A stretch of 64,000 bases of DNA from the sequence record OK272476.1; one strand, 5' to 3'. Below are positions 1 to 64,000 of this stretch, piece by piece (position 1 is the stretch's first letter; the number at the start of each line of letters is the position of its first letter). The translations under genes were made by a program, and so were the position numbers. The stretch is from Escherichia phage JLBYU24. The notes below the pieces were generated by a model. The model did not search any database. It was given only the letters and a program-made list of their open reading frames with translations, and had not been told where the DNA came from.

Positions 1-1
1 A

Positions 2-2179
2 TTAGGCCGCAAGGGCCTTCATAGTTTTAGCGATTTGGGAAACTTCATCATCGCTTAAAGAATTGCGATAACCGATGAAGTCGGAAACAATACGGAATTT
101 CTTGGTAAACTCAGCAACCATTTTATCACTATTTTTTGAAGCATTACGTGATAATTCATCAAAGAGATTAGTTACTGTCCAGATATCATGACCGATGGTA
201 TCTTTTCCACCATTAAAATATACACCGCGCAATGAACTAACTATATTAGCGAGTCGTGTATATTCTTCAGAAACTTCATCTGTACTGAAGTACTTCATCA
301 TAAAATCTAGCTCAGGATACTTGATAATTTTATCAATATATCGTTGAGCTGAACTTGAATAACCTACATACTTATCATAATCTACATCATCAAAAGCATC
401 TACATATAAATCACGCAAAGCTTCAAAAATACATTGGCACTGACCGAGTTCTTTTACCTTTTTCTGTAAAAGCGGACGAATAACATAAAATTCATTAATG
501 CCAATAAGATTAGCCATACGAATCAAAATATTCATAGATGGATGACAAAGTGATGTAGTACCATCCATAGAGAAAATATCAGAACGATGCATATATGCTA
601 CATAACCAGTAATTTCATCTGCTTCTGATGTGAGTGTAAACAGTTCCTCTTTTTCCCAGCGCCCGTCTTTAATTTCAAACTTAAACGCAGTAGCAGCTTT
701 AGGACGAGGAGCTTTACTTTTAACTGCCTTCGGAATATAACTTTTAACTAAAGCTTCAATTTCTGACAAATAATGAATGTTAACTTCATCACTTTCAAAC
801 ATTGCCATAATATCAGGGAGTAAATCAATCTGCGATTCTACTTCCGGATTAATAAACAGAAGACGCTCATTGTGATGAATATTCAAAGTGTTATTAAATT
901 CACTATCATCTAACGCATGCGCTAATCCACGGACAATATTAACACGATTTTTAATATTATCAATAACGATATTAATTTTTGTTGTATTAATACCAAACAG
1001 ACGATAACTTGATGCAACGGCTGATGTTTCATGACTTTGCTTAATGCGCTTCAGTCGAGGGTCAAGATTTACTTCATACACAACTCCTGCATTACATAAC
1101 TTACTGTCAGGTTCAAACATGCTCTGCATTTTCTTATATGACAGATTTTTAGTCGTGAATTTGACTGAATTACTAATCATATAATCTCGAGCAGAATACC
1201 CCATCTTCATCAATTCACGGTATGTGTGACGAGGAGATGTAGATTCTTTAAATCGTTTTACATCTTCATTAAATGCTTTCTCACTAAGCTCTTTAACTCG
1301 TTCAATAATATTTTTACGAGTGCGATCATCCAATGAAAGAGCTTCACGTGATGGAGCAATATCAAGTGAACCCATTGGAAATTTAATGTAATTCACTTCA
1401 TTACGAATGCTTAACCAGTTACGGTCTCTAATAACACCATCGATAGGATAAACAATACCACCATAGATAGCATATAATCCACCACGATCAGGCCAGTATC
1501 TTTCTGGATTTACACCGTAATAGTCATCAAAATCCGGAAAATAATCAATTTCGCGGTCAAGACCATTAATGATAGCCAAATCTTTGAACGGTCGCATGAT
1601 ATAAGAAACTTCATAAGCAAAGTTTCTAAAGTCTTTTTCTTCAACTGGAACTACGATTTCAATACCAGTTTTATCATCTGGACCCATTTCTTTCACGAAT
1701 GTAGGTTTAATTTGTGGACCATCGCCATCCATGTAAGCTACATAACCACGAATTTCACCTTTATGATACGAAGTAATACTAAACGTATCAGTATAACTAA
1801 ACGGAGATTTAGAACCTAAACCAAATCCGCCAATAAAGTCATTAGATTCAGCCTTAGATGAACTGAAGTATGAATTATACAGCCCAGGAGAATTATCATC
1901 ACCCTGAATATCAAAATCACTCATACCCGGACCAAAATCTCGGCAAACAAATCGTGGATCTAAACGTCCAGGAACTTGAATGATAAATTTTTCAGGATTT
2001 CCATTGAGAGCATGGGCATCAATCATGTTGGTAATCAATTCACGAACAACTGCGCGAATTTTGTTTGTATACAAATCAGATGACAGAATTTTAAATACTT
2101 TAGGATTTGCTGCGATGCTAAATGCTTTTGATTTAGAACCATTGCCAAGAATTGTTTCTTTTTCAGTGGTGATAATCAT
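2..2179 (-). CDS. rIIA: rIIA membrane-associated protein (GHKL-type ATPase-like N-terminus)
   Basis: 725-aa ORF; N-terminus and length match remembered T4 rIIA. Confidence 0.92.
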
Positions 2180-2189
2180 AATTTCCTCA

Positions 2190-2393
2190 TTAATTCATAT
2201 TACGCTTAATAACTTCAGCAACTTCTAGTAGTTCATCTTTAGTTGCAGTGTCGGATTGAATTTTATCTCTAATATCCTTAAAGCGGTTTTTAAATTCTTC
2301 GGCTTCTCCCATATCGAAAAAGCGTTGAATGATTCTATATTCTCGATGAACTGCTTTATCAAAAAGTTCTAAATTTACTCTATATGATTTCAT
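2190..2393 (-). CDS. hypothetical protein (rIIA.1 position)
   Basis: 67-aa ORF directly upstream of rIIA in the same operon. Confidence 0.55.
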
Positions 2394-2418
2394 TTCAATA
2401 TCCTCATTTGCCCAATTA

Positions 2419-2448
2419 ATTATACCACATCCTTGTGGTAAAGTAAAC
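2419..2448 (-). promoter_or_regulatory. T4-type early promoter (minus strand GTTTAC-N18-TATAAT)
   Basis: plus-strand attata 2419-2424 and gtaaac 2443-2448 with tgtgg-like extended -10. Confidence 0.55.
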
Positions 2449-4268
2449 TACTGGCTCATCCATTCTTTACGAAGGTCAGCATTATCTCCCATGAGCATTT
2501 CAAAAAGCTCTTTCCAGTTCTCAGGAAGTTTAACAACATCATATACTGGATTTTGAATCATTTCACGATATTCAGATTTTTCCAAAGAGCCAAGTCCTTT
2601 AATATAACGGATGCTATGTTTAGGTAGAGCATCTTTGGCACTCTCATATTCAGCGACTGTATAAAACCATTCTTGTTTTTTACCGACCTGAGCGATGATT
2701 ACAGGAGTTTTGACAAAGCGAATTCGTCCTTGCTCAAACAATTCTGGCCAATTACTAAAAAACCCGAGCAGAGAAGGATAAATGCTTCCTAGACCATCAT
2801 GGTCAGCATCAGTCATAATAGCAATATTATGATAATTCAAGTTTTCAGCTTTTTCACCAAGAACTAATCCAGTGATTGCGCAAATATCAAATAGTTCTTT
2901 GTTTTTAAGCATATCAGCATATGACATACCCCAACTGTTGAGAACTTTACCACGCAATGGATAACCACCATGAAGTTCTTTATCACGAACATCAATAAGA
3001 TATCCGATAGCAGAATCACCCTCAGTCAAGAAAAGAGTAGTATCAGCATCTTTACCGCACAGATTAGCTTTAATATGTTTATGAACCTTTGCCTTAGAAG
3101 CCTTTTTAGCTGCTTTAGTTTCAGCTGCTTTTTCTGCTGCCAATTTACGAGCTAGTGCAGCTTCAATAATTGGCATCAGAATTGCTTCATTATTTAGAAT
3201 AGCGCGTGAAATCTTTTTAGCGTCAAGTTGAATATGACTACGGATTTCACCAAATGGAGAAGTCAAACGCTCTTTAGTTTGAGAATCAAATCGCATGTTT
3301 TTCATATCACGGACAAACATAACGATAGTCAAACATTCTTTGACACGTGCTTTAGTTACATCAATTTTGAACTTACGTTTGATTTGTGGAATAAGGTCTT
3401 CACAAATATCATCCATAACACAGTCAATGTGATGGCCACCATTCTTAGTGTGAATGTTATTCACATAAGTTAATTGGCGAAATCCATCCGGTGAACGACC
3501 AACCGCAATAGAACAATTTTCTTGTTCTTGAACAATAGCATGTTCATCATACTGTCGTGCATATTTCTTAAAATTGCCCTGAACCTTTTTACCATTAAAG
3601 GTAAATTGAATATCAGGATAAACTACTGCAAGTGTCTGGAGACGATCCAGTGTAATGTCAAGATAAACTTGGGACAGCTCATTAGTTTCAAATGACATAA
3701 AATCTGGAATGAAAGTAACACGAGTTCCTTTCCATTTTCCAGGAATAGTTTCCCAGGATTTATTTTCCATGCCATTTGAACAACGAACTACAATATTATT
3801 TTGACCATCGCCAGTTTCACCGACAAACATCACAGAAAAAATGTTTGTCAAACTAGAACCAACACCATTCATACCACCGGTGACGCGTTCTTTATCATCA
3901 CCGAAGTTACCACCCGCTTTTGGAATAGTCCAAGCAGCAACTGGACCAGGAATTTCTTCACCAGTAGGTGTTTTAACCATCGCTTGTGGAATACCGCGAC
4001 CGTTATCTTCAACTGTTACTTGATTGTTTTTAATAGTAACATTAATTTTATTTGCGAATTTAAACTTAGTACGAATACCTTCATCTACTGAGTTATCGAT
4101 AATTTCATCAATAAGCTTAACAAGACCAGGTACATACTGAACACTTTCCCATTTACCAAACAGAAAGCGCTCATGCATTTCATTAGCAGAAGAACCAATG
4201 TACATGCCGCTACGCTTTTTGATATGTTCAATATCGCTCAGAATTTTAATTTCATTCTTAATCATCAC
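2448..4268 (-). CDS. 39: DNA topoisomerase II large subunit, continuous ORF covering T4 gp39 plus gp60-equivalent C-terminus
   Basis: 606 aa; GyrB-like ATPase motifs (IDNSVDEG); TOPRIM-like MTDADHDG segment read without interruption. Confidence 0.9.
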   Translation of the reverse strand: MMIKNEIKILSDIEHIKKRSGMYIGSSANEMHERFLFGKWESVQYVPGLVKLIDEIIDNSVDEGIRTKFKFANKINVTIKNNQVTVEDNGRGIPQAMVKTPTGEEIPGPVAAWTIPKAGGNFGDDKERVTGGMNGVGSSLTNIFSVMFVGETGDGQNNIVVRCSNGMENKSWETIPGKWKGTRVTFIPDFMSFETNELSQVYLDITLDRLQTLAVVYPDIQFTFNGKKVQGNFKKYARQYDEHAIVQEQENCSIAVGRSPDGFRQLTYVNNIHTKNGGHHIDCVMDDICEDLIPQIKRKFKIDVTKARVKECLTIVMFVRDMKNMRFDSQTKERLTSPFGEIRSHIQLDAKKISRAILNNEAILMPIIEAALARKLAAEKAAETKAAKKASKAKVHKHIKANLCGKDADTTLFLTEGDSAIGYLIDVRDKELHGGYPLRGKVLNSWGMSYADMLKNKELFDICAITGLVLGEKAENLNYHNIAIMTDADHDGLGSIYPSLLGFFSNWPELFEQGRIRFVKTPVIIAQVGKKQEWFYTVAEYESAKDALPKHSIRYIKGLGSLEKSEYREMIQNPVYDVVKLPENWKELFEMLMGDNADLRKEWMSQ

Positions 4269-4317
4269 TTATCCTCGTTTGGTTTCGGGAATATTATACT
4301 CCGGTAATCATAAAGCT

Positions 4318-4336
4318 AAAGGCCCGAAGGCCTTTT
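4318..4336 (-). terminator. stable hairpin, C(UUCG)G tetraloop on minus-strand RNA
   Basis: aaaggcc-cgaa-ggccttt inverted repeat immediately 3' of ORF 4335-4607. Confidence 0.55.
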
Positions 4337-4607
4337 ATTTAAAACGGATAGTCGAATCCTTGAAGAATAGACCAGAACATACTGTTCCTTCTACTTTCTG
4401 CCCGGTAGGTCCAATAGCACGAAATCCAGTATGTTGGAAATCATTTTCAGAGCAACCGAACCAATTATATCCAGTGATTTCAATATTAGTAAAACCGCTT
4501 GAAGACAAAATTTTGGTTGCATTATCAGCATCAGTACATCCTACTAAAGATACTGCTAATACTAATGCTGCGATAGAACGATTAACATATTTCATAATTT
4601 CACTCAA
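4335..4607 (-). CDS. putative lipoprotein
   Basis: 90 aa; N-terminal signal peptide with LVGC lipobox-like motif. Confidence 0.5.
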   Translation of the reverse strand: MSEIMKYVNRSIAALVLAVSLVGCTDADNATKILSSSGFTNIEITGYNWFGCSENDFQHTGFRAIGPTGQKVEGTVCSGLFFKDSTIRFK

Positions 4608-4977
4608 ATTTAATGGCTTGAAGAAGACTAATAATTCTCAAGCGACTTCTTTCATCTTTAACTGTAAAAGAAAGAGGGTCACCAGATTTCATAGTGATGG
4701 TGCATCCAAAATCAAAATCTTCTGTAACTTCTTCGAAGAAGTCAAATTCTTCATCATAAATTAGAACATTACTCTGAAAGCTGTGAAGAATTTTTCCATC
4801 ATTTCCAGATGCTGTACTAATCATTGTAACATTATGACCTTTCATATCTTCAACGATAAATTCGCTTGTAGATATTACAGCATTAATAGAACCATTCCTA
4901 TAAATAGCAGACATTAGATATTTCTTTTCTTCGCCTTCGCGAATACGATATTTCTTACCGATTTTAAACATAATCAC
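4600..4977 (-). CDS. hypothetical protein
   Basis: 125-aa ORF; track start is GTG at 4975-4977, likely ATG start at 4969-4971. Confidence 0.45.
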   Translation of the reverse strand: MIMFKIGKKYRIREGEEKKYLMSAIYRNGSINAVISTSEFIVEDMKGHNVTMISTASGNDGKILHSFQSNVLIYDEEFDFFEEVTEDFDFGCTITMKSGDPLSFTVKDERSRLRIISLLQAIKFE

Positions 4978-5150
4978 CCTTTAAGTAAATCGTAAAAACC
5001 ACCATTCACATGCTTAGGAGCAGAAGGCCGACGAGTAGACAAACGATGACATTTAGGGCAAACATCATTTTCTCGTTCAGAAATCTTTTTAATTTTTTCA
5101 TATTCATGCCCGCAATCTTCGGATTGGCATTTATAATCATACATTGGCAT
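4974..5150 (-). CDS. small zinc-ribbon protein (CxxC-x17-CxxC)
   Basis: 58-aa ORF below ORF-track cutoff; AAGGAA RBS 6 nt upstream of ATG; MPMYDYKCQSEDCGH...CPKCH. Confidence 0.45.
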   Translation of the reverse strand: MPMYDYKCQSEDCGHEYEKIKKISERENDVCPKCHRLSTRRPSAPKHVNGGFYDLLKG

Positions 5151-5152
5151 AA

Positions 5153-5578
5153 TTATTCCTTAAAATGAGCTTTCAGCATCTGATACAAGGACCATGCCTG
5201 TTCATTATTTTCAATAGTAACTTTCATGACAGGAAATTCTGTGAAATCTTCTATTTGTTCTTGCTCTTGCTCTTCCTGCTCTTGCTCTTCAGCTGCCTGA
5301 TATGGATTTTCCACTTCATCAAAGAACTCGGCTTCGTTAGTAGAGAGCCAGATAAAGTTTTCGTCAAGGATATCACCATGTGTTGCATATCCAATTGTGC
5401 CAGTAAATGACATAATTTTAGTAGGACGACCAAGATGGTCAACATCTAAAATTTTAAAAGGATGCATACCTAAACGGCGTGCATAGATTCCGTTATCAGT
5501 ATGATCTTTAATAAAATTTTCTTGAGCTTGTTTATTTTTAAATTGATACCATTTATTAACTTCAAATCTAATAGCCAT
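5153..5578 (-). CDS. hypothetical acidic protein with EQ-repeat tract (size and position match T4 goF)
   Basis: 141 aa; [14 protein letters not shown] low-complexity segment; assignment positional only. Confidence 0.45.
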
Positions 5579-5793
5579 TAATAAATTTCCTTCCAGTAAG
5601 TTGTACCGTCTTCAGTGATTTCACGGAATACACCATAAATCGGTTGTTTATCACCAACCTTTTCATACACATAAACCGAAGTCAAGTGAGTAAACTTGAT
5701 GGTGTGTTCCTTTTGAACCACTACCAAATCTGGGTCAAATAATACATCTTCAAATTCGTCATTAGTGCAATTCTGAACAATTTTACGTTTCAT
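5578..5793 (-). CDS. hypothetical protein (size and position match T4 cef)
   Basis: 71-aa ORF, start/stop adjacent to neighbours. Confidence 0.4.
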
Positions 5794-5806
5794 TACAATT
5801 TCCTCA

Positions 5807-6088
5807 TTAATTAAACAGTGGAGCGATACGTTTCAGAAGAGTAGCAGCACCTTTGGCGAATTTTACATCATGAAAAACAGTTTCTTCTTCCGTTACAACA
5901 CGAGCTTTAATGTTTTCACAATCCCAATTTTTGCGAACAATCTTCAAAAGCTGCAGTAAATCTTTACATTCAGCAATATCGATAACACATCCACGAGAAT
6001 CTTCCATTATAGCACGATAACCGTAAGCCATACCATAATCGTTGAAAGATTGCTCGATGATAATTAAGTTTTCCATTTTATTCTCCAA
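5807..6088 (-). CDS. hypothetical protein
   Basis: 93-aa ORF in operon context. Confidence 0.45.
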   Translation of the reverse strand: MENKMENLIIIEQSFNDYGMAYGYRAIMEDSRGCVIDIAECKDLLQLLKIVRKNWDCENIKARVVTEEETVFHDVKFAKGAATLLKRIAPLFN

Positions 6089-6183
6089 GTTGTTTTCTGT
6101 ATCAGTAGTTGATATTGATATAGTACCATAATCAACTACTGATGTATATAGTTTTATGAAAAAATTTTAAACTTTATGCAAAT

Positions 6184-6603
6184 TTATGCTAAAGCTGCTT
6201 CGCACCATTTTTTAATTTGGAATTCAGGAACTACCATGAACTGGCCTGCAAAAACAATATTGTAGAGCTTGACACCATCTTCTACCCAACGGTCCGAAAT
6301 AAAACCAGCGACTTGATTCGTTGTCCATGGAGTTCCATCTGTTGCCGCCGCAATTGTGAATTTATGGTCTTTTACAACTAAAACTGAAGAACAAAGTTTC
6401 CATTTAAATGCGCTTTCTTCTGGCTCAATGAACTGACTTGAGACATAACCAATGTTACCATCAGCGTCACGAACTTTAACCTCGTTACGACCAAAAACTG
6501 GATCACTTACAGAAAGAACTTCAACCAGCTTTCCTGCAACTTTAGAACGAGAAGCAACGGATACATATACGTAATCACCAGTAGAGAGATTTACAATATT
6601 CAT
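6184..6603 (-). CDS. MotB-family paralog
   Basis: shares N-terminal SASRSK(V/A)AG(K/R)LVEV and C-terminal WVEDGxKLYNIVF motif with ORF 6613-7131. Confidence 0.5.
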   Translation of the reverse strand: MNIVNLSTGDYVYVSVASRSKVAGKLVEVLSVSDPVFGRNEVKVRDADGNIGYVSSQFIEPEESAFKWKLCSSVLVVKDHKFTIAAATDGTPWTTNQVAGFISDRWVEDGVKLYNIVFAGQFMVVPEFQIKKWCEAALA

Positions 6604-6612
6604 AATAATTCC

Positions 6613-7131
6613 TTAAGCTTTACGAGGAGAAGCATAACGAGTGATTTCAGATTCTTCAACAACCCGGAAGTCACCTAAAAATACAATATTGTATAGCTTT
6701 TTACCGTCTTCAACCCATTGGTCTGTGATGAAGCCACACATCCTATCAGTTTTACTTGGACCAGCGAAATCATCAATATAATCGAATTCTTCATCAGTTA
6801 CAAATTCAACGCCTTTACACAACGCCCATTTAAATTGTGTATTAGACTCAGTGGATTCAACTTCTTCAACAGAAGCAAAATGAGAGCTAACACGAGTTTC
6901 CAGAAATTTAGGACTTACGTAAGCGTACTGAGTTTCAGTTTTTCCAGAACTAGGAATGATTCGAACTTTAACTTCTTTAACACGACCAGTACCATTAGTA
7001 CGAAGTCCTACCACTTCAACTAGACGACCTGCAGCTTTAGAACGAGATGCAGACGATACACGCTTAATTTCACCGATAGTAATCATAATTTTTCTCTCTT
7101 TGTTGTTAAGATTTATACTCCGCAGGACCAT
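6613..7131 (-). CDS. motB: MotB-like DNA-binding protein
   Basis: position after cef-like ORF; probable true start MITIGEIK at ~7086 giving ~157 aa. Confidence 0.5.
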   Translation of the reverse strand: MVLRSINLNNKERKIMITIGEIKRVSSASRSKAAGRLVEVVGLRTNGTGRVKEVKVRIIPSSGKTETQYAYVSPKFLETRVSSHFASVEEVESTESNTQFKWALCKGVEFVTDEEFDYIDDFAGPSKTDRMCGFITDQWVEDGKKLYNIVFLGDFRVVEESEITRYASPRKA

Positions 7132-7159
7132 TATACTCTGGTCCCAAGAGTTTGTAAAC
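7130..7159 (-). promoter_or_regulatory. T4-type early promoter
   Basis: plus attata 7130-7135, gtaaac 7154-7159, 18-nt spacer. Confidence 0.5.
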
Positions 7160-7596
7160 TAGCTTACACGAACATTAATCACTGCGCTGCGAGGAACTAC
7201 AGAGTACTCTCCAGCATGAACTACGTTCAGAAGTTCAACACCATCTTCAATCCACTGATCAGTCACCCATCCACCCACAGGATTCGCGAATGGACGACGA
7301 ATATAAACTGCCTTACACAGCAGATCAGTTGGATCTTCAGGTTTTTCAATTTCTGTCAATAGACTAAAATCTTTTTCATAAATAATAAGCGGTGATACCA
7401 TTCCATAATAGTTTCTAATTTCAATATACATCATACCGATAAGAATTCCGCTATTAACACTAATAACAGTAAAAGGATATCCGCCAGTTAAACCAAGAAG
7501 TTCACAAAACTTATTATGAGCTGTATTAGACAGTACCGAAAAATTCTTAATTTCATCAAATTTTTTCAATTGATAAACAGCATTATTTTTAATCAT
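7159..7596 (-). CDS. MotB-family C-terminal-domain paralog
   Basis: C-terminal GGWVTDQWIEDGVELLNVVHAGEYSVVP matches motif of the two neighbouring ORFs. Confidence 0.45.
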   Translation of the reverse strand: MIKNNAVYQLKKFDEIKNFSVLSNTAHNKFCELLGLTGGYPFTVISVNSGILIGMMYIEIRNYYGMVSPLIIYEKDFSLLTEIEKPEDPTDLLCKAVYIRRPFANPVGGWVTDQWIEDGVELLNVVHAGEYSVVPRSAVINVRVS

Positions 7597-7606
7597 AATT
7601 TTCTCT

Positions 7607-8158
7607 TTAATCTAAGGTAATAAAGCCTTTTAATTCGGCATGGGATTTACGGAACATTACTTGATGCCCACCAATGATAACTTGGTCATCTGGCACTTCA
7701 TAAATCGCAATGTACATTCCACGTTCTTTTAAGTCTTCACGCTCTTCTCGAGTGAACCATCTCATCATATCATATTCACTAGCGAAAGCAAAATGATATA
7801 ATGCAATAAACCACAATGGAATATAATTTTCAATTCGTGAATAATCTTTATTCCATTTAGTTTTAATAACATCATTAGCATTTTCAACTAATAACTTATC
7901 ATCGTGTGGAATAGGAATACTTTCATGGCTTTCATAATTATCGCTATGATGATGAAATGACGATGAATTAATACCGCAAAATTTTAGCCAAGTTCGAGTT
8001 TTCATAGAATCAAATCCACGATAAGGAGTTGATTGAACGCATAACTCTTGCCTAATTTTGACTATACCACTATCATCATTTAATGCGCTAAACGATGATT
8101 CAACACGATAAATTTTCATTTTATTATCCTCAGTAGCTATGGTGTTATAATACCACAA
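7607..8158 (-). CDS. hypothetical protein
   Basis: 183-aa ORF; promoter-like element directly upstream. Confidence 0.45.
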   Translation of the reverse strand: MWYYNTIATEDNKMKIYRVESSFSALNDDSGIVKIRQELCVQSTPYRGFDSMKTRTWLKFCGINSSSFHHHSDNYESHESIPIPHDDKLLVENANDVIKTKWNKDYSRIENYIPLWFIALYHFAFASEYDMMRWFTREEREDLKERGMYIAIYEVPDDQVIIGGHQVMFRKSHAELKGFITLD

Positions 8159-8176
8159 CTAACCGAGGAAGTAAAC
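8147..8176 (-). promoter_or_regulatory. T4-type early promoter
   Basis: minus strand GTTTAC-N18-TATTAT with tgtgg extended -10. Confidence 0.5.
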
Positions 8177-8185
8177 AACTTTTTA

Positions 8186-8866
8186 TCATTTTGTTGGAAG
8201 AGACAGAGGATCGCAATCTTCCTCTGACGGAGCATCTTCAAGACCCATAGCGTATCGCAAAGCATACTTCATCATCAGGATGTCTTTCGCACAGTCATGA
8301 ATAGAATCATGTGCAACGAATCCATCTAAAGTTCCCTTTGGAAGAGGACACGTGGTCATATCACGAACAAGCAGAAGTGCTTCAATTCTGGTACGAATAT
8401 CACGCTGATTCCAGAATTTACATGGTTCTAACTTAAATGTATCAAGCTCATTCTCGGAAACGCCATTAAGACGTTGAATATCGCGAATGAGATCGACTAA
8501 AATTGGAAAATCAAACGACATTCCACGGCACCAGCCTTGAGATTTCCAAGGATCGATATTATGTGCATTGATGTAATCGTTGAATTTTGCAATACCATCA
8601 ATGGTGCTTACATCTTCATCGGATGGTGCAATATTTTTTCGAGCTTCAGGAGACTGATTTTTCCACCATTCGATAGTGCTTTTAGTAAAAAGACGATGTC
8701 CTTTTTGGCTTTTTAAATCAAATTTGATTTTAATGCCACGTGAAACTAGTTCATCGAATGATTCAACTACTTCTGGGTTAGGGTCAAAAGCAATTACAGC
8801 CAAATCAATAACAGCTGCTTTTTCACCGCTTCCCATTGTTTCAAAATCTATAATAAAATCAAACAT
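8186..8866 (-). CDS. dexA: exonuclease A, DEDD-family 3'-5' exonuclease
   Basis: 226 aa; N-terminal DFETMG exonuclease motif; size and position match T4 DexA. Confidence 0.85.
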   Translation of the reverse strand: MFDFIIDFETMGSGEKAAVIDLAVIAFDPNPEVVESFDELVSRGIKIKFDLKSQKGHRLFTKSTIEWWKNQSPEARKNIAPSDEDVSTIDGIAKFNDYINAHNIDPWKSQGWCRGMSFDFPILVDLIRDIQRLNGVSENELDTFKLEPCKFWNQRDIRTRIEALLLVRDMTTCPLPKGTLDGFVAHDSIHDCAKDILMMKYALRYAMGLEDAPSEEDCDPLSLPTK

Positions 8867-9108
8867 TAAATTTTCCTCGCTAAATCACGAATTTGACCTA
8901 CAGTATAATCTTGGATATAAACTTTATTAATGGGCTCATCAATAAATTTTGCCATAGATTCAATATCTTTTTGTATCTCTTCAAGACTGTATACTATCTT
9001 TAAAGCTTTTTCGCGAATAGTAACATTATCAGGTCCTGAATTTTCTTGAATGACAGCTTTAACATTTGCCATAAGAGATTTAAACTGATGCAAACTTAAT
9101 TCAATCAT
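8866..9108 (-). CDS. hypothetical protein (dexA.1 position)
   Basis: 80-aa ORF, stop/start abutting neighbours. Confidence 0.45.
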   Translation of the reverse strand: MIELSLHQFKSLMANVKAVIQENSGPDNVTIREKALKIVYSLEEIQKDIESMAKFIDEPINKVYIQDYTVGQIRDLARKI

Positions 9109-9361
9109 TAATAACCGCCTTATAAAGATGGCTAATTTCGCCTAAAACATAATCACTGATTGTAACAGTTTTCACTTCACCACAAAAGAATTCTAACGCA
9201 ATTAAATCTCGTTCAATTTCTTCTAATTGAAGCATTAACTTGCCAGATTCAATTTTTACATTTCTACGATTTTTACTATAAGCTATTTCATAAATTTCGC
9301 TCACTTTATCTTGAAGCAGATAAAACTGGTCTTTAGTTATTTCCACGAATAGCTTCCTCAA
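9101..9361 (-). CDS. hypothetical protein (dexA.2 position)
   Basis: 86-aa ORF overlapping neighbours by a few nt. Confidence 0.45.
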   Translation of the reverse strand: MRKLFVEITKDQFYLLQDKVSEIYEIAYSKNRRNVKIESGKLMLQLEEIERDLIALEFFCGEVKTVTISDYVLGEISHLYKAVIND

Positions 9362-9593
9362 ATTTAATTAGCAACTTACAGACACTTTCATCTAGCGTAA
9401 TTATCGTGTCTGTATTACTGTGATATGATTGTTTTTCAATTCGTTTAATTGCTAGTATAGTATCACTTATAAGATTAAGCTTATAAAGGAGCTCAGCTCC
9501 TGTTACCATAACACTGAGGTTATCTTGCTTATCAGTATGCTTCTTTATACCATCTATTAGACGATTTAAATATTTTGAATTGATGTTAATCAT
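9333..9593 (-). CDS. hypothetical protein
   Basis: 86-aa ORF between dexA.2-like ORF and dda. Confidence 0.4.
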   Translation of the reverse strand: MININSKYLNRLIDGIKKHTDKQDNLSVMVTGAELLYKLNLISDTILAIKRIEKQSYHSNTDTIITLDESVCKLLIKFEEAIRGNN

Positions 9594-9599
9594 ATATCC

Positions 9600-10919
9600 T
9601 CACACATAAAACACATCATAACGACCACGAGTGACACCAACATAAAGAAGCTGCTGAGCCAATTCAGCGTCTGCATAATGAATACAAGGCGTATAGATGA
9701 AAGCACGGTCTACAGACATGCCCTGAGCTTTGTGGAATGTTGATGCAGGAAGTGCTTTCACTTTACTAAACTGTGATTTAGCATCCCAAAAATCACTCCA
9801 TGGAGCTTTTCCGCCTTTATTCCAATTTTTATAAGTTTCTGCCGTTTTACCTAAAAAAAAGTTAAACTTATACAGCTCTTCATCAGATGAAATTATTTTA
9901 ATCTTTTCACGATAATATTCATCATCGCCGTAAGTTTCTACTGTTAAATCCCAATGACGAATTAAGTATTCTCCAGGAACACCACGAGCTTTAACAAACG
10001 TTGATGTATACTCTGCTTCTATAATACGAACTAATTGTCCATTATTAAAAATAATTTCTGATACAGGCTTTCCATCAATTTTATATGTTTTAATTAATGG
10101 TTCCTGCATTACAATAATTTCACCGACAATAAAATCTTTATCAGTTTCAAAAATCTTTTTACGAATAATGCTATTTAACTTATCAACAGATTTATTCGTA
10201 AATGCCATCACACGATTTTCAAACAAATCATCTAATGATTTAACAATTGAAAAATAATTTACCATAAAATCGCGTAAAGCGGTATCACCAGTAAATCCAC
10301 GTACTCCATGCCCGTCAACAACTTTATCATAAATCCACTTACCGTTACGAACGTCAGTAGCTACATCAATAATAGGAGCATTACTGCGTTTAACTTCAGT
10401 AAGTTCACACTGATAAAAATCTTTGTGTGTAAAGAATGGACTGATATAAGCAGTATTTTCTCCTGGGTCAACAGGTCTAATTTGCTTATTATCGCCTATT
10501 CCAATTATAATACACCACGGTGGAATAGTTGAAAGCAGAATTTTAAATAGCTTTCTATCATACATTGACACTTCGTCGCAGATTAATACCCTGCATTTAG
10601 CTAAATCTGGTACTTCCTTCTGTTCAAAAAGAACGTTTTCTTCATACGTAACTGGGTTAATTTTAAGAATACTGTGAATAGTACTCGCTTCTTTCCCCGA
10701 CAGTTTTGAAAGAATCTTTTTAGCTGCATGTGTAGGAGCTGCCAAAATGATACCAGTTTCGCCCGTAGATATTAAAGCTTCAATAATGAACTTAGTAAGA
10801 GTAGTCTTACCAGTACCAGCAGGTCCATTAATAGTTACATGATGTTTCTTTTCTTTAATAGCCCTCATAACGATGTTAAAGGCATTTTTCTGGCCTTCTG
10901 TCAAATCATCAAATGTCAT
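9600..10919 (-). CDS. dda: Dda SF1B DNA helicase
   Basis: 439 aa; Walker A GPAGTGKT; Walker B LICDEVSM; length matches T4 Dda. Confidence 0.92.
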   Translation of the reverse strand: MTFDDLTEGQKNAFNIVMRAIKEKKHHVTINGPAGTGKTTLTKFIIEALISTGETGIILAAPTHAAKKILSKLSGKEASTIHSILKINPVTYEENVLFEQKEVPDLAKCRVLICDEVSMYDRKLFKILLSTIPPWCIIIGIGDNKQIRPVDPGENTAYISPFFTHKDFYQCELTEVKRSNAPIIDVATDVRNGKWIYDKVVDGHGVRGFTGDTALRDFMVNYFSIVKSLDDLFENRVMAFTNKSVDKLNSIIRKKIFETDKDFIVGEIIVMQEPLIKTYKIDGKPVSEIIFNNGQLVRIIEAEYTSTFVKARGVPGEYLIRHWDLTVETYGDDEYYREKIKIISSDEELYKFNFFLGKTAETYKNWNKGGKAPWSDFWDAKSQFSKVKALPASTFHKAQGMSVDRAFIYTPCIHYADAELAQQLLYVGVTRGRYDVFYV

Positions 10920-11227
10920 CGTAAATTCCCTGCAATTGGTATACTAACAATACGCCCAGTATCTAAAATTCGCTGATATAATCTTTGTGTGTCTACATCA
11001 GGCTTAACATGTTTAACTTCTATTTTATTAAACCAAAATTTACGTGGAGTCTCAACTAATCTTGGAATTCCCTTACCTAAAGCTAATCGATACTGCTCTT
11101 TAAGAGTGGTAAAAACTTTATCGGCAATCTCCCTTTCAAAAAATACAGCAGGACGATGTTCATCAAGCGGAACTGGCGCCGTAAATCCGTCTTTGTCTCG
11201 GTAAACTATCGCATATACATAAACCAT
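10916..11227 (-). CDS. hypothetical protein (dda.1 position)
   Basis: 103-aa ORF overlapping dda stop by 4 nt. Confidence 0.5.
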   Translation of the reverse strand: MVYVYAIVYRDKDGFTAPVPLDEHRPAVFFEREIADKVFTTLKEQYRLALGKGIPRLVETPRKFWFNKIEVKHVKPDVDTQRLYQRILDTGRIVSIPIAGNLR

Positions 11228-11228
11228 A

Positions 11229-11975
11229 TTATCCTCGGATAAGTTTAAAAATTGAACAATTCAGCGGATATCCTCTTTTCAGTTTAAGTTTATCAATAAA
11301 AGACAAGTTTTGATACCGCTCTACACCTTGAATAATTTTATCACACATATCATATTGCATTTCTGCTTCTGACAACTTTTTCACAGTTTTCCAATCCGAG
11401 CCTTTAAGAAGAACGTTCAATTTAACAACTTCAGCGCCTTCTGCTATACGAGAACCATCAATACGAGCTTTAAGTGCTATAATTCTTAGCTTAATGTCAG
11501 AGGTCTGTTTTGATTTAGAAAGCTGAGAAATGTGTTCAATTCGATTTTCACGCTTTTTCTGTATAGCTTTAATTTGATTATAAGTCTTTTTGATTTTAGC
11601 CCATTTCTTTTCATCTAAATTTAGTTTATGAACTTTTTTCGCAGATGAACGACCAATTCGCAAAGCAAATAAATCACGCTTTTCAATTAACTCTTCTAAA
11701 GTATAATCAGAACGAAATGTATTATACTTTTTCTTTACTGCAATAACGTTCCCTTTAATGTATCCAATGTTATTATCAAAACGTTCTAATGATAATTTCT
11801 CTCCTTCAATACGATTATCAAAAGGTTCTCCCGAGTAAGCGCAAACTTTCTGATCTAAAATGTTCTTAATGTAATTGAAGTCTAAGTTAAAATCTTTAGA
11901 ACGTCTTTTTGCAGATGCCTGAGTGTGCTCTAAACGACGTTTAATTTTACGAATTTGATTATTAGACAGTTTCAT
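11229..11975 (-). CDS. srd: Srd-like protein (sigma-70-similar; position and 248-aa size match T4 srd)
   Basis: 248-aa basic ORF between dda.1 and modA. Confidence 0.6.
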   Translation of the reverse strand: MKLSNNQIRKIKRRLEHTQASAKRRSKDFNLDFNYIKNILDQKVCAYSGEPFDNRIEGEKLSLERFDNNIGYIKGNVIAVKKKYNTFRSDYTLEELIEKRDLFALRIGRSSAKKVHKLNLDEKKWAKIKKTYNQIKAIQKKRENRIEHISQLSKSKQTSDIKLRIIALKARIDGSRIAEGAEVVKLNVLLKGSDWKTVKKLSEAEMQYDMCDKIIQGVERYQNLSFIDKLKLKRGYPLNCSIFKLIRG

Positions 11976-12012
11976 ATTTTTCTCACATCTTACGGACGGT
12001 TAACTACTTATA

Positions 12013-12041
12013 CTATAACATTTTTACTTTAACTTGTAAAC
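12013..12041 (-). promoter_or_regulatory. T4-type early promoter
   Basis: minus strand GTTTAC-N17-TATAGT upstream of srd. Confidence 0.5.
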
Positions 12042-12098
12042 AACTTTATGTAAAAATGCTTTAAAAATTTCATGGTATAATGAATCTAAGTCCTTCCA

Positions 12099-12701
12099 TT
12101 ATAGATTAAATCCTTCAAAATCAAGAGTATAGATAGTGTATGTTGAATACTTTTTATACTCATATCTATCTGCAATTCTAAATACACTTCCAGCTGGTAT
12201 CATTACTTCTTGTTCATCTGAAACTAATTCCATATTACGATAACGATGGCTATCCGGAAACTTAAAGTTTGGATTGTATTCTTTACAGCGTAGAGCTTTT
12301 ATAGCATACTCCTGGAAATTGAATACCATAGGAGCTTTGAATTCAAAAATAACTTGTGTGTTATACTCTAAACCGGAAGCAAAATGTAGAGCTATATTTT
12401 TATCATATGAAGCTGATACGACTTTATCAAATGTAATAATATCAATTCCTTGATTTAACACCTGCTTAGTCTCAGCTGGAACACCTCTCCAAAGAGGTTT
12501 ATCGTTTGGAACCAAACGAGATTTGATTATTTCATTTAACCAAGTATGGTCATCTGGTTTGTTGGTAATACAATGAATTAAAAGTTCAATTTCAGATAAA
12601 TTAAACCCTTCAGAAAGTAATTCTTCACGAATAGAAGCACGCACCGATGCATCCATTGATTTTATTTTAAAATCTTTTAGTTGCATTACTGAGTATTTCA
12701 T
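12099..12701 (-). CDS. modA: ADP-ribosyltransferase ModA
   Basis: 200 aa; R-S-E ART motifs (WRGV, SAS, EQEVMIP); paralog of adjacent ORF. Confidence 0.8.
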   Translation of the reverse strand: MKYSVMQLKDFKIKSMDASVRASIREELLSEGFNLSEIELLIHCITNKPDDHTWLNEIIKSRLVPNDKPLWRGVPAETKQVLNQGIDIITFDKVVSASYDKNIALHFASGLEYNTQVIFEFKAPMVFNFQEYAIKALRCKEYNPNFKFPDSHRYRNMELVSDEQEVMIPAGSVFRIADRYEYKKYSTYTIYTLDFEGFNL

Positions 12702-13321
12702 TCAACTACCTCAATATCATAAACTTTAAATGTTCCAAATGAATCGTGTAATTTTTCTTTTGAAATAGAAGTTATTCTATACTTTCCAATTGGAATCATC
12801 CATTCTTGTTCATGCACAATCATCATTAAGTTATCAGTACGCTCTGAATCTAGCCCATCAGTATCTTCATACGTGTACTTAAACTCAGTATTAGGAGAAG
12901 AAAGTATAATATCGCTGATATGGTCAGAGTAATTAAAAGCTTTATCAGTTTTTAAACGAAGTATTGTTTCAGTGAAATATTCAGCATAAGAAAAAGAACA
13001 CGCTGTATGCAAACTAGTAGTAAATGAATCTACCCTGTTCGTTGAAAACACTTCTCCAACTTGCAAATCTTTAATAAGTTCTTTTGTCGATTTTGATATA
13101 CCACGATATAATTGATAAGGCGATTTAGTTAAATGCTTTTTAATGATTTTATTCAACTGTCTGTGAAGAGCTTCATTCTTTTTTGCTTCCATACATTGCC
13201 AAAGAATTGACTGCTCAAAATCAGTAAATTTTTCACAGACCTTTTTATACATATCATATTGAAAATCAACGCTTTCAGCTTTTATAGATAACTGTTCAAC
13301 ATCTGCAGGATTAATAATCAT
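12698..13321 (-). CDS. modB: ADP-ribosyltransferase ModB
   Basis: 207 aa; LYRGIS and EQEWMIP ART motifs; 4-nt overlap with modA. Confidence 0.8.
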   Translation of the reverse strand: MIINPADVEQLSIKAESVDFQYDMYKKVCEKFTDFEQSILWQCMEAKKNEALHRQLNKIIKKHLTKSPYQLYRGISKSTKELIKDLQVGEVFSTNRVDSFTTSLHTACSFSYAEYFTETILRLKTDKAFNYSDHISDIILSSPNTEFKYTYEDTDGLDSERTDNLMMIVHEQEWMIPIGKYRITSISKEKLHDSFGTFKVYDIEVVE

Positions 13322-13347
13322 GATAGCCTCCGTATACTTCAGAAGCT

Positions 13348-13377
13348 ATCATATCATCGTTAGAAAGGAAAGTAAAC
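13348..13377 (-). promoter_or_regulatory. T4-type early promoter
   Basis: minus strand GTTTAC-N18-TATGAT upstream of modB. Confidence 0.45.
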
Positions 13378-13388
13378 AACTTTTTGAA

Positions 13389-13571
13389 TTATTTTGCCCA
13401 GGGAGCCCAAGGCGGAGGGTCAAGATGGTATGAAGCTAGTTCTTCTAGAAGAGCATCTGGGGCTTCAATTCCATAATTCTGTAATACTATACGGTACTCT
13501 TTCTTATAATCACTAGAATCATTCTGGTTATTCGTAGAATGATTATCTTCTAACATCTCAAATAAATCCAT
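13389..13571 (-). CDS. hypothetical protein
   Basis: 60-aa ORF. Confidence 0.4.
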   Translation of the reverse strand: MDLFEMLEDNHSTNNQNDSSDYKKEYRIVLQNYGIEAPDALLEELASYHLDPPPWAPWAK

Positions 13572-13579
13572 ATTAATTC

Positions 13580-14050
13580 CTAGCGATAAAAACCAAAGTG
13601 ACGATTAGCTTCAATGATCTTTCTTTCTTCTTCGGACATTCTCCAGCGTAGTCCAACATCAAAATGAGCCCAGACCATCCTAACAAATGCATTTATATCT
13701 TTAATATCTTCAATAATGAATGTTTTACTTTTAGAAGGTTGACTCGCTAATTTAACTTTATCGTCTTCAAACATGTCAAAAAGACCATATTCATGAGCTC
13801 TTTTATAGCCTTTAATAGTTAAAGCTTCAGAAGAAGAAAATGGTGAATCTGTATTCTGCAAAATATCTTCAGTATGCTTTATAATTAGAATAACATTTTC
13901 TGGATATTTTCTTTCTTTTATATCTTTAATTAAAATATCCGGATTTTCTGCTAAAGGAATAATTAACGAGCATTTTTTATCAAGTGTATTTACTGATTTA
14001 CCTTCTTTAGACATAAATTCTATTGAATATAATTTTGCTACTTCAATCAT
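13580..14050 (-). CDS. hypothetical protein
   Basis: 156-aa ORF. Confidence 0.45.
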
Positions 14051-14052
14051 GT

Positions 14053-14215
14053 GATTTCCTTTTGCCTACTAATGGACCGTCAGGAATTTTGTTTTCCTGA
14101 ATGTATTTCTCATTTTCTTCCATCATTTTACTACCGATTTTAAGAAGCAAATCCATTGCTTCATTTGCTTTAGCCTTTGCCTCTTCTAACGTCATATCTT
14201 TGGTCATGATTTATC
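14053..14215 (-). CDS. hypothetical small protein
   Basis: ~53-aa ORF below track cutoff; stop overlaps ATG of 13580-14050 ORF. Confidence 0.35.
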
Positions 14216-14407
14216 ACCATAGATGTCTCTCATCAATTTAAGCGCTGAGCGTTCTAATTTCTTTTCTTTCTCAGCACTAATCATTGATTTTATCCATTCT
14301 TCTGACTCGTTCTGCATTTCTTTATTTGCCTGTTCAACCCAACCATCATCAATATACATTGAGTTTGGTCTATTGAACCATTCAAGCATTTTCTTCAGAA
14401 CTTTCAT
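14204..14407 (-). CDS. hypothetical protein
   Basis: 67-aa ORF. Confidence 0.4.
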
Positions 14408-14879
14408 TTGTTTTACCTAAAACGATAGTATGGACAGCGTCAAATTCATGAATTTTTAGCAAATTAGGATTTAAATTATTCCATAAAGAGGTAATAAAAT
14501 ATGATAGCGCACTTTCGTCCGTAATTATAAATTTATTTCCTTTATCTATTTTCCAATCATATATTGAATCGTATGAATAGAAGGATAACGGTTTATTATT
14601 ATAGTATGCTTCAGCAACATCAATATAGTTAGATTTAGTAAATGCTTGAATTGCCATAAATGGAGAATTTTGTACAGTTTCAATAATTCCGATCTTTTTA
14701 AGTTTTATTTCAACATCTTCTGGAACTGGCATTGAAATAAAATCTTCTACTAGATACATGTCATTGTCATATCTTTTATCAATCATTACTGCTACTGTAA
14801 TTGGAACATCCTTGACAAACGCCATACTAATACTATTGATAGACATTTCAAACAAAATCGCTTCCATAATTTTCCTCAA
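14382..14879 (-). CDS. hypothetical protein
   Basis: 165-aa ORF. Confidence 0.45.
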
Positions 14880-15217
14880 TCACAAGATGTAGATGAACAA
14901 CTAGAATCACAAGAACTTCCACATGAATCGCCCGTCCATACATGAACAGGAACATTAGTATCATATGAATCAGAACTAGACTGTGTATTCTGTGCATTAG
15001 ATGATGTAGTAGGTACTGACCAGCGCCAAGGATTTTTATAATATTCTTGGGCTTCTTCATAAGTCATAGTAACTGCTTCTACTGTTCCATCTCCCATATA
15101 AACATACTCAACTACAGTTAAAGGAAGGTAGTCATTTGAAATAGGAACTACACCTTCTCCCGGAGTTGTAGAGAAAAAATCTGTAAAGAAATTTTTAAAC
15201 CAATTAAATATAAACAT
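14876..15217 (-). CDS. hypothetical protein with Ser/Cys-rich C-terminal tail
   Basis: 113 aa; C-terminus [19 protein letters not shown]. Confidence 0.45.
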
Positions 15218-15429
15218 TACAAAAAGCCTCTTTGAAATTCGACTCTTTGAAATCCACCCCAGTCAGTATATCGCATTTCAGCATTGAACTCGACTGAACC
15301 ATCTGCATGCATCATGAATGAATGCGTGACGACATCACAATCCCAGCTTTTCATACCCCATTTATCAGAGATAGCTTTATCAAGAACCTTCTGAAGGTCT
15401 TCATTTGGTTTAATCCAACGATTTAACAT
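15217..15429 (-). CDS. hypothetical protein
   Basis: 70-aa ORF; early promoter upstream. Confidence 0.45.
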   Translation of the reverse strand: MLNRWIKPNEDLQKVLDKAISDKWGMKSWDCDVVTHSFMMHADGSVEFNAEMRYTDWGGFQRVEFQRGFL

Positions 15430-15455
15430 AGTGTTCTCCTCTATAAGATATTTTT

Positions 15456-15485
15456 ATTATACCACACTCATTTTGACATGTAAAC
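15456..15485 (-). promoter_or_regulatory. T4-type early promoter
   Basis: plus attata 15456-15461, gtaaac 15480-15485. Confidence 0.5.
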
Positions 15486-15500
15486 CATAAAATGAAAAAA

Positions 15501-15518
15501 GGAATCCCGAAGGATTCC
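15501..15518 (-). terminator. intrinsic terminator-like hairpin with UUCG loop followed by U-run
   Basis: ggaatcc-cgaa-ggattcc just 3' of soc; minus-strand RNA has U-rich tail. Confidence 0.6.
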
Positions 15519-15527
15519 TTAAATTAT

Positions 15528-15785
15528 TTAACCACCTACACCAGGTGTAGGTGTAACAGTCCAAAGACCTTCATTAGCAGTGATCCATTCAGTACGCTGA
15601 TTTTCTTCATATACTGTAGAATATGCTGCTTTTTCAGAAGGGAATGTCTGATAATGAGCACCAGAAATTTTGTGAACATCAGAATAAAGAGGGAAAGCTA
15701 CAGAAATTTCTTTACCCTGAATTGTACCACCATCAACTGCTTGGTCAAATGTTTTGATATTAACATAACCGCGAGTACTAGCCAT
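15528..15785 (-). CDS. soc: small outer capsid protein Soc
   Basis: 85 aa; MASTRGYVNIKTF...ISVAFPLYSDVHKISGAHYQTFPSEKAAYSTVYEENQRTEW matches remembered T4 Soc. Confidence 0.92.
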   Translation of the reverse strand: MASTRGYVNIKTFDQAVDGGTIQGKEISVAFPLYSDVHKISGAHYQTFPSEKAAYSTVYEENQRTEWITANEGLWTVTPTPGVGG

Positions 15786-15801
15786 GTAATTCTCCTTTTA
15801 T

Positions 15802-16011
15802 TTAAATTACATGATTATTTATAATAAATTCTCGCGGAACGTTAAAATACCCGATTTTAGTTAATATAACAACATCGCCGTTAATAATTACCGGAGAATA
15901 ATCTTCTGGAGCATTAAATTTCCAATGGGCTCTAATATTATATCCATCAGAACCAAATGCTCGCGTAGCTGGTCTCCCAGCTTTTTGCCATGCGTAGAAA
16001 TCAAATTTCAT
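15802..16011 (-). CDS. hypothetical protein (soc.1-like position; no segF-like endonuclease here)
   Basis: 69-aa ORF between soc and gene 56. Confidence 0.4.
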   Translation of the reverse strand: MKFDFYAWQKAGRPATRAFGSDGYNIRAHWKFNAPEDYSPVIINGDVVILTKIGYFNVPREFIINNHVI

Positions 16012-16202
16012 TTTGAATGCTCTATAATTAATTTTAAAGCTTCTTCACTGACAAAAATTTCGTCAGGACCTTCTATAACTTCAACCATACGAAGTTGATT
16101 AGTTAAGAGCTCACATACGAGCTCCTTGTTATAATCTTTAAATAGCTGGTCAATACGTTTCTTATGGGCTTTCTTGAGCTGACGCTTATTTAAACGAGCC
16201 AT
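16008..16202 (-). CDS. hypothetical protein
   Basis: 64-aa ORF overlapping neighbours. Confidence 0.4.
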   Translation of the reverse strand: MARLNKRQLKKAHKKRIDQLFKDYNKELVCELLTNQLRMVEVIEGPDEIFVSEEALKLIIEHSK

Positions 16203-16720
16203 TAATAACCTCGGTCTTGACGAGCGAAGTTTTCAGCATTTTTCAGATAATAAAGTTTAAATATTTCTTCAGCTGACATTCCAAGAGCAATGAATTTATT
16301 CATGAAAAAGTGAAATTGATCAATCAGTTCAAATTTAATTTCAAGCTGATCTTCAGGAGATAAATCTTGAATTTTCTTGGATTGCATTTCAGAATAACGT
16401 TTCTTCCAAGGTTTCCATACAGCAGAAGCTTCTTTTTCGCCATTACTCATACCACCGAGAGAAGTATATAGCTCGCGAGTTTCGTCTGCGATATAATCGT
16501 CTTGGTTTCGCAACCAAGCAAGAACTTCTCCCGCAGTTTCAAGTGAATCAGGATGACGATTTGTTTCTGGTTTATCATTAGCCAAACGAATCTGTAAATG
16601 CCGCTGCATGTCAAGCATAACCTGCAATGGGTCAATACTGTGCATAATATACTCAGCATATGCACGATTTGCTTTATCAACACCTTCGATCAAATGAGCA
16701 CATTCATTAAAGTGAGCCAT
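16202..16720 (-). CDS. 56: dCTP pyrophosphatase (MazG-like), gp56
   Basis: ATG at 16718-16720 with AGGA RBS gives ~172 aa; track ORF is an upstream extension. Confidence 0.75.
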   Translation of the reverse strand: MAHFNECAHLIEGVDKANRAYAEYIMHSIDPLQVMLDMQRHLQIRLANDKPETNRHPDSLETAGEVLAWLRNQDDYIADETRELYTSLGGMSNGEKEASAVWKPWKKRYSEMQSKKIQDLSPEDQLEIKFELIDQFHFFMNKFIALGMSAEEIFKLYYLKNAENFARQDRGY

Positions 16721-16791
16721 TATTTTTCCTTTCAATTCATGGGTTAGTAGATTAATTATACAATAAATATATAAAGCAATAAGGAGGACAT

Positions 16792-16992
16792 ATGGTACAA
16801 AAATTAATGGCACTTGTTAATGCCATAAAAGGTAATAAAAAACGTATAGCTTTTACTATTTCTGCTATGGTAGGAATTTTACTCTGGAACTTTATTCTAT
16901 CACCTGTTGCAATTGCACATGGTATTAATATTCCAGTAGTTACTCTTGATACATTTGTAGATTTAGCATTTGCTTTAGTTGGGTTAATTTAA
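16792..16992 (+). CDS. small hydrophobic protein on the plus strand
   Basis: 66 aa; strong SD taaggagga 5 nt before ATG; two predicted TM segments; intergenic between genes 56 and 61. Confidence 0.4.
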   Translation: MVQKLMALVNAIKGNKKRIAFTISAMVGILLWNFILSPVAIAHGINIPVVTLDTFVDLAFALVGLI

Positions 16993-18017
16993 ATCTTAGC
17001 ATATTTAGATAACCGCATTTTAGCCATCAACCCCTGGGCAATATTATTTTTCATATATTCCATAATTTGTTCAGGGGTTGCACCTTCCTTTCTAATCATA
17101 TCATTAACATCTTTTGATTTCCAGGGAGATTTATCCCAAAACATAACCCTTTCTCCTGCATCAACTAATTTAGTCATTCGCTTAATAGTGTCAGGATGAC
17201 GAGGTTCATTATCTAAAACCCACACACGTCTATCTTTAAATGGAACAACTTCTAGGTCTAATTGACCACCCGTAATAGCTATACCATTTTCAATAAAAAG
17301 TGAATCTATAGGTCCTTCTAGAACATATACATCACCATCTTTAACTCGTTCAACACCGTAAATTTTTGTTGCCTCAGGATAAGCTTTAATGGTGATATAT
17401 TTTTGAGGAGCATCTTTCTTTAATGCACGTCCTTGAAAAGACTCAGCTTTTCCATTAGCATTATAAATTGGAATAACAAGACGAGGCTCAGAAATTTCCT
17501 TTTTGTATGTTCCCGGTGCTATGCTATTAACTAATTTAGGCCATTCAGTTGTAAACCAAAGATATTTCCATTTATCCTTTGGAATACAACGAGCTTTTAC
17601 ATATTTTATAATTGCATGGTCTTCCGCCAGTTTATCTAATCGAACACATGACGGAAGAGATTTAATTATTTTCTTCTCAGGTTGTTTAGGAAGTTCTTTA
17701 GGTTTTTCTACTGGACGACTTTTACCTTTTTCTTTTCTTATTTCAAAGATATACTCACGATATAAATCAGGTTCAAACTCCTTTAAATATATTCCGATTG
17801 GTGCATGATAGTTACAGTTATAACAATGAATATTTCCTTCATTATTATCACCATAATACCATCCACGAGCTTTATTCTGGTCGGTTTTTGAATCTCCACA
17901 AACAGGACATCTAAACCGTAATTTAAAAGTTGAACTATTATTTACTTGTGTGAATTTAGGTAAATGAGCTAATGCACGGTATGCAAACTCATTATCAATC
18001 CAAGGTATTGATGACAT
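16989..18017 (-). CDS. 61: DNA primase gp61
   Basis: 342 aa; zinc ribbon CPVCG...CYNC; TOPRIM-like core; length matches T4 gp61. Confidence 0.92.
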   Translation of the reverse strand: MSSIPWIDNEFAYRALAHLPKFTQVNNSSTFKLRFRCPVCGDSKTDQNKARGWYYGDNNEGNIHCYNCNYHAPIGIYLKEFEPDLYREYIFEIRKEKGKSRPVEKPKELPKQPEKKIIKSLPSCVRLDKLAEDHAIIKYVKARCIPKDKWKYLWFTTEWPKLVNSIAPGTYKKEISEPRLVIPIYNANGKAESFQGRALKKDAPQKYITIKAYPEATKIYGVERVKDGDVYVLEGPIDSLFIENGIAITGGQLDLEVVPFKDRRVWVLDNEPRHPDTIKRMTKLVDAGERVMFWDKSPWKSKDVNDMIRKEGATPEQIMEYMKNNIAQGLMAKMRLSKYAKI

Positions 18018-18019
18018 TT

Positions 18020-18184
18020 TTACTCTTCTTTTTCTTTAGATTCCTCTTTTTTCTTTTTAGGAATCTGTTCAGGACCTTTATTTACTACAGCGCCTGATGT
18101 TGTTCCAGTAGAGATATTTTCAGGACTACCGCCTGAATCTCCAGCGACCATATCTTCTTTGATAAATTCTTTATATGTTTTCAT
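18020..18184 (-). CDS. small protein with capsid-targeting-sequence-like N-terminus (MKTYKEFIKE)
   Basis: 54-aa ORF below track cutoff; stop overlaps gp61 start; Lys/Glu-rich C-terminus. Confidence 0.4.
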   Translation of the reverse strand: MKTYKEFIKEDMVAGDSGGSPENISTGTTSGAVVNKGPEQIPKKKKEESKEKEE

Positions 18185-18185
18185 A

Positions 18186-18542
18186 TTAACCTCTATTCAT
18201 AAAAGCATTAAAAATTTGGTCATCAATAGATGGCGCAGTAATATTTTCTGCATCATTTAGCAAATCATTAATTTCATCAGATAGCATAACACACGTACCT
18301 TTATTTCCTGTAATTGTTACTGCACAATTACGAACGTTTTCTTTATCAAATTTTAGGTTAATATTTTCATAGTGAAAATCCTTTAATGCCGAATATATCT
18401 TTAAAATGAAATTGTCTTTTACTACAATAAACCCAACCTCACTATTAAAACGCGGTTCATGGAAACTGTAATAAACCTTTTCATCTATAAAATCGTATGA
18501 AATTTTTTCCATTTTTAAATATGAAAATTCAGAACTATACAT
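18186..18542 (-). CDS. hypothetical protein
   Basis: 118 aa; C-terminus SIDDQIFNAFMNRG duplicated in next ORF. Confidence 0.45.
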   Translation of the reverse strand: MYSSEFSYLKMEKISYDFIDEKVYYSFHEPRFNSEVGFIVVKDNFILKIYSALKDFHYENINLKFDKENVRNCAVTITGNKGTCVMLSDEINDLLNDAENITAPSIDDQIFNAFMNRG

Positions 18543-18543
18543 A

Positions 18544-19176
18544 TTAACCTTTATTCATAAAAGCATTAAAAATTTGATCGTCAATAGAAACTTTTACTTT
18601 AGGCTGTTCTTCAAACGGTAATTCATATCCACATATTACAATTTTGTGATCGATACCAAAATACACAGAAGCAATATTATTAATATTATTTTCAGTGAAA
18701 TCTAAATCAACATCAATATCTTTTTGACTAACGCTCAAAGGATAATTAATACGAATAATTCGATTATCTTTAACAAAGATTCCACCGACATACTCTGTGC
18801 TGCGTTTAAAGTTTACACGTTTCCTAAATGAAAAATATTCAGGTTCTTTATGCGCTCGACTCATAGGGCTTAAAGTGTATTCCGAATATGAAATATCAAA
18901 TCCTACACCTTCAATATGAGCCAAAGTGTCATGATTAAACCAATTATAATCGTATGCCAAATCCATTAAATTGTAATATGTGAAAGGCACCGGATTAACA
19001 TCATATGTTGTACCTTTAAAATCTGCCCAGGCAACGATTTCGTTATCTTTAACAATTACAAAAATTGTGCCAATAAGATATCCACGGTTATTTTCATCAG
19101 GTGTTATATTATAACATTGTGCATCAGGAAATTTACCGTATTTAAACGGTGGATTTTTGTGCATATAATAAATCAT
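18544..19176 (-). CDS. hypothetical protein
   Basis: 210 aa; C-terminus SIDDQIFNAFMNKG. Confidence 0.45.
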   Translation of the reverse strand: MIYYMHKNPPFKYGKFPDAQCYNITPDENNRGYLIGTIFVIVKDNEIVAWADFKGTTYDVNPVPFTYYNLMDLAYDYNWFNHDTLAHIEGVGFDISYSEYTLSPMSRAHKEPEYFSFRKRVNFKRSTEYVGGIFVKDNRIIRINYPLSVSQKDIDVDLDFTENNINNIASVYFGIDHKIVICGYELPFEEQPKVKVSIDDQIFNAFMNKG

Positions 19177-19177
19177 A

Positions 19178-19471
19178 TTATTCGCCTGTGATTTCGGTTA
19201 CGATATTTTTGTTATTAAAGTTTTTATCGCAATACAGAACATAATTATACTGCATTACACCACCAGACTTAAGCTGTTTTTGTACTTCAGCTTTCATTTC
19301 AGGACGATCGCGCTCAACGATATTCATAATATCCGCTTCAATTTGAGTTTCAACTTCAGTCTGATCTGCAGTCATAGACCATTCACACAAATCTTTATCA
19401 TATCCTGCCATAGCAGGCTGAGCAGCACAAGAAGCCAAAGTAAAAATTGTAGCAAAAATAAATTTTTTCAT
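19178..19471 (-). CDS. sp: Spackle-like periplasmic protein
   Basis: 97 aa with N-terminal signal peptide; position between 61.x ORFs and dmd. Confidence 0.7.
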   Translation of the reverse strand: MKKFIFATIFTLASCAAQPAMAGYDKDLCEWSMTADQTEVETQIEADIMNIVERDRPEMKAEVQKQLKSGGVMQYNYVLYCDKNFNNKNIVTEITGE

Positions 19472-19531
19472 GATAATCTCCTCAGTAGTTTATGTTTATA
19501 TAGTATCTCAATTTCCAACAAAAGTAAATAG

Positions 19532-19843
19532 TTATTTTAAAACTTCTGCATAATCACATGTTACAAACTGTTTCTCTAGCTTGACGATTTTACGAAAGTA
19601 TCTTTTGCATTGGCGAATCTGCCTCTTCGTAGGGCGAACAGCAAACTTAATAAATTCCACTCGACCAAATGGAGGACTTTCTTCTGCTGGAATATCTAAC
19701 ACCAATTCCCACGTATCTGCAATAAGTGCTTTGAATTGCGTATTTTTCCTGACGTTATACGGAGTAGGTTTAAATAAAACAATATGCATATTATCCTCGG
19801 CAATCCACTTCACATACTTTCTTGTCATCAATGAAAGCTTCAA
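19532..19843 (-). CDS. hypothetical protein
   Basis: 103-aa ORF. Confidence 0.4.
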   Translation of the reverse strand: MKLSLMTRKYVKWIAEDNMHIVLFKPTPYNVRKNTQFKALIADTWELVLDIPAEESPPFGRVEFIKFAVRPTKRQIRQCKRYFRKIVKLEKQFVTCDYAEVLK

Positions 19844-19973
19844 CTAATGCTTTATTAACTTCAGCATATTGAGTAGTAGCCCATTGAACGTCATCTTTCA
19901 TCATTGTGATTTCTTTAGTAAACATGCTTTCATTCTTAAACCACCCCATAAAAACTACCTTTACCAATTCCAT
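19791..19973 (-). CDS. dmd: Dmd (discriminator of mRNA degradation)
   Basis: 60 aa from MELVKVVFMGW with GAGGAG RBS; matches remembered T4 Dmd. Confidence 0.8.
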   Translation of the reverse strand: MELVKVVFMGWFKNESMFTKEITMMKDDVQWATTQYAEVNKALVEAFIDDKKVCEVDCRG

Positions 19974-20002
19974 AACAATCTCCTCATTTAACCACAAGAC
20001 TA

Positions 20003-20032
20003 CTATACCATAGTCTTGTCAGCTTGTAAACT
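20003..20032 (-). promoter_or_regulatory. T4-type early promoter
   Basis: minus strand GTTTAC-N18-TATAGT upstream of dmd. Confidence 0.5.
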
Positions 20033-21458
20033 AAAATTTTAATTCATTTGCCAAAGCATCTAACTGAGCTCGAGCTGATTCGTTTCTTTGATAGCGATTC
20101 TGTTCAGCCTGAATCTGTTGTGAACCTGCTACTTCACTCACTTCAGTTGGAGTAGAATCTTGTTCAATTTCTACCCATTTCTGATTTCCCTTTTGAACAC
20201 CCATCAAAAACTTATTCCACTTATTCTTATCGCCATATCGTGATTTGATTTGCTTAATGAGTTGTTGTTCAGCAGCTGCTAGCTCCTCGGTTTCAATGAC
20301 CGCAAGCATAAAATCAGCTGTTGCTGGAAGACCAGCAGATTCTGCAATATCGCTCATGTTAACATCAGAAGAGTCCCAAGCTTGTTTACCGACCTGTGCT
20401 GCAGTCCAAAGAACAGTTTCGGTTTCAACAGCAAGAGCACGCAATTCCTCTGCAATAGCTTTAACAGTTGTGTAACTATTTTCTGAATAAACTCGGATGC
20501 GACAAGATTTACAAATACCTAGATAGTCGACAATAATGATTGTTGGAACAAAATTCTTTTTGAGCTTCAATTCATTCAAGAGAGACCTGAATGTATTAGC
20601 GTCTGCTCCACCAGTAGGATACTGTTTAACGATTAAACGACCGAGGGTAGATTTCTCACGCCATTTTTCCATTTTTCCTTTATACTCGGCGTAAGAAATA
20701 TGTCCATCATCAATATCGTCAAGAGAAACATCGAGCATATTAGCATCAATACGTTTAGCACAGACTTCTTCGGCCATTTCCATGGAGATATAAAGAACGT
20801 TATGACCAAGCTGTAAATAATCCGCTGCTAATGAACACAATCCTAATGACTTACCAACGTTAACGCCAGCCATTAAAACGTTCAGTGTTCCTGTTTCAGC
20901 TCCGCCTTTTGTAATTTTATTCAAAATACGAAGTTTAAATGGAACTTTACGAGCTTTATTCATATAAGATAGCCAGCGTGCTTCGTAGTCATCCATCCAA
21001 TCATGACCAACGTAGCTATCAAATGAAATTGATAATGCTTGGCGCATGATGTCAGGAATAGCACCAACATCCGGCATTTTCTTATTTCGTTTTTCCGGAG
21101 GAAGCTCAGCATTAGTTTGAATTTCGATTATTTTAGACGTAGCATTAAACATCGCCCTTTGCTGAACATATTTTTCTGTTTCTTTTACTAACCAGCTGTG
21201 GTCTTCCGGAGAATCAGCCAGTTTTGAAATAAGTGTTTTTACACCAGAATATTCTGTTTCAGTAAATGAACTATTTTCTAATGCAACATTTAACGCATTA
21301 ATAGATGGAACGCTATGGTACTCATTAACATGAGATTTAATTAATTTGAATGTATTTTTAGCTGGACCACTTTCAAAATATTCTGAATCCATATATGGCC
21401 AAACTTTTGAAAAATAAGCTTGATCAAATATAAGATGAGAAAGAATAATTTCTACCAC
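20031..21458 (-). CDS. 41: replicative DnaB-like helicase gp41
   Basis: 475 aa; Walker A GVNVGKS; length matches T4 gp41. Confidence 0.93.
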   Translation of the reverse strand: MVEIILSHLIFDQAYFSKVWPYMDSEYFESGPAKNTFKLIKSHVNEYHSVPSINALNVALENSSFTETEYSGVKTLISKLADSPEDHSWLVKETEKYVQQRAMFNATSKIIEIQTNAELPPEKRNKKMPDVGAIPDIMRQALSISFDSYVGHDWMDDYEARWLSYMNKARKVPFKLRILNKITKGGAETGTLNVLMAGVNVGKSLGLCSLAADYLQLGHNVLYISMEMAEEVCAKRIDANMLDVSLDDIDDGHISYAEYKGKMEKWREKSTLGRLIVKQYPTGGADANTFRSLLNELKLKKNFVPTIIIVDYLGICKSCRIRVYSENSYTTVKAIAEELRALAVETETVLWTAAQVGKQAWDSSDVNMSDIAESAGLPATADFMLAVIETEELAAAEQQLIKQIKSRYGDKNKWNKFLMGVQKGNQKWVEIEQDSTPTEVSEVAGSQQIQAEQNRYQRNESARAQLDALANELKF

Positions 21459-21467
21459 ACTTACTCC

Positions 21468-21830
21468 TTAAAAGAATTTAAACTTTTTCTTTGACCTTTT
21501 ATTAAATGCATCTTGTAGTTGCATTGTAATACATTTTTCTACATGAGGAGCTAACTCAGCTTTTCTTTCTTGGTCAAGAACAGCAAAGTCCATTACGACT
21601 TTTCCATCAACCCAATCTAATTTTGTCACATACACAATGTGTGTAGAACCATCTTCTAGTTTAATGACAATCTCCTGGATAACATTTTCCATAGCAGATT
21701 TAATTATCTTAAGAGACTCATTAAAAAGACGTTCTTTTCTTTCTTCTTCCCCCTCCGAAGAGGGGGATTCATCGATAATTTCTAGATCTAAATCTAAATC
21801 ATCTTTATTCATTAAATTCTTCCATATCAC
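21468..21830 (-). CDS. hypothetical protein (gp40 position)
   Basis: 120-aa acidic ORF between gp41 and uvsX. Confidence 0.5.
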   Translation of the reverse strand: MIWKNLMNKDDLDLDLEIIDESPSSEGEEERKERLFNESLKIIKSAMENVIQEIVIKLEDGSTHIVYVTKLDWVDGKVVMDFAVLDQERKAELAPHVEKCITMQLQDAFNKRSKKKFKFF

Positions 21831-22986
21831 TTAGCTGATCTAGGTCAGTTTCTAAATCAGCAGCTGATTTACTTTTACTTTCTGGAGATTTAAATTTTTC
21901 AACCTTTGAGTTAATCAATTCATCAACTTCAGCTTCAACAATTTCATTACTATCAATAGCACCTAACTGATAAGCACGTTTAATAGCATCTCGGAATGGT
22001 TGATGCTTAAATAAAGGACCCCAGAATGTAGTGCAGTTGGTATCTTTTGCACGCCAAGATTTTTCTTCGCGAATCATCTCGCCGGTTTCTTCGTCAAGAA
22101 ATTCACGAGCATACCAACCATTCTTAGGTTTTACTACAAATCCTAATTCTAGAGCCATATCTAACAATCCAGAATAAGGATCGATACCACCGTCAAATTT
22201 AACATCAATAAAGAATTTACTTTTTTCTTTAACGGTACGAGATTTTTCTACATTTAGAACAAATTGATACCCTTGAAGATCAGAACCATCTTTAATCTGA
22301 CGTTTACCGATAATGAATACAGTATCAGCCGAATACATTACGCCTGTACCACCTGTCATCACGGTTTTACTAAACATTTCAATTGTTTCAATTGTATGGT
22401 TAACCGCAACACATGGAATATTTTTAATGCTAAAATAAGGAGTAACAATACGGAATAATGACTTCAGTGATTTAGCACGAGTCATATCTGCCACAGATTT
22501 TTCATTCAAGGCATCTTCCGTTTCTTTCTTAGAAGCCATATTACCGATTGAGTCGATGAATACAATAACCTTTTCACCACGCTCAATAGCTTCAAGCTGG
22601 TTCACCATATCAATTTTCAGCTGTTCAACTGACTGAATCGGCGTATGAATTACTCGTTCCGGGTCAACTCCCATGGATCGCAAATAAGCTGGAGTAATAC
22701 CAAATTCGCTATCATAGAATAGACAAACTGCGTCAGGATATTTGTTTAAATATGCCGCAACCATAGTCAAAGACATATTTGATTTAAAGTGTTTAGAAGG
22801 CCCTGCGAAAATAGTTAAACCAGACTGCATACCGCCATCAATCGCACCAGAAATAGCAATATTCAGCATTGGAATTTTTGTACGGATTACATCCTTTTCA
22901 TTAAAGAATTTAGATGTAGTCAGTTCAGCAGTCATTTTAGAAGTGGAAGCTTTAATCAAACGGGATTTTAAATCTGCAATAGACAT
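21805..22986 (-). CDS. uvsX: UvsX RecA-like recombinase
   Basis: 393 aa; near-identical to remembered T4 UvsX, with substitutions. Confidence 0.95.
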   Translation of the reverse strand: MSIADLKSRLIKASTSKMTAELTTSKFFNEKDVIRTKIPMLNIAISGAIDGGMQSGLTIFAGPSKHFKSNMSLTMVAAYLNKYPDAVCLFYDSEFGITPAYLRSMGVDPERVIHTPIQSVEQLKIDMVNQLEAIERGEKVIVFIDSIGNMASKKETEDALNEKSVADMTRAKSLKSLFRIVTPYFSIKNIPCVAVNHTIETIEMFSKTVMTGGTGVMYSADTVFIIGKRQIKDGSDLQGYQFVLNVEKSRTVKEKSKFFIDVKFDGGIDPYSGLLDMALELGFVVKPKNGWYAREFLDEETGEMIREEKSWRAKDTNCTTFWGPLFKHQPFRDAIKRAYQLGAIDSNEIVEAEVDELINSKVEKFKSPESKSKSAADLETDLDQLSDMEEFNE

Positions 22987-23063
22987 TCATTTTTTCCATA
23001 GGCATCATTATATTTTCCTCACTGGTTAAAGATAGAGTAATTATAACACAATAAATTTAGGCA

Positions 23064-23912
23064 TTAATCAACTGCTATTGGATGAATAGCATTAAACTTA
23101 TGAAATGCTTCTGATTTTTCTTTACGCGAAACACACATGCGAAGAACCTTTAGTGGTTCATCTTCTTCACCCAACGATTTTCGTTTTTCAATATTCGATG
23201 TTTTCCAACGAGCTTGCTCTGGAAACTCTCTATTGATTTGCTCAAGCGCTCTATTATGTTTAGAATTACTACGAATTGAACTACACCCGCCAGGAGCTTG
23301 TGCTTTTCCAGATACAACTAGATATTTGAACAAGGCCAAATGCGGATAACCTTGATTAATTAAATTGAGAAATGCATACATATCTTCGCATAAATCAATT
23401 TTTCCATACCCAATTTGTTCTGTCGTAAGTTTTCCAAGGTCATACCATGTATTCGTGAATCCATATGAGTTTTCACGATAATTACCCCAAGATGAAGTAA
23501 TTTTAAAAATTGGTAGACGAGCATGACCGTGATAATACCCGCAATCCATAGCATCTTCAACGTATTGAATCAATTCGTAGAATTGTTCACGGGTTAATTG
23601 ATTGACTTTATCTACACAGCGACGATCATCTCTTTTTCGCATTGAACTCATACGAATAGTAGTATCATCGTCAATCATCCAGATTCGTTGACCTGCATAC
23701 ATATCAGTAATTGCTTTACGAGTACCGGCAATTCCATTAACATCATCAGGAATAGTTACAATTTTAGCTCTAGACCCATAGGCATCATAATAAGCTTTTT
23801 CTTCATGTTCACGCACTACAATATGGGGTTCATAATCAGTCGGAAACATATCAAGGGCAGAAACTGCCCCTACGCGTTGATAGCTTGGAATTACGAATTG
23901 AATCATTTCCAC
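23064..23912 (-). CDS. putative glycosyltransferase at the beta-gt locus (consistent with T2/T6 beta-alpha-glucosyltransferase)
   Basis: 282 aa; IWMIDDDTTIR DxD-like motif; shorter than T4 beta-gt (351 aa). Confidence 0.5.
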   Translation of the reverse strand: MEMIQFVIPSYQRVGAVSALDMFPTDYEPHIVVREHEEKAYYDAYGSRAKIVTIPDDVNGIAGTRKAITDMYAGQRIWMIDDDTTIRMSSMRKRDDRRCVDKVNQLTREQFYELIQYVEDAMDCGYYHGHARLPIFKITSSWGNYRENSYGFTNTWYDLGKLTTEQIGYGKIDLCEDMYAFLNLINQGYPHLALFKYLVVSGKAQAPGGCSSIRSNSKHNRALEQINREFPEQARWKTSNIEKRKSLGEEDEPLKVLRMCVSRKEKSEAFHKFNAIHPIAVD

Positions 23913-24643
23913 TCACCGTTATAATCTTTTTTCATAATATGAGTTTCGCCAGTATTCCACCAATGATCAACCAAGTAAAAATGACGAGAATATACATGAA
24001 GACTTCCAACATTCCATATAATAGAACCTGCTTTATACTGACGAGTTGAATCGCCTGCATTCAAATCAGATACTAATTTATCTAATACGTATTTTTGCCA
24101 TGCATAATCATTACGGAATCCGAAGACCACGTCATTTGAGCGCATGCTTACTACTGCATTGACTTTCTTATCACGAATCAGGTACTGTACTGTATTCGTA
24201 CACATGAAATCTGACATACCATCTTTATTGTAGTCAAATTGCATGGATGGACGAGTATAAATCATGATACCACGTCGAGAATCAGGATTTTGACCAAGTT
24301 CAGCTAAACACATGTCATATTGAGCATAGTTATCTTCTGACCAGATAGCCCAACCATAATTCGAGTTAATTTCACCTTTAGAAGATGCTACCTGCTGCCA
24401 AATCTTTGGTGTTTCACCTGGAATATCTTTAACAAACAGACTTTGAGACTTGTACCATTCAAGTTCACGCTGAATGTATTCATCATTAAGAGCGCCAAAA
24501 ATAAACGGTTCATCTGCTACAAATGATGCGCCAATAATTTCAATAGTTTTAACACCAGTTTTATCAATTACGAAATCTTTTTCCTTTAATGCAATTCCCA
24601 AATGAAGACGGATTTCTTCAACTGTCAAAGAGTCATTAATCAT
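23903..24643 (-). CDS. 42: dCMP hydroxymethylase gp42
   Basis: 246 aa; near-identical to remembered T4 gp42. Confidence 0.95.
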   Translation of the reverse strand: MINDSLTVEEIRLHLGIALKEKDFVIDKTGVKTIEIIGASFVADEPFIFGALNDEYIQRELEWYKSQSLFVKDIPGETPKIWQQVASSKGEINSNYGWAIWSEDNYAQYDMCLAELGQNPDSRRGIMIYTRPSMQFDYNKDGMSDFMCTNTVQYLIRDKKVNAVVSMRSNDVVFGFRNDYAWQKYVLDKLVSDLNAGDSTRQYKAGSIIWNVGSLHVYSRHFYLVDHWWNTGETHIMKKDYNGEWK

Positions 24644-24796
24644 TTAAACCTCAATTGATACATTCATATTTAACTTGTAACAGTAATAAACCCCAACCTA
24701 AAATAATAGTTGGAATCATAAGAGGAACCGTTACACTATAGTATATACTTATTATAATCATCAAGATTAAAAGCAATGCTGTTATAATTTTGCTTT

Positions 24797-25048
24797 TCAT
24801 TCCTTCTCTCTGATGATAATTACCTGATTTGGCTGCGCAGACTTTTTAGTTTCACCTGCAATTGACCAAATAAATGTAATAAACCAACCAATAATTGACC
24901 AGTTAAACAGTAAAGATGTGAAAAAGATTCCTACTGTCGATTTTGACCCACGCATCAAGGCGATAAACCATGGAAGCATGTATATAATAATAGCCAACAC
25001 GCCTGAAACTAAAACCATAAAAATTGAACCTGCTACTAAAGTTTCCAT
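24797..25048 (-). CDS. imm: Imm superinfection immunity membrane protein
   Basis: 83 aa, two hydrophobic segments; position downstream of gp43. Confidence 0.75.
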   Translation of the reverse strand: METLVAGSIFMVLVSGVLAIIIYMLPWFIALMRGSKSTVGIFFTSLLFNWSIIGWFITFIWSIAGETKKSAQPNQVIIIREKE

Positions 25049-25055
25049 GTTTTCC

Positions 25056-25436
25056 TCACTTAGTCAAATTTTTTACACATGAATTATAAGAATTCACTAC
25101 ATACTCCATCGGAGCATTTTTACCTGTACGCCATTGGTAATTATTAGCCCAATTTGCCCAAAGTTCTGCGCAGTAGTTTTCAATTTTTTCTTCGCGTGTA
25201 ATTACATCCGAATTACGATATGCTTGGGCAGATTCATCTGGACGAATAGCCTCGTCAAAATTCGCCTGCATTTGTTCTACTGTCTGTTTTGGAGCTTCTT
25301 TATAACACTTGACATTAGGATTATAAAATTTGCTTGAACAGTTTACAATTTTTCCTACATCAGACTGATTTACTACCGGTCCTTGAGCTACACAACCAGT
25401 AAGACCTAATGCAATAACCAAAATAGCGATTTTCAT
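25056..25436 (-). CDS. putative lipoprotein
   Basis: 126 aa; signal peptide with LTGC lipobox. Confidence 0.5.
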   Translation of the reverse strand: MKIAILVIALGLTGCVAQGPVVNQSDVGKIVNCSSKFYNPNVKCYKEAPKQTVEQMQANFDEAIRPDESAQAYRNSDVITREEKIENYCAELWANWANNYQWRTGKNAPMEYVVNSYNSCVKNLTK

Positions 25437-25446
25437 AATAATTTCC

Positions 25447-25695
25447 TCAAATGCAAGTAGTAATTACTCCAGTAGTGCTTATGCAGGTATTACCCATTTG
25501 CACACCTAAAGATCCATTTGTATTCACATGAAGATTATCATCAATTTTAACTGATATTTTACCATTAGTGTGAATAACGGTGCTAGATTCAATCACAGGT
25601 TGAGTATCATTTTCAACACTAACAAATGGAACTGCTGCTAATGCAACTAAACAAACTGCTAAGCATCCCATAACAATTTTCATTTTATTCTCCAA
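25447..25695 (-). CDS. putative secreted protein
   Basis: 82 aa with N-terminal signal peptide. Confidence 0.45.
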   Translation of the reverse strand: MENKMKIVMGCLAVCLVALAAVPFVSVENDTQPVIESSTVIHTNGKISVKIDDNLHVNTNGSLGVQMGNTCISTTGVITTCI

Positions 25696-25717
25696 ATCCG
25701 TATTAGTTGATAGTTGT

Positions 25718-25747
25718 ATAGTACCATGGAAGAACAGTCTTGTAAAC
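25718..25747 (-). promoter_or_regulatory. T4-type early promoter in conserved cassette
   Basis: gatagttgtatagtacca...cttgtaaaca cassette also at 50645-50689 and 52350-52389. Confidence 0.5.
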
Positions 25748-25836
25748 AGTTTTGTGAAAATTTTTTTTAGGGAATTCTAAAGGTCCAGAATCATCTGTTT
25801 TTCATAAGTATAGATTTATATTACTTGTATGAAAAA

Positions 25837-25852
25837 GGGACCCGGAGGTCCC
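25837..25852 (-). terminator. hairpin 3' of gene 43
   Basis: gggacc-cgga-ggtccc followed by U-run on minus RNA. Confidence 0.55.
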
Positions 25853-25865
25853 TAGATTTATTCTA

Positions 25866-28562
25866 TCAGCCAAACAGGAAGTCTAACGAAGCTTTTTCTT
25901 CATAGTCCATGCCAGCCGATTCACACATACCCGCAAGCGGTTTAACAAACGATTTTTGGAACAAAGTTGAGTAGTCAATCCAAGACAGTACGTCAGAACG
26001 AATTTCTTTTGGAAGTTCTGTACCCGACGGCCAAGCAATGCATTTGTCACCAAATGGATTTCCTTCACGCAATGGAAGAACCATTACTTTATTTCCATCC
26101 AAAATTGGAGCTACACCTAAACCGCTAACAGCTCGACGATAAGTTAGCACACCACGAATATGGAACGGACATTTAAATCCTGGCCAACCTTTATCATCAT
26201 ATTTCGCTATATCGTTCGCAGTTTTTACTTCAGCAATAACTTTATAGTCAAGTTGACGATATTCTTTCTCGAAGTTCTTGTAATATTCTTGGACAGACTC
26301 TTCACCTTCCTGAAGAATACGACGGATACTTTCTTCAAGAGCTTCTTGGACCGCTTTAGGCGTTGAACTTTGCTGAGTTTCCATACCCATGATTTTTAGA
26401 TGCGGTTCAGCAAATCGCTTATCTTCCATATCATAAACGTTCAGAGCATAACGCTTTTTCGCTTTCCAAAATCCACCAACGCCCTTTGAACCAAGTGGAG
26501 GGCAAGAAATAGCTTCACGGTCCATATGCATCAGATGCTCGCGGTTATTCATATAATCACATAACTCACGATATGCAACATCAATCATAGGTTCCATCTT
26601 TTTCTTACCAAACTGATTCATGAATTCAACTAAATCATTTTGTTCTTTAAAGCGATCAAGACCTACTTTTTCAATAACTTTATCTACACAGACATATACT
26701 GAATCAGTATCACCTGCTGCGATGAAATCTTCACCATTAGTTCCACATACTTTATTCAGGTATTCATTAATTTTACGAGCAATCCACTGAATACCGACTT
26801 GACCAAAAATTGTGATAGCAGTAGCATTTCGCAAATCATAGTAACGGAAATGAATATTACCAAGAGCACCATAAAGACTGTTGATAAGAATTTTACGGTT
26901 TAGCTGATTTGTGTTAGCAAGTGTAGCTGCTTTTTCACATTCTTCGATCAGACTATTAAGAACAGATTCGGTGTAATTCGATAATTCGTTTAAGAAATCA
27001 TCATTGAACTTAACATATCGTTCAACTTCTGGTTTAGTTGAGCAAGACCCTGCGCCTTTCATAATAATCTTTTTAATAGCTTCGGCATTCATTTCTTCAG
27101 CGAACATTTTCTTTTTCCAATCTTTACGTTGGAAAAATACTTTAGCGATTTCCTTTGGAATGATACCTTCTTGATGCTTATCATACATCCATCCATTCGG
27201 AGAACAAGAATATTCATCGCTCGGTTTAGGAGCTGTTCCTGCGATATATTCATGAATTGGATGAACTTTAAACTGACCACGAATAGTCTCAGGACTAATG
27301 TTAACCTGACGAATAATGCTCGGATACAGAGACGTCAAGTCAAAACTCATAATATATCGACGAGCAATTGGTTTAGGTTCAAACACAAATGCACCCGGAA
27401 AACTCTGTTTAACGTGCGAACCTTGTTGAGGAATAACCTTATGTTCACCTTTCAATGAGTTAAAAATAATAGCATCCCAGGTTTTAATAGGACTCATTAC
27501 ACCAGAAAAAGGCATTTTAGCGTAATAAGACATACTTAAAACTAGATCGATAAACCCGCGAATTTTATCAATTGCTTGAACTGATTCTACGTCAATGATG
27601 TTATAACTAATGTATCGTTGATGATTAGTCTCGCGAAGTTTATTAATAGGACCATCGTACGGTAATTTACCTTTTTTGGTTTCATGTTGAGCAACTGATT
27701 CCAAAGAGAATGATGGCAAATTAGTAAATGCGAATTTTTTGTACAAATCTAAATAATCAAGAATAGATACGCCATCAATAGAATAAATTTCTTTGCTACC
27801 GTACATATTTTGAATTAGTTTAGATTTTACTCGACCGATTGGAGAGAAGCGTTTCATACTACGTTCACCGAGAACCATTTTAACACGATTCATGATATAC
27901 GGAACGTCAAATCCCTCAATATTCCAACCGGTAAAAATAGCAGGTCGTTTCTGTTCCCAGAGATTAATATATTCCATGAGCATATCACGCTCATTATCGA
28001 ATGGCATATAAATTACTCGGTCAAGAATTTCTTGAGGAACTTCATCACCACCTTCACAGTCAAGCTTAGCAGCTAACTTTGCATCCCATTTTGATACTGA
28101 ACCGTACATTGAATTCAACAAATCAAAGACGTAAAAACGGTCGTCAATTGAATCATAATGAGTGATAGCATCAATTTCATATTCTGCTTTCATTGGGTCA
28201 GGAAATTTATCACCAGTAACCTCAATGTCACAGTTAGCTACACGAACAAATTTTCGGTCATAAACAATTTCTGAACCATATGTATCACTGATATAAGCGA
28301 GTTTAAAATCGTTCATACCGAGAGCTTCGAGACCGATGTCTTCCATTCGCTTCATCCAGTCTCGTGCATCTTTCATTGATGGAAATTTTTGAGGAGCGCA
28401 GTTTTTACCATAAATGTCTTTGTATTTTGACTCTTCCTTACAATGCCTAAACATAGTCGGAAGATATTCTACTTCACGAGTACGTTCCTTTCCGTTTTCA
28501 TCAATATAGCGCTCAACAATGTTATTTCCGACTGTTTCGATAGAGATATAAAATTCTTTCAT
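25866..28562 (-). CDS. 43: DNA polymerase gp43 (family B)
   Basis: 898 aa; exo and pol motifs (YGDTDS); length matches T4 gp43. Confidence 0.97.
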   Translation of the reverse strand: MKEFYISIETVGNNIVERYIDENGKERTREVEYLPTMFRHCKEESKYKDIYGKNCAPQKFPSMKDARDWMKRMEDIGLEALGMNDFKLAYISDTYGSEIVYDRKFVRVANCDIEVTGDKFPDPMKAEYEIDAITHYDSIDDRFYVFDLLNSMYGSVSKWDAKLAAKLDCEGGDEVPQEILDRVIYMPFDNERDMLMEYINLWEQKRPAIFTGWNIEGFDVPYIMNRVKMVLGERSMKRFSPIGRVKSKLIQNMYGSKEIYSIDGVSILDYLDLYKKFAFTNLPSFSLESVAQHETKKGKLPYDGPINKLRETNHQRYISYNIIDVESVQAIDKIRGFIDLVLSMSYYAKMPFSGVMSPIKTWDAIIFNSLKGEHKVIPQQGSHVKQSFPGAFVFEPKPIARRYIMSFDLTSLYPSIIRQVNISPETIRGQFKVHPIHEYIAGTAPKPSDEYSCSPNGWMYDKHQEGIIPKEIAKVFFQRKDWKKKMFAEEMNAEAIKKIIMKGAGSCSTKPEVERYVKFNDDFLNELSNYTESVLNSLIEECEKAATLANTNQLNRKILINSLYGALGNIHFRYYDLRNATAITIFGQVGIQWIARKINEYLNKVCGTNGEDFIAAGDTDSVYVCVDKVIEKVGLDRFKEQNDLVEFMNQFGKKKMEPMIDVAYRELCDYMNNREHLMHMDREAISCPPLGSKGVGGFWKAKKRYALNVYDMEDKRFAEPHLKIMGMETQQSSTPKAVQEALEESIRRILQEGEESVQEYYKNFEKEYRQLDYKVIAEVKTANDIAKYDDKGWPGFKCPFHIRGVLTYRRAVSGLGVAPILDGNKVMVLPLREGNPFGDKCIAWPSGTELPKEIRSDVLSWIDYSTLFQKSFVKPLAGMCESAGMDYEEKASLDFLFG

Positions 28563-28620
28563 AGATATTCCTTAGTTTATAGCCCGAGTTATTAGGCTCT
28601 TGATATATTATACTCCAAAT

Positions 28621-28638
28621 AAGGGGCCGAAGCCCCTT
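28621..28638 (-). terminator. UUCG-loop hairpin between regA and gene 43
   Basis: aaggggc-cgaa-gcccctt. Confidence 0.5.
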
Positions 28639-28640
28639 GC

Positions 28641-29009
28641 TTAATTACCAATCGTATATTTAGGAACGAGTTTCCATTCGTGTTTTTGTTTAAAAGAAAT
28701 AACTCGGAAGTTATTGGTTAAATCTTTCATAAAAGTTCTTTGACCAGGAACGATTTCAATCAGCCCCCAATCTTCTAACAGCCACGCAATCGAATCACGA
28801 CGAACTTCATCTTCTTCTGTCATTTCAACCTGACGGCCATCCATACGAAGCATTTCTTTAAAATGAACGATATAGTATAGTCCTTTTTTCTGAAGAATGT
28901 GGCAGGACTGATACAGAACTTTATCTTTATTATTAGCAATTCCCATACGAGTCAAAGTTTCTTTTACTTTCAGAAAATCTTCAGGTTTTTTAAGAGTAAT
29001 TTCAATCAT
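28641..29009 (-). CDS. regA: RegA translational repressor
   Basis: 122 aa; size and position between gene 62 and gene 43. Confidence 0.88.
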   Translation of the reverse strand: MIEITLKKPEDFLKVKETLTRMGIANNKDKVLYQSCHILQKKGLYYIVHFKEMLRMDGRQVEMTEEDEVRRDSIAWLLEDWGLIEIVPGQRTFMKDLTNNFRVISFKQKHEWKLVPKYTIGN

Positions 29010-29010
29010 T

Positions 29011-29574
29011 TTACCATTCCAATGCTAGTTTTTTGAGTTGTTTCTGTTCTTTTACATTCTTAGTCACTTCTTTTAAAAAATCATCCGTGACTAAACCTTT
29101 TAGTTCTTTTAATACTAAAGGAAGTTTTCCATTTTTAGTAAGAATTGATTTATAGTTAATTGCATCATTTGTATTAACTTGATACCGCTTAGCAAGTAAC
29201 TTAATAATCAATACTTCAGTAGAATCTTCGACCAGTTTTGCCCATTTACCATATCTTTTACCCCGAGGAACAGCAGCCATCAGGTAATTAAAATGGGCTT
29301 CATCGCTTAAACCTGATCCAATTAAATTCATAGCATATACAGCTGGCATGCATTCAGGAAATTGTGATAATGCATTCTCAACCATGTATTTTGAATAATC
29401 TTTTTGAGCAATAGAGCATTTAGTTTTATTATTAATAGCTCCAATTATTTCAAAAAACTCATTTTCAGCTTTTTCTTTAAAAGAATCAGCAGCAGATTGG
29501 ACAGCTGTCCAATCTTTTGAATACCAAGCAACTTGATGCTCGTTTAATTGAATATCATCTTCAAATAAGCTCAT
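29011..29574 (-). CDS. 62: clamp loader small subunit gp62
   Basis: 187 aa; position. Confidence 0.88.
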
Positions 29575-29575
29575 A

Positions 29576-30550
29576 TCACTTCCACTGCATTTCGCATGCC
29601 AATTGAATGAAAAGATATGCTAAATGTAATTCCGTATTAGCCGCAATTCCGTGATACTGGTTATTTTCACCAACAATTTCATACATACGAATAATACTTT
29701 GTGGAGTTACGCGTGTATAGATTTCTTCGGCAAGTTTACCAACGAACCACGAATAATCAGCCGCATATTTTGGTGCTAAAGCTCTGAGTTGTTTAACATC
29801 TTTATTTTTGAGAGACTCAAGAACATCATCAATAGCACCACGATCGTTAGTAACCAGTGATAAAATACCAGCATCCAAAACACCTTTAGACGAATAACTA
29901 TCGAGCTCGCCAATAGTTTTACGAAAATCAGGAAAATTCTTTTTAACCAAAGCTGCTACAACTTTCATATCAGCTATAGCAATTCCTTCATGCTTGCAGA
30001 TTTCAGTCAATCGACGAATCATCTGCTTCATCATTTCAATTTTATCTTCATCGGTCGGTTGACCGAATGTAATAACTCGGCAGCGTGACTGAAGCGGTTT
30101 AATAATACCATCAATATTGTTAGCAGTAATAATAATACTACAGTTTGAACTATAAGCTTCCATAAAGGAACGAAGATGTCGCTGAGACTCTGCTAGCCCT
30201 GAGCGGTCAAATTCATCAATAACAATTACTTTTTGACGACCATCAAATGAAGCTGCACTAGCAAAATTAGTCAAAGGACCGCGAACGAAATCAATTTTAC
30301 AATCTGACCCATTCACAAACATCATATCAGCATTTACATCATGACACAATGCTTTCGCTACGGTTGTTTTACCTGTTCCTGGAGAAGGAGAATGAAGAAT
30401 AATATGTGGAATTTTACCTTTACTTGTAATAGATTTAAAGGTTTCTTTATCAAAGGCGGGAAGAATACATTCATCGATAGTAGATGGACGATATTTCTGT
30501 TCAAGAATGTGTTCTTTTTCATTTACAGTAATCATAATTTCCTCATTCAA
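29576..30550 (-). CDS. 44: clamp loader large subunit gp44 (AAA+)
   Basis: Walker [11 protein letters not shown]; Walker B VIVIDEFD; ~319-324 aa. Confidence 0.93.
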
Positions 30551-30569
30551 GTTTTAGTGTAAATTATAA

Positions 30570-30583
30570 AGGGCCGAAGCCCT
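30570..30583 (-). terminator. UUCG-loop hairpin 3' of gene 45
   Basis: agggc-cgaa-gccct. Confidence 0.5.
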
Positions 30584-30586
30584 CTA

Positions 30587-31273
30587 TTAAAAATCGTGGG
30601 TAGAATCAGCTTCAAGAGCTACTACATAATTCGCGTGTTCACCTTCAAATTTAGCAGCACCCTGTTTACCTTTTGCCCAAAGCAGAAGTTTGTAATTTCC
30701 TGGTTGCATTTTCATATTTGCCATATTGATAATGAAATTAAATGTATTTTCACCATCATAATCACCAAGAGTCAAAGAATATTTAACGCGGGTCAAAGCA
30801 GAATCTTCTACTTTATTAAAACCGTTAATTACGATTTTACCTTCTTTTACTGTGATAGCAATTGTATCAATCTGCAGACCACGAGATACACGCAACAGTT
30901 GTTGAAGGTCTTCAGCTTTAATTTCGGTAACAACAGATGCTACCGGGAATGGAATTGGTTTATTAGGAGCAACTACTGTACTCGGATCAGCTGCTGGCCA
31001 AAAAATTGTTGAACGGGCATCAGCAATTTTAATATTTCCATCTTCTGACTGGGAAATTTCTGCATCGTCATTAACTAGAGACAGAATACCGAGAAAACCG
31101 TTCAAATCGTAAATCGCTACATCAAAATCAATAGTGTCAGAAATATTTGCTTCTGCATAAGTTGTACCATTAACCGCGCGAGTCATAATAAATTGACCGG
31201 ATTTAAGCATAATACCAGAGTTAATAGTAGCGAAATTTTTGAGCAGAGCAGTGGTATCTTTAGACAGTTTCAT
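30587..31273 (-). CDS. 45: sliding clamp gp45
   Basis: 228 aa; size and position. Confidence 0.92.
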   Translation of the reverse strand: MKLSKDTTALLKNFATINSGIMLKSGQFIMTRAVNGTTYAEANISDTIDFDVAIYDLNGFLGILSLVNDDAEISQSEDGNIKIADARSTIFWPAADPSTVVAPNKPIPFPVASVVTEIKAEDLQQLLRVSRGLQIDTIAITVKEGKIVINGFNKVEDSALTRVKYSLTLGDYDGENTFNFIINMANMKMQPGNYKLLLWAKGKQGAAKFEGEHANYVVALEADSTHDF

Positions 31274-31328
31274 GTAATTTCCTTCAATTCAAATGAGATT
31301 TAATTTTATAACTAATTTAATAAAGCAA

Positions 31329-31718
31329 TTAACGATTAAAATCAGCAGCAATTGTTTCCGCAACAATTTGAGCAGCGACAATTAGGCGTTCATCTGCATT
31401 ACCGCAATAATCATCTTCAAGGCGTTCACCGCATGAAGTCATAATAAATTTAGCACCAGCATTTAGAGATTCTGCCGTATGTTTGCGCATTAGTTCAATC
31501 CATTTATCACTCACTTCACGATCAATAGCTTCATAATACGCATGACGAGCAGGTGCAGATTTAATTTTGTTCTGAATAACTTCCATTGCGTTATCAGAAA
31601 GAGACAAAACCCATGCTCGACGAATTTTATTTTGGTTTTGTGGATTTGAATCAGAACGCACGTGTTTTGGCTGAATATCTTTTACATCAACAGTATAATT
31701 CACAGTAATTTTAGTCAT
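31329..31718 (-). CDS. rpbA: RNA polymerase-binding protein RpbA
   Basis: 129 aa; size and position. Confidence 0.7.
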
Positions 31719-31727
31719 AATACACCT

Positions 31728-31916
31728 TTAGTCATAATAATCAGTAACAGTCCAAGCTTCATTTCTGTTGGACATTATTTTCGTATATTCTGATTTAAAT
31801 GCATTCTTAAGCATAGATTCAGTAACTATATGCTCTTCATTAGAAAAATTATTTCTCAGAATATATCGTTTTATTTCAGGAATAGTTAATAGATGCTGTC
31901 CAGTTGAATATTCCAT
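31728..31916 (-). CDS. hypothetical protein (45.2 position)
   Basis: 62-aa ORF. Confidence 0.45.
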   Translation of the reverse strand: MEYSTGQHLLTIPEIKRYILRNNFSNEEHIVTESMLKNAFKSEYTKIMSNRNEAWTVTDYYD

Positions 31917-31971
31917 GTTTTTCCTCCATAGAGATTATACTCTAATAAATTAAAGCATAATCTCTAATAAA

Positions 31972-33654
31972 TTAAACCATTATAGTAAACCGACCAACTT
32001 TCTTCATTTGAAGATGCTGACCATATGCTTGTGGGTCATGGTCTCTATGCGAAATAACAAAAACATTAGTATTTTTTAAACTATCTAAAATAGTTGAAAT
32101 AGCTTTTACACCTTCAACATCAGTTGCTGAATCAAAAACTTCATCGAGAATTAGTGTGTTTATTTTAACACCTGAAACTTTTTCAGCAATATCACGCCAA
32201 GTAAATAAAAGAGCAATATCAATTCGTGCTTTTTCACCTTGACTAAATGAAGCATAACTAAAATCTTCACGACCACGGGATTTAATTGTCTCATTAAATT
32301 CTTCATCTAATGTAAACACATAATCCGCTTCCATTATTTTAAGATAATGGTTAATTTGCTTATTAAATAATGGAATGTACTTTTTAATAATAGCACCTTT
32401 AATACCAGAATCTTTGAGCATATCAGTCAAAATTCCTCGGTGGTATTTTTCCATTACTAAATTAGTTTTTGTCTTAACAATTTTATCAAGTTCTTCTTGA
32501 AGCAGTGCTATTTCATCAGCATGGTCAATAAACTCAGAAGATGCTTTTTCTATAGCTGCTTTAACTTTTTTAGCTTTATCTACCGTCGTGATTAGAGATT
32601 GCTTTTTATTGCGAATATCATTTGCCAACGACTGCTGGGTTTTAATATTATCTCGGTATTCATCAACAAGAACTTTTAAATTATCACGGTGCGTTGAAAG
32701 CTGTTCAAATGAATGCGTACATTCAGAAACTTTATCTTTAATTTTAGAAACAACTTTATCGCCGGAACTTAATTGTGACAAACAGGTTGGACATAATCCA
32801 CCTTCGTGATACATATTAATGACTTTATTATACGAGTCAATTTTTGATTTAATTAAAACTGCTTCTTGACCGATTTTATTAAATGCATCAGTCGGGTCTT
32901 CATCCAAAACAATATTAACTAATCTTTCATTAGCTTCTTCTATTTCCGATTTTAGCGTTCTAGCTTCTTTTGCCAAATCATCATACATATTTTGTAGACG
33001 AGTAAGGTTGTCACCCGTTAATTTTTTCTGGCGTTCAACGTTATCATTATATATTTTAATTTGTTGGATAATACTATCTTTTTTAACATCAAGCACTTGG
33101 TTTTGTGAATTTAATTCACGTATTAGTGCTTTATTAAGCTTATCCATTTCAGCTAATGTTCCTACCTCAAGCAGGTCTTCCACAAGCTTTCTTCGCGCAG
33201 GGGTCGACAAACCCATGAAAGGGGTATACCCTGCTGTACCAAGGACAACAATCTGCTTGAAACTGGCATATGACATTCCGATAAGCTGTTCAAATTCTGC
33301 TTGGAAATCTTTACTGCTGGCAGATTCATTAAGACGTGTACCGTTAACGGTGATTTCGAAAACGTTTGGTTTTTGTCCTCTTTTGATATAGTACTTTTTC
33401 TCATCATATTCCATCCACAGTTCAACTAAAAGTTCTTTCTTATTTGTGCTGTTTATTAATTGACCTTTCTTTACATCACGAAATGGCTTGCCAAAAAGCC
33501 CAAACGTGATGGCTTCTAACATAGTAGACTTACCACCGCCATTTCGTCCAGTAATAAGAGTTTTTTGAACCTTATCTAATTGAATGTCAATAGGATTTCC
33601 ACCTACTGACATTATATTTTGATACCTAACTCGGTTTAGTTTAAAATTCTTCAC
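31972..33654 (-). CDS. 46: recombination endonuclease subunit gp46 (Rad50/SbcC-like)
   Basis: 560 aa; Walker A GRNGGGKST; central coiled coil; CPTC zinc hook; Walker B LILDEVFD. Confidence 0.92.
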   Translation of the reverse strand: MKNFKLNRVRYQNIMSVGGNPIDIQLDKVQKTLITGRNGGGKSTMLEAITFGLFGKPFRDVKKGQLINSTNKKELLVELWMEYDEKKYYIKRGQKPNVFEITVNGTRLNESASSKDFQAEFEQLIGMSYASFKQIVVLGTAGYTPFMGLSTPARRKLVEDLLEVGTLAEMDKLNKALIRELNSQNQVLDVKKDSIIQQIKIYNDNVERQKKLTGDNLTRLQNMYDDLAKEARTLKSEIEEANERLVNIVLDEDPTDAFNKIGQEAVLIKSKIDSYNKVINMYHEGGLCPTCLSQLSSGDKVVSKIKDKVSECTHSFEQLSTHRDNLKVLVDEYRDNIKTQQSLANDIRNKKQSLITTVDKAKKVKAAIEKASSEFIDHADEIALLQEELDKIVKTKTNLVMEKYHRGILTDMLKDSGIKGAIIKKYIPLFNKQINHYLKIMEADYVFTLDEEFNETIKSRGREDFSYASFSQGEKARIDIALLFTWRDIAEKVSGVKINTLILDEVFDSATDVEGVKAISTILDSLKNTNVFVISHRDHDPQAYGQHLQMKKVGRFTIMV

Positions 33655-33914
33655 AAAAGATTCCTTTTAATGTATCTTTTAGACCATTCTATCATATCAT
33701 CATAATCTAAAAAGTATTCATCAAATTCAGCCACGCAAACAACACCTTGTGTTGTTTTTGATGTAATATAAATTATTCCAACATATCTAGAATCTTCTTC
33801 GGTATAATCAATATTTGCTATGAATTCATCATTAATGTCAAATGTCGAAAACTTCACAGTATGCATCCTTAATACAAGATACAGCCATATCTCGCAATGA
33901 TTTAGGTGTGTCAT
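33651..33914 (-). CDS. hypothetical protein (46.1 position)
   Basis: 87-aa ORF. Confidence 0.45.
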   Translation of the reverse strand: MTHLNHCEIWLYLVLRMHTVKFSTFDINDEFIANIDYTEEDSRYVGIIYITSKTTQGVVCVAEFDEYFLDYDDMIEWSKRYIKRNLL

Positions 33915-34101
33915 TATCTAAAATGTTGAAGTTAAAAGATACAGCCCAGTCAGTGCAGACTGTAACCTTTTTAATACAATTATCTTCAACCTCTAGCGGT
34001 TCAAACCAATATTCAATAATTTCTTTATGACCAATATCATCTTTTACTTCGCATTCAAAATGCTGACTCATCATAACATTTTTAAATTCATCAAAAGTCA
34101 T
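33838..34101 (-). CDS. hypothetical protein (46.2 position)
   Basis: 87-aa ORF. Confidence 0.45.
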   Translation of the reverse strand: MTFDEFKNVMMSQHFECEVKDDIGHKEIIEYWFEPLEVEDNCIKKVTVCTDWAVSFNFNILDNDTPKSLRDMAVSCIKDAYCEVFDI

Positions 34102-35117
34102 TGTGTTGCCTCTACATATAACTGATTTGCATATTGAATAAGTGCTTCACGATCAGAATCAGTGATGTCTGGAATTGCATTAATGTATTCTTCCATCAAC
34201 GTCTGAAGAGATTGAACTTCAACTTCTTCACTGTCATCTGACTCGACAGAGTTATCAATCTTTGACACAACTCGTAATGAATGCACAACTTTTTCTAGTT
34301 CAGATTCGAACTTCGTCAGATTTTTGTCTACTTCAGTTACTATAACACGTACTGATAGATTTGTAAAATCTTTATAGTCAATTTTTCCTTTAAATGGATA
34401 ATGAATTCTACGGTGCCAGGTAGTATTGTTTGGAATAAATTCCATTCGTTCTGTTTCTGTATCAAACATCCAGAATCCACGAGGGTCATTCTCGTCACCT
34501 GCAGTTAGTGTCCATGGTGTCCCAATATATCTGACGTTAGCAGCCTCAGAGATAGTATGGAAGTGACCAGACCACACCTCTTTATAAGTCTTAAGGAAAT
34601 CAGGTTCAAGACCGTGAGATTTCATTCCTTTATAAAAATAAAATCCATTCAGCTCCCAGTGACCAACACAAAAAGAAGCAGATGAAGTTTTGATGTGTTC
34701 AAGAATTTCACCAGTATTTTCTTCGCACATCCAAGGAATCAAATCAATCAAACACCCGTCAAAATCTACTGTAGTAGGCTTATCATATACTTTAACATTA
34801 GGATATTTAGCCAAAAGCTCAGTAGAGGCATTTGGAGTTAAAGTATTTTTAAAGTGCATATCATGGTTTCCTACAACAGTATGTAGGGTAATACCAGCAT
34901 CATCAAGCATTTGAACTATTTCACGAGCGAACTCCATAGTTTTATGTGTGATTGCTTTTCGCACATCAAAAATATCGCCGTATTGAATCCATGTAGTAAT
35001 TCCATTTTTCTTAGAATATTCTATTGCTTGTTTAATTCCATCCAACTGAATAGATTGAACCCACTCATCATCGGCTTTAACGCCTAAATGCCAATCACCT
35101 AAATTTAAAATTTTCAT
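34098..35117 (-). CDS. 47: recombination endonuclease subunit gp47 (Mre11/SbcD-like)
   Basis: 339 aa; phosphoesterase motifs GDWH, GNHD, GHWE. Confidence 0.92.
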   Translation of the reverse strand: MKILNLGDWHLGVKADDEWVQSIQLDGIKQAIEYSKKNGITTWIQYGDIFDVRKAITHKTMEFAREIVQMLDDAGITLHTVVGNHDMHFKNTLTPNASTELLAKYPNVKVYDKPTTVDFDGCLIDLIPWMCEENTGEILEHIKTSSASFCVGHWELNGFYFYKGMKSHGLEPDFLKTYKEVWSGHFHTISEAANVRYIGTPWTLTAGDENDPRGFWMFDTETERMEFIPNNTTWHRRIHYPFKGKIDYKDFTNLSVRVIVTEVDKNLTKFESELEKVVHSLRVVSKIDNSVESDDSEEVEVQSLQTLMEEYINAIPDITDSDREALIQYANQLYVEATQ

Positions 35118-35119
35118 AT

Positions 35120-35260
35120 ATCAAGAACCGTCATTGAAATGCAAAATAAAATTATTGAAATAAATCCATCTGGAGTGCTAAAGAAACCAATCCAGCATGC
35201 TCTAGTGAATAGATAAAATGCAAGAAAAAGTATCACATATCCAAGAAATATCATTATATC
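35120..35260 (-). CDS. small hydrophobic peptide
   Basis: ~46-aa ORF below track cutoff; stop overlaps gp47 ATG. Confidence 0.35.
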
Positions 35261-35277
35261 AAACTCCGTATAAAGCT

Positions 35278-35295
35278 AAAGGGCCGAAGCCCTTT
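35278..35295 (-). terminator. UUCG-loop hairpin at 3' end of alpha-gt
   Basis: aaagggc-cgaa-gcccttt overlapping the stop codon. Confidence 0.5.
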
Positions 35296-36496
35296 ATTTT
35301 GTAATAATGTCAAACTGTTCTTTAAAGCAGAAGCTTGAATCTTGATGCTGATACAAAAATTCATATGCTTTTTCTCGCTCACGGTCATAAAGAGCTCGGT
35401 CAGATGACAGTTCTTTAATATGTTCAAATGTTGATTCCATGTCATTTTCATCAAACCAAATGATACCGCTATCATGCGAGGTCAAAGGATTATTATCAAC
35501 ACGGAATTTTAAATTTTCGCCAGTAGATTTCCAAAATACCGGAATTGTTCCACATGCACCAAGCTCGAGATGAGTATATTCTAAAGAACGTTGTAGATAT
35601 TTTTTATCCAACTTACTCAACTGATAACCAAAACCGGATTTACTCATGCGTTCAAGCATTTCGCTATTTACATAACGGTCAAGAATTTGCGTTGGCAAAT
35701 TAGGAGCAATTTTAATTTGGTCTACTTGATGAAGACGATAATACTCGTATGGAATTCCTTTTTCTTTAATAGGAATAAACGCTGGAGAACGTTCCAGACC
35801 TTCCATAATAGTACTTAGTCCTGCAGGTTTAAGATGTTTTTCATGAAAATCAAACATCTGATAAAAACCTTTCCATGTAGTAGTACGACCAATCCAACGG
35901 TTGATATTCATGTTAATTTCAGAAACATCTTTCCAGTAGGTTGATCGAACCTTCGCAATATCCATCGGAGGCTGAAAGTTATATACTGTCGGCGCTTCTT
36001 CAATATCATCAAACAGAGAAACTGTTTCAGGATACCACTCTTTCATCAGAACTTTATTAAAATCACCATTATCAGAATGGCTAAAAATAACATCAGCTCG
36101 ACGAACAGTTTCTTCTAATCCCAAATTTCGACGCAAAGAAAGAGAAGAATGGTCATGTTGATAAACTACAATACGAACAGAAGGTTTAATGTTATCAATA
36201 ATTTTTTTATAGTTATTAATCGTGTCTTCTTCAACCGAAGTAGCAGGAACCGAATTGATAATTAGAATATCACAATCATTTACCAGCTTAAGTGTTTTAT
36301 CATATTCTTTTGCCAATAAAACCGGAATTGAAAATGATTTATAATCATGCGCGCAATTACGAGTAAATGATTTATCTTTAGCATAAACCAAAGTTACTTC
36401 ATGACCATTTTTAATAAACCAATCACGTTGCTCGAGTGAGAATTTTGTTACACCACAACCTTCAAGACCTCGAGCCATAAAAATACATACTTTCAT
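35294..36496 (-). CDS. a-gt: DNA alpha-glucosyltransferase
   Basis: 400 aa; size and position match T4 alpha-gt. Confidence 0.88.
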   Translation of the reverse strand: MKVCIFMARGLEGCGVTKFSLEQRDWFIKNGHEVTLVYAKDKSFTRNCAHDYKSFSIPVLLAKEYDKTLKLVNDCDILIINSVPATSVEEDTINNYKKIIDNIKPSVRIVVYQHDHSSLSLRRNLGLEETVRRADVIFSHSDNGDFNKVLMKEWYPETVSLFDDIEEAPTVYNFQPPMDIAKVRSTYWKDVSEINMNINRWIGRTTTWKGFYQMFDFHEKHLKPAGLSTIMEGLERSPAFIPIKEKGIPYEYYRLHQVDQIKIAPNLPTQILDRYVNSEMLERMSKSGFGYQLSKLDKKYLQRSLEYTHLELGACGTIPVFWKSTGENLKFRVDNNPLTSHDSGIIWFDENDMESTFEHIKELSSDRALYDREREKAYEFLYQHQDSSFCFKEQFDIITK

Positions 36497-36546
36497 TTAA
36501 TATCCTCTTTGTTTTGGTTTATTTTACCAAAAATTTATAAAGCAAT

Positions 36547-36566
36547 ATAGGAGCCGAAGCTCCTAT
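36547..36566 (-). terminator. UUCG-loop hairpin
   Basis: ataggagc-cgaa-gctcctat. Confidence 0.5.
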
Positions 36567-36737
36567 CCGCATAATACGCCATACAGAGGCTCGTTAGAAC
36601 TTTTAAATTTTATGCGCTTATATTTTATAGTTCCTTCTGCTTTAGCTTTATCATGAGACTCTTTAAAGCGTCTCATCATTTCCTCTTTAGAGGAACGAAT
36701 TTTATTATAATCTATTTCAGAAGTCTGGATGTTCATC
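36564..36737 (-). CDS. hypothetical small protein
   Basis: 57-aa ORF below track cutoff; stop lies in hairpin. Confidence 0.3.
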
Positions 36738-36739
36738 TT

Positions 36740-36946
36740 TCATAACTGCCACCATTTTTTGACTTGATAAGAATCAACCCACACTTTCATATTAGGGTCT
36801 GCTCTTACAATAGGAGGATTAACTTCTTTAATTGAACTATCATGGTATTCTTTTTCAGAAATTTTCACACAAAGATGACCATTCAAAGATTCAGTAAATC
36901 CTGCATTAATTTTAAGACGCTTGAATTTTACGTGTGTAAGCATCAA
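36740..36946 (-). CDS. hypothetical protein
   Basis: 68-aa ORF. Confidence 0.4.
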   Translation of the reverse strand: MMLTHVKFKRLKINAGFTESLNGHLCVKISEKEYHDSSIKEVNPPIVRADPNMKVWVDSYQVKKWWQL

Positions 36947-37229
36947 TCATATCCTCAATTTGCGATCTAGTAGTCTTCCAAAGAATACTGATGAGTTCAT
37001 CGTTATATGGCTGTTTTAGAATATCCCGACTTTTCTTGATAGCATATTCGTATTGAGCAAAATTATTGTTTTCAGCTGCGATCTGAGCGTGCTTATAAAG
37101 ACGATTCAGTTCGCGTTTGTTTTTAGACAATAACTTATTTGCTTTTCTTTCTGCTTCAAGACGGTTCTTTTCTTCAATAGAAGAAATAAGCTTTTCCACT
37201 TCATCATTAATTTCGGGTTTATCAGTCAT
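36912..37229 (-). CDS. hypothetical protein
   Basis: 105-aa ORF, predicted coiled coil. Confidence 0.4.
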   Translation of the reverse strand: MTDKPEINDEVEKLISSIEEKNRLEAERKANKLLSKNKRELNRLYKHAQIAAENNNFAQYEYAIKKSRDILKQPYNDELISILWKTTRSQIEDMIDAYTRKIQAS

Positions 37230-37230
37230 A

Positions 37231-37449
37231 TTATTTCTCTAATATAAAATAAAAATCATCATCTGTTAAATGATACCTGTAATTTAATTCTACACCATTA
37301 GATTTAAAAGCGGTATCATACGGATTTTCTGGATCAATATCAATGTCAAGAGCTAAAACTTCCCTGAGATACATTTTAAGCAAATAGGGAATAGCTTCAA
37401 CTTCAGGTATTTCTTCCAAGAATCCGGAGAGGTTAATCGTTAGCCTCAT
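37231..37449 (-). CDS. hypothetical protein
   Basis: 72-aa ORF. Confidence 0.4.
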
Positions 37450-37990
37450 ATAAAAAATCCAAACTAGGAGAATCGTCTACAACACTTTTCTTTTCAGCCC
37501 CCGGTGTTCTATAGGTTGATTCTTCGTAATGCGTCATTTTATCGTAGATGTCTTGAATAAAAGTTTCATCTACTAACGCAACCATATCGTCGTCACGACT
37601 GTCATAGACATTGTGAACGAAGTAACTATATTTCTTTGCAACTTCCTTACGTTCTTTTTTAATACGCTGGACGAATGCATTAAAACAAGCTTGAGTTATA
37701 TACGCATGTGGGTTTTTATATTTCGTTTCATCAAAATTGTGAAGCCCCTTAATAGAAGCTTCTATACCATCTGCAATCATTTCTTGTTTCCAAGACTGGG
37801 TGTATCCTGAAAAGTTGAAACGTTTAGATAAGCCTTCTGCAATAAGCATAATGGCTAATCCAATAGTATCATTTTGACGAACTACTTTATTTGGGTCTTT
37901 ATTATTTGCTAATTCTGTTTTCCAATCAATAATAGCTTGTAAAAGCTCTTTATTGTTTACGTAATTATATTTAGGCTTAGTTTCTGACAT
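37433..37990 (-). CDS. 55: late-transcription sigma factor gp55
   Basis: 185 aa from [23 protein letters not shown]; matches remembered T4 gp55. Confidence 0.9.
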
Positions 37991-38068
37991 TTTCACCTCT
38001 TAGCTCAATTCATAGATCTATTATATCATAATATTTGAAGATCTATCTTAAAGCATAGAGGATATCAG

Positions 38069-38338
38069 TTATCTAAGTAAGCAGTATGCTTGGAACACTT
38101 TTTCCATCATCTTTTTAAATTCATGAATATCTATATAATGACTAGTTAAATCAGCATGATATAAAAAGTCTAAAAACTTTTCATGTGTGCTAGCATATTC
38201 GCTTTCATTTAATTCAGAAACATGGCTTTCCCAATATCCAACACCAGTCTTATTTGGGAAAAATGAAATTTTCATGTATTGGTCAACATAGAAAATTCCA
38301 TAATTTTCAATAGTAATAGAAATATTAATAAATTTCAT
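38069..38338 (-). CDS. hypothetical protein
   Basis: 89-aa ORF. Confidence 0.4.
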   Translation of the reverse strand: MKFINISITIENYGIFYVDQYMKISFFPNKTGVGYWESHVSELNESEYASTHEKFLDFLYHADLTSHYIDIHEFKKMMEKVFQAYCLLR

Positions 38339-38550
38339 ACATTCATCAACTTAGCCGCTTCGAGAGCTGCATCTAGTGAATCAAATTGGTCGACGTATTC
38401 AATCAATTCGCCGTAATTAGCGTATAACCACCATTGGCTAAATTCATACTCAAGGATGAATCCATTTCCTTCAATTTGAGTTAAACCAATGCCATTTGTA
38501 TTTACTTCATATCCGGCAAGACGCAAATCGTTAATAAGAGCTTCGTTCAT
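38335..38550 (-). CDS. hypothetical protein
   Basis: 71-aa ORF. Confidence 0.4.
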   Translation of the reverse strand: MNEALINDLRLAGYEVNTNGIGLTQIEGNGFILEYEFSQWWLYANYGELIEYVDQFDSLDAALEAAKLMNV

Positions 38551-38552
38551 AA

Positions 38553-38879
38553 TTATACCTTAGTAATTTTCAGGTCAGCAAATTTTTTCTTGCGTTGATT
38601 TTTCATACGACGAATAGTTTTATCGGAAATTTCATGTTTTTGATAAGCTTTAGATTCTACGCCAAAAGCTTTAACATCAAATTCTGACAAGATATATTGA
38701 ACCAACAATTCGCGGATAGTGTTGCGTCCAATCTTCTGATCATTCTGTTTCATCGTCTGATGAAGCTCTTTTTCCCATTTATCCAAACTTTGAGGAGTTA
38801 CAATATCGCCTTTTTCTAGCAAAGAAACTACTTTATCATATGCATAAGAATTGATGGCGTTTTTAATTTGAATAGTCAT
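38553..38879 (-). CDS. hypothetical protein
   Basis: 108-aa ORF. Confidence 0.4.
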   Translation of the reverse strand: MTIQIKNAINSYAYDKVVSLLEKGDIVTPQSLDKWEKELHQTMKQNDQKIGRNTIRELLVQYILSEFDVKAFGVESKAYQKHEISDKTIRRMKNQRKKKFADLKITKV

Positions 38880-38917
38880 ACATTATCCTCAATTGCGTTA
38901 AAATTTTATTATCCAAA

Positions 38918-38933
38918 AAGGGCCGAAGCCCTT
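38918..38933 (-). terminator. UUCG-loop hairpin
   Basis: aagggc-cgaa-gccctt. Confidence 0.5.
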
Positions 38934-39132
38934 AGCTAAACTGTTTGGCACCCTTCCAGCCTTCGTACATCATTGCGGCTGATATTAATATTGCTCCTGA
39001 GCATTTTGAATATTTGTGATTCCAAAACCAGTTTAGAAAAACTTCGTCATCAATACCTTGGGCTATCATATTTTCAAAGAACTGACGACGAGCTTCAGCA
39101 ATTCGTTGCGATAATTTAGATTCAGGATTCAT
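38932..39132 (-). CDS. hypothetical protein
   Basis: 66-aa ORF. Confidence 0.4.
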   Translation of the reverse strand: MNPESKLSQRIAEARRQFFENMIAQGIDDEVFLNWFWNHKYSKCSGAILISAAMMYEGWKGAKQFS

Positions 39133-39264
39133 TTAAATTTTCCAGTTACCATTTTCATCAATAAATTTAATCCAGTCATTTACTGACCACTTAGTTGTAT
39201 CGCCTTTTGGAGTAACATTTAAAGTGTATAACCCCTGCTTAAAAAGCATTCGTTTGATATTCAT
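39133..39264 (-). CDS. hypothetical small protein
   Basis: ATG at 39262-39264 with GAGGAAAAT RBS; track ORF 39133-39348 is an upstream extension. Confidence 0.35.
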   Translation of the reverse strand: MNIKRMLFKQGLYTLNVTPKGDTTKWSVNDWIKFIDENGNWKI

Positions 39265-39271
39265 ATTTTCC

Positions 39272-39610
39272 TCAGCTGTAACGATAACACTCGTTTGATT
39301 TGCGCTTAGCAACTCGTTGAGATGTATTGTAATCAAAATCATCGTCAATGTAAACTGATTTTTTCAACTTTCTTACTTCACCACGTAATTGACGATTTAG
39401 CTCATCTTTAACTTCTGAATCAATGCCTTTCATTCTACGCCATTTATCAGAGCGAAAAATGTTTTCAACCATATCTTTATGACTTACACCATCAGGAGCT
39501 TTACGCTTTCCGAAATAGTCATAATCACGAACTTTTAAGTCTTTACGACGATACGTTTTACCCATGGAGTTTGATTTCCTTAGCAACTGAACTAAATACA
39601 GCACGGTCAC
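39272..39610 (-). CDS. hypothetical basic protein
   Basis: 112-aa ORF; true start may be the internal Met (MGKTYRRK). Confidence 0.4.
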   Translation of the reverse strand: MTVLYLVQLLRKSNSMGKTYRRKDLKVRDYDYFGKRKAPDGVSHKDMVENIFRSDKWRRMKGIDSEVKDELNRQLRGEVRKLKKSVYIDDDFDYNTSQRVAKRKSNECYRYS

Positions 39611-39740
39611 AAATCATCTGTTTATGTAACTTGAGTATAAGATAATAAACTTCAAAACCGTTTACATAAGTAACACGAACAACATTACCATTAATAAAAT
39701 AATATTGTCCCTTTTTAATTTCTTTATCAACCACAACCAT
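39558..39740 (-). CDS. hypothetical protein
   Basis: 60-aa ORF; promoter upstream. Confidence 0.4.
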   Translation of the reverse strand: MVVVDKEIKKGQYYFINGNVVRVTYVNGFEVYYLILKLHKQMICDRAVFSSVAKEIKLHG

Positions 39741-39770
39741 ATCAAATCCTCAAAGGCAATTCATATGTTA

Positions 39771-39800
39771 ATAATACCACGGTTTGAACTTGTTGTAAAC
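39771..39800 (-). promoter_or_regulatory. T4-type early promoter
   Basis: minus strand GTTTAC-N18-TATTAT with tgtgg-like extension. Confidence 0.5.
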
Positions 39801-39881
39801 AACTTTGTGAAAATTATTTTAGGGAATGATAAGAAGGGAACGATAGCTTAGAATGGTAATATACAGAATGTAAGAAAGAAA

Positions 39882-39895
39882 GGCCCAGAGGGCCC
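39882..39895 (-). terminator. hairpin 3' of nrdH
   Basis: ggccc-agag-gggcc. Confidence 0.45.
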
Positions 39896-39898
39896 GTC

Positions 39899-40207
39899 TT
39901 AATCTTCTATGATATCTCTATCATATCCAAGTGAAATGAGAGTTTCTTTGAAGTGTTTAATGTTCTTTTGTCTAGAATCATTAATGAAAATGACTGGATA
40001 ACGAATGTTAAGAGATGTGAATCCAGCGCGTTTAGCAAGAGATACAATCAGCGGACGATCATACTCAATCTTACCATTATTTGTAAGAACTTTATAGAAA
40101 GTAAAAGGAGCATTGAGCTCCTTTAGAAGTTTTGTAACTGATTGACATCCAGGACAACGACCTACTTCATCTGGAATTCCATAGACTTCAATCTTGTTCT
40201 GTTTCAC
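39899..40207 (-). CDS. nrdH: glutaredoxin-like protein NrdH
   Basis: 102 aa; CPGC redox motif. Confidence 0.85.
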   Translation of the reverse strand: MKQNKIEVYGIPDEVGRCPGCQSVTKLLKELNAPFTFYKVLTNNGKIEYDRPLIVSLAKRAGFTSLNIRYPVIFINDSRQKNIKHFKETLISLGYDRDIIED

Positions 40208-40209
40208 AA

Positions 40210-40422
40210 CTATTCCTTACTAAGAGCAGCATTCAGCTTGTTAGTAATTTTATCCAGACGCTTATTGAACTCGCTAGAAGATAAGCCCTTTTCTGGAGAA
40301 ATTAAACTAATAACGAAAAATACAACAATAAAAGGAATAAGGAAAATAGCTCCAACTGCCATAAACAGAAAGAATGTTACAGTTGTAAGAAAATCAGCTA
40401 AACCTTTACGAAATTTATACAT
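40210..40422 (-). CDS. small membrane protein
   Basis: 70 aa; two hydrophobic segments. Confidence 0.45.
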   Translation of the reverse strand: MYKFRKGLADFLTTVTFFLFMAVGAIFLIPFIVVFFVISLISPEKGLSSSEFNKRLDKITNKLNAALSKE

Positions 40423-40537
40423 ATTTTACCCTTAATTGATTAACCAAGCATTGATAAGCACTAAACTATATTGCGAATAAAATTCTGGACCAAAATGAAA
40501 AATCATATCATTTATAGTATCCATAATGTAATTCAAT

Positions 40538-41008
40538 TTAATCATGTGTCCACACCCCATCGGTATTTGACCAAAGTCGCTGATTATCTGATCCTCGCCA
40601 CAGCTTTTTGGTCGGAAGATTTTTCTCATACTTCCCATCAATAATAACATCAACATATTTAAGCATTTCTAGTTGTTTAATATCTTCAAACTTATATCCT
40701 GTCCACAACCAAATGCTTTTATTGGGATAAAGATTTTTTACTGTTTGAACAATGCAATGAATCACATCTCTGTTATCAGGATAAAGAGGGTCACCCCCAG
40801 TTATAGTTAATCCTTCTATATAATCATTATTCAAACATTCAATTAATTGCTCTAGTGTCTCTCCAGTGAATGGAATACCATTTCTAGCATTCCATGTTGA
40901 TTTATTATAACACCCTTCGCATTTATGCAAACAACCTGTAACGAAAAGAACGACCCTGCAACCAGGGCCATTCACAAAATCGCAAGGATAAAATCTATCA
41001 TAATTCAT
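40538..41008 (-). CDS. nrdG: anaerobic ribonucleotide reductase activase NrdG (radical SAM)
   Basis: 156 aa; radical-SAM Cys motif GCLHKCEGC. Confidence 0.9.
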   Translation of the reverse strand: MNYDRFYPCDFVNGPGCRVVLFVTGCLHKCEGCYNKSTWNARNGIPFTGETLEQLIECLNNDYIEGLTITGGDPLYPDNRDVIHCIVQTVKNLYPNKSIWLWTGYKFEDIKQLEMLKYVDVIIDGKYEKNLPTKKLWRGSDNQRLWSNTDGVWTHD

Positions 41009-42822
41009 TGGTGTTTAACCCTATGCATGATTTCTTTATTTTTACCGAGATTAAATCCGCGCTCGTTCGGATTTCCCAAATAACCACATGTTCTTCTTAT
41101 GGTATTCATCTTTTTAGGATCAGTTTCTCCACAAATAGAACAAACAAATCCGTTTTCAGTAGGAGTCATTTCATGAGTACTTCCACACGTAAAACATTTA
41201 TCTACTGGCATATTAACACCAAAATAATCTAAATGTTGTGCAGCATAATCCCACACGGCCTCAAGACCTTTTAAGTTATTTTTCATATCAGGAAGTTCAA
41301 CATAAGAAATGTGACCACCTGTCGCAATGAAATGATATGGCGCTTCACGAGAAATCTTTTCAAACGGAGTAATATTTTCTTCTACTGAAACATGGAAACT
41401 GTTAGTGTACCAGCCTTTATCAGTAACATCCTTTACACTTCCATATTTCTCAGTATCAAGTTTACAGAAGCGATAACAAAGGTTTTCAGCAGGTGTAGAA
41501 TACAAGCTAAAAGCAAAACCAGTTCTTTCAGTCCACTGCTTAAGACGAGCATTCATTTTAGTTAAAATTTCCTGTCCAATATCACGACCGACAAGAATAT
41601 TCAATTCGTGAATACCAATGTATCCTAAGGACACTGAACTTCTACCGTTTTTAAATAACTCAATTATGTCGTCATCAGGTTTAAGACGGACCCCGAATGC
41701 ACCTTCTTGGTAAAGAATAGGAGCAACAGTCGCTTTAACTCCTTTTAATGAACTAATTCTACACATCAATGCTTCAAAACACAAATCCATTCGTTCATTG
41801 AACAATTCGGCAAATTTCTGTTCATTGAACTGTGTTCCAATATAAGAATCTAATGCAATACGAGGAAGATTCAGTGTTACAACGCCAAGATTATTACGTC
41901 CATCAAGAATTTCATTACCAGTCGAATCTTTCCATACGCTCAAGAAACTGCGGCAACCCATTGGAGAAACAGGAATAGATGAACCTGTGATAGCTTTATT
42001 GTTCTTAGCTGAAATAATATCAGGATACATTCTTTTGCTTGCACACTCTAGAGCAAGCTGTTTAATATCATAGTTCGGATCGTCTTTGTAAAGATTAACA
42101 CCTTCTTCAACGAACATAACAAGCTTAGGGAAAATAGGAGTTATCCCATCACGACCGAGACCTTTAATACGATTTTTCAGAATTGCTTTCTGAATCATTC
42201 GTTCAGTCCAGTCAGTTCCCGTGCCAAATGTAATTGTTACAAAAGGCGTTTGTCCATTTGAACTAAAGAGAGTATTTACTTCATATTCATAAGCTTGGAA
42301 CGCATCGTATACGTCTTTTTCTGTTTTAGATTGGGCATAATTCAACGCATCAGCGATTTGCCATTTTTCTGCATCCTCAATATGTTTTGCATAGGTGCGT
42401 TTAACATAAGGAGAAAGGACTTTGTCTACATTTGCAAAAGTCGTTCCACCGTATTGATGGGAAGCAACCTGTGCAGTAATTTGTGCCATAATTGCAGTAG
42501 CAACACCGATTGATTTAGGAGTTTCAATCTGTGCATTACCGAGCTTAAATCCGTTCTCAAGCATTCCTTTTAAATCTACTAAACAGCAATTAGTAAATGG
42601 AAGAGCAGGGGAATAATCAATATCATGGAAATGAATAATTCCGCTTTCATGCGCTTTCATAATAAAAGACGGGACCATATTTTTGGCAATGTGTTTAGAC
42701 ACAATACCAGCCATAAGGTCCCGTTGAGTTGGAAAAACACGAGAATCTTTATTAGCATTCTCGTTCAAAAGGTCTTTATTAGTTTTATGAATCAATCCTT
42801 CAATTTCTTTTTCAATTGTCAT
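41005..42822 (-). CDS. nrdD: anaerobic ribonucleotide reductase NrdD, uninterrupted
   Basis: 605 aa; C-terminal glycyl radical motif RTCGYLG; zinc site CFTCG...CSICG. Confidence 0.95.
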   Translation of the reverse strand: MTIEKEIEGLIHKTNKDLLNENANKDSRVFPTQRDLMAGIVSKHIAKNMVPSFIMKAHESGIIHFHDIDYSPALPFTNCCLVDLKGMLENGFKLGNAQIETPKSIGVATAIMAQITAQVASHQYGGTTFANVDKVLSPYVKRTYAKHIEDAEKWQIADALNYAQSKTEKDVYDAFQAYEYEVNTLFSSNGQTPFVTITFGTGTDWTERMIQKAILKNRIKGLGRDGITPIFPKLVMFVEEGVNLYKDDPNYDIKQLALECASKRMYPDIISAKNNKAITGSSIPVSPMGCRSFLSVWKDSTGNEILDGRNNLGVVTLNLPRIALDSYIGTQFNEQKFAELFNERMDLCFEALMCRISSLKGVKATVAPILYQEGAFGVRLKPDDDIIELFKNGRSSVSLGYIGIHELNILVGRDIGQEILTKMNARLKQWTERTGFAFSLYSTPAENLCYRFCKLDTEKYGSVKDVTDKGWYTNSFHVSVEENITPFEKISREAPYHFIATGGHISYVELPDMKNNLKGLEAVWDYAAQHLDYFGVNMPVDKCFTCGSTHEMTPTENGFVCSICGETDPKKMNTIRRTCGYLGNPNERGFNLGKNKEIMHRVKHQ

Positions 42823-43292
42823 TTTAAACTCTTTCTAAGCTGCTTCTTAAATGAAGCTATTAATTGTGTTTTAGTGTCAGATTCATTATATTCAAATCCT
42901 CTTTGAAGCATCTCAGCCATCATTTCCTCTTTTCCTAAACGAGAAAATTCCTTTGATTTATCTCCAACGAAGTTAGGGTGAATATTATTTTGGGTGTAAT
43001 CGGATTTTAAATAAGTAAGTAAATTTTCTAACCATTCAAGATAATCAACACCTTGTCCCTTTAAGCCAGAACGATTAAATTTATGCTTCATTTGACCTTC
43101 CGCAGCATTGCAGAGATTACAGAGCAATCCACGTACCTTTCCTGCTTTTGGTCCATTTAATTCATGGTCATGGTCGAGGTGATTAGCTTGAACATCAGGA
43201 TTTAGTTCTCGTTGGCAAATTAAACATTTACCATTTTGTGCATCATAAAATTTCTGTTTTTCTTCTTTATATAATTTGCCAGTCAATAACAT
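42819..43292 (-). CDS. 49: endonuclease VII (Holliday junction resolvase) gp49
   Basis: 157 aa; Cys/His zinc motif CLICQ...HLDHDH; size match. Confidence 0.88.
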   Translation of the reverse strand: MLLTGKLYKEEKQKFYDAQNGKCLICQRELNPDVQANHLDHDHELNGPKAGKVRGLLCNLCNAAEGQMKHKFNRSGLKGQGVDYLEWLENLLTYLKSDYTQNNIHPNFVGDKSKEFSRLGKEEMMAEMLQRGFEYNESDTKTQLIASFKKQLRKSLK

Positions 43293-43333
43293 AATAAACC
43301 CTTACCTTAAATAGATAAGGGTATTTATTATTT

Positions 43334-43510
43334 TCAAGTATTGTAAAACATTCGATGCAATCGCTTATATTGTCGAATCATCTTTTTAGTAGGACGAGAA
43401 TAAGTTCCTATACAAGTGGTCATATTAGGGTCAGTAGGACTTCCTTTAATAAAAAGTTTCCAAACCTTACCACCATTTAACTTTTCAGTATAAATTAATT
43501 CGGTTTTCAT
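43334..43510 (-). CDS. hypothetical small protein
   Basis: 58-aa ORF below track cutoff; TAATG overlap with upstream gene. Confidence 0.3.
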   Translation of the reverse strand: MKTELIYTEKLNGGKVWKLFIKGSPTDPNMTTCIGTYSRPTKKMIRQYKRLHRMFYNT

Positions 43511-43956
43511 TAAAACGCTCGGTCAGAAAAAGAAATTTGAGTTTCAAGCCATTCAATATATTCTGCCGCGGCTTGCATTAAATTTCCTTCGTAATCATCA
43601 ATATCTTTTTTCAACGCCGATTTAGATAATGCATATGAAATGCGTTCACCCTGAAATCCAGCTTTAGGTTTATGAAGAACTTGATCAATTCGTTCTACAA
43701 CTTCTTCAATTTCGCCATTTTCTGCGGATTCAGTATTCCACAAGCACCAATACGTAATTGGCTTATCGTAGATGTTAATAATCTTTCCATCAGAAAGTTC
43801 AATTTCAATAATTCCAGTATCAGGTTCTATATCATCTTCGCATTCTTTTGCAAGTTCACGAACTTTAAAGACAGTACCTGCACTAAGTTCCGGCCAGTAA
43901 TTACACAGCCCTTTATCAGCACGATTAATTCTAAACCACTTATCTACTGCAATCAT
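43510..43956 (-). CDS. hypothetical protein (T4 pin position)
   Basis: ~148 aa from MIAVDKW; positional only. Confidence 0.4.
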   Translation of the reverse strand: MIAVDKWFRINRADKGLCNYWPELSAGTVFKVRELAKECEDDIEPDTGIIEIELSDGKIINIYDKPITYWCLWNTESAENGEIEEVVERIDQVLHKPKAGFQGERISYALSKSALKKDIDDYEGNLMQAAAEYIEWLETQISFSDRAF

Positions 43957-44079
43957 ACCCCATCTCCATATCAATTAAGTCATTTATCGTCGGTTCATTA
44001 TATACTGTTTCTTCATCAGTGTAAACCGGTTCTTCCGGCTCTGGCTCTACTGTTTCCCATCTAGCCGCCCACCAAGGTT

Positions 44080-44400
44080 TTATAGCGTAATCCATTCTCG
44101 TACTGTCTGAGTTACTACACGTTCACGGGGCTCGACTAGTTCAACAGTCGGAACTGCATAATACCAGTCAGAATGATAAGAACCTGACCGAGATTCATTT
44201 ACAGCCACATGTACATTATGTTTTGGACTAAAGTAAACACACTGACGATATTGACATTTACCATCTTGCACCCAGTCTTCTATTTCGACAGGTTTAAGAT
44301 AATCGGAAAAATCGAAATCATAGTTTTCCGAAAATGCATCATGGTCTTCAATGATTTCGCTCAGAACTGCATCAACATCTAATTTATTTTCAATAGTCAT
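44080..44400 (-). CDS. hypothetical protein
   Basis: 106-aa ORF. Confidence 0.4.
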   Translation of the reverse strand: MTIENKLDVDAVLSEIIEDHDAFSENYDFDFSDYLKPVEIEDWVQDGKCQYRQCVYFSPKHNVHVAVNESRSGSYHSDWYYAVPTVELVEPRERVVTQTVREWITL

Positions 44401-44583
44401 TTTTCACCAATTAATTTCGCAATTTATTAAGTTCTTCATCATCAATCCAGGATTCTAGTCCTGATGGCAGGTCACATTCAATTTCCCAAAGAAGTTCTTC
44501 AATTTTCTGAAGACGATCTAGTTCTTCGGCTGGAATAGTAACCATTGACGGAGCTCGTGATACATTAATATCGTAAATCATAT

Positions 44584-44799
44584 TTACCCCAGTTTAACCA
44601 TACAATCGCCATATTTCCACTTAGAAATAGACTTTTCGCCATTAGAATAATAAACTTCAAGTTTAGCACGGTTATTTTTAATTTGAATAACCTTGGCTGT
44701 CATCAAAGTTCCATACCCATAATAAACTGCAACTTCATCACCTACATATACCGCGCTTCCGCGGTAATCATGAATATAGTCAGTTCCTTCGAGCATCAT
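44584..44799 (-). CDS. hypothetical protein
   Basis: 71-aa ORF overlapping nrdC stop. Confidence 0.4.
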   Translation of the reverse strand: MMLEGTDYIHDYRGSAVYVGDEVAVYYGYGTLMTAKVIQIKNNRAKLEVYYSNGEKSISKWKYGDCMVKLG

Positions 44800-45059
44800 T
44801 TAAAATATTCTCGCAGTTGGTCAAATCCACCAATATGACTTCCATCAGGAGCAAATACCTGGGGCATTGTCAAGCCGATTTGAGTATCACGACCTAGTTT
44901 AGTCAGAAGCTCAGCGATTTTCTCATCATCAAAAACACCTTTTTCCGGCATAATGTTGATAAATTCAAACGGTTGTTTCTTCACTGTCAAAAGACGTTTT
45001 GCATTATCGCAATACACACATTTGTGGATGTTGCTATCATAACCATATACTTTAAACAT
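44796..45059 (-). CDS. nrdC: glutaredoxin NrdC
   Basis: 87 aa; CVYC active site. Confidence 0.85.
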   Translation of the reverse strand: MFKVYGYDSNIHKCVYCDNAKRLLTVKKQPFEFINIMPEKGVFDDEKIAELLTKLGRDTQIGLTMPQVFAPDGSHIGGFDQLREYFK

Positions 45060-45060
45060 A

Positions 45061-45339
45061 TTATTCCTTAATTCCTAGTACTTGTTTAAAAGTCTCGTCG
45101 TAATCAAGACTTTGGCCCGTTTGTTCTTTATGTTTGTATATAATATCACTTACTTCTGATAGCATATTTTTGTATGAACGAGTTAAAGCAGATTTAAGCA
45201 CGCTGTATCTATCAGGAAATTTACCATGTTCATTATAATAAGCTATTGCTAATTCACGGACTGCCTTTTCAGCAGCCTCCATATATTCTTTACGCTTGGT
45301 CATTTTAATCCAAAATATTATTAGGCATTGGTTGAACAC
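45061..45339 (-). CDS. hypothetical protein
   Basis: 92-aa ORF. Confidence 0.4.
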
Positions 45340-45694
45340 TCACAAGTTCTTTAAAGAACTCAGTAGAGTCAGGCAATTTAACCATTTCCGGAGCATGCTT
45401 ACTGAATTTATGTTTACATTGACGGCATTTATATTCAAGCTCTGGTTTACGCCAGTTAATCAATTGAACTTGTTCAGCACCGCATTCAGGGCAATTAGGA
45501 ACGTTTTTAGAAGCTCTTTCACGTCGTTCAACCATAGCCATAATAGCATCCCATGCTGGAGGTTTAAAATCTAAATCGTCGCAGCCATGAATCTTTCCAC
45601 GCATTTCCATATCATCTTCCTCACCAGCCATAATAATTTTAATTAAACTGGAATTACTTGAAGCTGCAATGTCTTCTAATAAACGCTTTTTCAT
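45305..45694 (-). CDS. zinc-ribbon protein
   Basis: 129 aa; CPECG-x17-CRQC. Confidence 0.45.
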
Positions 45695-46620
45695 TTCAAT
45701 ACCTCAATAGCATTACGTAAACCATTTGCTTTTGCATTAAGAGCTTTTAACAATTTGGTGTGTTCGGCAATCTGGGCTTCAACTTCAATCAAACGAGCAT
45801 TGAGATATTCGCGTTCTTCGCTCAGATTATCAACCTTTTCTACTTTAGGCTCTTTTACAACTGTCTTATATGTATTAGGGTTCTTCAGTTTAATTAGAAT
45901 GCGTGAACTATATAACATTGAACCGTTATCTTCGGTTTCGTCATACATTTCTACTACGTCCATGATTTTTAACATCATGCGAAGTTTATAAGACAACGAA
46001 CGAATAGTTTTGTTGTGCTTATTAATTTCTTTAGCTGTCATGGTGCCGAGATTACGTGAGTAATAATAAGGAACCTGGATATTAATTAATACTGATGAAC
46101 CACCTGGCTTGTGTGTTACTTCATCAGCAATAACCCAGTCCTTAACGTGAACTGTATTTGTACGGTCATCGCCCGCGGTAAATAGTTTGCGAGCATGCTT
46201 AAAAAGCATATTCACTTGGTCATTGAATTGACAAGCAAATTTATCAGCAAAGTTAGTTTCAGGAATGGTAGATAACCAATCAGCCAAATGGGTCTTTTTA
46301 ACATCGTTAACAATAGTAAATTCAACCAAATCGGTTATAGATGTCTCAGATTTAATAAAGCTCGGCTTCATAAAGTTTTTAATGTTCTCACGAGCTACAG
46401 TAGAAGATAACATACGAGAACGTTTAAACCATTCAAGCAAATTGCCTAACGAATGAGAATAAGCGTTTTGAGTATCTTTACAGATATGATTTTCCTGACC
46501 AACATATTGAAGGAAATCACGAAGAATATTATTGATTACTGCTCTGTGCCCGATCTGATAATTACGGTGTTTAGTAATAAGACTGTCAAAATAATCAATA
46601 TAATGTTTACGAGTTTTCAT
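45691..46620 (-). CDS. hypothetical protein with C-terminal coiled coil (family member A)
   Basis: 309 aa; N-terminus MKTRKHYIDY; C-terminal ~50-aa heptad-like segment. Confidence 0.5.
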   Translation of the reverse strand: MKTRKHYIDYFDSLITKHRNYQIGHRAVINNILRDFLQYVGQENHICKDTQNAYSHSLGNLLEWFKRSRMLSSTVARENIKNFMKPSFIKSETSITDLVEFTIVNDVKKTHLADWLSTIPETNFADKFACQFNDQVNMLFKHARKLFTAGDDRTNTVHVKDWVIADEVTHKPGGSSVLINIQVPYYYSRNLGTMTAKEINKHNKTIRSLSYKLRMMLKIMDVVEMYDETEDNGSMLYSSRILIKLKNPNTYKTVVKEPKVEKVDNLSEEREYLNARLIEVEAQIAEHTKLLKALNAKANGLRNAIEVLK

Positions 46621-46672
46621 ATTCTTCTCACTTGGTTAATGGTTTATACTCCGAGCCATCCTTGGCTTTAAA

Positions 46673-47674
46673 TTACTTAATTAACTGTAAAGCTTGTTCA
46701 AGACGATCAAGACGATTAACGGATTCTTCCCAAATCTTTTTAGCCTGCTCATATTCTTTCTGCGCTTTATTAGAAATTTCTAGAACTTCTTTATAAGCTT
46801 TTTCTAGTGCAATAACTTCTGGACGAATTTCTACCGGTTCAGGTGAATCGTCAAGATTATCCATTAGTTCCTCAAGGGTAGTTTCTTCTTTAGGAGTATT
46901 CACAATTTCCTCACATTTTTGTTGATAAATTTCTTTATCAGTAGGTGAATAAGCACATTTCACTTCACGAAGACTAATTACAATTTTATATCCTTCCCAT
47001 CCGCATATATTCTTAAAAGGATATGTATGAATATTTTCTACTGTTTCCATACAAAGTAATGCAGTCTCTAACTGACGAGTTATAGTGCTAGCAATTGAGA
47101 AAAATTTATTAATATTCTTTTGGTTAGTTTCTGGTGTAAAAAATCCATAATTCACAAAAATAGCTACTTTATTTTTATCAAGCTCATATTCTTTTACGAT
47201 AATCATATCAGAAGCCAAAGGATGAATTTGACGATAATCGCCATAACATAATTTAGAAGCTGATTTTAGAATTTGTCCTTTGAAAAGTCTGAAATTACTA
47301 ATCCAACGACGAGTAAAAATATTCTCAGGGTCTTCTTTATTATTAAGATGATAAGAATTAACATCACCGAACCAATTATATCCTACTACATCTTTAGTTC
47401 GTTTAATTTCTTTCCCAAAATTACCAAGAATATCCCGATTAACCAAATATGAAAGAAGACGAGACTCTTTAAAAGTTTTTTTGATAACATCTTTATCTAC
47501 ACGGCTAGAAATTTTACGAATTTCATGAATAAATTTAGTAGAAGAAACAATACTTGCATCAACACTATTGAGCCATTGATTGATAATAGAAAGAACGATA
47601 TTTTGACCAAACATCGGTATAGCTTTATCATCAATAACGCTATTGAATGATTTGATATATTCGTTACGAGTCAT
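46673..47674 (-). CDS. hypothetical protein with C-terminal coiled coil (family member B)
   Basis: ~333 aa from MTRNEYIK with GAGGAG RBS; track start overlaps promoter. Confidence 0.5.
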   Translation of the reverse strand: MTRNEYIKSFNSVIDDKAIPMFGQNIVLSIINQWLNSVDASIVSSTKFIHEIRKISSRVDKDVIKKTFKESRLLSYLVNRDILGNFGKEIKRTKDVVGYNWFGDVNSYHLNNKEDPENIFTRRWISNFRLFKGQILKSASKLCYGDYRQIHPLASDMIIVKEYELDKNKVAIFVNYGFFTPETNQKNINKFFSIASTITRQLETALLCMETVENIHTYPFKNICGWEGYKIVISLREVKCAYSPTDKEIYQQKCEEIVNTPKEETTLEELMDNLDDSPEPVEIRPEVIALEKAYKEVLEISNKAQKEYEQAKKIWEESVNRLDRLEQALQLIK

Positions 47675-47702
47675 ATTAATCTCCTCAGTAGAAAGTAAGA
47701 AC

Positions 47703-47732
47703 ATTATACCACATCCTTGTGGCGAAGTAAAC
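47703..47732 (-). promoter_or_regulatory. T4-type early promoter
   Basis: plus attata 47703-47708, gtaaac 47727-47732, tgtgg extension. Confidence 0.5.
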
Positions 47733-48736
47733 TAGTTTAGTGCATTTAGTGCGTTGTTCAATTTAGAACGTTGCTTCGTGAGATTTTTTACTTTTTCTTG
47801 AGCTTTTTCTAGCATCTTTTCAGCTTCTAACACTTCATTAGTTGCTTTAACGAGTTCATCATCTACTGCCTTGATAGACTTCTCAATCGCATCCGCGTGC
47901 CATTTTTCAACAGGTTTAAGACTCGGATTTTCAACAGGAAGAAAATTCACTTTATTGAATTTCCATGCATCATTATTACCTGAACTATACATCCAAAATT
48001 TAGGATCGTTTGATGAGTAATTAGTTTGGGGTTCAGGTTTTTTCTCTTGTGTAACTTCGTCCTTTCTCAAAAAATCATATTTAAATGAAACGATCATATC
48101 AAGTTCATATGTTGTCGTATCTAATTTAAATCGTTCGAAATGCTGCGAAATCTTAGACTGAACAGCAGAAACAACATCCATATACTTAAATGCTTCTGTC
48201 AGCTGTGATTTAAGACATTCACAAATTGAAAGAGAATTTTTAGTACTAGGTTTAAAGCTAATTCGTGCAGTTCTATTATTTTCTTTTAATGGTCTTACTT
48301 CCATCTGAAGAGTATAACCATCAAATTTCAGATTCTTTAAGTTAATATCAGAGCCCTTTAATCGACTAGCAGTAGACAAAATTTGCTTTAATTGTTTACG
48401 AAATAGAGCAATAAATCTCCATTCAATACGATAATGATTTGGATTAAAAAATCCTGTTGATAAATCAACCTTACTCTGACCAACGCCTTGAACAAATAGA
48501 GGATTTTTATAATCAATAGTTTTACAGAAATCGGTGAGCTGCTCACGAGCAGTCATTTGAGTAATATACCCTGCTTCATTAAAATGACGTAACCATTCAC
48601 TGCTATTCATATACTTAAAGTGAATATCACGATTAACTTTATCAGGGTCTAAATTATTTTGGCACAAAAATGTCATAACATTACGGGTATAGCTGGCATT
48701 ACGAACCATATCTTCAATTTGAGAACGAGTTTTCAT
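47732..48736 (-). CDS. hypothetical protein with C-terminal coiled coil (family member C)
   Basis: 334 aa; N-terminus MKTRSQIEDM. Confidence 0.5.
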   Translation of the reverse strand: MKTRSQIEDMVRNASYTRNVMTFLCQNNLDPDKVNRDIHFKYMNSSEWLRHFNEAGYITQMTAREQLTDFCKTIDYKNPLFVQGVGQSKVDLSTGFFNPNHYRIEWRFIALFRKQLKQILSTASRLKGSDINLKNLKFDGYTLQMEVRPLKENNRTARISFKPSTKNSLSICECLKSQLTEAFKYMDVVSAVQSKISQHFERFKLDTTTYELDMIVSFKYDFLRKDEVTQEKKPEPQTNYSSNDPKFWMYSSGNNDAWKFNKVNFLPVENPSLKPVEKWHADAIEKSIKAVDDELVKATNEVLEAEKMLEKAQEKVKNLTKQRSKLNNALNALN

Positions 48737-48744
48737 AGTGTTCC

Positions 48745-49653
48745 TTAAGATTTAAGTAAATCAACAATTTTAATTAATTTTTCACGCTCAGATTTAGCTT
48801 TACTACTCAATCCAGATAGTCTGAAAATTTCATCGTCATACTGTTGAATAGAAATATTCAGCTCTTCAATTTGCTTATTAAAATAATCAATTTGCTCAGA
48901 ATGTTTTTCATTACTGCGAACTGGTACAGGTTTTGTAGGCAATTTAGTTAAACTGGATTCATCCGGGCGATAAATTAAAATACAACTTGAACCAATCGGG
49001 CATTTAGCACCAGACACATATTCTAATGTTCCGGCTTCTTTTAAAACTTCAAAAGCTAAACAGAGATGATGCCCCATATTAACATAATCTGTAGAGCGAG
49101 CTCTAATATAATAATCATCACCGCGAATACTAAATTTAAAGCATTTAAGGTCTTCTGTATTATTGGTCTTAAAAATCATTTGTTTATCTAGACCTTTAGC
49201 TAATCGAGCGCCTAATGCTAATAATCGTCGTTGATTTTCCCACAAATCCGCAATCATTTGGTCAAATGATAATTTCGGCATTAGTCGACCATAAAGGTCG
49301 TATCCTTTATTATAATTGCGAAGGATTTCACTCGCGTTAATACGAGACAATGCTCCAATTTTATTAAGGGCTTTCATAATGCGATTAGATAAACCCATTC
49401 CAGACCCGTTTGTTCGTTGTAAATGTTTATCTAATCCAAATCCAATATCAACTTTAAACTTATCTAAAATTTCTGCATGAACATCTCTGTCAATAACATT
49501 CAAATCCAAAGTTGGGTTAAATCTATGAAAAAATTTATCTGGCTCTCCACGACGAAGTACAGTCCATTCATTCAATTTTTTATTAACTAAAGATTTAATT
49601 ACTGCATTGACATTATTAATTACTACTGACATATTTTCCTCACTCAATTTCAA
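48745..49653 (-). CDS. hypothetical protein with C-terminal coiled coil (family member D)
   Basis: 302 aa; same architecture, more divergent. Confidence 0.45.
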   Translation of the reverse strand: MKLSEENMSVVINNVNAVIKSLVNKKLNEWTVLRRGEPDKFFHRFNPTLDLNVIDRDVHAEILDKFKVDIGFGLDKHLQRTNGSGMGLSNRIMKALNKIGALSRINASEILRNYNKGYDLYGRLMPKLSFDQMIADLWENQRRLLALGARLAKGLDKQMIFKTNNTEDLKCFKFSIRGDDYYIRARSTDYVNMGHHLCLAFEVLKEAGTLEYVSGAKCPIGSSCILIYRPDESSLTKLPTKPVPVRSNEKHSEQIDYFNKQIEELNISIQQYDDEIFRLSGLSSKAKSEREKLIKIVDLLKS

Positions 49654-50047
49654 TTTTACTAAATACGCAGAATATGATGGAAAAGACTATATAAGCACCG
49701 CATATAGATTGAACTAATACCATTCCAAAGAACCAAACAATATTATCAAACAATGTCTGTTTTACGTCGAAAGGACGTAAACTTACAGTAATATTATCAC
49801 CTTTTTCTATTGAAGAATACATCTCTGGAGAAATATATTCGCTAAATCTATAACCATCATTCAGCTCATATACAGCAATAAACGATAAACTAGACCCCTT
49901 TCCTTGTGTTCCTGTAAAGGTATTAACTACAGTAACATCATAATCTTTATAATGCATATAATCATTAATAGCATAATAACCATATGCAACTACTACGCAT
50001 AAACAACATATCAATAAATTCAATCTTTTAATTATCAACTGTTTCAT
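49640..50047 (-). CDS. membrane protein
   Basis: 135 aa; N- and C-terminal hydrophobic helices. Confidence 0.45.
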   Translation of the reverse strand: MKQLIIKRLNLLICCLCVVVAYGYYAINDYMHYKDYDVTVVNTFTGTQGKGSSLSFIAVYELNDGYRFSEYISPEMYSSIEKGDNITVSLRPFDVKQTLFDNIVWFFGMVLVQSICGAYIVFSIIFCVFSKIEIE

Positions 50048-50102
50048 AATAATCTCAATTAAAAGGGCTTAGAACCATTATACCATCCTTGGTATAAAGC
50101 GG

Positions 50103-50630
50103 TTATGCGAGTACCGTCTTTAACCGTTCTTCAAACTTCCGAAGAGTATTTTGGCGTTCAGCTCTTTGCTTTTTGTAAGTTTCAATACGCTCTGAAATGA
50201 GAGTGTATCGTTCATTTACTGATTCTTTCATAAAATCAGGAATTTCACGAGAAGCTTTAATCTCGTCAAATTTATCAATAACAGCTTGCTCTTCAGCAAT
50301 TAAGTTATCATACATCAAAATATCTTTCTTGATGAACTCAATATCTTCTTGAGTTACACGAGATAATTTAGATGCTTTATCCTTTTTGTACTGTTCGTTA
50401 GTATCACGAGACCAGTGTAATGTACGATTTTTATTCGTATTCTTGTAAATTTCTACAATACCAATCTCATCAATAATAACGATCCAATTCCAACGGGATT
50501 TGTAAATTTGTCCTCCATCAACAGTGATTTCACCTCCAATTGAGATGTCATTAAAGAACTTGCTTTGTGCTTCTGATTTAAATTTACCATCGTTGTAATT
50601 TACCAGGTTGAAAATATCTTTAGCGTTCAT
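50103..50630 (-). CDS. hypothetical protein
   Basis: ~175 aa from MNAKDIF with GGAGGAAC RBS. Confidence 0.45.
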   Translation of the reverse strand: MNAKDIFNLVNYNDGKFKSEAQSKFFNDISIGGEITVDGGQIYKSRWNWIVIIDEIGIVEIYKNTNKNRTLHWSRDTNEQYKKDKASKLSRVTQEDIEFIKKDILMYDNLIAEEQAVIDKFDEIKASREIPDFMKESVNERYTLISERIETYKKQRAERQNTLRKFEERLKTVLA

Positions 50631-50658
50631 TTTCTGTTCCTCCGTAGTTGATAGTTGT

Positions 50659-50688
50659 ATAGTACCATGGAGGAACAGTCTTGTAAAC
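50659..50688 (-). promoter_or_regulatory. T4-type early promoter in conserved cassette
   Basis: near-identical to 25706-25748 cassette. Confidence 0.5.
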
Positions 50689-50690
50689 AA

Positions 50691-51005
50691 CTAAAAGAAA
50701 CTTCTTTCACAATTTTTTCCACTGAACCACGCGCTCACTGCTTTCTTAGTCTCAGGAGCAGTGTTATCCATAAACCATTCAAAGGCAGCCTTTTTATGAT
50801 TCTGGAGGGCTTCTCGGGCTTTAATCTGCTCACGGTCTATTAACACTAACATATGAGCCTTTCTTGTCACCAAGGGCTTCTTATGATTCTTGGAGTATTC
50901 CCAATCATTTGTCCATCGCATCGTTGTTGCGAACTGAAATACTGCTTCTTTAATTTTAGTTTCGTAAATTTCACGAGCCTTTGAGTATAACATCACTACC
51001 TCCAT
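50691..51005 (-). CDS. hypothetical protein
   Basis: 104-aa ORF. Confidence 0.4.
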   Translation of the reverse strand: MEVVMLYSKAREIYETKIKEAVFQFATTMRWTNDWEYSKNHKKPLVTRKAHMLVLIDREQIKAREALQNHKKAAFEWFMDNTAPETKKAVSAWFSGKNCERSFF

Positions 51006-51094
51006 TTACCAGTTTAATTCTAGTCATCTTTTTAATGGCAGTCCATATAATCTATTTCTGAACTGCCTTTTTGTCATAGAAGGCCTCTTATGAA

Positions 51095-52063
51095 TTATTT
51101 CAGAAGAGTAACCTCAGCAATTTCTTCCCAACCATTTTTGTCGGTCATAATAAAGTCAGCAAGATAAAGAGCAGTACGCAGTGAAACATTGCGTAAACGA
51201 TTAACATTGACTTTCATCCATGATAATGCTTTATAAGTTTCTTCATCAGAAAGACCACGCTTTTGCATCATGTCGGTTGAAAGAATAACATCTTCAACCC
51301 TGACCATAATTTCTTCATTAGTGTGAACACCCAAATCTAAATAAACCGAGCGGGAAACTAATGCTTGCAAATGTGGAGCAAGTTTAGTACCACGGTCTAA
51401 TTCGCGGTCAATGTCAACGTTTGTGATAAAAACAATCGTTCCTTTAAATTCAAACTCACGCTCAATGCCTTTTTCTTCTAAGTAAGAAGATGCAGTGCTC
51501 CAGCAGACTTTACGGGTCTCTCCAGTGTCCAGAGCAGCTTTCAAAAGATTAAGAATGTCCATATCAGAGAAAACATCCACATCATCAATCAAAAGGACAG
51601 AATTCTCTTCACGATTATTCCAGAGCTGTTCATAAAGACCGATACCAGAGATTTTACCGTTAATGCTTTTATATTCAATGTATCCAATATCATTTGCTTT
51701 ATTTAAAGCTTTATCTAAAGAATACGTTTTACCAATGCCTGCCGCACCAGAGATAATTAATGAACGAATGTTTCCGTTAATAATACCATTCGTCATCATT
51801 CCCATAACATTAAATCTTTTATTAATGCGGGTTTTCATATCTTCATATGATTCTTTAACTTCTTCAACTTTTACACCATCATATGAAATGTCTGATTTGT
51901 AAACCCAAACACCGCGACGCTTACCGTCAATTTCAACAAAAACTTTACCATCTCCTTGTGCATCTACCGGAGCATTATCTGGGAACCATTCGCCTAAGAG
52001 CTCAAAAGTTCCAGAGATTTCTTTACCGAAGTAGATACCCTTATTGATAGTTACAGTTTTCAT
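51095..52063 (-). CDS. P-loop NTPase with N-terminal extra domain
   Basis: 322 aa; Walker A GAAGIGKT; Walker B LLIDDVD; AAGGAGA RBS. Confidence 0.6.
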   Translation of the reverse strand: MKTVTINKGIYFGKEISGTFELLGEWFPDNAPVDAQGDGKVFVEIDGKRRGVWVYKSDISYDGVKVEEVKESYEDMKTRINKRFNVMGMMTNGIINGNIRSLIISGAAGIGKTYSLDKALNKANDIGYIEYKSINGKISGIGLYEQLWNNREENSVLLIDDVDVFSDMDILNLLKAALDTGETRKVCWSTASSYLEEKGIEREFEFKGTIVFITNVDIDRELDRGTKLAPHLQALVSRSVYLDLGVHTNEEIMVRVEDVILSTDMMQKRGLSDEETYKALSWMKVNVNRLRNVSLRTALYLADFIMTDKNGWEEIAEVTLLK

Positions 52064-52120
52064 TTTATTCTCCTTTGATTTGATAGGACTACTATAACAT
52101 AGTCCTATCAGTTTGTATAC

Positions 52121-52321
52121 TTATTTTGACATTTCTTCGATGGCACGACGATACCCGTCACGAACTTCACGAAGAGCTTCAAGGCCACACATAGGCTCGA
52201 TACCAGTAATGTGAACTTGATTAATCTGATACTCTACATCTTCTAACTGAGCGAAAACATAACGACGTTCAGCTGCACACCCAGATTTAGCTTTACCGAA
52301 ACGTTTATTCAAAGTAGTCAT
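52121..52321 (-). CDS. hypothetical protein
   Basis: 66-aa ORF downstream of promoter 52360-52389. Confidence 0.4.
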   Translation of the reverse strand: MTTLNKRFGKAKSGCAAERRYVFAQLEDVEYQINQVHITGIEPMCGLEALREVRDGYRRAIEEMSK

Positions 52322-52359
52322 TTTGTATCTCCAATTTACTCATTTGTTTTGATAGTTGT

Positions 52360-52389
52360 ATAGTACCATAAAGCTTTATGCTTGTAAAC
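52360..52389 (-). promoter_or_regulatory. T4-type early promoter in conserved cassette
   Basis: gatagttgtatagtacca and cttgtaaacagttttgtgaaaa shared with 25706-25770. Confidence 0.5.
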
Positions 52390-52419
52390 AGTTTTGTGAA
52401 AAATTTTTGAAATAAAAAA

Positions 52420-52437
52420 GGGAGCCCGAAGGCTCCC
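52420..52437 (-). terminator. UUCG-loop hairpin 3' of nucleotidyltransferase gene
   Basis: gggagcc-cgaa-ggctccc, 7-bp GC-rich stem. Confidence 0.6.
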
Positions 52438-52439
52438 TA

Positions 52440-53453
52440 TCATTTATAATAACTTCGGTGGTTTTCAAGATAGACCTTCTCAAGGAAGTCATCCCAGAAA
52501 CTCATGTCTACTGTTTTAGGCATACCGTTCTTAGAAGCTTCAGTAGATGCTGCTTCTACTTGATCGACCACATCTTCCAAAAACTCTTGAACTGTTTTAA
52601 ATGGATGTTTACCCAACTTCACGTCGAGAATAAATGGAGCATCTTGAAGTGGATAGACTAAGTCACCAGTTTTGTAAATTTCCAATAGTTGGAGTCCACC
52701 ACGACAAGCATGACTTAGTGCTTTCCAATCAATGCCTTCATTGGCTTCGGCCTTACGAGCACGTTCACCGTATTCAGCATCTAATTTGTTCAGTGACTGC
52801 TTAAGCTCAATAAGAGAAAGCGTTGTCTGATATTTACGACCCAACACGGTGTAGAACGTTTGTGGGCCTGTTTTCTCATGATTATGGAACACCCATTCAC
52901 AGAATTCGTTTTCTGGAAGACGATGCTTAATATCTTCAACTTTAGTGCGACGCTGCTTAATAGAACCATCTTCTTGGTAATCAATCCACTGCTCAGGGAT
53001 TTGATTAACTACTTTCAATACATCACGTAATGCAGCCAAACGAGAACCTTTAACACCGTATTTAGAAGCTTGCTTGCGGACATATCCTAAATATGATTTC
53101 ATGTTAGTCGTATAAAAACGAGAACGGTTGTCTTGAATAAACTTCCACACATCAGGCAAATCAGATTTAACTACTAGTTCAGGTGGAGTGTGGAGCATAT
53201 CCAATGCTACAGTTTCACCATCTGCTGCTAATTTAAAGAAATATTTAAGACTGTATAGTTCATGGTCAATATCATCTTTAGTGTTTTTAGATGATGTGTT
53301 GTTAGTGTTTTTGCTCATATGCTCTTTAACGTTTCCGATAAGAATATCACGAGCAGGAGGAACAAAGATTTCTTTAAAATCTACATCAGATTCTGGGGTA
53401 GAAGTTCCATAAAGATGACTACCAAAATAGCTTTTCATTACTGTTTTCATCAT
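52440..53453 (-). CDS. Pol-beta-superfamily nucleotidyltransferase-like protein
   Basis: 337 aa; N-terminal YFGSHLYGTSTPESDVDF fits hG[GS]-x10-DhD; ATGA overlap with upstream gene. Confidence 0.55.
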   Translation of the reverse strand: MMKTVMKSYFGSHLYGTSTPESDVDFKEIFVPPARDILIGNVKEHMSKNTNNTSSKNTKDDIDHELYSLKYFFKLAADGETVALDMLHTPPELVVKSDLPDVWKFIQDNRSRFYTTNMKSYLGYVRKQASKYGVKGSRLAALRDVLKVVNQIPEQWIDYQEDGSIKQRRTKVEDIKHRLPENEFCEWVFHNHEKTGPQTFYTVLGRKYQTTLSLIELKQSLNKLDAEYGERARKAEANEGIDWKALSHACRGGLQLLEIYKTGDLVYPLQDAPFILDVKLGKHPFKTVQEFLEDVVDQVEAASTEASKNGMPKTVDMSFWDDFLEKVYLENHRSYYK

Positions 53454-53923
53454 TCAGCCTTATATTCAATAACAGGACATACTTTAGCTTTACGAGCTTT
53501 TAAAAATTCAACGATAATCGATTTCTTGGGTTGAATAGGCTCAAGTCCATTTTTGATTCGTTCTTCGTTTTGTATAATGAGTTCAATTTCTTTATTGAGC
53601 TTTCGGTCGTTATATTTGTCTAACAACCAGGAAGGACCAATTACCGCCGCGACTGCAATAAGAACCATTATTGATATTGTTAAAATACCTATACCAATTG
53701 AAGCCGGAACTAATGTCCATAGACTACTAAAGACAAAGAATTTAATTAAAATTTCTTGGCCAATGATTGCGGCACCTGCTAAAGTTGCAAATCCAACAAT
53801 TGAAACAGCTAATACCGGGAGAAACGTTTTCCAAAAATAAGCACATAACGTTTTTGGACGATTCCATGTGCTGTTAAATGCCGAGTAAATTTTAAAGTGC
53901 CAAGAGTTTTCATTAATAATCAT
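53450..53923 (-). CDS. integral membrane protein (about 3 TM helices)
   Basis: 157 aa; three hydrophobic segments; charged C-terminus. Confidence 0.5.
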   Translation of the reverse strand: MIINENSWHFKIYSAFNSTWNRPKTLCAYFWKTFLPVLAVSIVGFATLAGAAIIGQEILIKFFVFSSLWTLVPASIGIGILTISIMVLIAVAAVIGPSWLLDKYNDRKLNKEIELIIQNEERIKNGLEPIQPKKSIIVEFLKARKAKVCPVIEYKAE

Positions 53924-53925
53924 AA

Positions 53926-54447
53926 TTATCCTTTCATTGAAGGCGTAACGGTTGTTAAATACTTAATCATCGCTTCAGCTTCTGATTTTGATAATGAAAT
54001 TTCTTCATTGTTTTGACGAATAGAAATAAAATCCGGATGACGGTCACCACCAGCTTTTAAAACACATATATAAGTATCAGTTTCATCTTCAATATTTGAA
54101 ATGATTGAAGCAGTTCCACATGAATGCGGTTTTTGATAAATCAATACAGCTTTTCTTCCGCCATTTGACTGTTCATAAACTTTTAATACATCAAACAAAT
54201 CACTTCTTTTATCAATAGCTAAAATGTTATTTTCATCTTCAATGTTAAATCCTTCGGATACTTCATAAAGTGTTACCCATAAATCACCGATGTCAATAAC
54301 AGCATTTACTTTTCCACGGCTTTCAAGAGTATGACAAATTTTCTTGATTTCGTCATAACTCATTTTAATAATATCATCTCCTTGACTAAGAAAGATGTCA
54401 TTTTTAAATTCAACACGAATTAAACCGCTTTCACTTGAAATAAACAT
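53926..54447 (-). CDS. hypothetical protein, paralog of 54454-54999
   Basis: 173 aa; shared GFNIE and C-terminal EAxAxxxYLxxVxPxM motifs. Confidence 0.5.
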   Translation of the reverse strand: MFISSESGLIRVEFKNDIFLSQGDDIIKMSYDEIKKICHTLESRGKVNAVIDIGDLWVTLYEVSEGFNIEDENNILAIDKRSDLFDVLKVYEQSNGGRKAVLIYQKPHSCGTASIISNIEDETDTYICVLKAGGDRHPDFISIRQNNEEISLSKSEAEAMIKYLTTVTPSMKG

Positions 54448-54453
54448 ATTTCC

Positions 54454-54999
54454 TCACTTTGAAATCATAGTTGGAATAACAGAATCAAGATAAGTCTTTA
54501 GTGCAATAGCTTCGTCTTTGGTAAATGTGACAATATGCGATCGAAAATCATCAATTTGACGAATAGTTAAGACATCTCCATCTTCATAACATTTTGATAC
54601 GTTTAAAACAGTTTCATCATTCTGATTGCAAGCGTTAGTAATAATAGCATTGCAATTTTTAAACCATTTTAAACTATGTTTTCTTTCATTAGAATAATAA
54701 AAATATTTAATCTTAGTTATAAAATTATCCCAATTATTAATTGATAAGCATATTGACTCGCTTTCAATATTAAATCCTGGGCATAAAGAATAGAAATGAA
54801 TTTTATGCTCATCATTAATGCTTACAATTTTATCAGTATAAGAATTTTCAATTTGGGTTAAACGAACAATTTCGTTAGGCGTAAAATATAGCATATCGTC
54901 TTCTTGTGTCAAACGATACATATTATTTACTTTTTCTATAGCCAATTCACCAAAAAGTGAACTAACTTCTAATACTAATCGTTTCGCCTCACTCATCAT
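54454..54999 (-). CDS. hypothetical protein, paralog of 53926-54447
   Basis: 181 aa; AGGAGT RBS; first gene after promoter 55132-55161. Confidence 0.5.
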   Translation of the reverse strand: MMSEAKRLVLEVSSLFGELAIEKVNNMYRLTQEDDMLYFTPNEIVRLTQIENSYTDKIVSINDEHKIHFYSLCPGFNIESESICLSINNWDNFITKIKYFYYSNERKHSLKWFKNCNAIITNACNQNDETVLNVSKCYEDGDVLTIRQIDDFRSHIVTFTKDEAIALKTYLDSVIPTMISK

Positions 55000-55131
55000 T
55001 GTATACTCCTCTGAATCATATCAATAATGTTGTTCACCAGATTATAAGTAAACATTGGGTAATTATATTGAATCATCACATACACAACAAACAAAATTTT
55101 CATTCTCTTCTCCTTGACAGTTGACAAGATT

Positions 55132-55161
55132 ACTATACCATAACCTTGCCAACTTGTAAAC
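55132..55161 (-). promoter_or_regulatory. T4-type early promoter
   Basis: minus strand GTTTAC-N18-TATAGT. Confidence 0.5.
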
Positions 55162-55326
55162 CATTAAATGACGTTTTCAATAAAATTCTGAAGCTTTGTG
55201 TGAGCATCAACCATGATTTTCATTTCTTCCTTTGCGAAAGCCGTACCTCTTTCCCGAGCAGAATACTCATAGTCAGAAACTGCATTAGCATATTCTTCAA
55301 TTAGCTTCATTAAAAACATCTGCTTT

Positions 55327-55521
55327 TCAGTTTTCATTATTCCACCTAATCATTTCAAGATATTGAACTAATTTAGCTTTAGATTTGTCCAAATCCTTTT
55401 TAGCTGCTTCTATACCATCATATGAATATCCTTCACAATGTTCAACTGCCAATTGGTATGAATCTATTTCAATATCACGTGCTAATTTAATGATTTTTTC
55501 AAACTGTTCACGTGTTAGCAT
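55327..55521 (-). CDS. hypothetical protein
   Basis: 64-aa ORF. Confidence 0.4.
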   Translation of the reverse strand: MLTREQFEKIIKLARDIEIDSYQLAVEHCEGYSYDGIEAAKKDLDKSKAKLVQYLEMIRWNNEN

Positions 55522-55523
55522 AC

Positions 55524-55763
55524 TTAAACTCTCGTATTATGATCGATAATTTCATCAAGAAACATATCTAACGCTTCTAAAGCATTATCAACTTTAGCTT
55601 CAAGTTCATCAATACCTTTATTTGCAATGCCTGACGAAAACCAAGCAAAGTCACTAAGTTCCTCGTCTGCTTTACGAATTAAAGCTACTAATTCCTTAAT
55701 TTTATCTGCTTGTTCGATACTAATCATTATTCCACCACATATGAAAGAGAGAATATTGCACAC
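55524..55763 (-). CDS. hypothetical protein
   Basis: 79-aa ORF. Confidence 0.4.
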
Positions 55764-55915
55764 GCCATGTGAGTTGCAACTTCATCACACATATTATAAC
55801 GTTTCTTAAGAAGTTCTACAAGTTCTTCACTAGTAACTTCATCCATGTCGACGAAAAAATCACCATTAATGATGACGTAGATATTTCCTTCTTGATTGAG
55901 TGCTTCAATTTTCAT
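55727..55915 (-). CDS. hypothetical protein
   Basis: ~62 aa from MKIEALNQ with AAGAGGAGA RBS; track ORF extends into promoter. Confidence 0.4.
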
Positions 55916-55943
55916 GATGTTCTCCTCTTTATCCGATGGTTGT

Positions 55944-55973
55944 ATAGTATCACAGCTCAAATGGAAAGTAAAC
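55944..55973 (-). promoter_or_regulatory. T4-type early promoter
   Basis: minus strand GTTTAC-N18-TACTAT. Confidence 0.45.
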
Positions 55974-55989
55974 CGGTAAAATGAAAAAA

Positions 55990-56005
55990 GTCTCCCGAAG
56001 GAGAC
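55990..56005 (-). terminator. UUCG-loop hairpin
   Basis: gtctcc-cgaa-ggagac 3' of ORF 56011-56397. Confidence 0.5.
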
Positions 56006-56010
56006 TAACG

Positions 56011-56397
56011 TTATTCGAGGGAAAGAAGATATTTACTCTGGTAAAACATTCCAGTAATATCATCTATCGTGCTTTGAATGGCTGGAGGCATTTCTTTATA
56101 AATGCTGTTAGATTGGTCTAGTATGCGATCAATCATTTTAATTGTGTCGGTAGGAAGTTTACTGGCATCTGGAATTGAAGGCGTGTATTTTCTACCAGAA
56201 TACCCCAAATATTGCTCACCAAATTTATCAATCAAATCTGGCAACTCGGAGAAAATAAAATCGTATGCTTTGTGTCTAGCATAACTTTTAGTTTCAAAAT
56301 GTGCAGAATGAAAATAAGCTTGTGCAGCCATTAATAAACCTAAGTATTCATCTGCCTTTGAAGGTTTTCCACTTTGTGAAAAGTCGCTGAATTTCAT
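56011..56397 (-). CDS. hypothetical protein (rI.-1 position)
   Basis: 128-aa ORF overlapping rI stop. Confidence 0.45.
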
Positions 56398-56687
56398 TCA
56401 GTCTCCAATTTAATGTTCATAATTCTAGCGTATGATTGTGCCATCTCCGCGCCTCGCTCTATACATTCAAAATCAGAAGAGCACGGGTCATTTTTATAGG
56501 TCGTTCTCATAAAACTATAGAATTGTTCAGACGATTCTACGCTTTTATTTTCAAAAAGCATATAAACGTGCCTAATACCAGATTCCATAAATTTATCAAA
56601 ATGAGGATCGACATTCGCTTCAATCGATGGAGATAAAACAAATGACAATCCTAGCATGGCAAAAAGTGCCGTTGCTTTTAAGGCCAT
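56394..56687 (-). CDS. rI: lysis inhibition regulator rI
   Basis: 97 aa; N-terminal signal-anchor; size and position next to tk. Confidence 0.75.
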   Translation of the reverse strand: MALKATALFAMLGLSFVLSPSIEANVDPHFDKFMESGIRHVYMLFENKSVESSEQFYSFMRTTYKNDPCSSDFECIERGAEMAQSYARIMNIKLETE

Positions 56688-56699
56688 AAAGGCCTCCTA

Positions 56700-56912
56700 T
56701 CATTTTTGTCCTGTATTTACTTTATGCCGATGCACGGCCTTAACTTTATCAAGGTATTTTTCAAAATTTCGCAATCTAGTATAGTCTGCCGGAGATTGGT
56801 TGAGTGATACTTCTCGACGCAAAGCTGAAATGATATTTCCAACTTCCCTACGAATTTCATCTAATTGAAGAACAGTAAGATTGCGAAGTTGCTTTTCAGT
56901 TAATTGTAGCAT
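56700..56912 (-). CDS. hypothetical protein
   Basis: 70-aa ORF. Confidence 0.4.
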
Positions 56913-56955
56913 ATAATACCCCTTTAGTTAGATAAACCTATTTATAACTTTTGCA

Positions 56956-57537
56956 CTAACCGAGCTTTTTAGTTAATTCATTCCAATGTTTTCTGCACAA
57001 AGAAACATAAATTTCATCACCAATACAGATTTGATTACCTTCTTTAACTGGTGTTCCATCTTCCATTAATCGAGCTGTCATAATCGCTTTTTTGCCGCAA
57101 TGACAAACTGCCTTTAGTTCAATAAGTTTATCTGCAATCGCTAAAAGTTCTTTAGAACCTTCAAACAATTTTCCAGCGAAATCAGTCCTTAATCCATAAG
57201 CCATAACAGGAACATTATATGTATCAACAATTCGGCTTAATTGGTGCACCTGTTCAGTTTTTAAAAACTGAGCTTCATCTACAAATACGCAATGAATATC
57301 TTTTTGTGCTTCAGCCCATTTATAGAACTCGAAAATATCCATATCATCTGTAATAATATTCGCTTCCTGTTTAATTCCAATGCGAGAAACAACTTCACAG
57401 ACAGAATCGCGAGTATCAATAGCAGGCTTAAGAACTAATACACTCATTCCACGTTCTTTATAATTATGTGCAGCAGTCAAAAGAGAAGCAGATTTTCCAG
57501 CATTCATTGCTGCATAAGTAAAAATTAAACTCGCCAT
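56956..57537 (-). CDS. tk: thymidine kinase
   Basis: 193 aa; P-loop AAMNAGKS; C-terminal Cys pairs; size match. Confidence 0.92.
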   Translation of the reverse strand: MASLIFTYAAMNAGKSASLLTAAHNYKERGMSVLVLKPAIDTRDSVCEVVSRIGIKQEANIITDDMDIFEFYKWAEAQKDIHCVFVDEAQFLKTEQVHQLSRIVDTYNVPVMAYGLRTDFAGKLFEGSKELLAIADKLIELKAVCHCGKKAIMTARLMEDGTPVKEGNQICIGDEIYVSLCRKHWNELTKKLG

Positions 57538-57546
57538 ATCACCTTC

Positions 57547-57732
57547 TTAAAGCGTATTCACATAAGCTATTAATTCATTTTCTTTCTTATCAAACCGGTC
57601 AGCAAATTCTTCTTGTTGTTCGGGAGATAGCGGGCCGTATTCATCATAAAAGGTGTTTGCTTCTGTATGCTCATCTAGAAGTTCATGGATAAGCTCAAAC
57701 AATTTATCTTTTTGTTCTTTACTTAGACTCAT
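57547..57732 (-). CDS. hypothetical protein
   Basis: 61-aa acidic ORF. Confidence 0.4.
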   Translation of the reverse strand: MSLSKEQKDKLFELIHELLDEHTEANTFYDEYGPLSPEQQEEFADRFDKKENELIAYVNTL

Positions 57733-57898
57733 ATATTAATTTCCAGGAGTTTTAAAATAATTCGCTTTTGCTTAAATATTTCCATAGTTAAATGACCAGT
57801 ATCTTTTTGACCGATTCCAATGGCAAAACCTTTATTAACAGCGAGTTCAATTAAATTATCAAGCTCACGTAACACTTCGTATTGTAACTCAAAACTAT

Positions 57899-58126
57899 TC
57901 ATTTTGGTTTACCTTCTTTAACGAAATCAGGATAAGGATAAAATCCTGAATAAAATCCTTCACCTTTATGATTGATGCATCCTTTATTAGAACAATAGCA
58001 CCAATAATCGAAATCACAAGCCATTTCATCGTTGCATAAAGCAAAAACAACAGGCCACTTACACTTTTCACAGTGGGCATTTTTAAGAATACTAGTTTGG
58101 CTCATAACCATGTAACCTTTAAGCAA
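57899..58126 (-). CDS. Cys-rich small protein (putative metal-binding)
   Basis: 75 aa with about 9 Cys including CEKCKW. Confidence 0.4.
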   Translation of the reverse strand: MLKGYMVMSQTSILKNAHCEKCKWPVVFALCNDEMACDFDYWCYCSNKGCINHKGEGFYSGFYPYPDFVKEGKPK

Positions 58127-58314
58127 TATTCTTCTACATGTTGTTTACGACCTTTCTTATCAATAAAGGTATATTCAACGAATGTTCCAATGTAGTCTTT
58201 ATCTACATCATGTGGACTATTAATTGGACATTTAGTACGGCAAATGCGTTCCCATTGACGAATAATTACTGCTTTGTTTTTAGGATCAAACGGATGCGGG
58301 TAATGTACTTTCAT
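58102..58314 (-). CDS. hypothetical protein
   Basis: 70-aa ORF. Confidence 0.4.
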   Translation of the reverse strand: MKVHYPHPFDPKNKAVIIRQWERICRTKCPINSPHDVDKDYIGTFVEYTFIDKKGRKQHVEEYCLKVTWL

Positions 58315-58765
58315 AATCCACCACTATTAAATCAATATCAGGAGTAAACATGTCGATTAATTTAGAAACCTTATCCCAATCGCCGCCAGCAATACCACAA
58401 CCTATGCGTGGAATGTAAATTACCGGTTTAAACAAAAGGGTTTCTGCCTGTAGATTTAATTCTATCATGCAGTTTACTAAAGCACCATAATCAAGATTAG
58501 GACCTGGTTCGTATTGCGTATACAAGTTATAACATATGCCAAAACCATTAGGTTTATGTTTAAAAACAATAGACATATCGCCTAATTTATCACGAGAACC
58601 GTACTCAGTAGTGGTTTTATCTATTTCTAAAATTTTGGGATAGGCTCTTGCTAATTGACCAGCTACACCACTGCCCATTGTATGAAAACAGTTACACCCA
58701 TGCGCAATAATATTACCTTCAAGAAAGAGGGCGACAATATCGCCCTTGATATATTTTACAATCAT
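58286..58765 (-). CDS. macro-domain protein (ADP-ribose binding/processing fold)
   Basis: 159 aa; KGDIV...HGCNCFHTMGSGVAGQLA and IPRIGCGIAGGDW macro motifs. Confidence 0.6.
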   Translation of the reverse strand: MIVKYIKGDIVALFLEGNIIAHGCNCFHTMGSGVAGQLARAYPKILEIDKTTTEYGSRDKLGDMSIVFKHKPNGFGICYNLYTQYEPGPNLDYGALVNCMIELNLQAETLLFKPVIYIPRIGCGIAGGDWDKVSKLIDMFTPDIDLIVVDYESTLPASV

Positions 58766-59103
58766 CTAGTACTCAATCCTCGATTATAAGAATCTACCAA
58801 ACGGTCAACCATTGAATGACAAGCGGCTTTATCTTTTTCCTCCGCAACTGAACATTCTAAGGTATTCCACTTTTTAGCATATCGTTTTAACAATGTATCG
58901 TTTTTGTATCTGCTTGATTTATCTCTTTCTCCGTCTTTATATGCATATATTAATTTCTGCGCAAATTCAGCTTGGCATGCTTTATTTTTCCCGCAATAAT
59001 CCGCTGCAGTACGGTTTACATACTCTCTAATTTCAGTATATGATGTATCTGCTAACGCAGAAAATGAAATTAATCCTATACATAAAACCAAAATTTTAGT
59101 CAT
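58762..59103 (-). CDS. secreted protein
   Basis: 113 aa; N-terminal signal peptide; 4 Cys in mature part. Confidence 0.45.
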   Translation of the reverse strand: MTKILVLCIGLISFSALADTSYTEIREYVNRTAADYCGKNKACQAEFAQKLIYAYKDGERDKSSRYKNDTLLKRYAKKWNTLECSVAEEKDKAACHSMVDRLVDSYNRGLSTR

Positions 59104-59641
59104 TTACTATTTCCAAAAGTTTATTATTTTTAAGGTAATTAGCCTTTTCTAGGACTTCAGAAGCATATTTAGAACCTGCTTTAACATTCCATCCCGAATT
59201 ATAAGAGGATATTGCTTTTCTTATATCGCCCTTATGTATATTTAACCAATAAGAAAGTTCAATGTACGCCCAGGAAGCTGAATTGGACCGTTTATTCAAC
59301 ATTCTTTTTATTTCAGCATCGGTCATATTATAACCAAGTTCCTTAACTCTTGCTCGCATAGTAGGCAAATAATTTTGGAACATTCCATAAGCGTGATGCT
59401 TTGGTTTAGATTTTAAATTAACTCCGCCAGAGCTTTCTTGCCATAAAATAGCAGCCATTATATGACCTAATCCGCTCTTGTGGATATTTTTGTGTGTTTT
59501 ATATTTTCCATCCTTAGAAAACTGTTCCCCGAATTGATACGCGTAACGCATGTTATCGAGTTGGACATTACTGAAAGTATGCTCGGAGCTATGTGCCATC
59601 ATTGAAATGGCCAATAGACCAGCGAGTAGTGCTTTTCTCAT
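59096..59641 (-). CDS. periplasmic lytic transglycosylase-like protein
   Basis: 181 aa; signal peptide; SLT-like motifs LWQESSGG, AYGMFQ, SSYNSG. Confidence 0.55.
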   Translation of the reverse strand: MRKALLAGLLAISMMAHSSEHTFSNVQLDNMRYAYQFGEQFSKDGKYKTHKNIHKSGLGHIMAAILWQESSGGVNLKSKPKHHAYGMFQNYLPTMRARVKELGYNMTDAEIKRMLNKRSNSASWAYIELSYWLNIHKGDIRKAISSYNSGWNVKAGSKYASEVLEKANYLKNNKLLEIVND

Positions 59642-59648
59642 GCTTACC

Positions 59649-60110
59649 TCATTGAGTTTTAATTACTGCTTTAGAAGCCTTTCCTGGTAAACGACGACTG
59701 TTAATAATTGCCATCCTGCATTGAAGCGACGGGTCTTTGAACTTCGCATTAGGTTTACAAACTGTAAACCCAAGCCAAAGATTTCCATCTGTGATTTCTA
59801 AACGTCCAGGACGATATTCAACCCCATCAATAAAATCCTCGTCAATGTCAGGACGCGGAGGCATACTCAGGAATTCATTAACTTCTAAAACATGGTCTTT
59901 TATTTTGTGGAATAATTCAAAAACATATGTCTCATCAATCTCCCGTTGAATTGCACGATCAAGAAGATGCTGAGAATATTTTAGATGAAACGATGAGACC
60001 CCTGCTGCTTTTGATGCCTCACGAATCTCATTGTTAATTTGACGAAACTCCGACTCAAAATGACGACGAAGCTTATTTCGACGGATAAAAACTTCTGTAT
60101 TGATAGTCAT
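59649..60110 (-). CDS. regB: RegB endoribonuclease
   Basis: 153 aa; size and sequence match remembered T4 RegB. Confidence 0.8.
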   Translation of the reverse strand: MTINTEVFIRRNKLRRHFESEFRQINNEIREASKAAGVSSFHLKYSQHLLDRAIQREIDETYVFELFHKIKDHVLEVNEFLSMPPRPDIDEDFIDGVEYRPGRLEITDGNLWLGFTVCKPNAKFKDPSLQCRMAIINSRRLPGKASKAVIKTQ

Positions 60111-60137
60111 GTTATTCTCCTCTTAACTGATAGAAAA

Positions 60138-60167
60138 ATTATACCACAGTCAAGAGGAAAAGTAAAC
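60138..60167 (-). promoter_or_regulatory. T4-type early promoter
   Basis: minus strand GTTTAC-N18-TATAAT with tgtgg extension. Confidence 0.6.
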
Positions 60168-60169
60168 AG

Positions 60170-60490
60170 TTATTCTTTAAATCTAATCAATTTATTCATA
60201 GACTTTGAAACTTCTGCACGAACCTCATGTAAGTTTTTAAGCTGTTCAAGACGCTGCTCATAGTAAGCAATTTCATCTTCTTCGAGACAGTCCTGTGAAT
60301 CTTCTTTAAGATAACGTGCATAGTCCTGAAAAGCTTTACGGACTACTTCCTGGAAGTCATCAAGACTTTGAATTTTCTTAGGAGCGGCAGATACACGACG
60401 AGGTGCAGTATAATACTCATAACCAAACCCTGCACTTAATTGAGCCATTAGTATTTTTCCTCTGGTTGGAACACAGCACGGCAAGCCCAC
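60170..60490 (-). CDS. hypothetical protein
   Basis: 106-aa ORF. Confidence 0.4.
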
Positions 60491-60750
60491 ATACTTGCTT
60501 CTTTGAGTTTCGTTTTAGCAATAGTTAACTGATCGAGGCTTTCGGCGTAATTCTTCGCGAGTTCATCATCTTCACAGCTATCAAATGCTTCCCAAAATTC
60601 ATCGTATAAAGCATCAAAGATAAGTCCTAAACGAACTTCAGCGTCTTTAATAGCATTTACTTTACCGATTTTTTCGTCGGTATGCGGCTTATAACCTTTA
60701 ATGTCTTCAATCATATTTGACTTCCTCACCAGTACATAAATCATATTCAA
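60448..60750 (-). CDS. hypothetical protein
   Basis: 100-aa ORF. Confidence 0.4.
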
Positions 60751-60928
60751 CTAAACGAATAGGTTCATGAATGCCATATCCCTGAACAGAAATTTCTGTC
60801 GTAGGATAAATTCCATCAATATCACCCATATTCCACGCTTCGTTAAATTGCTGTTCGCCTGAATTACTAAACCACTCGGCGAAAGCATTTAGCACATCTT
60901 TAGAACCTTCAATAATTATCTTTGCCAT
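60707..60928 (-). CDS. hypothetical protein
   Basis: 73-aa ORF. Confidence 0.4.
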   Translation of the reverse strand: MAKIIIEGSKDVLNAFAEWFSNSGEQQFNEAWNMGDIDGIYPTTEISVQGYGIHEPIRLVEYDLCTGEEVKYD

Positions 60929-61290
60929 TATAAGCTCTCAGTAAAGGTACGAGCAATAACGTCGCGCTGCTGTTCCGGAGTCAGAGAATTAAAGCGAACT
61001 GCATAACCTGATACACGGATGGTCAGCTGCGGATATTTTTCCGGATGCTTAACTGCATCTTCCAGAGTTTCACGACGCAGAACGTTAACGTTCAGGTGTT
61101 GACCACCTTCAATTTTAACTGTAGGCTGTGGCTCAATTTCAATTTCACGGGCATGCAAACCGTAGAAAATTTCTGGGTCTACAAAAGAGTCCTCTTTAAA
61201 GGTTTTAGAGACAATAATTCGTGCTTGAATACCATCTTCAAAATAAATAGTACCTTTATGTGTGCCTTCAAGAATTTGATATGCTTTCAT
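60928..61290 (-). CDS. autonomous glycyl radical cofactor (GrcA/YfiD-like)
   Basis: 120 aa; C-terminus [60 protein letters not shown] with RVSGYAV glycyl-radical motif. Confidence 0.8.
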
Positions 61291-61297
61291 ATAAACC

Positions 61298-61627
61298 TCA
61301 ATTAGAAAATAAATTTATCCAAGATTGTTCTTTAATTAAAAATGGCTCAGAATCATATGCCATTAAACTTTGGGTGATTAGTCCTTTAAAAGGCCCATCA
61401 ATAAATTCCATGGTAAAATATGGAATTTTATTCATTAGCCGTGCATTAGGAGCAGTGCACAAAACTCTGCATCCTTTGAATACGCCTTTTTGTAATTTGT
61501 ATTGCTTGGGATAAAATTCGCTTAAAATGTTATTATTTGCCAAAATTTCAAAATGATTTACCAATTTATTTTTAATAGTTTTTGGCGAAAAATAGAGATA
61601 TTCGAAAAGCTGTGTGTCTGTCATCAT
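61298..61627 (-). CDS. hypothetical protein
   Basis: ~109 aa from MMTDTQ; ATGATGA overlap with upstream stop. Confidence 0.4.
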
Positions 61628-62166
61628 TGCATTCCGATTACGAAAAACTGTGGACGAGTAATACCACCAATGCAACATTTACTATTACAGCAGTAGTGTA
61701 CAGTGTCAATATGGACGCTATAAATCTTATCCATATCAGGAGATTTGACAGGCTCATCAATTATATACAAAATTCGCGAAAGCGATAAACCTCTGAACTT
61801 ACTTCCTTTATTACCAATAAAACTGCGCACAGAATCAGTAAATAAACGAAAACGTATATCATCATTAGAATAACGTGAAAATTCCTTTTTAATGTTATTT
61901 GCAGAAATTTTAGCGTAAGCTGAAGTATTAGAAAGAACAATAACTGTTCCGCCATCATACAGCCAATTAGCAGCAAAGTTAGTCACAGCAATTGATTTAC
62001 CGGATTGACGTCCACCATCTAGTCGAAGTGTACAATATTCTTTAAATAAATGCGACGAATCAGGTACATAAAATCCACTATTACAAATTTCTTCTACTCT
62101 AGCATCAGAATGGTGTGTAAAAGCATTCATCAGGGATAGATAAGGACCAGTTAAAAATGTTCTCAT
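61624..62166 (-). CDS. small P-loop protein
   Basis: Walker A-like GGRQSGKS; Walker B-like LYIIDEP; likely start MRTFLTG at 62166. Confidence 0.45.
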   Translation of the reverse strand: MRTFLTGPYLSLMNAFTHHSDARVEEICNSGFYVPDSSHLFKEYCTLRLDGGRQSGKSIAVTNFAANWLYDGGTVIVLSNTSAYAKISANNIKKEFSRYSNDDIRFRLFTDSVRSFIGNKGSKFRGLSLSRILYIIDEPVKSPDMDKIYSVHIDTVHYCCNSKCCIGGITRPQFFVIGMQ

Positions 62167-62307
62167 TTTATTCTCTCTAAATTTGGGCCATTCCGTGGCG
62201 CATGAATTGTCCATTTCTGTATTTACCCATTACCGCACTCAGGCTCGACCTTATCACAGGTTGGCGGGAATCCCTCACAGAATCATGAGGTCCAGCTTGT
62301 TCCCATA

Positions 62308-62781
62308 TTATTTGAACGATTTAACGTACTGAATAGAACCTTTACTATTCACAAAGGCAATTTTACCATTTTTATTATACATGGTAGCAGTACGTTGATA
62401 ACCATAAGTTTGTTTACCAGATTGATAACCAACTAATGCGAAATTATCTTCGCCCATTTTATTCTGTTTAGCGCGAATGCGTTCATGACCATGTGCCATA
62501 AGAACCTTAGCATCACCAGTTGCAATGGATCGACGAGTTTTTTCATCTTCAACTGTATTAACAAAGTCGTCAAATGAATCAAATTTAGCATGAGATTTAT
62601 TATACAATTTTCCATCTACTGCATAATTATATCCCTGTACATCCATCTCAACTTCTGTACCATCATCCAATACAGCAGTGATTTTTTGACCTTTTTTAAA
62701 TTTCAAAAGATCAGTAAAAGATTCAGCAATAATTTGAGAATTAATAGCTGCTTCAGTGATAAATTCTTGATATGTTTTCAT
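62308..62781 (-). CDS. capsid internal protein with capsid-targeting sequence
   Basis: 157 aa; N-terminus MKTYQEFITEA resembles T4 internal-protein CTS; basic. Confidence 0.65.
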   Translation of the reverse strand: MKTYQEFITEAAINSQIIAESFTDLLKFKKGQKITAVLDDGTEVEMDVQGYNYAVDGKLYNKSHAKFDSFDDFVNTVEDEKTRRSIATGDAKVLMAHGHERIRAKQNKMGEDNFALVGYQSGKQTYGYQRTATMYNKNGKIAFVNSKGSIQYVKSFK

Positions 62782-62790
62782 ATGTTTCCT

Positions 62791-63207
62791 TTAAATGTAA
62801 ATATTTTTACCGTAATACTTATACCAATGTGGTTTCATTAAAATTTTTTCATCAAGTCGTTGTTGACTCAATTTAATAGCTGATTTGCATGGATTATAAT
62901 CATTTTTCCATTCTACTGGAATATCGCTGATGTCAGGAACTTCAGTATCTTTTATACTGAACCCGCGTTTTAAGCATTCCGTTATAATGTCTAATTGACG
63001 CTTTCGCAAAAATTCTAACTTATCGTAAAAGAACGTAACATGACCAGAACCTAAAATAAACTCGGAAGATATTTTAAAATCTTTAACGCGCTTACCGTTT
63101 GCCACATGCTTACGAACTATACCAAAAACACGCGGCAATTCACGGTATTCTGCGATTAAATGTTGATCAGCAAGTTCAGATACTAAAGTCAAATTAATAC
63201 GAGTCAT
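62791..63207 (-). CDS. denV: endonuclease V (pyrimidine dimer DNA glycosylase)
   Basis: 138 aa; [17 protein letters not shown]...[10 protein letters not shown] matches remembered T4 DenV. Confidence 0.93.
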
Positions 63208-63232
63208 TTTATCCCTCCAATTAACTGTGAAT

Positions 63233-63262
63233 ATACTATCACAATTCTAGGAGAAAGTAAAC
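63233..63262 (-). promoter_or_regulatory. T4-type early promoter-like element
   Basis: plus gtaaac 63257-63262; weaker -10 (TAGTAT). Confidence 0.4.
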
Positions 63263-63266
63263 AACT

Positions 63267-64000
<734 letters not shown>

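Follow-up and report, generated by a model that had tools for sequence, protein, structure and literature searches.

Four neighboring genes of T4-like phages, nrdC.3 to nrdC.6, raise the question of whether they are relatives of one another and whether they act against the host: T4 is the best-studied phage, and three of these genes are functionally blank, with the fourth, nrdC.5, having a Dsr1-evasion phenotype but no mechanism. Here, we address this question in a 64,000-nucleotide stretch of Escherichia phage JLBYU24 (OK272476.1), referred to as the window, in which an original prediction made from the sequence had described four consecutive genes of about 300-340 aa with C-terminal coiled-coil-like tails. 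The window is the early region of a Tequatrovirus (T4-like) phage, with 97-98% DNA identity to Tequatrovirus genomes. The four genes were found exactly where predicted, as adjacent minus-strand ORFs of 309, 343, 334 and 302 aa (genes A to D, Table 1) that map one-to-one by synteny onto RB32 nrdC.3, nrdC.4, nrdC.5 and nrdC.6.

Gene A shares only 59% identity with nrdC.3 of T4 itself but 87% with the copy in Mosigvirus HX01, and gene B shares 97% identity with T4T nrdC.4. Gene C, which sits between nrdC.4 and nrdC.6, is 89.4% identical to T4 nrdC.5 and 86.4% identical to the RB32 gene annotated nrdC.5, and matches DUF7235 (PF23882) over its full length (residues 1-334; 386.7 bits, cut-off 30 bits). 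Pfam searches returned no DUF7235 match for genes A, B and D, which are not members of that Pfam family; relative to NrdC.5, gene C is an ortholog, and the other three are remote paralogs of like architecture and no known function. Genes A and B match the NrdC.3/NrdC.4 family profile (phrog_1435) over their full length, genes C and D have no match to this profile, and gene D has a full-length match to the NrdC.6 family (phrog_2257; PF26899). PF26897 is carried by all gene B homologs (precomputed tables), and PF26899 by all gene D homologs. The 343-aa open frame of gene B (46673-47704) begins with an upstream ATG, and translation probably starts instead at the downstream ATG at 47674, because a GAGGAG Shine-Dalgarno sequence precedes 47674 and the upstream ATG falls inside the -10 box of a promoter-like site. 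The open frame of gene D (48745-49653, 302 aa) begins with TTG, and its start is probably at 49632, matching most homologs. The promoter-like site between nrdC.5 and nrdC.4 has 10/12 consensus matches plus an extended TG, by consensus scan and direct reading, and is a plausible promoter in a scan that overall ran at chance level (28 sites observed, 28.8 expected).

Many GenBank records label these genes "thioredoxin", and the true glutaredoxin gene nrdC adjoins them. We rejected a thioredoxin or glutaredoxin assignment, as no such match was found for any of the four genes in Pfam or NCBIfam, which corrects a widespread mis-annotation of nrdC.3-6. Nor do we claim membership in the tail terminator or tail completion fold (lambda gpU, SPP1 gp17-like): scores were below the usual trust level, RNA polymerase Rpo11/L and nitroreductases scored equally, and the genes lie in the early region.

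Table 1. Coordinates of the four genes, their C-terminal tails and a promoter-like site (nucleotide positions in the window; aa positions in each protein)
Feature	Coordinates	Strand	Description
Gene A, nrdC.3 ortholog	45691..46620	-	309 aa; ORF; phrog_1435 match 1e-115; syntenic with RB32 nrdC.3
Gene A (nrdC.3), parts			N-domain ~1-225, linker 226-262, tail 263-309
Heptad tail of nrdC.3	45694..45834	-	aa 263-309; 86% hydrophobic a/d, one register
Gene B, nrdC.4 ortholog	46673..47674	-	333 aa from ATG 47674 (probable start); phrog_1435 match 2e-169
Heptad tail of nrdC.4	46676..46822	-	aa 285-333, C-terminal RLEQALQLIK; 86% hydrophobic a/d; AlphaFold2 helix 285-332
Sigma-70 / T4-early-type promoter-like site	47703..47731	-	GTTTAC, 17 nt, TGgTATAAT; between nrdC.5 and nrdC.4
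Gene C, nrdC.5 ortholog	47732..48736	-	334 aa; Pfam DUF7235 (PF23882) match
Heptad tail of nrdC.5	47735..47902	-	aa 279-334, C-terminal KLNNALNALN; 94% hydrophobic a/d
Gene D, nrdC.6 ortholog	48745..49632	-	295 aa from ATG 49632 (probable start); phrog_2257 match 2.3e-152
Heptad tail of nrdC.6	48748..48909	-	aa 242-295: helix, RLSGLS break, second helix; C-terminal KLIKIVDLLKS

All four proteins share a common plan, with a basic N-domain of ~220-235 aa (pI 9.3-9.5, ~9.4; net charge +8 to +11), a linker of 20-53 aa and a C-terminal helix of 47-56 aa. The AlphaFold2 model of nrdC.4 (pLDDT 80) has an alpha/beta body (1-235), a low-confidence linker and a single helix (285-332), and that of nrdC.6 has helices at 242-271 and 277-294 after a low-confidence linker; given their low confidence in the models, the linkers are probably flexible. 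In each tail, an unbroken heptad register runs across 47-56 residues, and 80-94% of the a/d positions are hydrophobic; relative to the C-terminus this register is identical in all four, ending L(d)-x-x-[A/I](g)-[I/L/V](a)-x-x-[L/I](d)-[K/N](e). Compared with shuffles, the heptad scores of the tails have p values of 0 to 0.025, and the best 28-residue score of nrdC.5, whose tail limits were taken from the hhalign alignment to nrdC.4 and not from a structure model, was reached by 0/200 whole-protein shuffles. The nrdC.6 tail has 17 invariant columns across 22 homologs. We screened the window's minus-strand stop-to-stop segments of 100 aa or longer, 81 in total, for a C-terminal 45 aa that lacks proline and has hydrophobic residues at 80% or more of its a/d positions. 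Exactly these four genes passed, and this concentration in neighboring genes is far above chance. As long helices with heptad periodicity, the tails are thus predicted coiled coils, a call made with a crude home-made heptad score (not COILS or Marcoil) and two monomer models, and the tails of the original prediction are borne out. The neighboring gene nrdC.8, though unrelated, likewise ends in a conserved helical tail.

Judged by sequence comparison and structure models, the four genes are one old, strongly diverged protein family that is confined to T4-like phages, which nrdC.6 joins through structure and a bridging sequence. BLASTP finds significant similarity in only one of the six gene pairs, A-B (25% identity, 226 aa, E 7e-7), and the paralogs are at most 25% identical. 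The A-B relationship reaches 97.7% probability in hhalign, and the nrdC.3/4 profile aligns with the nrdC.5 profile at 96% (E 2.8e-9, 245 columns). Three of the genes had been said to start similarly, and indeed an M(K)TR..YI..F N-terminus is invariant in the nrdC.3/4 alignment and present in nrdC.5 too. Two common motifs, F+xSRxLS...NF and (I/L)Lxx(A/G)(S/A)(K/R)LxxG, are colinear. Significant similarity among the genes sits mainly in the bodies and not in the tails, the opposite of similarity limited to the tail, which had been named beforehand as telling against a family.

Two other explanations of the common layout have to be weighed against this relationship. Lys/Glu/Leu-rich helical C-termini could occur often among AT-rich phage proteins and could have come together by chance in unrelated genes, in keeping with the five of six BLASTP pairs that are not significant, with leave-one-family-out HMMs that found no significant similarity between families in the tails alone, and with the tail of unrelated nrdC.8. 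This explanation is effectively refuted by the adjacency of the only four segments that pass the tail screen, by the register common to all four, and by significant homology of the bodies (E 3e-9 for genes A and B against gene C; E 5e-9 for a bridging protein against the AB profile). Quite improbable, in our judgment, is that nrdC.6 lies outside the family, having reached a body-plus-helical-tail layout by convergence or gained its tail alone by recombination with a neighbor. Direct hhalign comparison of nrdC.6 with the other profiles gives a non-significant 1-8% without added information, and phage Manna carries a chimera of nrdC.6 body and nrdC.4 tail, so that tails are swappable between these genes. 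The bridging protein, gp085 of Kanagawavirus IME523, matches all three profiles (hhalign 95.9%, E 5e-9 against AB; 93.6% against nrdC.6), but its hhalign match to nrdC.6 covers mainly the tail (58 columns). By hmmsearch, however, the nrdC.6 profile aligns with residues 146-333 of this protein, including the LLALGARLAxG motif, and when secondary structure derived from the models is supplied, nrdC.6 against AB rises to a borderline 51% over 145 colinear columns in hhalign. A Foldseek search of BFVD with the nrdC.4 model also retrieves NrdC.6 of phage JS10 (E 1e-5, TM 0.43-0.49, 349 alignment columns), the nrdC.4 and nrdC.6 models share five distant matches in T4-like phages of Enterobacter, Pectobacterium, Acinetobacter, Erwinia and Yersinia, and in both of these models helices and strands follow one another in the same order.

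Across this family, the N-domain diverges more than the tail in every lineage. Between genera, values are 57-65% for the tail versus 38-49% for the N-domain in nrdC.4, 61-69% versus 31-40% in nrdC.6, and 27-34% versus 21% in nrdC.5; between gene A and RB32 nrdC.3, identity is 83-85% in the tail (by aligned positions) and 62% in the N-domain. No dN/dS value reaches 1 (0.12-0.35 per gene and 0-0.22 in the tails, where it is lowest), and so an arms-race signature is absent in the one pair tested. The prediction of a tandem family diversifying its N-terminal domains therefore holds for the single family and the more divergent N-domains; recent duplication and positive selection are not borne out, given paralogs this distant and dN/dS below 1. 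The comparison of copy number and divergence that had been proposed across related phages gives one copy each in Marfavirus and Kanagawavirus, three each in Dhakavirus, Gaprivervirus and Mosigvirus, and four in Tequatrovirus; each of the T4-like genera examined has one or more copies at the same position. Genes of the block are naturally deleted in ACG-C40 and Pinarejo, Sf25 has an internal duplication, and nrdC.3 falls into deeply diverged allele classes among genomes that are otherwise alike. Together with the Manna chimera, this variation has the look of old alleles being exchanged, genes being lost and chimeras rarely arising. The nrdC.6 gene is strongly conserved, at 95-99% in 443 records.

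A function against the host is documented for one member. T4 nrdC.5, termed an "uncharacterized early gene", overcomes the Dsr1 sirtuin defense of E. coli ECOR17, and plasmid-borne T4 nrdC.5 allows a deletion mutant to plate again on MG1655 with ECOR17 dsr1, in a report that does not go into the mechanism, domains or relatives of the gene (Srikant, Guegler & Laub 2022, PMC9391042). This phenotype is established for the T4 allele, to which nrdC.5 of the window is 89% identical. The predicted pattern of host-targeting proteins has experimental support for nrdC.5 only, whose T4 copy lets the phage infect E. coli that carries Dsr1 (PMC9391042). With somewhat more conviction than doubt, we propose that the nrdC.3-nrdC.6 block of Tequatrovirus consists of four ancient paralogs that serve as early, dispensable counter-defense proteins, with a target-binding N-domain and a coiled-coil tail for oligomerization or docking. 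All four would be expressed early, be dispensable and act against host defense, with each variable N-domain binding one particular host immunity protein and the conserved tail forming a coiled coil through which the protein oligomerizes or docks on a common partner. Direct binding of NrdC.5 to Dsr1, oligomerization through the tail and a counter-defense role of nrdC.3, nrdC.4 and nrdC.6 are all inferred. The target of NrdC.5 would be the SIR2 NADase Dsr1, which has a TPR sensor triggered by a phage major capsid protein (PMC12803255); most simply, NrdC.5 may occupy or lock this sensor and so prevent the depletion of NAD+. The simplest template for such an action may be DSAD1, an inhibitor of DSR2 sirtuin defense in SPbeta-type phages through which a phage structural protein is prevented from activating a SIR2 NADase that bears a large repeat sensor (PMC10973363, PMC11087589, PMC11290490); it would be a functional analog, and these genes have no sequence or fold similarity to DSAD1. 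Dsr1 evasion could instead be indirect, for example by way of NAD+ metabolism, the time at which capsid protein is made or a nucleic-acid-binding activity of the basic N-domain.

We consider it somewhat unlikely that all four genes are homologs but only NrdC.5 acts in counter-defense, the ancestral role of the family in early infection being a different one (for example, binding of the basic N-domain to nucleic acid or to a complex of the host or phage) and Dsr1 evasion being derived or indirect. Such a role would suit the basic pI of every N-domain, purifying selection in all parts, the presence of one or more copies throughout the T4-like genera examined, and the strong conservation of the nrdC.4 tail and of nrdC.6, the latter unusual in an immune antagonist and thus a point against the counter-defense reading. 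Residues 30-86 of nrdC.3 also show weak similarity to the SAM-like (DNA-binding) domain at the N-terminus of XerD and phage integrases, but these matches (NCBIfam E 0.0017, Pfam E 0.1) are far below the curated cut-offs. Dispensability argues the other way: natural isolates have lost whole genes, and in evolved T4 clones, in which deletions spared all 62 essential genes, nrdC.5 is missing from one clone (PMC9391042).

The T4 internal proteins IPI, IPII and IPIII are reportedly also dispensable and direct divergent bodies with a short common module against host defenses; that module is said to be an N-terminal capsid-targeting sequence, with the proteins packaged and injected. Like these proteins, nrdC.3-6 may be read as a T-even set of dispensable proteins with a common short module and divergent bodies, with no homology claimed; unlike them, nrdC.3-6 have their common module at the C-terminus, as a heptad helix, and are transcribed early. 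IPIII is a probable counter-defense protein (PMC9391042). As a speculative extension that we hold to be improbable, the block might form a modular counter-immunity kit, in which swappable basic N-domains, each for one immune sensor (Dsr1 for NrdC.5), are mounted on a register-conserved coiled-coil tail that forms homo- or hetero-oligomers or engages a common phage or host partner, and recombination between paralogs, as in Manna, yields new combinations. Weaker still is the idea that a tail-terminator-like half of the N-domain could act as a structural-protein decoy for sensors of virion proteins.

The genes themselves were already known, and the new elements, the family link and the common tail, are a modest insight; the gain is incremental, and the system is not of a new kind. 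The division of NrdC.5 into body and tail may bear on how Dsr1 is neutralized. Membership in one family with a conserved tail makes counter-defense candidates of nrdC.3, nrdC.4 and nrdC.6, along with their relatives in T4-like phages of Klebsiella, Enterobacter, Acinetobacter, Yersinia and Erwinia, and several of these phages attract therapeutic interest.

Between positions 45000 and 50200, the window shares 97-98% DNA identity with Tequatrovirus (T4-like) genomes and carries four consecutive genes, nrdC.3, nrdC.4, nrdC.5 and nrdC.6 (A to D in the table), with ORFs for endonuclease VII, pin and the glutaredoxin gene nrdC adjoining the block and nrdC.7, then nrdC.8, following it. ORF calling showed the coordinates of the original prediction to be the maximal ORFs of these genes. 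Two of them probably start further downstream, as judged from sequence: nrdC.6 at the methionine of MSVV..., which most homologues use, and nrdC.4 at the ATG at 47674, preceded by a GAGGAG ribosome-binding site. A promoter-like site was also found here, in a scan whose overall yield across the region was not above chance. The upstream nrdC.4 ATG falls within the -10 box of this site, so the 343-aa annotation in many records is probably 10 codons too long. The neighboring nrdC.2 encodes a 129-aa zinc-ribbon protein and shares its first 4 nt (45691-45694) with the end of nrdC.3; the RB32 copy has 104 aa and is only 76% identical, which points to a variable C-terminus.

Coordinates in the window of the four family genes and neighboring features
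Feature	Position	Strand	Basis or note
nrdC.2	45305-45694	-	
nrdC.3 (gene A)	45691-46620	-	synteny with annotated RB32 genome
nrdC.4 (gene B)	46673-47674	-	synteny with annotated RB32 genome
Promoter-like site, T4-early-type, GTTTAC-17-TGgTATAAT	47703-47731	-	upstream of ATG 47674; consensus scan and sequence reading
nrdC.5 (gene C)	47732-48736	-	synteny with annotated RB32 genome
nrdC.6 (gene D)	48745-49632	-	synteny with annotated RB32 genome
nrdC.8	50103-50630	-	

Each product comprises an N-terminal domain (the body), a linker and a C-terminal heptad-repeat tail. AlphaFold2 models made from family alignments show an alpha/beta body at residues 1-235 of nrdC.4 (pLDDT 80), followed by a low-confidence linker and a single long helix (285-332), and a body at residues 1-221 of nrdC.6 (pLDDT 77), followed by a linker and helices at 242-271 and 277-294. 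Using a heptad score that is a crude in-house measure and not a calibrated coiled-coil predictor, all four tails fit one uninterrupted register of 47-56 residues with 80-94% hydrophobic a/d positions, and all four tail ends share the register L(d)-x-x-[A/I](g)-[I/L/V](a)-x-x-[L/I](d)-[K/N](e). The 64-kb window has 81 stop-to-stop segments of 100 aa or more on the minus strand; the only ones whose last 45 aa lack proline and are hydrophobic at 80% or more of the a/d positions are these four adjacent genes. The run of four ORFs with coiled-coil-like tails that was first noticed in the sequence is thus both real and specific. Conservation of the tails reaches past the a/d positions (DDEIFRLSGL in nrdC.6, WEESxNRLDxLEQAL in nrdC.4), a possible sign that they engage a specific partner instead of acting as a generic zipper. 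The product of nrdC.8 (175 aa) also has a conserved helical tail, ending ...RKFEERLKTVLA, that is 78-82% conserved across genera versus 60-85% for its body; it was rejected as a fifth member, with no hhalign similarity, no match to the tail HMMs and a C-terminus that falls short in the heptad scoring.

Genes A, B and C can be called homologues with high confidence. The only significant pair among the four products by plain BLASTP is A and B (25% identity over 226 aa, E 7e-7), and PHROGs places these two together in phrog_1435, with C and D in separate families. Profile comparison gives 97.7% probability for A versus B and, after enrichment of the A/B profile with distant members from an exhaustive HMM search, 96% probability (E 2.8e-9, 245 columns) against the nrdC.5 profile. 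A Klebsiella Marfavirus protein (P0234) combines an nrdC.4-like N-terminus with an nrdC.5-like tail. Gene D is very probably homologous to the other three; direct sequence comparison of nrdC.6 with the other profiles is not significant, and its tie to the family is drawn from structure and from a bridging protein. The nrdC.4 model matches NrdC.6 of phage JS10 in BFVD (E 1e-5, TM 0.43-0.49), the nrdC.4 and nrdC.6 models have five distant matches in common (from T4-like phages of Enterobacter, Pectobacterium, Acinetobacter, Erwinia and Yersinia), and their helix/strand order is identical. With model secondary structure included, hhalign aligns nrdC.6 at 51% probability over 145 colinear columns, inside which fall the motifs F+xSRxLS...NF and (I/L)Lxx(A/G)(S/A)(K/R)LxxG. 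The bridging protein, gp085 of Kanagawavirus IME523, is the sole family member there and matches all three profiles by hhalign (95.9% versus A/B over 252 columns, 93.6% versus nrdC.6 and 85% versus nrdC.5); in hmmsearch, the nrdC.6 profile aligned to its residues 146-333.

It is mainly the bodies, and not the tails, that carry the significant similarity, contrary to the possibility raised with the original prediction that the genes share nothing beyond the tail. Tail-only HMMs from three families fail to find the tails of the fourth when each family is left out in turn, so sequence homology is not claimed for the tails on their own, and it is the Kanagawavirus protein that links the nrdC.5 tail with that of nrdC.6. 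An exhaustive HMM search of the nrdC.3/4 profile against 1.84 billion representative proteins returned only 10 cluster representatives, with neither nrdC.5 nor nrdC.6 among them and no detectable cellular relatives. As far as these sequence searches reach, the family occurs only in T4-like phages.

The array varies from one copy in Marfavirus and Kanagawavirus to all four in Tequatrovirus. Dhakavirus and Gaprivervirus carry nrdC.6, an nrdC.5-like gene and nrdC.4 without nrdC.3, and Mosigvirus HX01 carries nrdC.6-like (34% identity) and nrdC.5-like (23%) genes and nrdC.3 without nrdC.4. By gene, nrdC.6 is found in 741 phage records, nrdC.3 in 653, nrdC.5 in 581 and nrdC.4 in 553. Phage ACG-C40 (locus L012, 3805-4216) has lost nrdC.5, nrdC.4 and nrdC.3 except for fragments from the 5' end of nrdC.5 and the 3' end of nrdC.3; nrdC.6 of Pinarejo (locus L008, 5001-5141) is reduced to a 141-nt remnant, nrdC.6 of Sf25 (protein P0123) has an 83-aa internal duplication, and a metagenomic contig encodes a chimeric nrdC.5/nrdC.3 ORF (P0121). 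In Salmonella phage Manna (locus L007, 4215-5252), deletion of nrdC.5 and most of nrdC.4 left an in-frame chimera of nrdC.6 residues 1 to ~270, through the first tail helix, and the nrdC.4 linker and tail, with the crossover at a QQxxxEI micro-homology (QQYDDEI / QQKCEEI). This junction occurs in one of 499 matching records, and the chimera was set aside as evidence of selected domain shuffling and taken as a one-off event.

Alleles of nrdC.3 fall into deeply diverged classes: 357 records have copies at 90% identity or more, 208 at 60-80% and 84 at less than 60%. Besides the window copy, the nrdC.3 loci considered include those of T4T (HM137666.1), L002 (6135-7061) and L009 (7972-8922). The window nrdC.3 is 87% identical to the HX01 copy and only 59-61% to the T4 and RB32 copies, suggesting allele exchange between genera. 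Across genera, the tail is better conserved than the N-domain in every family. Between the window and RB32, a single pair in which nrdC.3 dS is saturated and the nrdC.4 tail is covered for 40 of 49 codons, dN/dS (NG86) is below 1 for each gene and sub-region and lowest in the tails; positive selection was therefore rejected. What the data show is purifying selection acting on old alleles, accompanied by exchange and loss. The idea of a tandem family diversifying its N-domains does not hold in the sense of rapid change in place.

The only direct functional datum, from the only functional paper found on any of the four genes, concerns nrdC.5 and the Dsr1 sirtuin defence. This defence stopped an evolved T4 clone, which had undergone large deletions, from growing on E. 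coli ECOR17, and T4 nrdC.5 supplied on a plasmid restored plating of a deletion mutant on MG1655 carrying ECOR17 dsr1 (Srikant, Guegler and Laub, eLife 2022, PMC9391042). Full-text searches found nothing on the function of nrdC.3, nrdC.4 or nrdC.6, nor on how nrdC.5 works or what it is related to. We infer that the four products are most likely early, dispensable counter-defence proteins: an N-domain would bind one specific immunity protein of the host, and a coiled coil formed by the tail would multimerise the protein or dock it onto a common partner. A phage major capsid protein is reported to trigger the TPR sensor of Dsr1 (2026 preprint, PMC12803255), and in the simplest model NrdC.5 would bind Dsr1 such that capsid-protein sensing fails to switch on the NADase. 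This binding is modelled by analogy with DSAD1 and DSR2; no similarity to DSAD1 was found.

The main rival limits counter-defence to NrdC.5 and would give the family a different early role, such as nucleic-acid binding; it fits the basic charge of the proteins, the strong conservation of nrdC.6 and an N-terminal similarity in nrdC.3. Residues 30-86 of the latter weakly resemble the XerD/phage-integrase N-terminal SAM-like domain (NCBIfam E 0.0017; Pfam Phage_int_SAM_1 E 0.1), well below curated cut-offs, a possible hint that this helical subdomain could bind nucleic acid. PHL, Phage_int_SAM_1/XerD, PgrA and caspase-3 were all sub-threshold in Pfam, NCBIfam and PDB sequence searches and were rejected as assignments.

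T4 gene catalogues have listed these four for decades, and the nrdC.5 phenotype is published. A single superfamily of the four, a common register-conserved heptad tail more constrained than the body, and an array of 1-4 copies across T4-like genera with natural chimeras all appear to be unreported in the literature searched. Useful but incremental, these points give nrdC.3, nrdC.4 and nrdC.6 as concrete counter-defence candidates.

Many GenBank records matching window 45000-50200 label nrdC.1 to nrdC.11, these four included, as 'thioredoxin'; none of the four genes has a thioredoxin-fold match, and the label apparently spread from the gene-name prefix. Near-identical copies deposited under Bacillus cereus and Enterococcus faecalis (protein clusters P0018, P0035 and P0118) are most likely phage contamination in assemblies, given their 90-97% identity to coliphage genes.

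Follow-up and report, generated by a model that had tools for sequence, protein, structure and literature searches.

The region described here, in a 64,000-nucleotide stretch (the window) of the Escherichia phage JLBYU24 record OK272476.1, was identified as an early transcription unit of a T2/T4-type phage (Tequatrovirus), with the gene order mobD.2 - mobD.1 - mobD.1 paralog - PHROG-944 membrane protein - nrdC.11. This identity is established by the sequence itself, by its conservation in T4 and by expression data for T4. Taken as a whole, the observations are probably best explained by an early T-even unit in which NrdC.11, a nucleotidyltransferase of the RlaP family, repairs damaged RNA ends. 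The genes are known ones with a predicted function. The first-pass annotation, which was made from the sequence alone, correctly recognized a gene that had already been annotated computationally, and the unit is not a new system.

The early unit and its T4 counterpart

The unit had been described as a four-gene operon of co-directional genes, preceded by one early promoter and closed by a strong UUCG hairpin. Both boundaries were located, and all of the genes lie on the minus strand (Table 1). The gene count had to be changed to five ORFs, however, because a 35-aa homolog of mobD.2 situated between the promoter and the 181-aa gene had been overlooked. The promoter matched 10 of 12 consensus positions in a promoter scan. 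Its T4 counterpart upstream of mobD.2 is nearly identical, with the same hexamers and TG extension and two differences among the spacer bases. Promoter-like sites are only mildly in excess in this AT-rich region (40, versus 28.6 +/- 5.2 in shuffled sequences), so the promoter pattern alone is weak evidence. At the other end of the unit, the terminator hairpin has an 8-bp stem containing 6 G-C pairs and a UUCG loop, followed by a TTTTTTATTT run. Its fold energy is -17.7 kcal/mol (z = -3.67), and none of 200 shuffled sequences was as stable. The same hairpin and T-run sequence is found after nrdC.11 in T4. The next early-type promoter is the predicted start of the following unit and sets the downstream boundary. 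No Rfam RNA family scored above threshold between positions 50000 and 57600.

Table 1. Predicted features of the early unit and its downstream boundary, in the direction of transcription
Feature	Coordinates	Strand	Description
Early promoter, T4-type (sigma-70)	55160-55132	minus	TTTACA, 17-nt spacer with TG extension, TATAGT
mobD.2 homolog, 35 aa	55103-54996	minus	T4 MobD.2 is 34 aa; MKVLFVIYVMIQYNYPMFTYNLVNNIINMIQRSM versus MKILFVVYVMIQYNYPMFTYNLVNNIIDMIQRSIQ
MobD.1 ortholog, 181 aa	54999-54454	minus	88% identity to T4 MobD.1
MobD.1 paralog, 173 aa	54447-53926	minus	Same two Pfam domains as MobD.1
Membrane protein, 157 aa	53923-53450	minus	phrog_944, E 2e-50
NrdC.11 ortholog, 337 aa	53453-52440	minus	97.6% identity to T4 NrdC.11
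Intrinsic terminator	52438-52410	minus	Hairpin stem 52438-52419, UUCG loop, U-run
Next early-type promoter	52388-52360	minus	TTTACA-17-TACTAT with TG; kept in T4

In T4, the transcripts of mobD.2, mobD.1, mobD and nrdC.11 fall in the early class by RNA-seq, and the MobD.1 and NrdC.11 proteins were detected, but MobD.2 protein was not (PMC9697503 supplement); this evidence on timing comes from the T4 orthologs and not from JLBYU24 itself. The features of a T4 early unit, namely a sigma-70-type promoter, early RNA of the T4 orthologs and an intrinsic terminator, are all present. Host RNA polymerase reads the unit from the one early promoter to the one intrinsic terminator.

Within the unit, the mobD.2 homolog has an AAGGAG Shine-Dalgarno sequence 7 nt upstream, and its stop codon overlaps the start of mobD.1 through the sequence ATGA. 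The overlap of the membrane-protein stop with the nucleotidyltransferase start, reported previously, is likewise an ATGA of 4 nt. The T4 annotation starts nrdC.11 at the second ATG, in which case the overlap would be 1 nt.

The first-pass annotation could place the module under no named T-even function. Comparison with T4 (NC_000866) shows instead that its genes are mobD.2, mobD.1 and nrdC.11, together with two ORFs that are absent from T4. The T4 orthologs are MobD.1 (P39240) and NrdC.11 (P39242); mobD.2 is also kept, as are the promoter, the terminator and the promoter that follows. T4 differs in having the HNH homing-endonuclease gene mobD in place of the MobD.1 paralog and the membrane gene. 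All that remains of the paralog in T4 is its ribosome-binding site and first 6 codons, after which mobD begins. The two ORFs lost to mobD are carried by hundreds of sequenced T-even phages, and the JLBYU24 arrangement is the common one, with 368 phage records covering at least 80% of the region. The upstream genes are co-transcribed and translationally coupled with the nucleotidyltransferase gene, yet they are not obligate partners, since T4 has exchanged two of them for a homing endonuclease and keeps nrdC.11.

NrdC.11 and the RlaP family

The last gene had been read as a Pol-beta-type nucleotidyltransferase with a GS...DxD motif and a DID acidic cluster, and this reading was borne out. The motif YFGSHLYGTSTPESDVDF occupies residues 9-26 of NrdC.11 and the DID cluster residues 61-63. 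The catalytic residues G11, S12, D23, D25 and D63 do not vary among 47 homologs (34-85% identity), and conservation of D61 is at least 90%. The residues F10-G11-S12 ... D23-V-D25 follow the hG[GS]-then-DxD pattern of the Pol-beta superfamily. In the AF2 model (pLDDT 92.5), D63 lies on strand 62-68, beside strand 24-31 which bears D23 and D25; the invariant third carboxylate of the superfamily is thus modeled on the neighboring strand of a minimal alpha/beta nucleotidyltransferase fold. Every significant PDB fold match of the model was a Pol-beta nucleotidyltransferase. Searches of PDB sequences with the single sequence and with a profile found no solved relative. NrdC.11 matches phrog_388, 'nucleotidyltransferase' (E 7e-138), and the Pfam RlaP family PF10127 (43.9 bits versus a 23-bit cut-off, E 3e-11), the latter over profile positions 23-142 of 249 only. 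Alignment to full-length canonical RlaP with hhalign gave 94.7% probability over NrdC.11 residues 4-148, whereas the C-terminal half is specific to the NrdC.11 clade and does not align to canonical RlaP. A beta-subdomain at residues 155-209 is likewise clade-specific. NCBIfam gave no useful match to the proteins of the unit. The first-pass annotation had allowed for a well-characterized function unrelated to nucleotidyl transfer, or for loss of the GS/DxD residues among orthologs; no unrelated function was assigned, and the residues are conserved. The fold, the triad D23/D25/D63 and the family assignment establish NrdC.11 as a Pol-beta nucleotidyltransferase of the RlaP family, and it is predicted to act without a template.

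This assignment agrees with earlier descriptions. The description of nrdC.11 as a predicted nucleotidyltransferase goes back to 2006 (PMC1524935), and later work named it as a member of the RlaP RNA-repair nucleotidyltransferases (PMC7824862; bioRxiv 10.64898/2025.12.29.696909). In the preprint, T4 NrdC.11 is listed as an uncharacterized RlaP in cluster 5 of the network (bioRxiv 10.64898/2025.12.29.696909). About 1,500 sequenced phages, infecting Escherichia, Klebsiella, Aeromonas, Acinetobacter and Vibrio, have kept the gene. NrdC.11 has in common with the RNA-ligase-associated RlaP enzymes of Pseudomonas fluorescens and P. aeruginosa, which are found in rtcB-rlaP-rtcA operons, the Pfam family, the GS/DxD/D residues, and the N-terminal nucleotidyltransferase domain with the first helices. 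It is longer, however (about 320-340 aa versus about 255 aa), differs in its C-terminal half, and falls in a separate sequence cluster.

Genomic context was analyzed at 72 loci of bacteria or archaea that encode full-length NrdC.11 homologs (32-54% identity). In 13 of these, RtcB, RtcA, Pnkp, Hen1 or Ro60 was encoded within 5 kb, in operon types like those of RlaP with RtcB/RtcA or Pnkp/Hen1; examples are RtcB-RtcA-NrdC.11-like-RlaP (locus L119) and Hen1-Pnkp-NrdC.11-like (loci L163 and L139). Most cellular loci have no repair neighbors, but the RNA-end healing and sealing enzymes and Ro60 are the sole recurrent recognizable neighbors of the clade. At 19 cellular loci, a canonical short RlaP gene is directly downstream of the NrdC.11 homolog, and this frequent tandem suggests a non-redundant role for the long form. 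In Vibrio phage 11895-B1, the NrdC.11 homolog comes after a CCA-adding enzyme. Unlike the RlaP operons, phage nrdC.11 has no adjoining ligase gene: the association is missing both in the window and in T4, the ligase and Pnkp genes being encoded elsewhere in the genome. The downstream gene nrdC.10, an AAA ATPase gene that is syntenic in T4-like phages, was considered as a partner of the nucleotidyltransferase and dropped, because no homolog of nrdC.10 or of any other window protein was found at the 72 cellular loci.

A probable role in RNA end repair

Repair of RNA ends, in particular those of tRNA, against host ribotoxins is the best reading of NrdC.11 because homologs of the clade occur in RNA-repair operons and Pseudomonas RlaP extends the 3'-OH of RNA. 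The Pseudomonas enzyme adds 1-2 NMP to the 3'-OH of RNA but not DNA, favors the end of a damaged tRNA, and rescues aminoacylation of over-damaged tRNA; only the enzymes from P. fluorescens and P. aeruginosa have been shown to have these activities (bioRxiv 10.64898/2025.12.29.696909). In jumbo phages, the distribution of RlaP parallels that of RNA ligases (PMC7824862). By analogy, NrdC.11 would most likely extend damaged RNA ends by adding nucleotides. We infer a mechanism in which T4 polynucleotide kinase-phosphatase (Pnkp, the pseT product) and RNA ligase 1 or 2, encoded elsewhere, could then heal the ends and join them into a functional tRNA of full length. The classical T4 RNA-repair counter-defence would in that case have NrdC.11 as a third component.

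The action of Pnkp and Rnl1 (pseT and rnlA) against the PrrC anticodon nuclease is the founding example of RNA repair; it belongs to the same phage lineage and has the same proposed purpose, the undoing of tRNA damage by ribotoxins. That pathway heals and seals a single clean break, whereas NrdC.11 would supply the missing-nucleotide step after excision of the RloC type. RloC is described as excising the wobble nucleotide, a lesion expected to hinder phage repair (PMC3458546, PMC2610378). Nucleases of this type have been proposed to defeat Pnkp/Rnl1 repair; should NrdC.11 put the lost nucleotide back, T-even phages would already hold the counter-move, and a long-unexplained conserved T4 gene would have a function. 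In the genome nrdC.11 is not linked to pseT or rnlA, and cooperation among the three is presumed. The earlier suggestion of a role in anti-defense or superinfection exclusion retains its broad anti-defence part, in the form of countering host ribotoxins, as the likely biology, but not the signaling logic that it attached to the membrane partner.

Other activities were weighed against RNA repair. NrdC.11 might act on a non-repair target, by tailing or marking host or phage RNA for decay or stabilization, by AMPylation of proteins, or by modification of small molecules in the manner of aminoglycoside nucleotidyltransferases. Its best Foldseek matches are indeed kanamycin/ANT(4') nucleotidyltransferases, but the scores are low (E about 4e-3, TM 0.25-0.41) and the matches reflect the common core. 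The clade-specific C-terminal half and the majority of cellular loci that have no repair neighbors are also in keeping with another target, as is the preprint's finding that the added nucleotide has no sequence specificity (bioRxiv 10.64898/2025.12.29.696909). On the other hand, RNA is the only cellular macromolecule measured as a substrate of the RlaP family (bioRxiv 10.64898/2025.12.29.696909), and the recurrent neighbors of the clade point to RNA ends. We consider a non-repair target unlikely.

A signaling pair of nucleotidyltransferase and membrane protein, similar to Hailong or directed against it, is less probable still. Here an oligonucleotide made by NrdC.11 would gate the membrane protein for superinfection exclusion or timing, or would serve as a decoy that keeps a host HalA-type channel closed. 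Hailong (HalA channel and HalB nucleotidyltransferase) is a host defence and not a phage gene set, and profile searches revealed no sequence kinship of either protein with NrdC.11 or the membrane protein. Reviews describe HalB as a protein of about 217 aa that uses a C-terminal tyrosine for priming; in NrdC.11, by contrast, the C-terminus is not conserved. Nor is there an obligate partner of the HalA channel type: T4, KP15 and other phages have the nucleotidyltransferase but lack the membrane gene, and the membrane protein is found without the nucleotidyltransferase. The cellular homologs have no conserved membrane neighbor at the 72 loci and occur instead in RNA-repair operons. None of six proteins had a match in PADLOC-DB at E <= 0.1 (PADLOC v2.0.0 predates Hailong), which also argues against a CBASS CD-NTase or other defence-signaling system. 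The possibility that NrdC.11 is a minimal nucleotidyltransferase of the toxin-antitoxin type (MNT/MntA or MenT), either neutralizing a toxin or acting as one with the upstream genes as partners, is hardly credible. The MntA model scored 13 bits versus a 60-bit cut-off, and PADLOC again gave nothing. At 337 aa, NrdC.11 has a large conserved C-terminal region and far exceeds the about 100-140 aa of MNTs, and no HEPN gene lies beside it or anywhere in the unit. In T4, nrdC.11 and its neighbors are dispensable, with no toxicity reported. The nucleotide-signaling or toxin/antitoxin logic originally proposed for the unit is accordingly unsupported.

The membrane protein and the MobD.1 pair

The 157-aa protein had been called a 3-TM membrane protein. 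Membrane segments are present, but hydropathy gives two strong hydrophobic segments and one weaker (33-55, 58-76, 76-100) and hence 2-3 TM helices, so that a count of three is not established. The N-terminal SWH...LCxYFW and C-terminal LKAKKxKxCPxIE motifs are both conserved, with W8, C27, Y29, K142, K147 and C149 invariant in the family alignment. A PDB sequence search with the family profile found no solved relative. The protein is widespread in phages, with 1259 phage records and 70 IMG/VR loci in 29 neighborhood groups. Its gene adjoins the RlaP nucleotidyltransferase gene in T4-like phages. In Pakpunavirus it adjoins an Rnl1-type ligase gene, accompanied by a kinase and a phosphoesterase, and at a different locus of a distant T4-like contig (L050) it is one gene away from an Rnl2 ligase gene. 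In ICP1, GAP32-like jumbo phages, Aeromonas CC2, Yersinia JC221 and many IMG/VR contigs, its neighbors have no Pfam matches or are unrelated DNA-metabolism genes, including PolB, helicase, DUF2800, ERCC4 and adenylosuccinate synthetase. The link to RNA repair is thus a minority pattern (3 of 29 groups), since most neighborhoods checked lack such enzymes, and the adjacency to Rnl1- and Rnl2-type ligases is a new lead that is suggestive.

Two paralogs had also been noted in the unit, and their relationship was upheld: MobD.1 and the 173-aa protein are 27% identical (E 6e-10), and both match the Pfam domains T4_y05I_N and T4_y05I_C. The paralog is found in 479 phage records. MobD.1 is predicted, from its structural model, to be a PUR/Whirly-like single-strand nucleic-acid binder with three beta-beta-beta-beta-alpha repeats, and the same kind of binding is predicted for the paralog. 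The two proteins may dimerize through the third repeat, which is itself modeled at low confidence (pLDDT 41-52). The sequence identity of PUR-alpha, Whirly and MRP1/MRP2 to these two proteins is just 6-10%. The Pfam label of the T4_y05I domains, 'putative transcription factor', is likewise a prediction.

It is conceivable, though rather doubtful, that phage RNA-repair enzymes have a dedicated accessory in the PHROG-944 protein, perhaps together with the PUR-like MobD.1 pair. Such an accessory might tether repair to the inner membrane or regulate it there, or might sense ribotoxin activity associated with the membrane; the phage anti-ribotoxin response would then have a new layer that is linked to the membrane. 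The PUR-like MobD.1 proteins, the ligase-adjoining membrane protein and, in bacteria, the tandem of long and short RlaP are possible additions to the phage RNA-repair parts list. The accessory reading is based on the presence of three unrelated RNA-end enzymes beside the membrane protein in three contexts; against it, the protein mostly has no RNA-repair enzymes nearby and is absent from T4. The Pfam label of the T4_y05I domains, 'putative transcription factor', is likewise a prediction.

The early transcription unit

The window is a segment of a Tequatrovirus (T2/T4-type) genome, and the unit occupies the minus strand of its rI-tk to nrdC region. Four genes had been placed between promoter and terminator by the first-pass annotation. 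Both signals and these four genes are present, but a 35-aa mobD.2 homolog was overlooked, giving five ORFs of 35, 181, 173, 157 and 337 aa. The promoter, of the sigma-70/T4 early type, differs from that of T4 at just two spacer bases. The terminator hairpin (fold energy -17.7 kcal/mol, z = -3.67) and the promoter following it are both kept in T4. ATGA stop/start overlaps occur at two junctions, and the five genes are one translationally coupled transcription unit. In T4, the RNAs of mobD.2, mobD.1, mobD and nrdC.11 are of the early class; MobD.1 protein is detected early and NrdC.11 is detected in the middle class (PMC9697503 supplement). An Rfam search of the region found no RNA family.

The top-scoring sigma-70-like site of the region (11/12) lies within the mobD.1 coding sequence and may be an internal promoter or a chance match in AT-rich DNA. 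Just upstream of the unit's promoter, three small DUF7438 (PF24219) paralogs stand in tandem, equivalents of T4 mobD.2a, mobD.3 and mobD.4; compared with the window's 57-aa ORF, T4 mobD.2a is truncated, at 38 aa. A 66-aa ORF between nrdC.11 and nrdC.10 is the first of the next early unit and has no T4 counterpart at the corresponding position. The NrdC.10 ortholog is a P-loop ATPase, AAA/STAND-like, whose Pfam matches are weak. T4-like phages of Escherichia, Klebsiella and Acinetobacter keep its gene in synteny downstream of nrdC.11; it is missing from the cellular loci of the NrdC.11 clade described below.

Coordinates of features in the window and in the loci compared with it
Sequence	Feature	Coordinates	Strand	Details
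Window	NrdC.10 ortholog	51095-52063	-	322 aa
Window	ORF phrog_6200	52121-52321	-	66 aa
Window	Next promoter, downstream of terminator	52388-52360	-	
Window	Terminator	52438-52419	-	8-bp G+C-rich hairpin, UUCG loop, then U-run
Window	PHROG-944 gene	53450-53923	-	157 aa
Window	Site compared with T4 junction	54430-54470		
Window	Sigma-70-like site	54885-54912	-	TTGACA-16-TATATT, with TG
Window	mobD.2 homolog	55103-54996	-	35 aa; strong Shine-Dalgarno
Window	Unit promoter	55160-55132	-	TTTACA-17-TATAGT, TG extension
Window	DUF7438 paralogs	55164-55763	-	57, 64, 79 aa
T4 (L001)	mobD.1/mobD junction	13195-13300		
Acinetobacter phage fHyAci03 (L006)	Split NrdC.11 ortholog	3483-4523		147 and 191 aa
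Vibrio phage 11895-B1 (L008)	NrdC.11 homolog and CCA-adding enzyme	1275-4921		
Pakpunavirus PAK_P4 (L011)	PHROG-944 gene and ligase	2501-3837		
Distant T4-like contig (L050)	PHROG-944 gene and Rnl2 ortholog	3989-5816		
Cellular locus L119	Long and short RlaP tandem	5004-6746		
Cellular locus L139	Long and short RlaP tandem	5001-6802		

Comparison with T4 and the MobD.1 paralogs

The genes had initially been matched to no named T-even function; they are in fact known T-even ORFs, among them mobD.2, mobD.1 and nrdC.11, and the nucleotidyltransferase function has previously been published as a prediction. Identity to T4 is 97.6% for NrdC.11 and 88% for MobD.1. The gene order is common, with at least 80% of the region covered in 368 phage records. 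T4 differs in that the HNH homing-endonuclease gene mobD stands in place of the 173-aa paralog and the membrane gene, both of which are missing; no PHROG-944 member was found in either relevant region of T4. Of the paralog, just the ribosome-binding site and the initial six codons (ATGTTTATTTCAAGTG) are left in T4 before divergence into the mobD cassette, whose second breakpoint is the nrdC.11 start. T4 thus bears the clean footprint of a homing-endonuclease cassette that displaced two genes. The window's order is ancestral, and that of T4 derived, because the membrane gene also adjoins the nucleotidyltransferase gene in Mosigvirus and is near-adjacent to it in Jiaodavirus and an Acinetobacter phage. 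Since two of its genes were lost in T4, the unit does not encode an obligate machine. T4 also survives loss of the nrdC.11-mobD.3 block (PMC9825161).

The 173-aa protein is a MobD.1 paralog (27% identity, E 6e-10), as the proposed pair of paralogs required, and both proteins contain the Pfam domains T4_y05I_N and T4_y05I_C. They are predicted single-strand nucleic-acid binders of the PUR/Whirly class, and membership would account for the Pfam label 'putative transcription factor'. In Klebsiella T4-like phages the membrane gene is preceded by a single-repeat relative of the C-domain. A metagenomic T-even relative carries a chimeric protein (P0360) that joins the N-terminal two-thirds of MobD.1 to the C-terminal part of the paralog, evidence that the tandem genes recombine.

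NrdC.11 and its clade

NrdC.11 belongs to the Pfam family RlaP (PF10127), 'RNA repair pathway DNA polymerase beta family' (score 43.9 bits, cut-off 23 bits), the match being confined to the N-terminal half of the profile; its orthologs were assigned to the COG3541 nucleotidyltransferases in 2006 (PMC1524935). The family comprises 3,506 clusters at 50% identity (E <= 1e-3) and is found in 1,517 phage records. In an alignment of 47 sequences (identities 34-85%), the invariant positions comprise G11, S12, G16, S22, D23, D25, N57 and D63 together with several C-terminal residues (W243, K244, H248 and R251); D61 and D85 are almost invariant. The strand with D63 neighbours that with D23 and D25 in the AlphaFold model (pLDDT 92.5), and the DID cluster is thus predicted to hold the third catalytic carboxylate, D63. 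No sequence relatives were found among solved structures; fold matches are Pol-beta nucleotidyltransferases (by Foldseek, kanamycin nucleotidyltransferase, 3c18 and HalB, E about 4e-3). Family, fold and catalytic residues are established, and the earlier recognition of a Pol-beta-type enzyme with an additional acidic cluster is borne out. In phage fHyAci03 the ortholog is split in two ORFs, reflecting either a frameshift/pseudogene or a sequencing error.

Bacterial and archaeal genomes were scanned with the clade alignment, yielding 156 loci of which 80 were retained; 72 of these contain a clear full-length NrdC.11 homolog (32-54% identity). Operon contexts of the clade were established from these 72 loci. 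The neighbours that recur and can be recognised belong to RNA repair: RtcB, RtcA, the kinase-phosphatase-ligase Pnkp, Hen1 and Ro60, at least one of which lies within 5 kb in 13 loci. A short canonical RlaP (full-length PF10127 match, E 3e-51) is directly downstream of the long NrdC.11-like enzyme in 19. The two forms align over residues 4-148 (hhalign 94.7%), beyond which NrdC.11 is clade-specific, and their tandem occurrence suggests two distinct activities. Such tandems sometimes lie within RtcB-RtcA or Hen1-Pnkp operons. No homolog of the other window proteins was found in the 72 loci, and a multi-TM ORF adjoins the nucleotidyltransferase gene in only five. In Vibrio phage 11895-B1 a gene for a CCA-adding tRNA nucleotidyltransferase, itself interrupted by an HNH endonuclease gene, precedes the NrdC.11 homolog by two genes; two RNA-end nucleotidyltransferases are thus found together.

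The membrane protein and candidate roles

The 157-aa protein is a member of PHROG 944 ('membrane protein'); where three TM segments were proposed earlier, it has two to three hydrophobic segments. Its conserved features lie at the two ends, namely N-terminal W8, H9, C27, Y29, F30 and W31 and C-terminal K142, K147, C149 and P150. Members of the family occur in 1,259 phage records, among them those of Pakpunavirus, ICP1 and GAP32-like jumbo phages. When 70 IMG/VR loci, representing 29 neighbourhood groups, were surveyed, an RNA-end enzyme lay within two genes of the PHROG-944 gene in three groups. In the main T4-like group an RlaP nucleotidyltransferase occupied this range in all 21 loci. In Pakpunavirus an Rnl1-type ligase and an AAA_33 kinase are encoded directly downstream of the gene, and a metallophosphoesterase is close by; in the distant T4-like contig the PHROG-944 gene is found elsewhere in the genome, with a single small gene between it and the T4 Rnl2 ortholog downstream. 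Neighbours in the other 26 groups are unrelated or have no recognised role. A non-random association is suggestive but unproven, because the chance expectation of roughly 1-2% per lineage is inferred rather than computed as a null.

RNA-end repair by NrdC.11 is the likeliest mechanism, and we consider it rather probable. RlaP was defined through association with RNA ligases, and in jumbo phages it is the most prevalent nucleotidyltransferase and tracks those ligases (PMC7824862). Two Pseudomonas RlaP enzymes add 1-2 NMP (or dNMP) to RNA 3'-OH ends, do not extend DNA and favour the damaged-tRNA end; they also allow over-damaged tRNA, once repaired, to be aminoacylated (bioRxiv 10.64898/2025.12.29.696909, December 2025). 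The same study names T4 NrdC.11 as an RlaP in a separate sequence cluster. The substrate, product and in vivo role of NrdC.11 are inferred: it would restore nucleotides at 3'-OH ends of ribotoxin-damaged RNA, whose function T4 Pnkp and RNA ligases would then bring back. If so, the classical anti-PrrC pathway would reach nucleotide-excising nucleases such as RloC (PMC3458546, PMC2610378). That the C-terminal half of NrdC.11 is unique to its clade would also suit a nucleotidyltransferase with a non-repair activity, which we regard as unlikely. The first-pass annotation was sound in its observations apart from the missed ORF and partly supported in its interpretation; it had likened the enzyme and membrane partner to signalling or toxin-antitoxin modules. 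Such a role has one real precedent, the Hailong signalling pair, but the comparison fails in sequence, partner identity, priming tyrosine and obligate pairing, neither that tyrosine nor sequence kinship to HalB/HalA being found in NrdC.11 and the membrane protein, and we judge it very improbable.

The membrane-gene allele of the window is rare, with at least 90% identity in only about 10 of the 1,259 records. In most Tequatroviruses the allele shares about 54% identity with it between flanks that are 95-98% identical, and the nearest common alleles, at about 77-80%, are those of Mosigvirus; the locus is mosaic or fast-evolving.

Follow-up and report, generated by a model that had tools for sequence, protein, structure and literature searches.

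A leftward open reading frame (ORF) at positions 58286–58765 raises the question of which ADP-ribose-related reaction a small macro-domain protein could carry out for a T4-like phage. The window, i.e., the whole 64,000-nucleotide stretch of Escherichia phage JLBYU24 DNA analyzed here, holds the ORF in a locus ordered rI, rI.1, tk, three small ORFs, tk.3, tk.4, vs, vs.1 and regB. Since it lies between vs and tk.3, as tk.4 does in T4, it is the positional ortholog of that gene and represents the JLBYU24 allele of T4 tk.4 (adfM). The features of the locus are the following:

58286–58765, minus strand: tk.4/adfM ortholog encoding a stand-alone macro-domain protein (159 aa, ATG start)
58762–58765, minus strand: ATGA, in which the vs stop codon overlaps the tk.4 start codon (from the ORF coordinates)
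58286–58314, minus strand: last 29 nt of tk.4, shared with the beginning of tk.3; the divergent DNA has its lower edge here
60138–60166, minus strand: sigma-70-like promoter before regB (TTTACT, 17 nt, TATAAT, with the TG of an extended −10), recognized by its match to the consensus

The tk.4 gene and its macro fold

The ORF matches PHROG 335 (E = 2e-71), and tblastn against 50,697 phage records detected relatives in 2,776 of them. Among 1.84 billion cluster representatives, its profile further matches 18,316 with E ≤ 1e-3, of which 1,209 reach E ≤ 1e-30, so that it is a real and common gene and not a chance ORF. The surrounding 2.2 kb are 99.6% identical to Escherichia phage JLBYU31 and 95–99% identical to 437 other T4-like phages of the genus Tequatrovirus. 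In the GenBank record of JLBYU31 the counterpart is labeled “putative macro domain protein,” RefSeq describes T4 tk.4 as “phosphatase; contains A1pp phosphatase motif,” and an A1pp/macro domain match in tk.4 orthologs was reported in 2006 (PMC1524935). The JLBYU31 annotation also contains noise at this locus, where tk.3 (3603–3815 of the compared sequence, window 58102–58314) is called “ABC transporter ATP-binding protein,” vs.1 (4597–5142 of the compared sequence, window 59096–59641) “endoribonuclease” and several small ORFs “MobD molybdopterin biosynthesis protein.” These odd labels are name transfers from T4 gene symbols.

The encoded protein covers nearly the whole Pfam Macro profile (PF01661) and scores 33.1 bits (E = 6.2e-8), above the curated threshold of 22. 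AlphaFold2, supplied with an alignment of 101 sequences from which T4 Tk.4 was left out, predicts a three-layer alpha/beta/alpha macro fold with a pLDDT of 94 and a pTM of 0.89. This model alone was relied on, as prediction from the single sequence was unusable (pLDDT 37.7). A sequence-only reading of the window had recognized a macro-domain protein here and looked to structure prediction for a macro fold; Pfam and the confident macro domain of the model bear it out. The solved structures nearest to the model are BT1257, DarG, Poa1p and TARG1, in which Foldseek concurs, and ThsA ranks far lower. Comparison of the profile with PDB sequences returned BT1257 (E = 6e-19), TARG1 (3e-16), SCO6735 (1e-15), Poa1p (5e-14) and DarG (1e-11), and the sole match in PADLOC is DarG (E = 4e-7). 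These matches place the tk.4 protein among the ALC1-like macrodomains, the class of TARG1, DarG and SCO6735.

The genes around tk.4 are all directed leftward, with stops and starts that overlap or abut. Translation of tk.4 may be coupled to that of vs through the shared ATGA, while the overlap of tk.4 with tk.3, 29 nt in JLBYU24, measures only 4 nt in T4. The nearest sigma-70-like promoter upstream of tk.4 is the one before regB (60166–60138), which probably drives the regB–vs.1–vs–tk.4 run, and the interval between regB and tk.4 contains no match to the MotA box of T4 middle promoters. This arrangement points to early expression of tk.4 from the regB–vs transcript. A T4 middle-promoter match does occur inside the tk.4 ORF (58459–58484, minus strand; MotA box TGCTTTA, 13 nt, TAGAAT), approximately 145 nt upstream of the tk.3 start and within the stretch of DNA that is divergent in this allele; the window as a whole has an excess of such matches (17 against 4.9 expected). 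Terminator-like hits near tk.4 number 7 against 3.0 ± 1.8 expected, an enrichment that is not significant. An 8-bp G+C-rich hairpin at 58728–58746, spanning tk.4 codons 7–13 in the 5′ part that is approximately 98% identical to T4, was flagged as terminator-like on both strands.

Conserved residues and relation to known macrodomains

Four motifs of the protein contain the residues relevant to ADP-ribose binding and catalysis:

58688–58702, minus strand: H22-G-C-N25-C26 motif; H22, G23, N25 and C26 invariant in 102 homologues
58658–58675, minus strand: G31-S-G-V-A-G36, first glycine-rich ADP-ribose-binding loop; G33 and A35 invariant, G31 in 93/102
58514–58528, minus strand: N80-L-Y-T-Q84; Q84 at the position of the catalytic Lys, according to profile alignments and hhalign
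58376–58411, minus strand: P119-R-I-G-C-G-I-A-G-G-D-W130, second (phosphate-binding) glycine-rich loop, from the translation

Conservation was assessed in a set of 102 homologues with 38–97% identity, all of which share H22, G23, N25, C26, G33, A35, D49, N80, Y82, Q84, P119 and W130. The first glycine-rich loop had been singled out in the sequence-only reading as a stretch that homologs should keep, and its G33 and A35 are indeed present in every sequence. Residue 36, by contrast, is variable in the family (G in 60/102). A comparison of T4 laboratory stocks lists a Ser36Gly polymorphism in tk.4 (PMC8573959), a site that corresponds here to codon 36 (58658–58660) and the last Gly of the GSGVAG loop. 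The phosphate-binding loop retains G122 and G124 in 101 of the 102 homologues, and its motif G122-x-G124-x-x-G127-G128 is conserved. Further analysis of 138 representatives of 50%-identity clusters again found N25, Y82 and Q84 invariant; taking the 240 aligned sequences together, N25 and Q84 never change, and H22, G122, G124 and W130 each vary in at most five.

The positions of these residues allow the active site to be compared with those of characterized macrodomains. N25 corresponds to Asn27 of SCO6735 and Asn22 of DarG, residues whose role is to position the catalytic side chain, and the H and N of the motif align with an H and N of BT1257. The counterparts of Q84 are the catalytic Lys residues K84 of TARG1, K80 of DarG and K78 of PhiKZ AdfM as well as the essential Gln85 of SCO6735. 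In the profile alignment, Q84 stands opposite TARG1 K84 and a Gln of BT1257, and TARG1 D125 falls opposite A126; hhalign places Q84 opposite K78 of PhiKZ AdfM (gp104). An alternative pairing of Q84 with a residue within the longer loop of BT1257, obtained with single-sequence phmmer, was overruled by the profile alignment and hhalign. With a C-terminal half-query against Poa1p, the aligned stretch stops short of the residue opposite Q84. The second loop (PRIGCGIAGGDW) is near-identical to that of SCO6735 (“PRIGCGLAGGTW”) and BT1257 (“PRIGCGLAGGKW”). Judged by these alignments, the active site would be of the SCO6735 Gln/Asn type and not of the Lys type found in DarG and TARG1.

SCO6735 cleaves the thymidine-ADP-ribose made by DarT on DNA and rescues DarT toxicity, for which it needs Gln85 and Asn27 in a mechanism that is probably water-mediated: the Q85A variant is inactive, and little activity is left in N27S (PMC9411070). 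The feature that marks out SCO6735 and BT1257, a Gln in place of the Lys together with a supporting Asn, is present in the tk.4 protein as Q84 and N25, although the two proteins are cellular, not viral, and share just 26–29% identity with it. SCO6735 additionally strips ADP-ribose from a protein, auto-modified PARP1 (PMC9411070), which leaves room for a protein or small-molecule substrate of the tk.4 protein as well. The SCO6735 subclass is said to have a “mobile loop” approximately 5–6 residues longer than that of DarG and TARG1. In the tk.4 protein, however, the loop after the Gln comprises 8 residues (Q84 to Y93) as opposed to 14 in BT1257, where six residues are inserted in comparison with the Tk.4 profile, and the longer mobile loop is absent. 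As it ranges from 8 to 16 residues among relatives, loop length appears to form a continuum with no clean boundary. By its residues, the tk.4 protein would be expected to work like SCO6735 as a member of the same Gln-type lineage and not as a DarG. A Gln-type family member of about 40% identity is also encoded on the chromosome of Pelagimonas phthalicica (6001–6459 of the compared sequence). Its neighbors are housekeeping genes and no darT is found close by, which makes it an orphan like SCO6735 in Streptomyces.

In contrast, DarG (DarG2; structures 5M31/5M3E from T. aquaticus and 5M3I from M. tuberculosis) relies on a catalytic Lys80 where tk.4 has Gln84. The tk.4 protein reaches only 27.8 bits with the NCBIfam DarG model NF048014, which has a cut-off of 250, and its 159 aa match positions 3–144 of the 329-position PADLOC DarG model, so that the C-terminal DarT-binding domain of DarG is missing. 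The genes adjoining tk.4 are vs and tk.3, and neither is a darT. Being below the DarG cut-off and lacking the Lys, the DarT-binding domain and an adjoining darT, the tk.4 protein is not a DarG. Human TARG1 (C6orf130/OARD1) likewise differs in its catalytic dyad, K84/D125 as opposed to Q84/A126 in tk.4, and yeast Poa1p is an ADP-ribose-1″-phosphatase with extra insertions.

A second phage protein with the name AdfM, the chimallivirus protein gp104 of PhiKZ, removes thymidine-ADP-ribose from oligonucleotides in vitro (Cell Rep 2026, PMC13309987). Its active site consists of N23 and K78, and the protein is a late product that is imported into the phage nucleus (PMC13309987). Like tk.4, it is a phage-encoded stand-alone macrodomain, and it counters DarTG2, but its kinship with the Tk.4 family is remote (23% identity; E = 8e-9 in hhalign), and it is of true DarG type, with a match of E = 9e-25 to M. 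tuberculosis DarG and an FPTK motif. With gp104 being DarG-type and tk.4 Gln-type, the two AdfM proteins represent two different macrodomain subclasses, and the invariant Gln implies that they use different catalytic solutions.

Probable role against DarTG2

For T4, both the gene (tk.4/adfM) and its role have been described, and its function is essentially answered in the literature. T4 lacking both adfA and adfN stays resistant to DarTG2, from which a further anti-DarTG2 factor was to be expected (PMC11825919), and this fits the later finding on tk.4. In a T4 transposon library grown on a DarTG2 host (HIDEN-SEQ), tk.4 was the single significant, conditionally essential gene; a clean tk.4 knockout sensitized T4 to DarTG2, and the gene was renamed adfM, for anti-DarT factor, macrodomain (bioRxiv 10.1101/2025.11.20.689424). 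This preprint of November 2025 proposes DNA de-ADP-ribosylation by AdfM on the basis of genetic evidence for the T4 allele (bioRxiv 10.1101/2025.11.20.689424). The CmdTAC paper contains nothing on phage macrodomains. Only two points go beyond this literature, an active site of the Gln type and the cassette-like divergence of the allele, and both are incremental.

We consider it likely that tk.4 encodes an early-made, stand-alone glycohydrolase which removes the ADP-ribose placed by DarT2 from thymidines of phage DNA by chemistry of the SCO6735 type. In the proposed sequence of events, DarT2, the toxin of the host DarTG2 system, would attach ADP-ribose to thymidines of single-stranded phage DNA and thereby block replication. 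The tk.4 protein, probably made early from the regB–vs transcript, would use its two glycine-rich loops to bind the ADP-ribose and would hydrolyze the ribose–thymine bond, so restoring normal DNA. Asn25 would position Gln84 for water-mediated catalysis as in SCO6735. Removal of thymidine-linked ADP-ribose is the chemistry to which these likenesses point, and the JLBYU24 allele, at 58% identity, would be expected to confer DarTG2 resistance as the T4 allele does. The idea, raised from sequence, that the protein reverses host ADP-ribosylation holds up in part: reversal fits the genetics of T4 tk.4 and DarTG2, but the target would be thymidine in phage DNA and not a protein.

Other roles have to be weighed against hydrolysis of thymidine-ADP-ribose. 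The sequence-only reading had noted ModA and ModB in the same window, correctly (99% and 96.6% identity to T4, respectively), and had suggested that the macrodomain erases or reads their marks. Extended to the ADP-ribose or RNA marks which Alt, ModA and ModB leave on host proteins, such a role could draw on the activity of SCO6735 toward PARP1 (PMC9411070), but it appears highly improbable. Alt, ModA and ModB are arginine-specific ADP-ribosyltransferases of the cholera-toxin family, with Arg265 of RNA polymerase alpha as the ModA target. ADP-ribose on arginine is a substrate of DraG/ARH enzymes, while macrodomains of the MacroD and TARG1 types act on Asp/Glu esters and O-acetyl-ADP-ribose (PMC8120803). 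The arginine linkage makes tk.4 chemically unlikely as an eraser of these marks and leaves the suggestion unsupported. Furthermore, tk.4 and modA/modB occupy separate places, approximately 45 kb apart, and the T4 transposon screen linked it specifically to DarTG2 (bioRxiv 10.1101/2025.11.20.689424). Even slimmer is the chance that tk.4 degrades or sequesters ADP-ribose-derived immune signals of, e.g., the Thoeris gcADPR type. Nothing in the present analysis points to the degradation of defense signals that had been proposed from sequence: every one of the nearest structures is an ALC1-like enzyme that takes ADP-ribose off macromolecules, ThsA ranks far below them, and no genetic link of T4 tk.4 to such signaling systems has been reported (bioRxiv 10.1101/2025.11.20.689424).

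A small-molecule activity, either as a Poa1p-like ADP-ribose-1″-phosphatase or as an O-acetyl-ADP-ribose deacetylase that cleans up by-products of, e.g., RNA repair or NAD metabolism, is improbable as the main function. The comparable similarity of Poa1p to the tk.4 profile (E = 5e-14) was counted against the thymidine-hydrolase reading, but the whole ALC1-like class scores similarly, and the “A1pp phosphatase” label derives from domain naming and not from an assay. The phosphate-binding loop and the Asn/Gln pair are closest to SCO6735 and BT1257, and DarTG2 sensitivity is the sole phenotype known for a tk.4 ortholog (bioRxiv 10.1101/2025.11.20.689424). The two kinds of activity would not be mutually exclusive, however, and a phosphatase or deacetylase side activity may accompany hydrolysis of thymidine-ADP-ribose. 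Similarly improbable is a protein that neutralizes DarT2 mainly by binding it as an antitoxin mimic, with an allele divergence that tracks DarT2 variants. Such binding has precedents in the catalytically dead SCO6735 Q85A, which still inhibits DarT by interaction and more strongly than DarG or TARG1 mutants do (PMC9411070), and in AdfB of ICP1, which acts by direct toxin binding; a tk.4 allele sharply diverged within near-identical flanks would also suit it. Against it stand the strict retention of N25, Q84 and the glycine loops across 240 sequences, which argues for a retained enzymatic function, and the missing DarT-binding domain of DarG.

The finding bears out that T-even phages carry layered counter-measures to DNA ADP-ribosylation, with AdfN acting against DarT1, Tk.4/AdfM against DarT2 and AdfA as a further anti-DarT factor. 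The labels “phosphatase” and “hypothetical protein” attached to tk.4, which is found in approximately 2,800 of 50,697 phage records, are due for replacement.

A divergent allele within conserved flanks

The JLBYU24 and T4 proteins share 58% identity (E = 4e-70, no gaps over 155 residues), in contrast to tk.3 (95.7%), vs (99.1%), vs.1 (100%), regB (99.3%), tk (99.5%) and rI (100%). At the DNA level, identity to T4 is approximately 100% down to 58726, falls to 38–77% across approximately 58290–58720 and returns to 95–100% in tk.3; the synonymous sites of the two alleles are saturated at this degree of protein identity. The two proteins hardly differ in their first 39 residues and have H22, N25, Q84, G122, G124 and W130 in common; the JLBYU24 one is four residues longer (159 as opposed to 155 aa). 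In the phosphate loop, JLBYU24 keeps the family consensus (IGCGIAGGDW), whereas T4 departs from it (IGAGIGKGNW). The JLBYU24-type allele, defined by at least 90% identity, occurs in about 318 phage records, with the T4 type in the band below 60%.

Such a localized replacement is what an arms race or modular exchange would be expected to produce. It is conceivable, though on present evidence rather unlikely, that Tk.4/AdfM constitutes a Gln-type lineage of thymidine-ADP-ribose hydrolases, with a mechanism different from that of the Lys-type DarG and PhiKZ AdfM, in which cassette replacement tunes the alleles to particular DarT2 toxins or linkages. If so, the tuning could proceed via direct toxin binding, as in SCO6735, or via other linkages such as RNA adducts, and the tk.4 allele of a phage would predict which DarTG-type systems it overcomes. 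With its sharp boundaries, the swap offers two naturally occurring variants whose specificity can be compared on different DarTG2 systems.

Other parts of the window also differ from T4. Beside the divergent tk.4, the block between tk and tk.3 (57547–58126, minus strand) forms a second mosaic patch. It includes a small ORF at 57547–57732 with 54% identity to T4 tk.2 and two ORFs without a counterpart at the T4 locus, one at 57729–57902 (PHROG 3452) and a Cys-rich one of 70 aa at 57899–58111 (PHROG 2306). A homolog of T4 gene 61.2 (AdfA, anti-DarT factor) at 18544–19176 on the minus strand encodes 210 aa and is only 73% identical, so that the window holds two anti-DarT loci, tk.4 and 61.2, both of which are diverged relative to their surroundings. 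T4 has dam in the interval from gene 56 to gene 61, and segF in that from soc to 56. In JLBYU24 the distance from 56 to 61 is only 176 nt (16813–16989), T4 Dam and SegF have no match within the 64-kb window (tblastn, E ≤ 1e-5), and gene 56 shares only about 70% identity with its T4 counterpart.

Follow-up and report, generated by a model that had tools for sequence, protein, structure and literature searches.

Family-1 lytic transglycosylases (GH23, PF01464), such as Slt70, MltD and EmtA/MltE of E. coli and Pseudomonas, are periplasmic enzymes with a lysozyme-like helical fold, a Glu followed by Ser at the end of a helix (E-S) and the motifs G-L/M-M/F-Q and A-Y-N-x-G. The transglycosylases of secretion and conjugation systems (VirB1, EtgA, IpgF and P19) consist of a signal peptide and one small SLT domain of ~150-200 aa, and some enzymes of this type are controlled by a partner protein. 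An exported enzyme is also encoded by phages. Tgl of Kayvirus is characterized as a Sec-secreted second muralytic enzyme with transglycosylase motifs that is present besides the endolysin (PMC7150955). The inhibition of a muralytic enzyme by a phage protein has its own precedent in T4 Spackle, a small protein of the periplasm that inhibits the gp5 lysozyme (PMC7677548).

The locus presented here lies in the window, i.e. the whole stretch of 64,000 nucleotides from Escherichia phage JLBYU24 (OK272476.1) that was analysed. According to the ORF listing, the region 58762-59641 consists of exactly two minus-strand ORFs of 181 aa and 113 aa. A preliminary description of this DNA had reported them as an adjacent pair, as they indeed are: the stop codon of the first and the start codon of the second overlap by 8 nt (ATGACTAA; 59096..59103, minus strand). 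Tequatrovirus genomes share 99.8-100% identity with the region, and the window is that of a Tequatrovirus. The two ORFs correspond, as orthologues, to vs.1 (P13311, Y06E_BPT4) and vs (P13310, VS_BPT4), both early genes of T4. The preliminary description had missed both names as well as the label 'valyl-tRNA synthetase modifier' attached to vs. The gene vs.1 (59096..59641, minus strand; ORF, Pfam SLT, phrog_600, AlphaFold and Foldseek) codes for a predicted secreted GH23/SLT-type lytic-transglycosylase-like enzyme of 181 aa. The gene vs (58762..59103, minus strand; ORF, phrog_1256 and AlphaFold), annotated as the modifier, codes for a predicted secreted four-helix protein of 113 aa with four invariant Cys. 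The genes stand in the same order as in T4, whose Vs.1 and mature Vs are each 100% identical to those encoded here. The sole difference is an indel of two residues that falls within the Vs signal peptide and makes it the shorter one in the window: its c-region reads SFSALA before the Asp, against SFSASASA in T4. Overall, the identity of the two genes as vs.1 and vs, the export of a GH23-type enzyme and the export of Vs form a reading that we consider probable.

The order regB-vs.1-vs-tk.4 is that of the T4 map. The upstream neighbour of vs.1 is the endoribonuclease gene regB (59649..60110, minus strand; Pfam REGB_T4, E=1.4e-68), itself preceded by a promoter-like site, TTTACT-17-TATAAT with TG (60138..60166, minus strand), which obtained the top score in a consensus scan. 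This site is likely the start of a regB-vs.1-vs early transcript that it would drive. On the other side, an 8-bp GC-rich hairpin (58728..58746, minus strand; folding energy -14 kcal/mol, z=-2.6) lies 16 nt 3' of the vs stop, within the first tk.4 codons. In RB69 and RB49, a transterm terminator was predicted at the vs/tk.4 junction (PMC1524935 supplement). No RNA family of Rfam was detected in the vs.1/vs region. Gene e, located ~3.6 kb from vs.1 (63267..63761, minus strand; ORF and translation), codes for a T4-type endolysin without signal peptide, which we take to be T4 lysozyme. The larger ORF is thus separate from lysozyme e, as had been stated from the first reading of the sequence.

Both proteins begin with the n/h/c layout of Sec signal peptides, namely MRK, ALLAGLLAISMMA and AHS before SEHTF in Vs.1, and MTK, ILVLCIGLISFS and ALA before DTSYT in Vs. 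Each has the positive n-region, the h-region of 10-15 residues and the small residues at -3/-1 of Sec/SPase I substrates, and in each the N-terminal segment is the 11-residue stretch of highest hydrophobicity. The predicted signal peptide of Vs.1 (codons 1-18, MRKALLAGLLAISMMAHS; 59588..59641, minus strand) is delimited by this layout, by conservation and by low pLDDT, with a cut expected before SEHTF; that of Vs (codons 1-18, MTKILVLCIGLISFSALA; 59050..59103, minus strand) is delimited by layout and conservation, with a cut expected before DTSYT. The layout is kept while the residues drift in 42 Vs.1 homologues and 38 Vs homologues. In the AlphaFold models of the two proteins, pLDDT is ~50 over residues 1-20 (53-54 in Vs.1) and exceeds 90 in the mature parts. 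No internal start would give a signal-less Vs, the next Met being residue 98. As a control, one simple signal-peptide rule was applied throughout the window to its 159 ORFs that start with ATG and reach 60 aa or more; nine passed, vs.1 and vs included. The ORFs 19178..19471 and 56394..56687, presumably T4 Spackle and RI, respectively, also passed it. Full-length Vs with an N-terminal His tag was reported to be insoluble (PMC8076793). The cleavable N-terminal signal peptides formerly attributed to the two ORFs are, at the level of prediction, upheld by this conserved tripartite layout, and both products are predicted to be exported Sec/SPase I proteins cut after Ser18 (Vs.1) and Ala18 (Vs). The predicted mature N-terminal peptides are SEHTFSNVQLDNMR for Vs.1 and DTSYTEIR for Vs.

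A muralytic fold behind a hydrophobic, Ala/Gly/Ser-rich N-terminus could also belong to an endolysin of auxiliary or SAR type, which its N-terminus would anchor in the membrane until lysis, when it would be set free to assist e, and some records of Felixounavirus homologues do name the protein 'putative lysin'. However, SAR endolysins keep an uncleaved N-terminal span of ~18 or more residues, and the h-region of Vs.1, with ~13, is too short as a membrane span. In all homologues a conserved small-x-small cleavage site comes after it. Moreover, vs.1 is not adjacent to a holin or spanin gene, and the genes e and t together with the spanins explain T4 lysis genetics. The timing argues in the same direction: the RNA is early and not late, T4 regB, vs.1 and vs RNA all being classed as early, in agreement with the early synthesis proposed at the outset for the larger ORF (PMC9697503 supplement). 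An endolysin of this kind is therefore very improbable. The T4 proteins Vs.1 and Vs were both detected by mass spectrometry, with the protein class 'middle' (PMC9697503 supplement).

The assignment of Vs.1 to the GH23/SLT family relies on several types of comparison. Residues 61-154 match Pfam SLT (PF01464) with 25.1 bits, above the gathering cut-off of 21.3 (E=1.4e-5); among divergent homologues, that of Kuttervirus passes (21.6 bits) and that of Felixounavirus is just below (19.2 bits). The SLT-like catalytic motifs that the preliminary description had read in the larger ORF (xES, GMFQ and YNSG) are present and conserved. They correspond to the predicted catalytic E-S motif (Glu69-Ser70; 59432..59437; invariance, alignment and helix position), to SLT motif II, G-M-F-Q (codons 86-89; 59375..59386; invariance and alignment) and to SLT motif III, Y-N-S-G (codons 147-150; 59192..59203; invariance and alignment), all on the minus strand. 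A catalytic Glu that is not conserved had been named there among the refuting observations; E69 is invariant in 42 Vs.1 sequences, as are G86, Q89, Y147, N148 and G150, and nearly so S70. E69 is retained in Aeromonas and Acinetobacter homologues and in those of Kuttervirus and Felixounavirus, which are ~30% identical to Vs.1. In the AlphaFold model (pLDDT 89), it ends helix 59-70. In alignments it falls on the Glu of 'AIES' in EmtA and of 'RQES' in Slt70, and GMFQ aligns in register with GLMQ of the same two E. coli enzymes, both with poor hhalign statistics. The top ~20 Foldseek matches in the PDB, the best of them all GH23 enzymes or lysozyme-like relatives, comprise MltD, GH23 chitinase, g-type lysozyme, Slt and phi6 lysin, with weak scores (E 8e-3 to 0.3, TM 0.45-0.54). 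Single-sequence and profile searches of the PDB returned nothing useful for Vs.1 or Vs, except that motif III, alone in Vs.1, aligns by sequence to a solved structure, the cod g-type lysozyme. NCBIfam gave no matches.

A family member this divergent, with weak matches and an absence of activity reports, might be a catalytically dead murein-binding or decoy protein. This is very unlikely given that the Glu and the three motifs are invariant in more than 40 sequences and at ~30% identity, which is unexpected for a dead enzyme. The nature of the reaction is a separate question. GH23 includes both lytic transglycosylases and hydrolytic muramidases, cod g-type lysozyme and GH23 chitinase rank level with MltD and Slt in the fold search, and the sole sequence-level PDB match is a g-type lysozyme, so that Vs.1 could be a muramidase of the goose-type lysozyme or GH23 chitinase kind. 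The g-type lysozymes nevertheless carry extra acidic residues after the catalytic Glu, and in the alignment that segment, after E69, lacks any conserved Asp or Glu; the motifs I-III, moreover, follow the SLT family-1 pattern. Hydrolysis thus appears unlikely. Lytic transglycosylase action is the most likely for Vs.1, since in its divergent GH23 fold Glu69 would be the only acid to act in catalysis, no other conserved acidic residue lying close to it. The 181-aa precursor would leave the cytoplasm through Sec, and cleavage behind Ser18 by signal peptidase I would release a basic protein of 163 aa with this SLT/goose-lysozyme-like fold. The mature enzyme would most likely act on host murein from the periplasm, cleaving its MurNAc-GlcNAc bond, from early or mid infection on and independently of e, the cytoplasmic, holin-dependent endolysin. 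The SLT similarity of vs.1 was published in 2006 (PMC1524935) and its activity is so far only predicted, so that the enzyme part was already known as a prediction. No experimental work on vs.1, including murein cleavage to 1,6-anhydro-MurNAc ends, was found in the literature searched, nor any experiment on the export, processing or muralytic action of either protein. The analysis likewise found nothing that points to a part in lysis inhibition or superinfection.

Compared with the family-1 lytic transglycosylases, Vs.1 is similar by its lysozyme-like helical fold, by the helix-end Glu and the motifs II and III, and by its periplasmic location, here predicted; identity is ~15% and TM ~0.5. In contrast to them, it has neither lipobox nor accessory domains, is phage-encoded and made early, and its activity is a prediction. 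With VirB1, EtgA, IpgF and P19 it has in common the signal peptide, here predicted, followed by one small domain, yet no secretion-system gene surrounds it, and we know of no trans-envelope structure that would need Vs.1. The Kayvirus Tgl resembles it in being a phage-encoded, secreted enzyme additional to the endolysin and differs in its Gram-positive host and in its presumably unrelated, IsaA/SceD-like family (PMC7150955).

The second protein was assigned to phrog_1256 and Vs.1 to phrog_600. Mature Vs has a computed mass of 11.0 kDa and a pI of 8.9. Its AlphaFold model (pLDDT 86) consists of four helices (20-37, 41-61, 68-84 and 89-110), and its fold gave no informative match in the PDB. C37, C43, C84 and C95 (codons within 58819..58995, minus strand) do not vary among 38 close homologues. 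When the comparison is widened to the broad family (26-47% identity), these four Cys are still invariant, and the only other residues so conserved are G58, L102, G109 and L110. Cys8 belongs to the signal peptide, is not conserved and has no lipobox, and Vs was on these grounds rejected as a lipoprotein. Disulfides fit the four Cys better than a zinc site because the distance within the second pair is not constant (x10 or x8) and there is no CxxC; the presence of a signal peptide also makes zinc less likely. Vs is thus predicted, from its sequence and model, to be a secreted four-helix protein of the periplasm. A HMMER search of the whole library with Vs found only seven representatives, all phage-like, which suggests that Vs has no bacterial relative. 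The literature searched contained no mention of a Vs signal peptide.

Vs would be produced from the same transcript as vs.1, exported and cut after Ala18, giving a 95-aa four-helix protein held together by two disulfides, which would probably pair C37 with C43 and C84 with C95. It may act in the periplasm with Vs.1, most plausibly by restraining or directing the enzyme. A periplasmic partnership of the two is proposed because vs lies directly 3' of vs.1 at all loci inspected, which range from Escherichia phages to those of Acinetobacter. The divergent Vs homologues of S16, JD18, Phi1 and Acinetobacter phage DLP3 are each encoded immediately after vs.1, in DLP3 with neither upstream regB nor annotated downstream tk.4. 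For a third secreted ORF, present in JD18, S16 and DLP3, no homologue was found in the window. At the vs.1/vs junction the genes overlap, abut or are separated by a gap of at most 8 nt in the other phages inspected. The gene overlap is no specific evidence of partnership, since tight spacing is general in T4-type genomes and vs also overlaps tk.4. The gene vs.1 is carried by ~2045 phage records. The searches for Vs returned 795 records with a T4-type query, 411 with a JD18-type query and 367 with a DLP3-type query; the last two sets appear to overlap, giving roughly 1200 records with Vs. Since vs.1 records outnumber these, Vs.1 does not need Vs. On the whole, a partnership of Vs with Vs.1 is a tentative proposal, possible and rather unlikely.

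Spackle offers an analogy: like Vs, it is a small T4 protein that is made early, carries a signal peptide and works in the periplasm, a location predicted in the case of Vs (PMC7677548). No likeness of sequence or fold was found between the two, and no Spackle entry is among the PDB matches of Vs. The comparison with other inhibitors of lysozymes and transglycosylases (Ivy, PliC/MliC, PliG and LprI/DUF1311) likewise revealed no likeness to Vs. Four conserved Cys are also a property of the DUF1311/LprI family; a DUF1311/LprI-like lysozyme inhibitor was rejected, as only the signal peptides aligned between Vs and E. coli YecT.

A periplasmic Vs conflicts with its name. Classical work reportedly tied the vs locus to a ~10-kDa factor that binds the cytoplasmic valyl-tRNA synthetase (ValRS) and to valS-dependent phenotypes in vivo, and this role is left unexplained by a wholly periplasmic Vs. 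The protein is orthologous to the T4 ORF named vs, with an identical mature sequence, assignment to phrog_1256 and an equal map position; in turn, the cytoplasmic location that ValRS binding requires is at odds with its predicted export. The alternative is that Vs is a cytoplasmic ValRS-binding factor, its N-terminus being unused for export or its pool partly exported, and that its adjacency to vs.1 is incidental. The annotation 'valyl-tRNA synthetase modifier' is found in essentially all records, and the genetics and biochemistry said to include valS-linked phenotypes speak for it, as do the mass and pI of mature Vs, which fit the reported factor. On minimal medium, a condition under which the supply of amino acids counts, phage with vs cleanly deleted is impaired (bioRxiv 10.1101/2025.11.20.689424). 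Against this, the signal-peptide layout is conserved with no alternative start, four Cys are among just eight residues invariant family-wide, and in Acinetobacter phages, too, the gene still adjoins that of the secreted Vs.1. The 10-kDa factor, if it is the processed form, must itself have crossed the membrane. Furthermore, the 1986 sequence record calls the gene only 'ORF 60.9', and evidence tying vs mutations to ORF 60.9 was not found in the literature searched. A cytoplasmic Vs is possible, if on the unlikely side. The restraining role can be worded more completely: the vs product would be a periplasmic, disulfide-bonded partner of Vs.1, most likely its restrainer, and would not act, or not only, on ValRS, the two genes forming a conserved secreted module in T4-like phages. 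In this full form the proposal is doubtful.

The name of Vs is either a topological puzzle or a long-standing mis-assignment. Roughly 1200 secreted-looking phage products have inherited the name 'valyl-tRNA synthetase modifier', in some cases in the abbreviated form 'valyl-tRNA synthetase', and the minimal-medium phenotype of the vs knockout makes the naming question directly testable (bioRxiv 10.1101/2025.11.20.689424). If Vs does restrain Vs.1, the minimal-medium defect of the mutant would be due to unrestrained Vs.1, and the 60-year-old 'synthetase modification' would belong to another gene or arise, in part at least, from mixing of periplasm and cytoplasm. Proteins of the Vs.1 type occur in about 2000 sequenced virulent myoviruses, many of them proposed for therapy, with a role that is so far a prediction. 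If this prediction is true, T4-like phages would possess, besides gp5 and e, a third murein-cleaving enzyme, which would act in the periplasm during the infection and not at its end.

The interval 58762-59641 holds two minus-strand ORFs and no more, vs.1 (59096..59641, 181 aa) and vs (58762..59103, 113 aa), whose stop and start codons lie in an 8-nt overlap. The DNA around them shares 99.8-100% identity with Tequatrovirus genomes, and the genes are arranged as in phage T4: regB (59649..60110) on the upstream side, vs.1, vs, tk.4 (58286..58765, minus strand) and tk (56956..57537). A promoter-like site (60138..60166) is located just upstream of regB. Vs.1 is identical to T4 Vs.1. Vs differs from its T4 counterpart solely by an indel of two residues, located in the c-region of the predicted signal peptide (59050-59103). 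The original 1986 T4 record named the two genes merely ORF 61.4 and ORF 60.9. Both T4 proteins were seen by mass spectrometry, with RNA class early and protein class 'middle' (PMC9697503 supplement). Therefore vs.1 and vs are real, expressed genes, and the early expression anticipated in the preliminary description agrees with the T4 RNA class. The endolysin gene e (63267..63761), which lacks a signal peptide, is distinct from vs.1, as that description had also stated.

Several features of the neighbourhood were recorded. The tk.4 product is a macro-domain protein (58286-58765, minus strand; Pfam Macro E=6e-8); T4 tk.4 was named adfM in a 2025 preprint and shown to counter the DarTG2 defence system. 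An 8-bp GC-rich hairpin (58728-58746, minus strand; -14 kcal/mol, z=-2.6) is found 16 nt past the vs stop, within the first tk.4 codons, and transterm predictions for RB69 and RB49 place a terminator at the corresponding vs/tk.4 junction (PMC1524935 supplement); the regB-vs.1-vs transcript may end or pause there. Further upstream, a lone 157-aa ORF (62308-62781, minus strand), for which the near-identical phage JLBYU31 has the annotation 'putative internal head protein', lies between denV (62791..63207) and a vs.8-like gene. In the window denV adjoins e, whereas T4 has ipII and ipIII between them; the internal-protein locus is therefore variable.

Vs.1 matches the Pfam SLT (GH23) domain PF01464 with 25.1 bits for a curated threshold of 21.3. 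The xES, GMFQ and YNSG motifs noticed in the preliminary description correspond to E69, G86, Q89, Y147, N148 and G150, all invariant in a 42-sequence alignment (40-82% identity). Profile alignment places E69-S70 on the E-S motif of Escherichia coli EmtA/Slt70 and AYGMFQ on GLMQ, with poor single-sequence statistics. The AlphaFold model (pLDDT 89, pTM 0.83) has E69 at a helix end. Lysozyme-like or GH23 enzymes account for all of its best PDB fold matches, which are weak (E ~1e-2, TM ~0.5): MltD, a GH23 chitinase, cod g-type lysozyme, Slt and the phi6 lysin. PDB sequence searches gave essentially no matches. On score, motifs and fold matches, Vs.1 is therefore placed in a known enzyme family, as a divergent member. 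The catalytic-motif Glu is kept at ~30% identity in Kuttervirus and Felixounavirus homologues (both phrog_600), which score 21.6 bits, passing the SLT threshold, and 19.2 bits, just under it. No second conserved acidic residue follows E69. Such an absence in GH23 speaks for a lytic transglycosylase over a hydrolase, an activity that we loosely favor for Vs.1. The SLT similarity was published previously (Nolan et al., PMC1524935) and many GenBank records already carry the label 'transglycosylase SLT domain-containing protein'. Labels commonly drift, other Vs.1 homologues being called 'endoribonuclease', 'site-specific RNA endonuclease', 'C-type lysozyme/alpha-lactalbumin' or 'putative lysin'. 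A literature search, covering the older T4 literature incompletely, found no experimental study of Vs.1 and no paper mentioning signal peptides of Vs.1 or Vs.

Each N-terminus combines an n-region with Lys/Arg, an uncharged hydrophobic core of 12-13 residues that is the hydrophobicity maximum of the protein, and a small-x-small site, with predicted cleavage between AHS and S in Vs.1 and between ALA and D in Vs. The T4 Vs region reads SFSASASA ahead of DTSY and that of the window SFSALA, the small-x-small motif being present in both. One explicit signal-peptide rule, run on every ATG-ORF of the window that is 60 aa or longer (159 in all), selected nine, including Vs.1 and Vs as well as two that we take to be Spackle and RI, both periplasmic in T4. 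The layout is conserved while residues drift in 42 Vs.1 and 38 Vs homologues and in far more distant relatives. AlphaFold pLDDT is ~50 at residues 1-20 and >90 in the mature parts of both proteins. The next Met of Vs is residue 98, leaving no internal start able to give a signal-peptide-free form. N-terminally His-tagged full-length Vs was insoluble (PMC8076793), as expected for a blocked signal peptide. The pair of signal peptides proposed earlier is thus upheld at the level of prediction, export and cleavage being read from sequence. A SAR-type membrane anchor was rejected, the h-regions being too short, as was a Vs lipoprotein via Cys8, which is not conserved and has no lipobox. Three further ORFs passed the rule (4335-4595, 25056-25436 and 25447-25683, all minus strand); two have lipobox-like ends (SLVGC, LTGC) and so are candidate lipoproteins, possibly spanin or exclusion proteins.

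Mature Vs (95 aa, 11.0 kDa, pI 8.9) is confidently predicted by AlphaFold as a four-helix bundle, for which a structural search returned no informative relative. The family is restricted to T4-like phages, with 7 representatives among 1.84 billion proteins. All four cysteines of the mature part are invariant in 38 close homologues. When divergent members (26-31% identity) from Klebsiella phage JD18, Salmonella phage S16, phage Phi1 and Acinetobacter phage DLP3 (all phrog_1256) are included, only eight residues remain invariant: the four Cys, G58, L102, G109 and L110. The cysteines lie in the H1-H2 and H3-H4 turns, with variable spacing of the second pair and no CxxC; given the signal peptide, they are best read as two disulfides that would form in the periplasm, a zinc site being the weaker alternative.

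These features point away from a cytoplasmic function, yet the annotation of Vs is consistently 'valyl-tRNA synthetase modifier', with frequent mislabelling as valyl-tRNA synthetase (ValRS) itself. The name goes back to a ~10-kDa T4 factor that Muller and Marchin reportedly found to bind host ValRS. The classical vs locus has in vivo valS-linked phenotypes, hard to square with a purely periplasmic Vs; evidence assigning vs mutations to ORF 60.9 was not found in the literature search. On both counts, we therefore regard the annotated cytoplasmic modifier as rather unlikely and a periplasmic partner of Vs.1 as unlikely, and leave the remainder to a periplasmic Vs with another role.

The partnership was considered because of gene linkage. 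A vs homologue directly follows vs.1 in all 11 vs-bearing loci inspected (T4, the window, PM2, JS10, VR7, kv_tblp8, mar005P1, JD18, S16, Phi1 and DLP3), overlapping, abutting or separated by at most 8 nt. Even in DLP3, with homing-endonuclease genes in place of upstream regB and no annotated downstream tk.4, the two are adjacent. Gene packing is generally dense in these genomes, so overlap alone is not evidence of partnership. By tblastn, vs.1 occurs in 2045 phage records, and vs in 795 (T4-type query), 411 (JD18-type) and 367 (DLP3-type), the last two sets apparently overlapping. The Aeromonas T4-like phage, the Kuttervirus and the Felixounavirus among the loci inspected have vs.1 and no Vs homologue downstream; Vs.1 can therefore work without Vs. 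Vs without Vs.1 was not seen. JD18, S16 and DLP3 encode a third signal-peptide ORF between vs and tk.4 (130-141 aa, phrog_4957, function unassigned), namely JD18 gp101 (L009:768-1160), S16 gp67.1 (L015:765-1166) and DLP3 ADLP3_141 (L011:2321-2746), making a secreted block of three genes. Its mature part starts with WEKLPGYPE, or WEQLTPS in DLP3; the window has no homologue.

In the mechanism that we consider most likely, early transcription from the regB promoter would yield two exported proteins: Vs.1, a periplasmic GH23 enzyme that would cut the murein of the host from outside the cytoplasm as infection proceeds, and Vs, a disulfide-stapled periplasmic protein that would act together with it. 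Our best guess is that Vs might restrain or direct the enzyme. T4 Spackle is described as inhibiting the gp5 lysozyme (PMC7677548), a precedent that is only a functional analogy because no similarity to Vs was found. The preliminary description was correct in its observations, and its interpretation, largely present already in literature and databases, is reasonable but unproven. The analysis adds three things: it identifies the genes, gives evidence for a conserved secreted vs.1-vs module and points out the topological conflict with the vs name. In a recent preprint, no T4 gene was more depleted than vs in minimal glucose medium, where a clean knockout was reported to plate poorly (bioRxiv 10.1101/2025.11.20.689424). 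The defect is compatible with a wall-cutting enzyme left unrestrained and also with the classical role related to translation. This phenotype makes the choice between the two testable.
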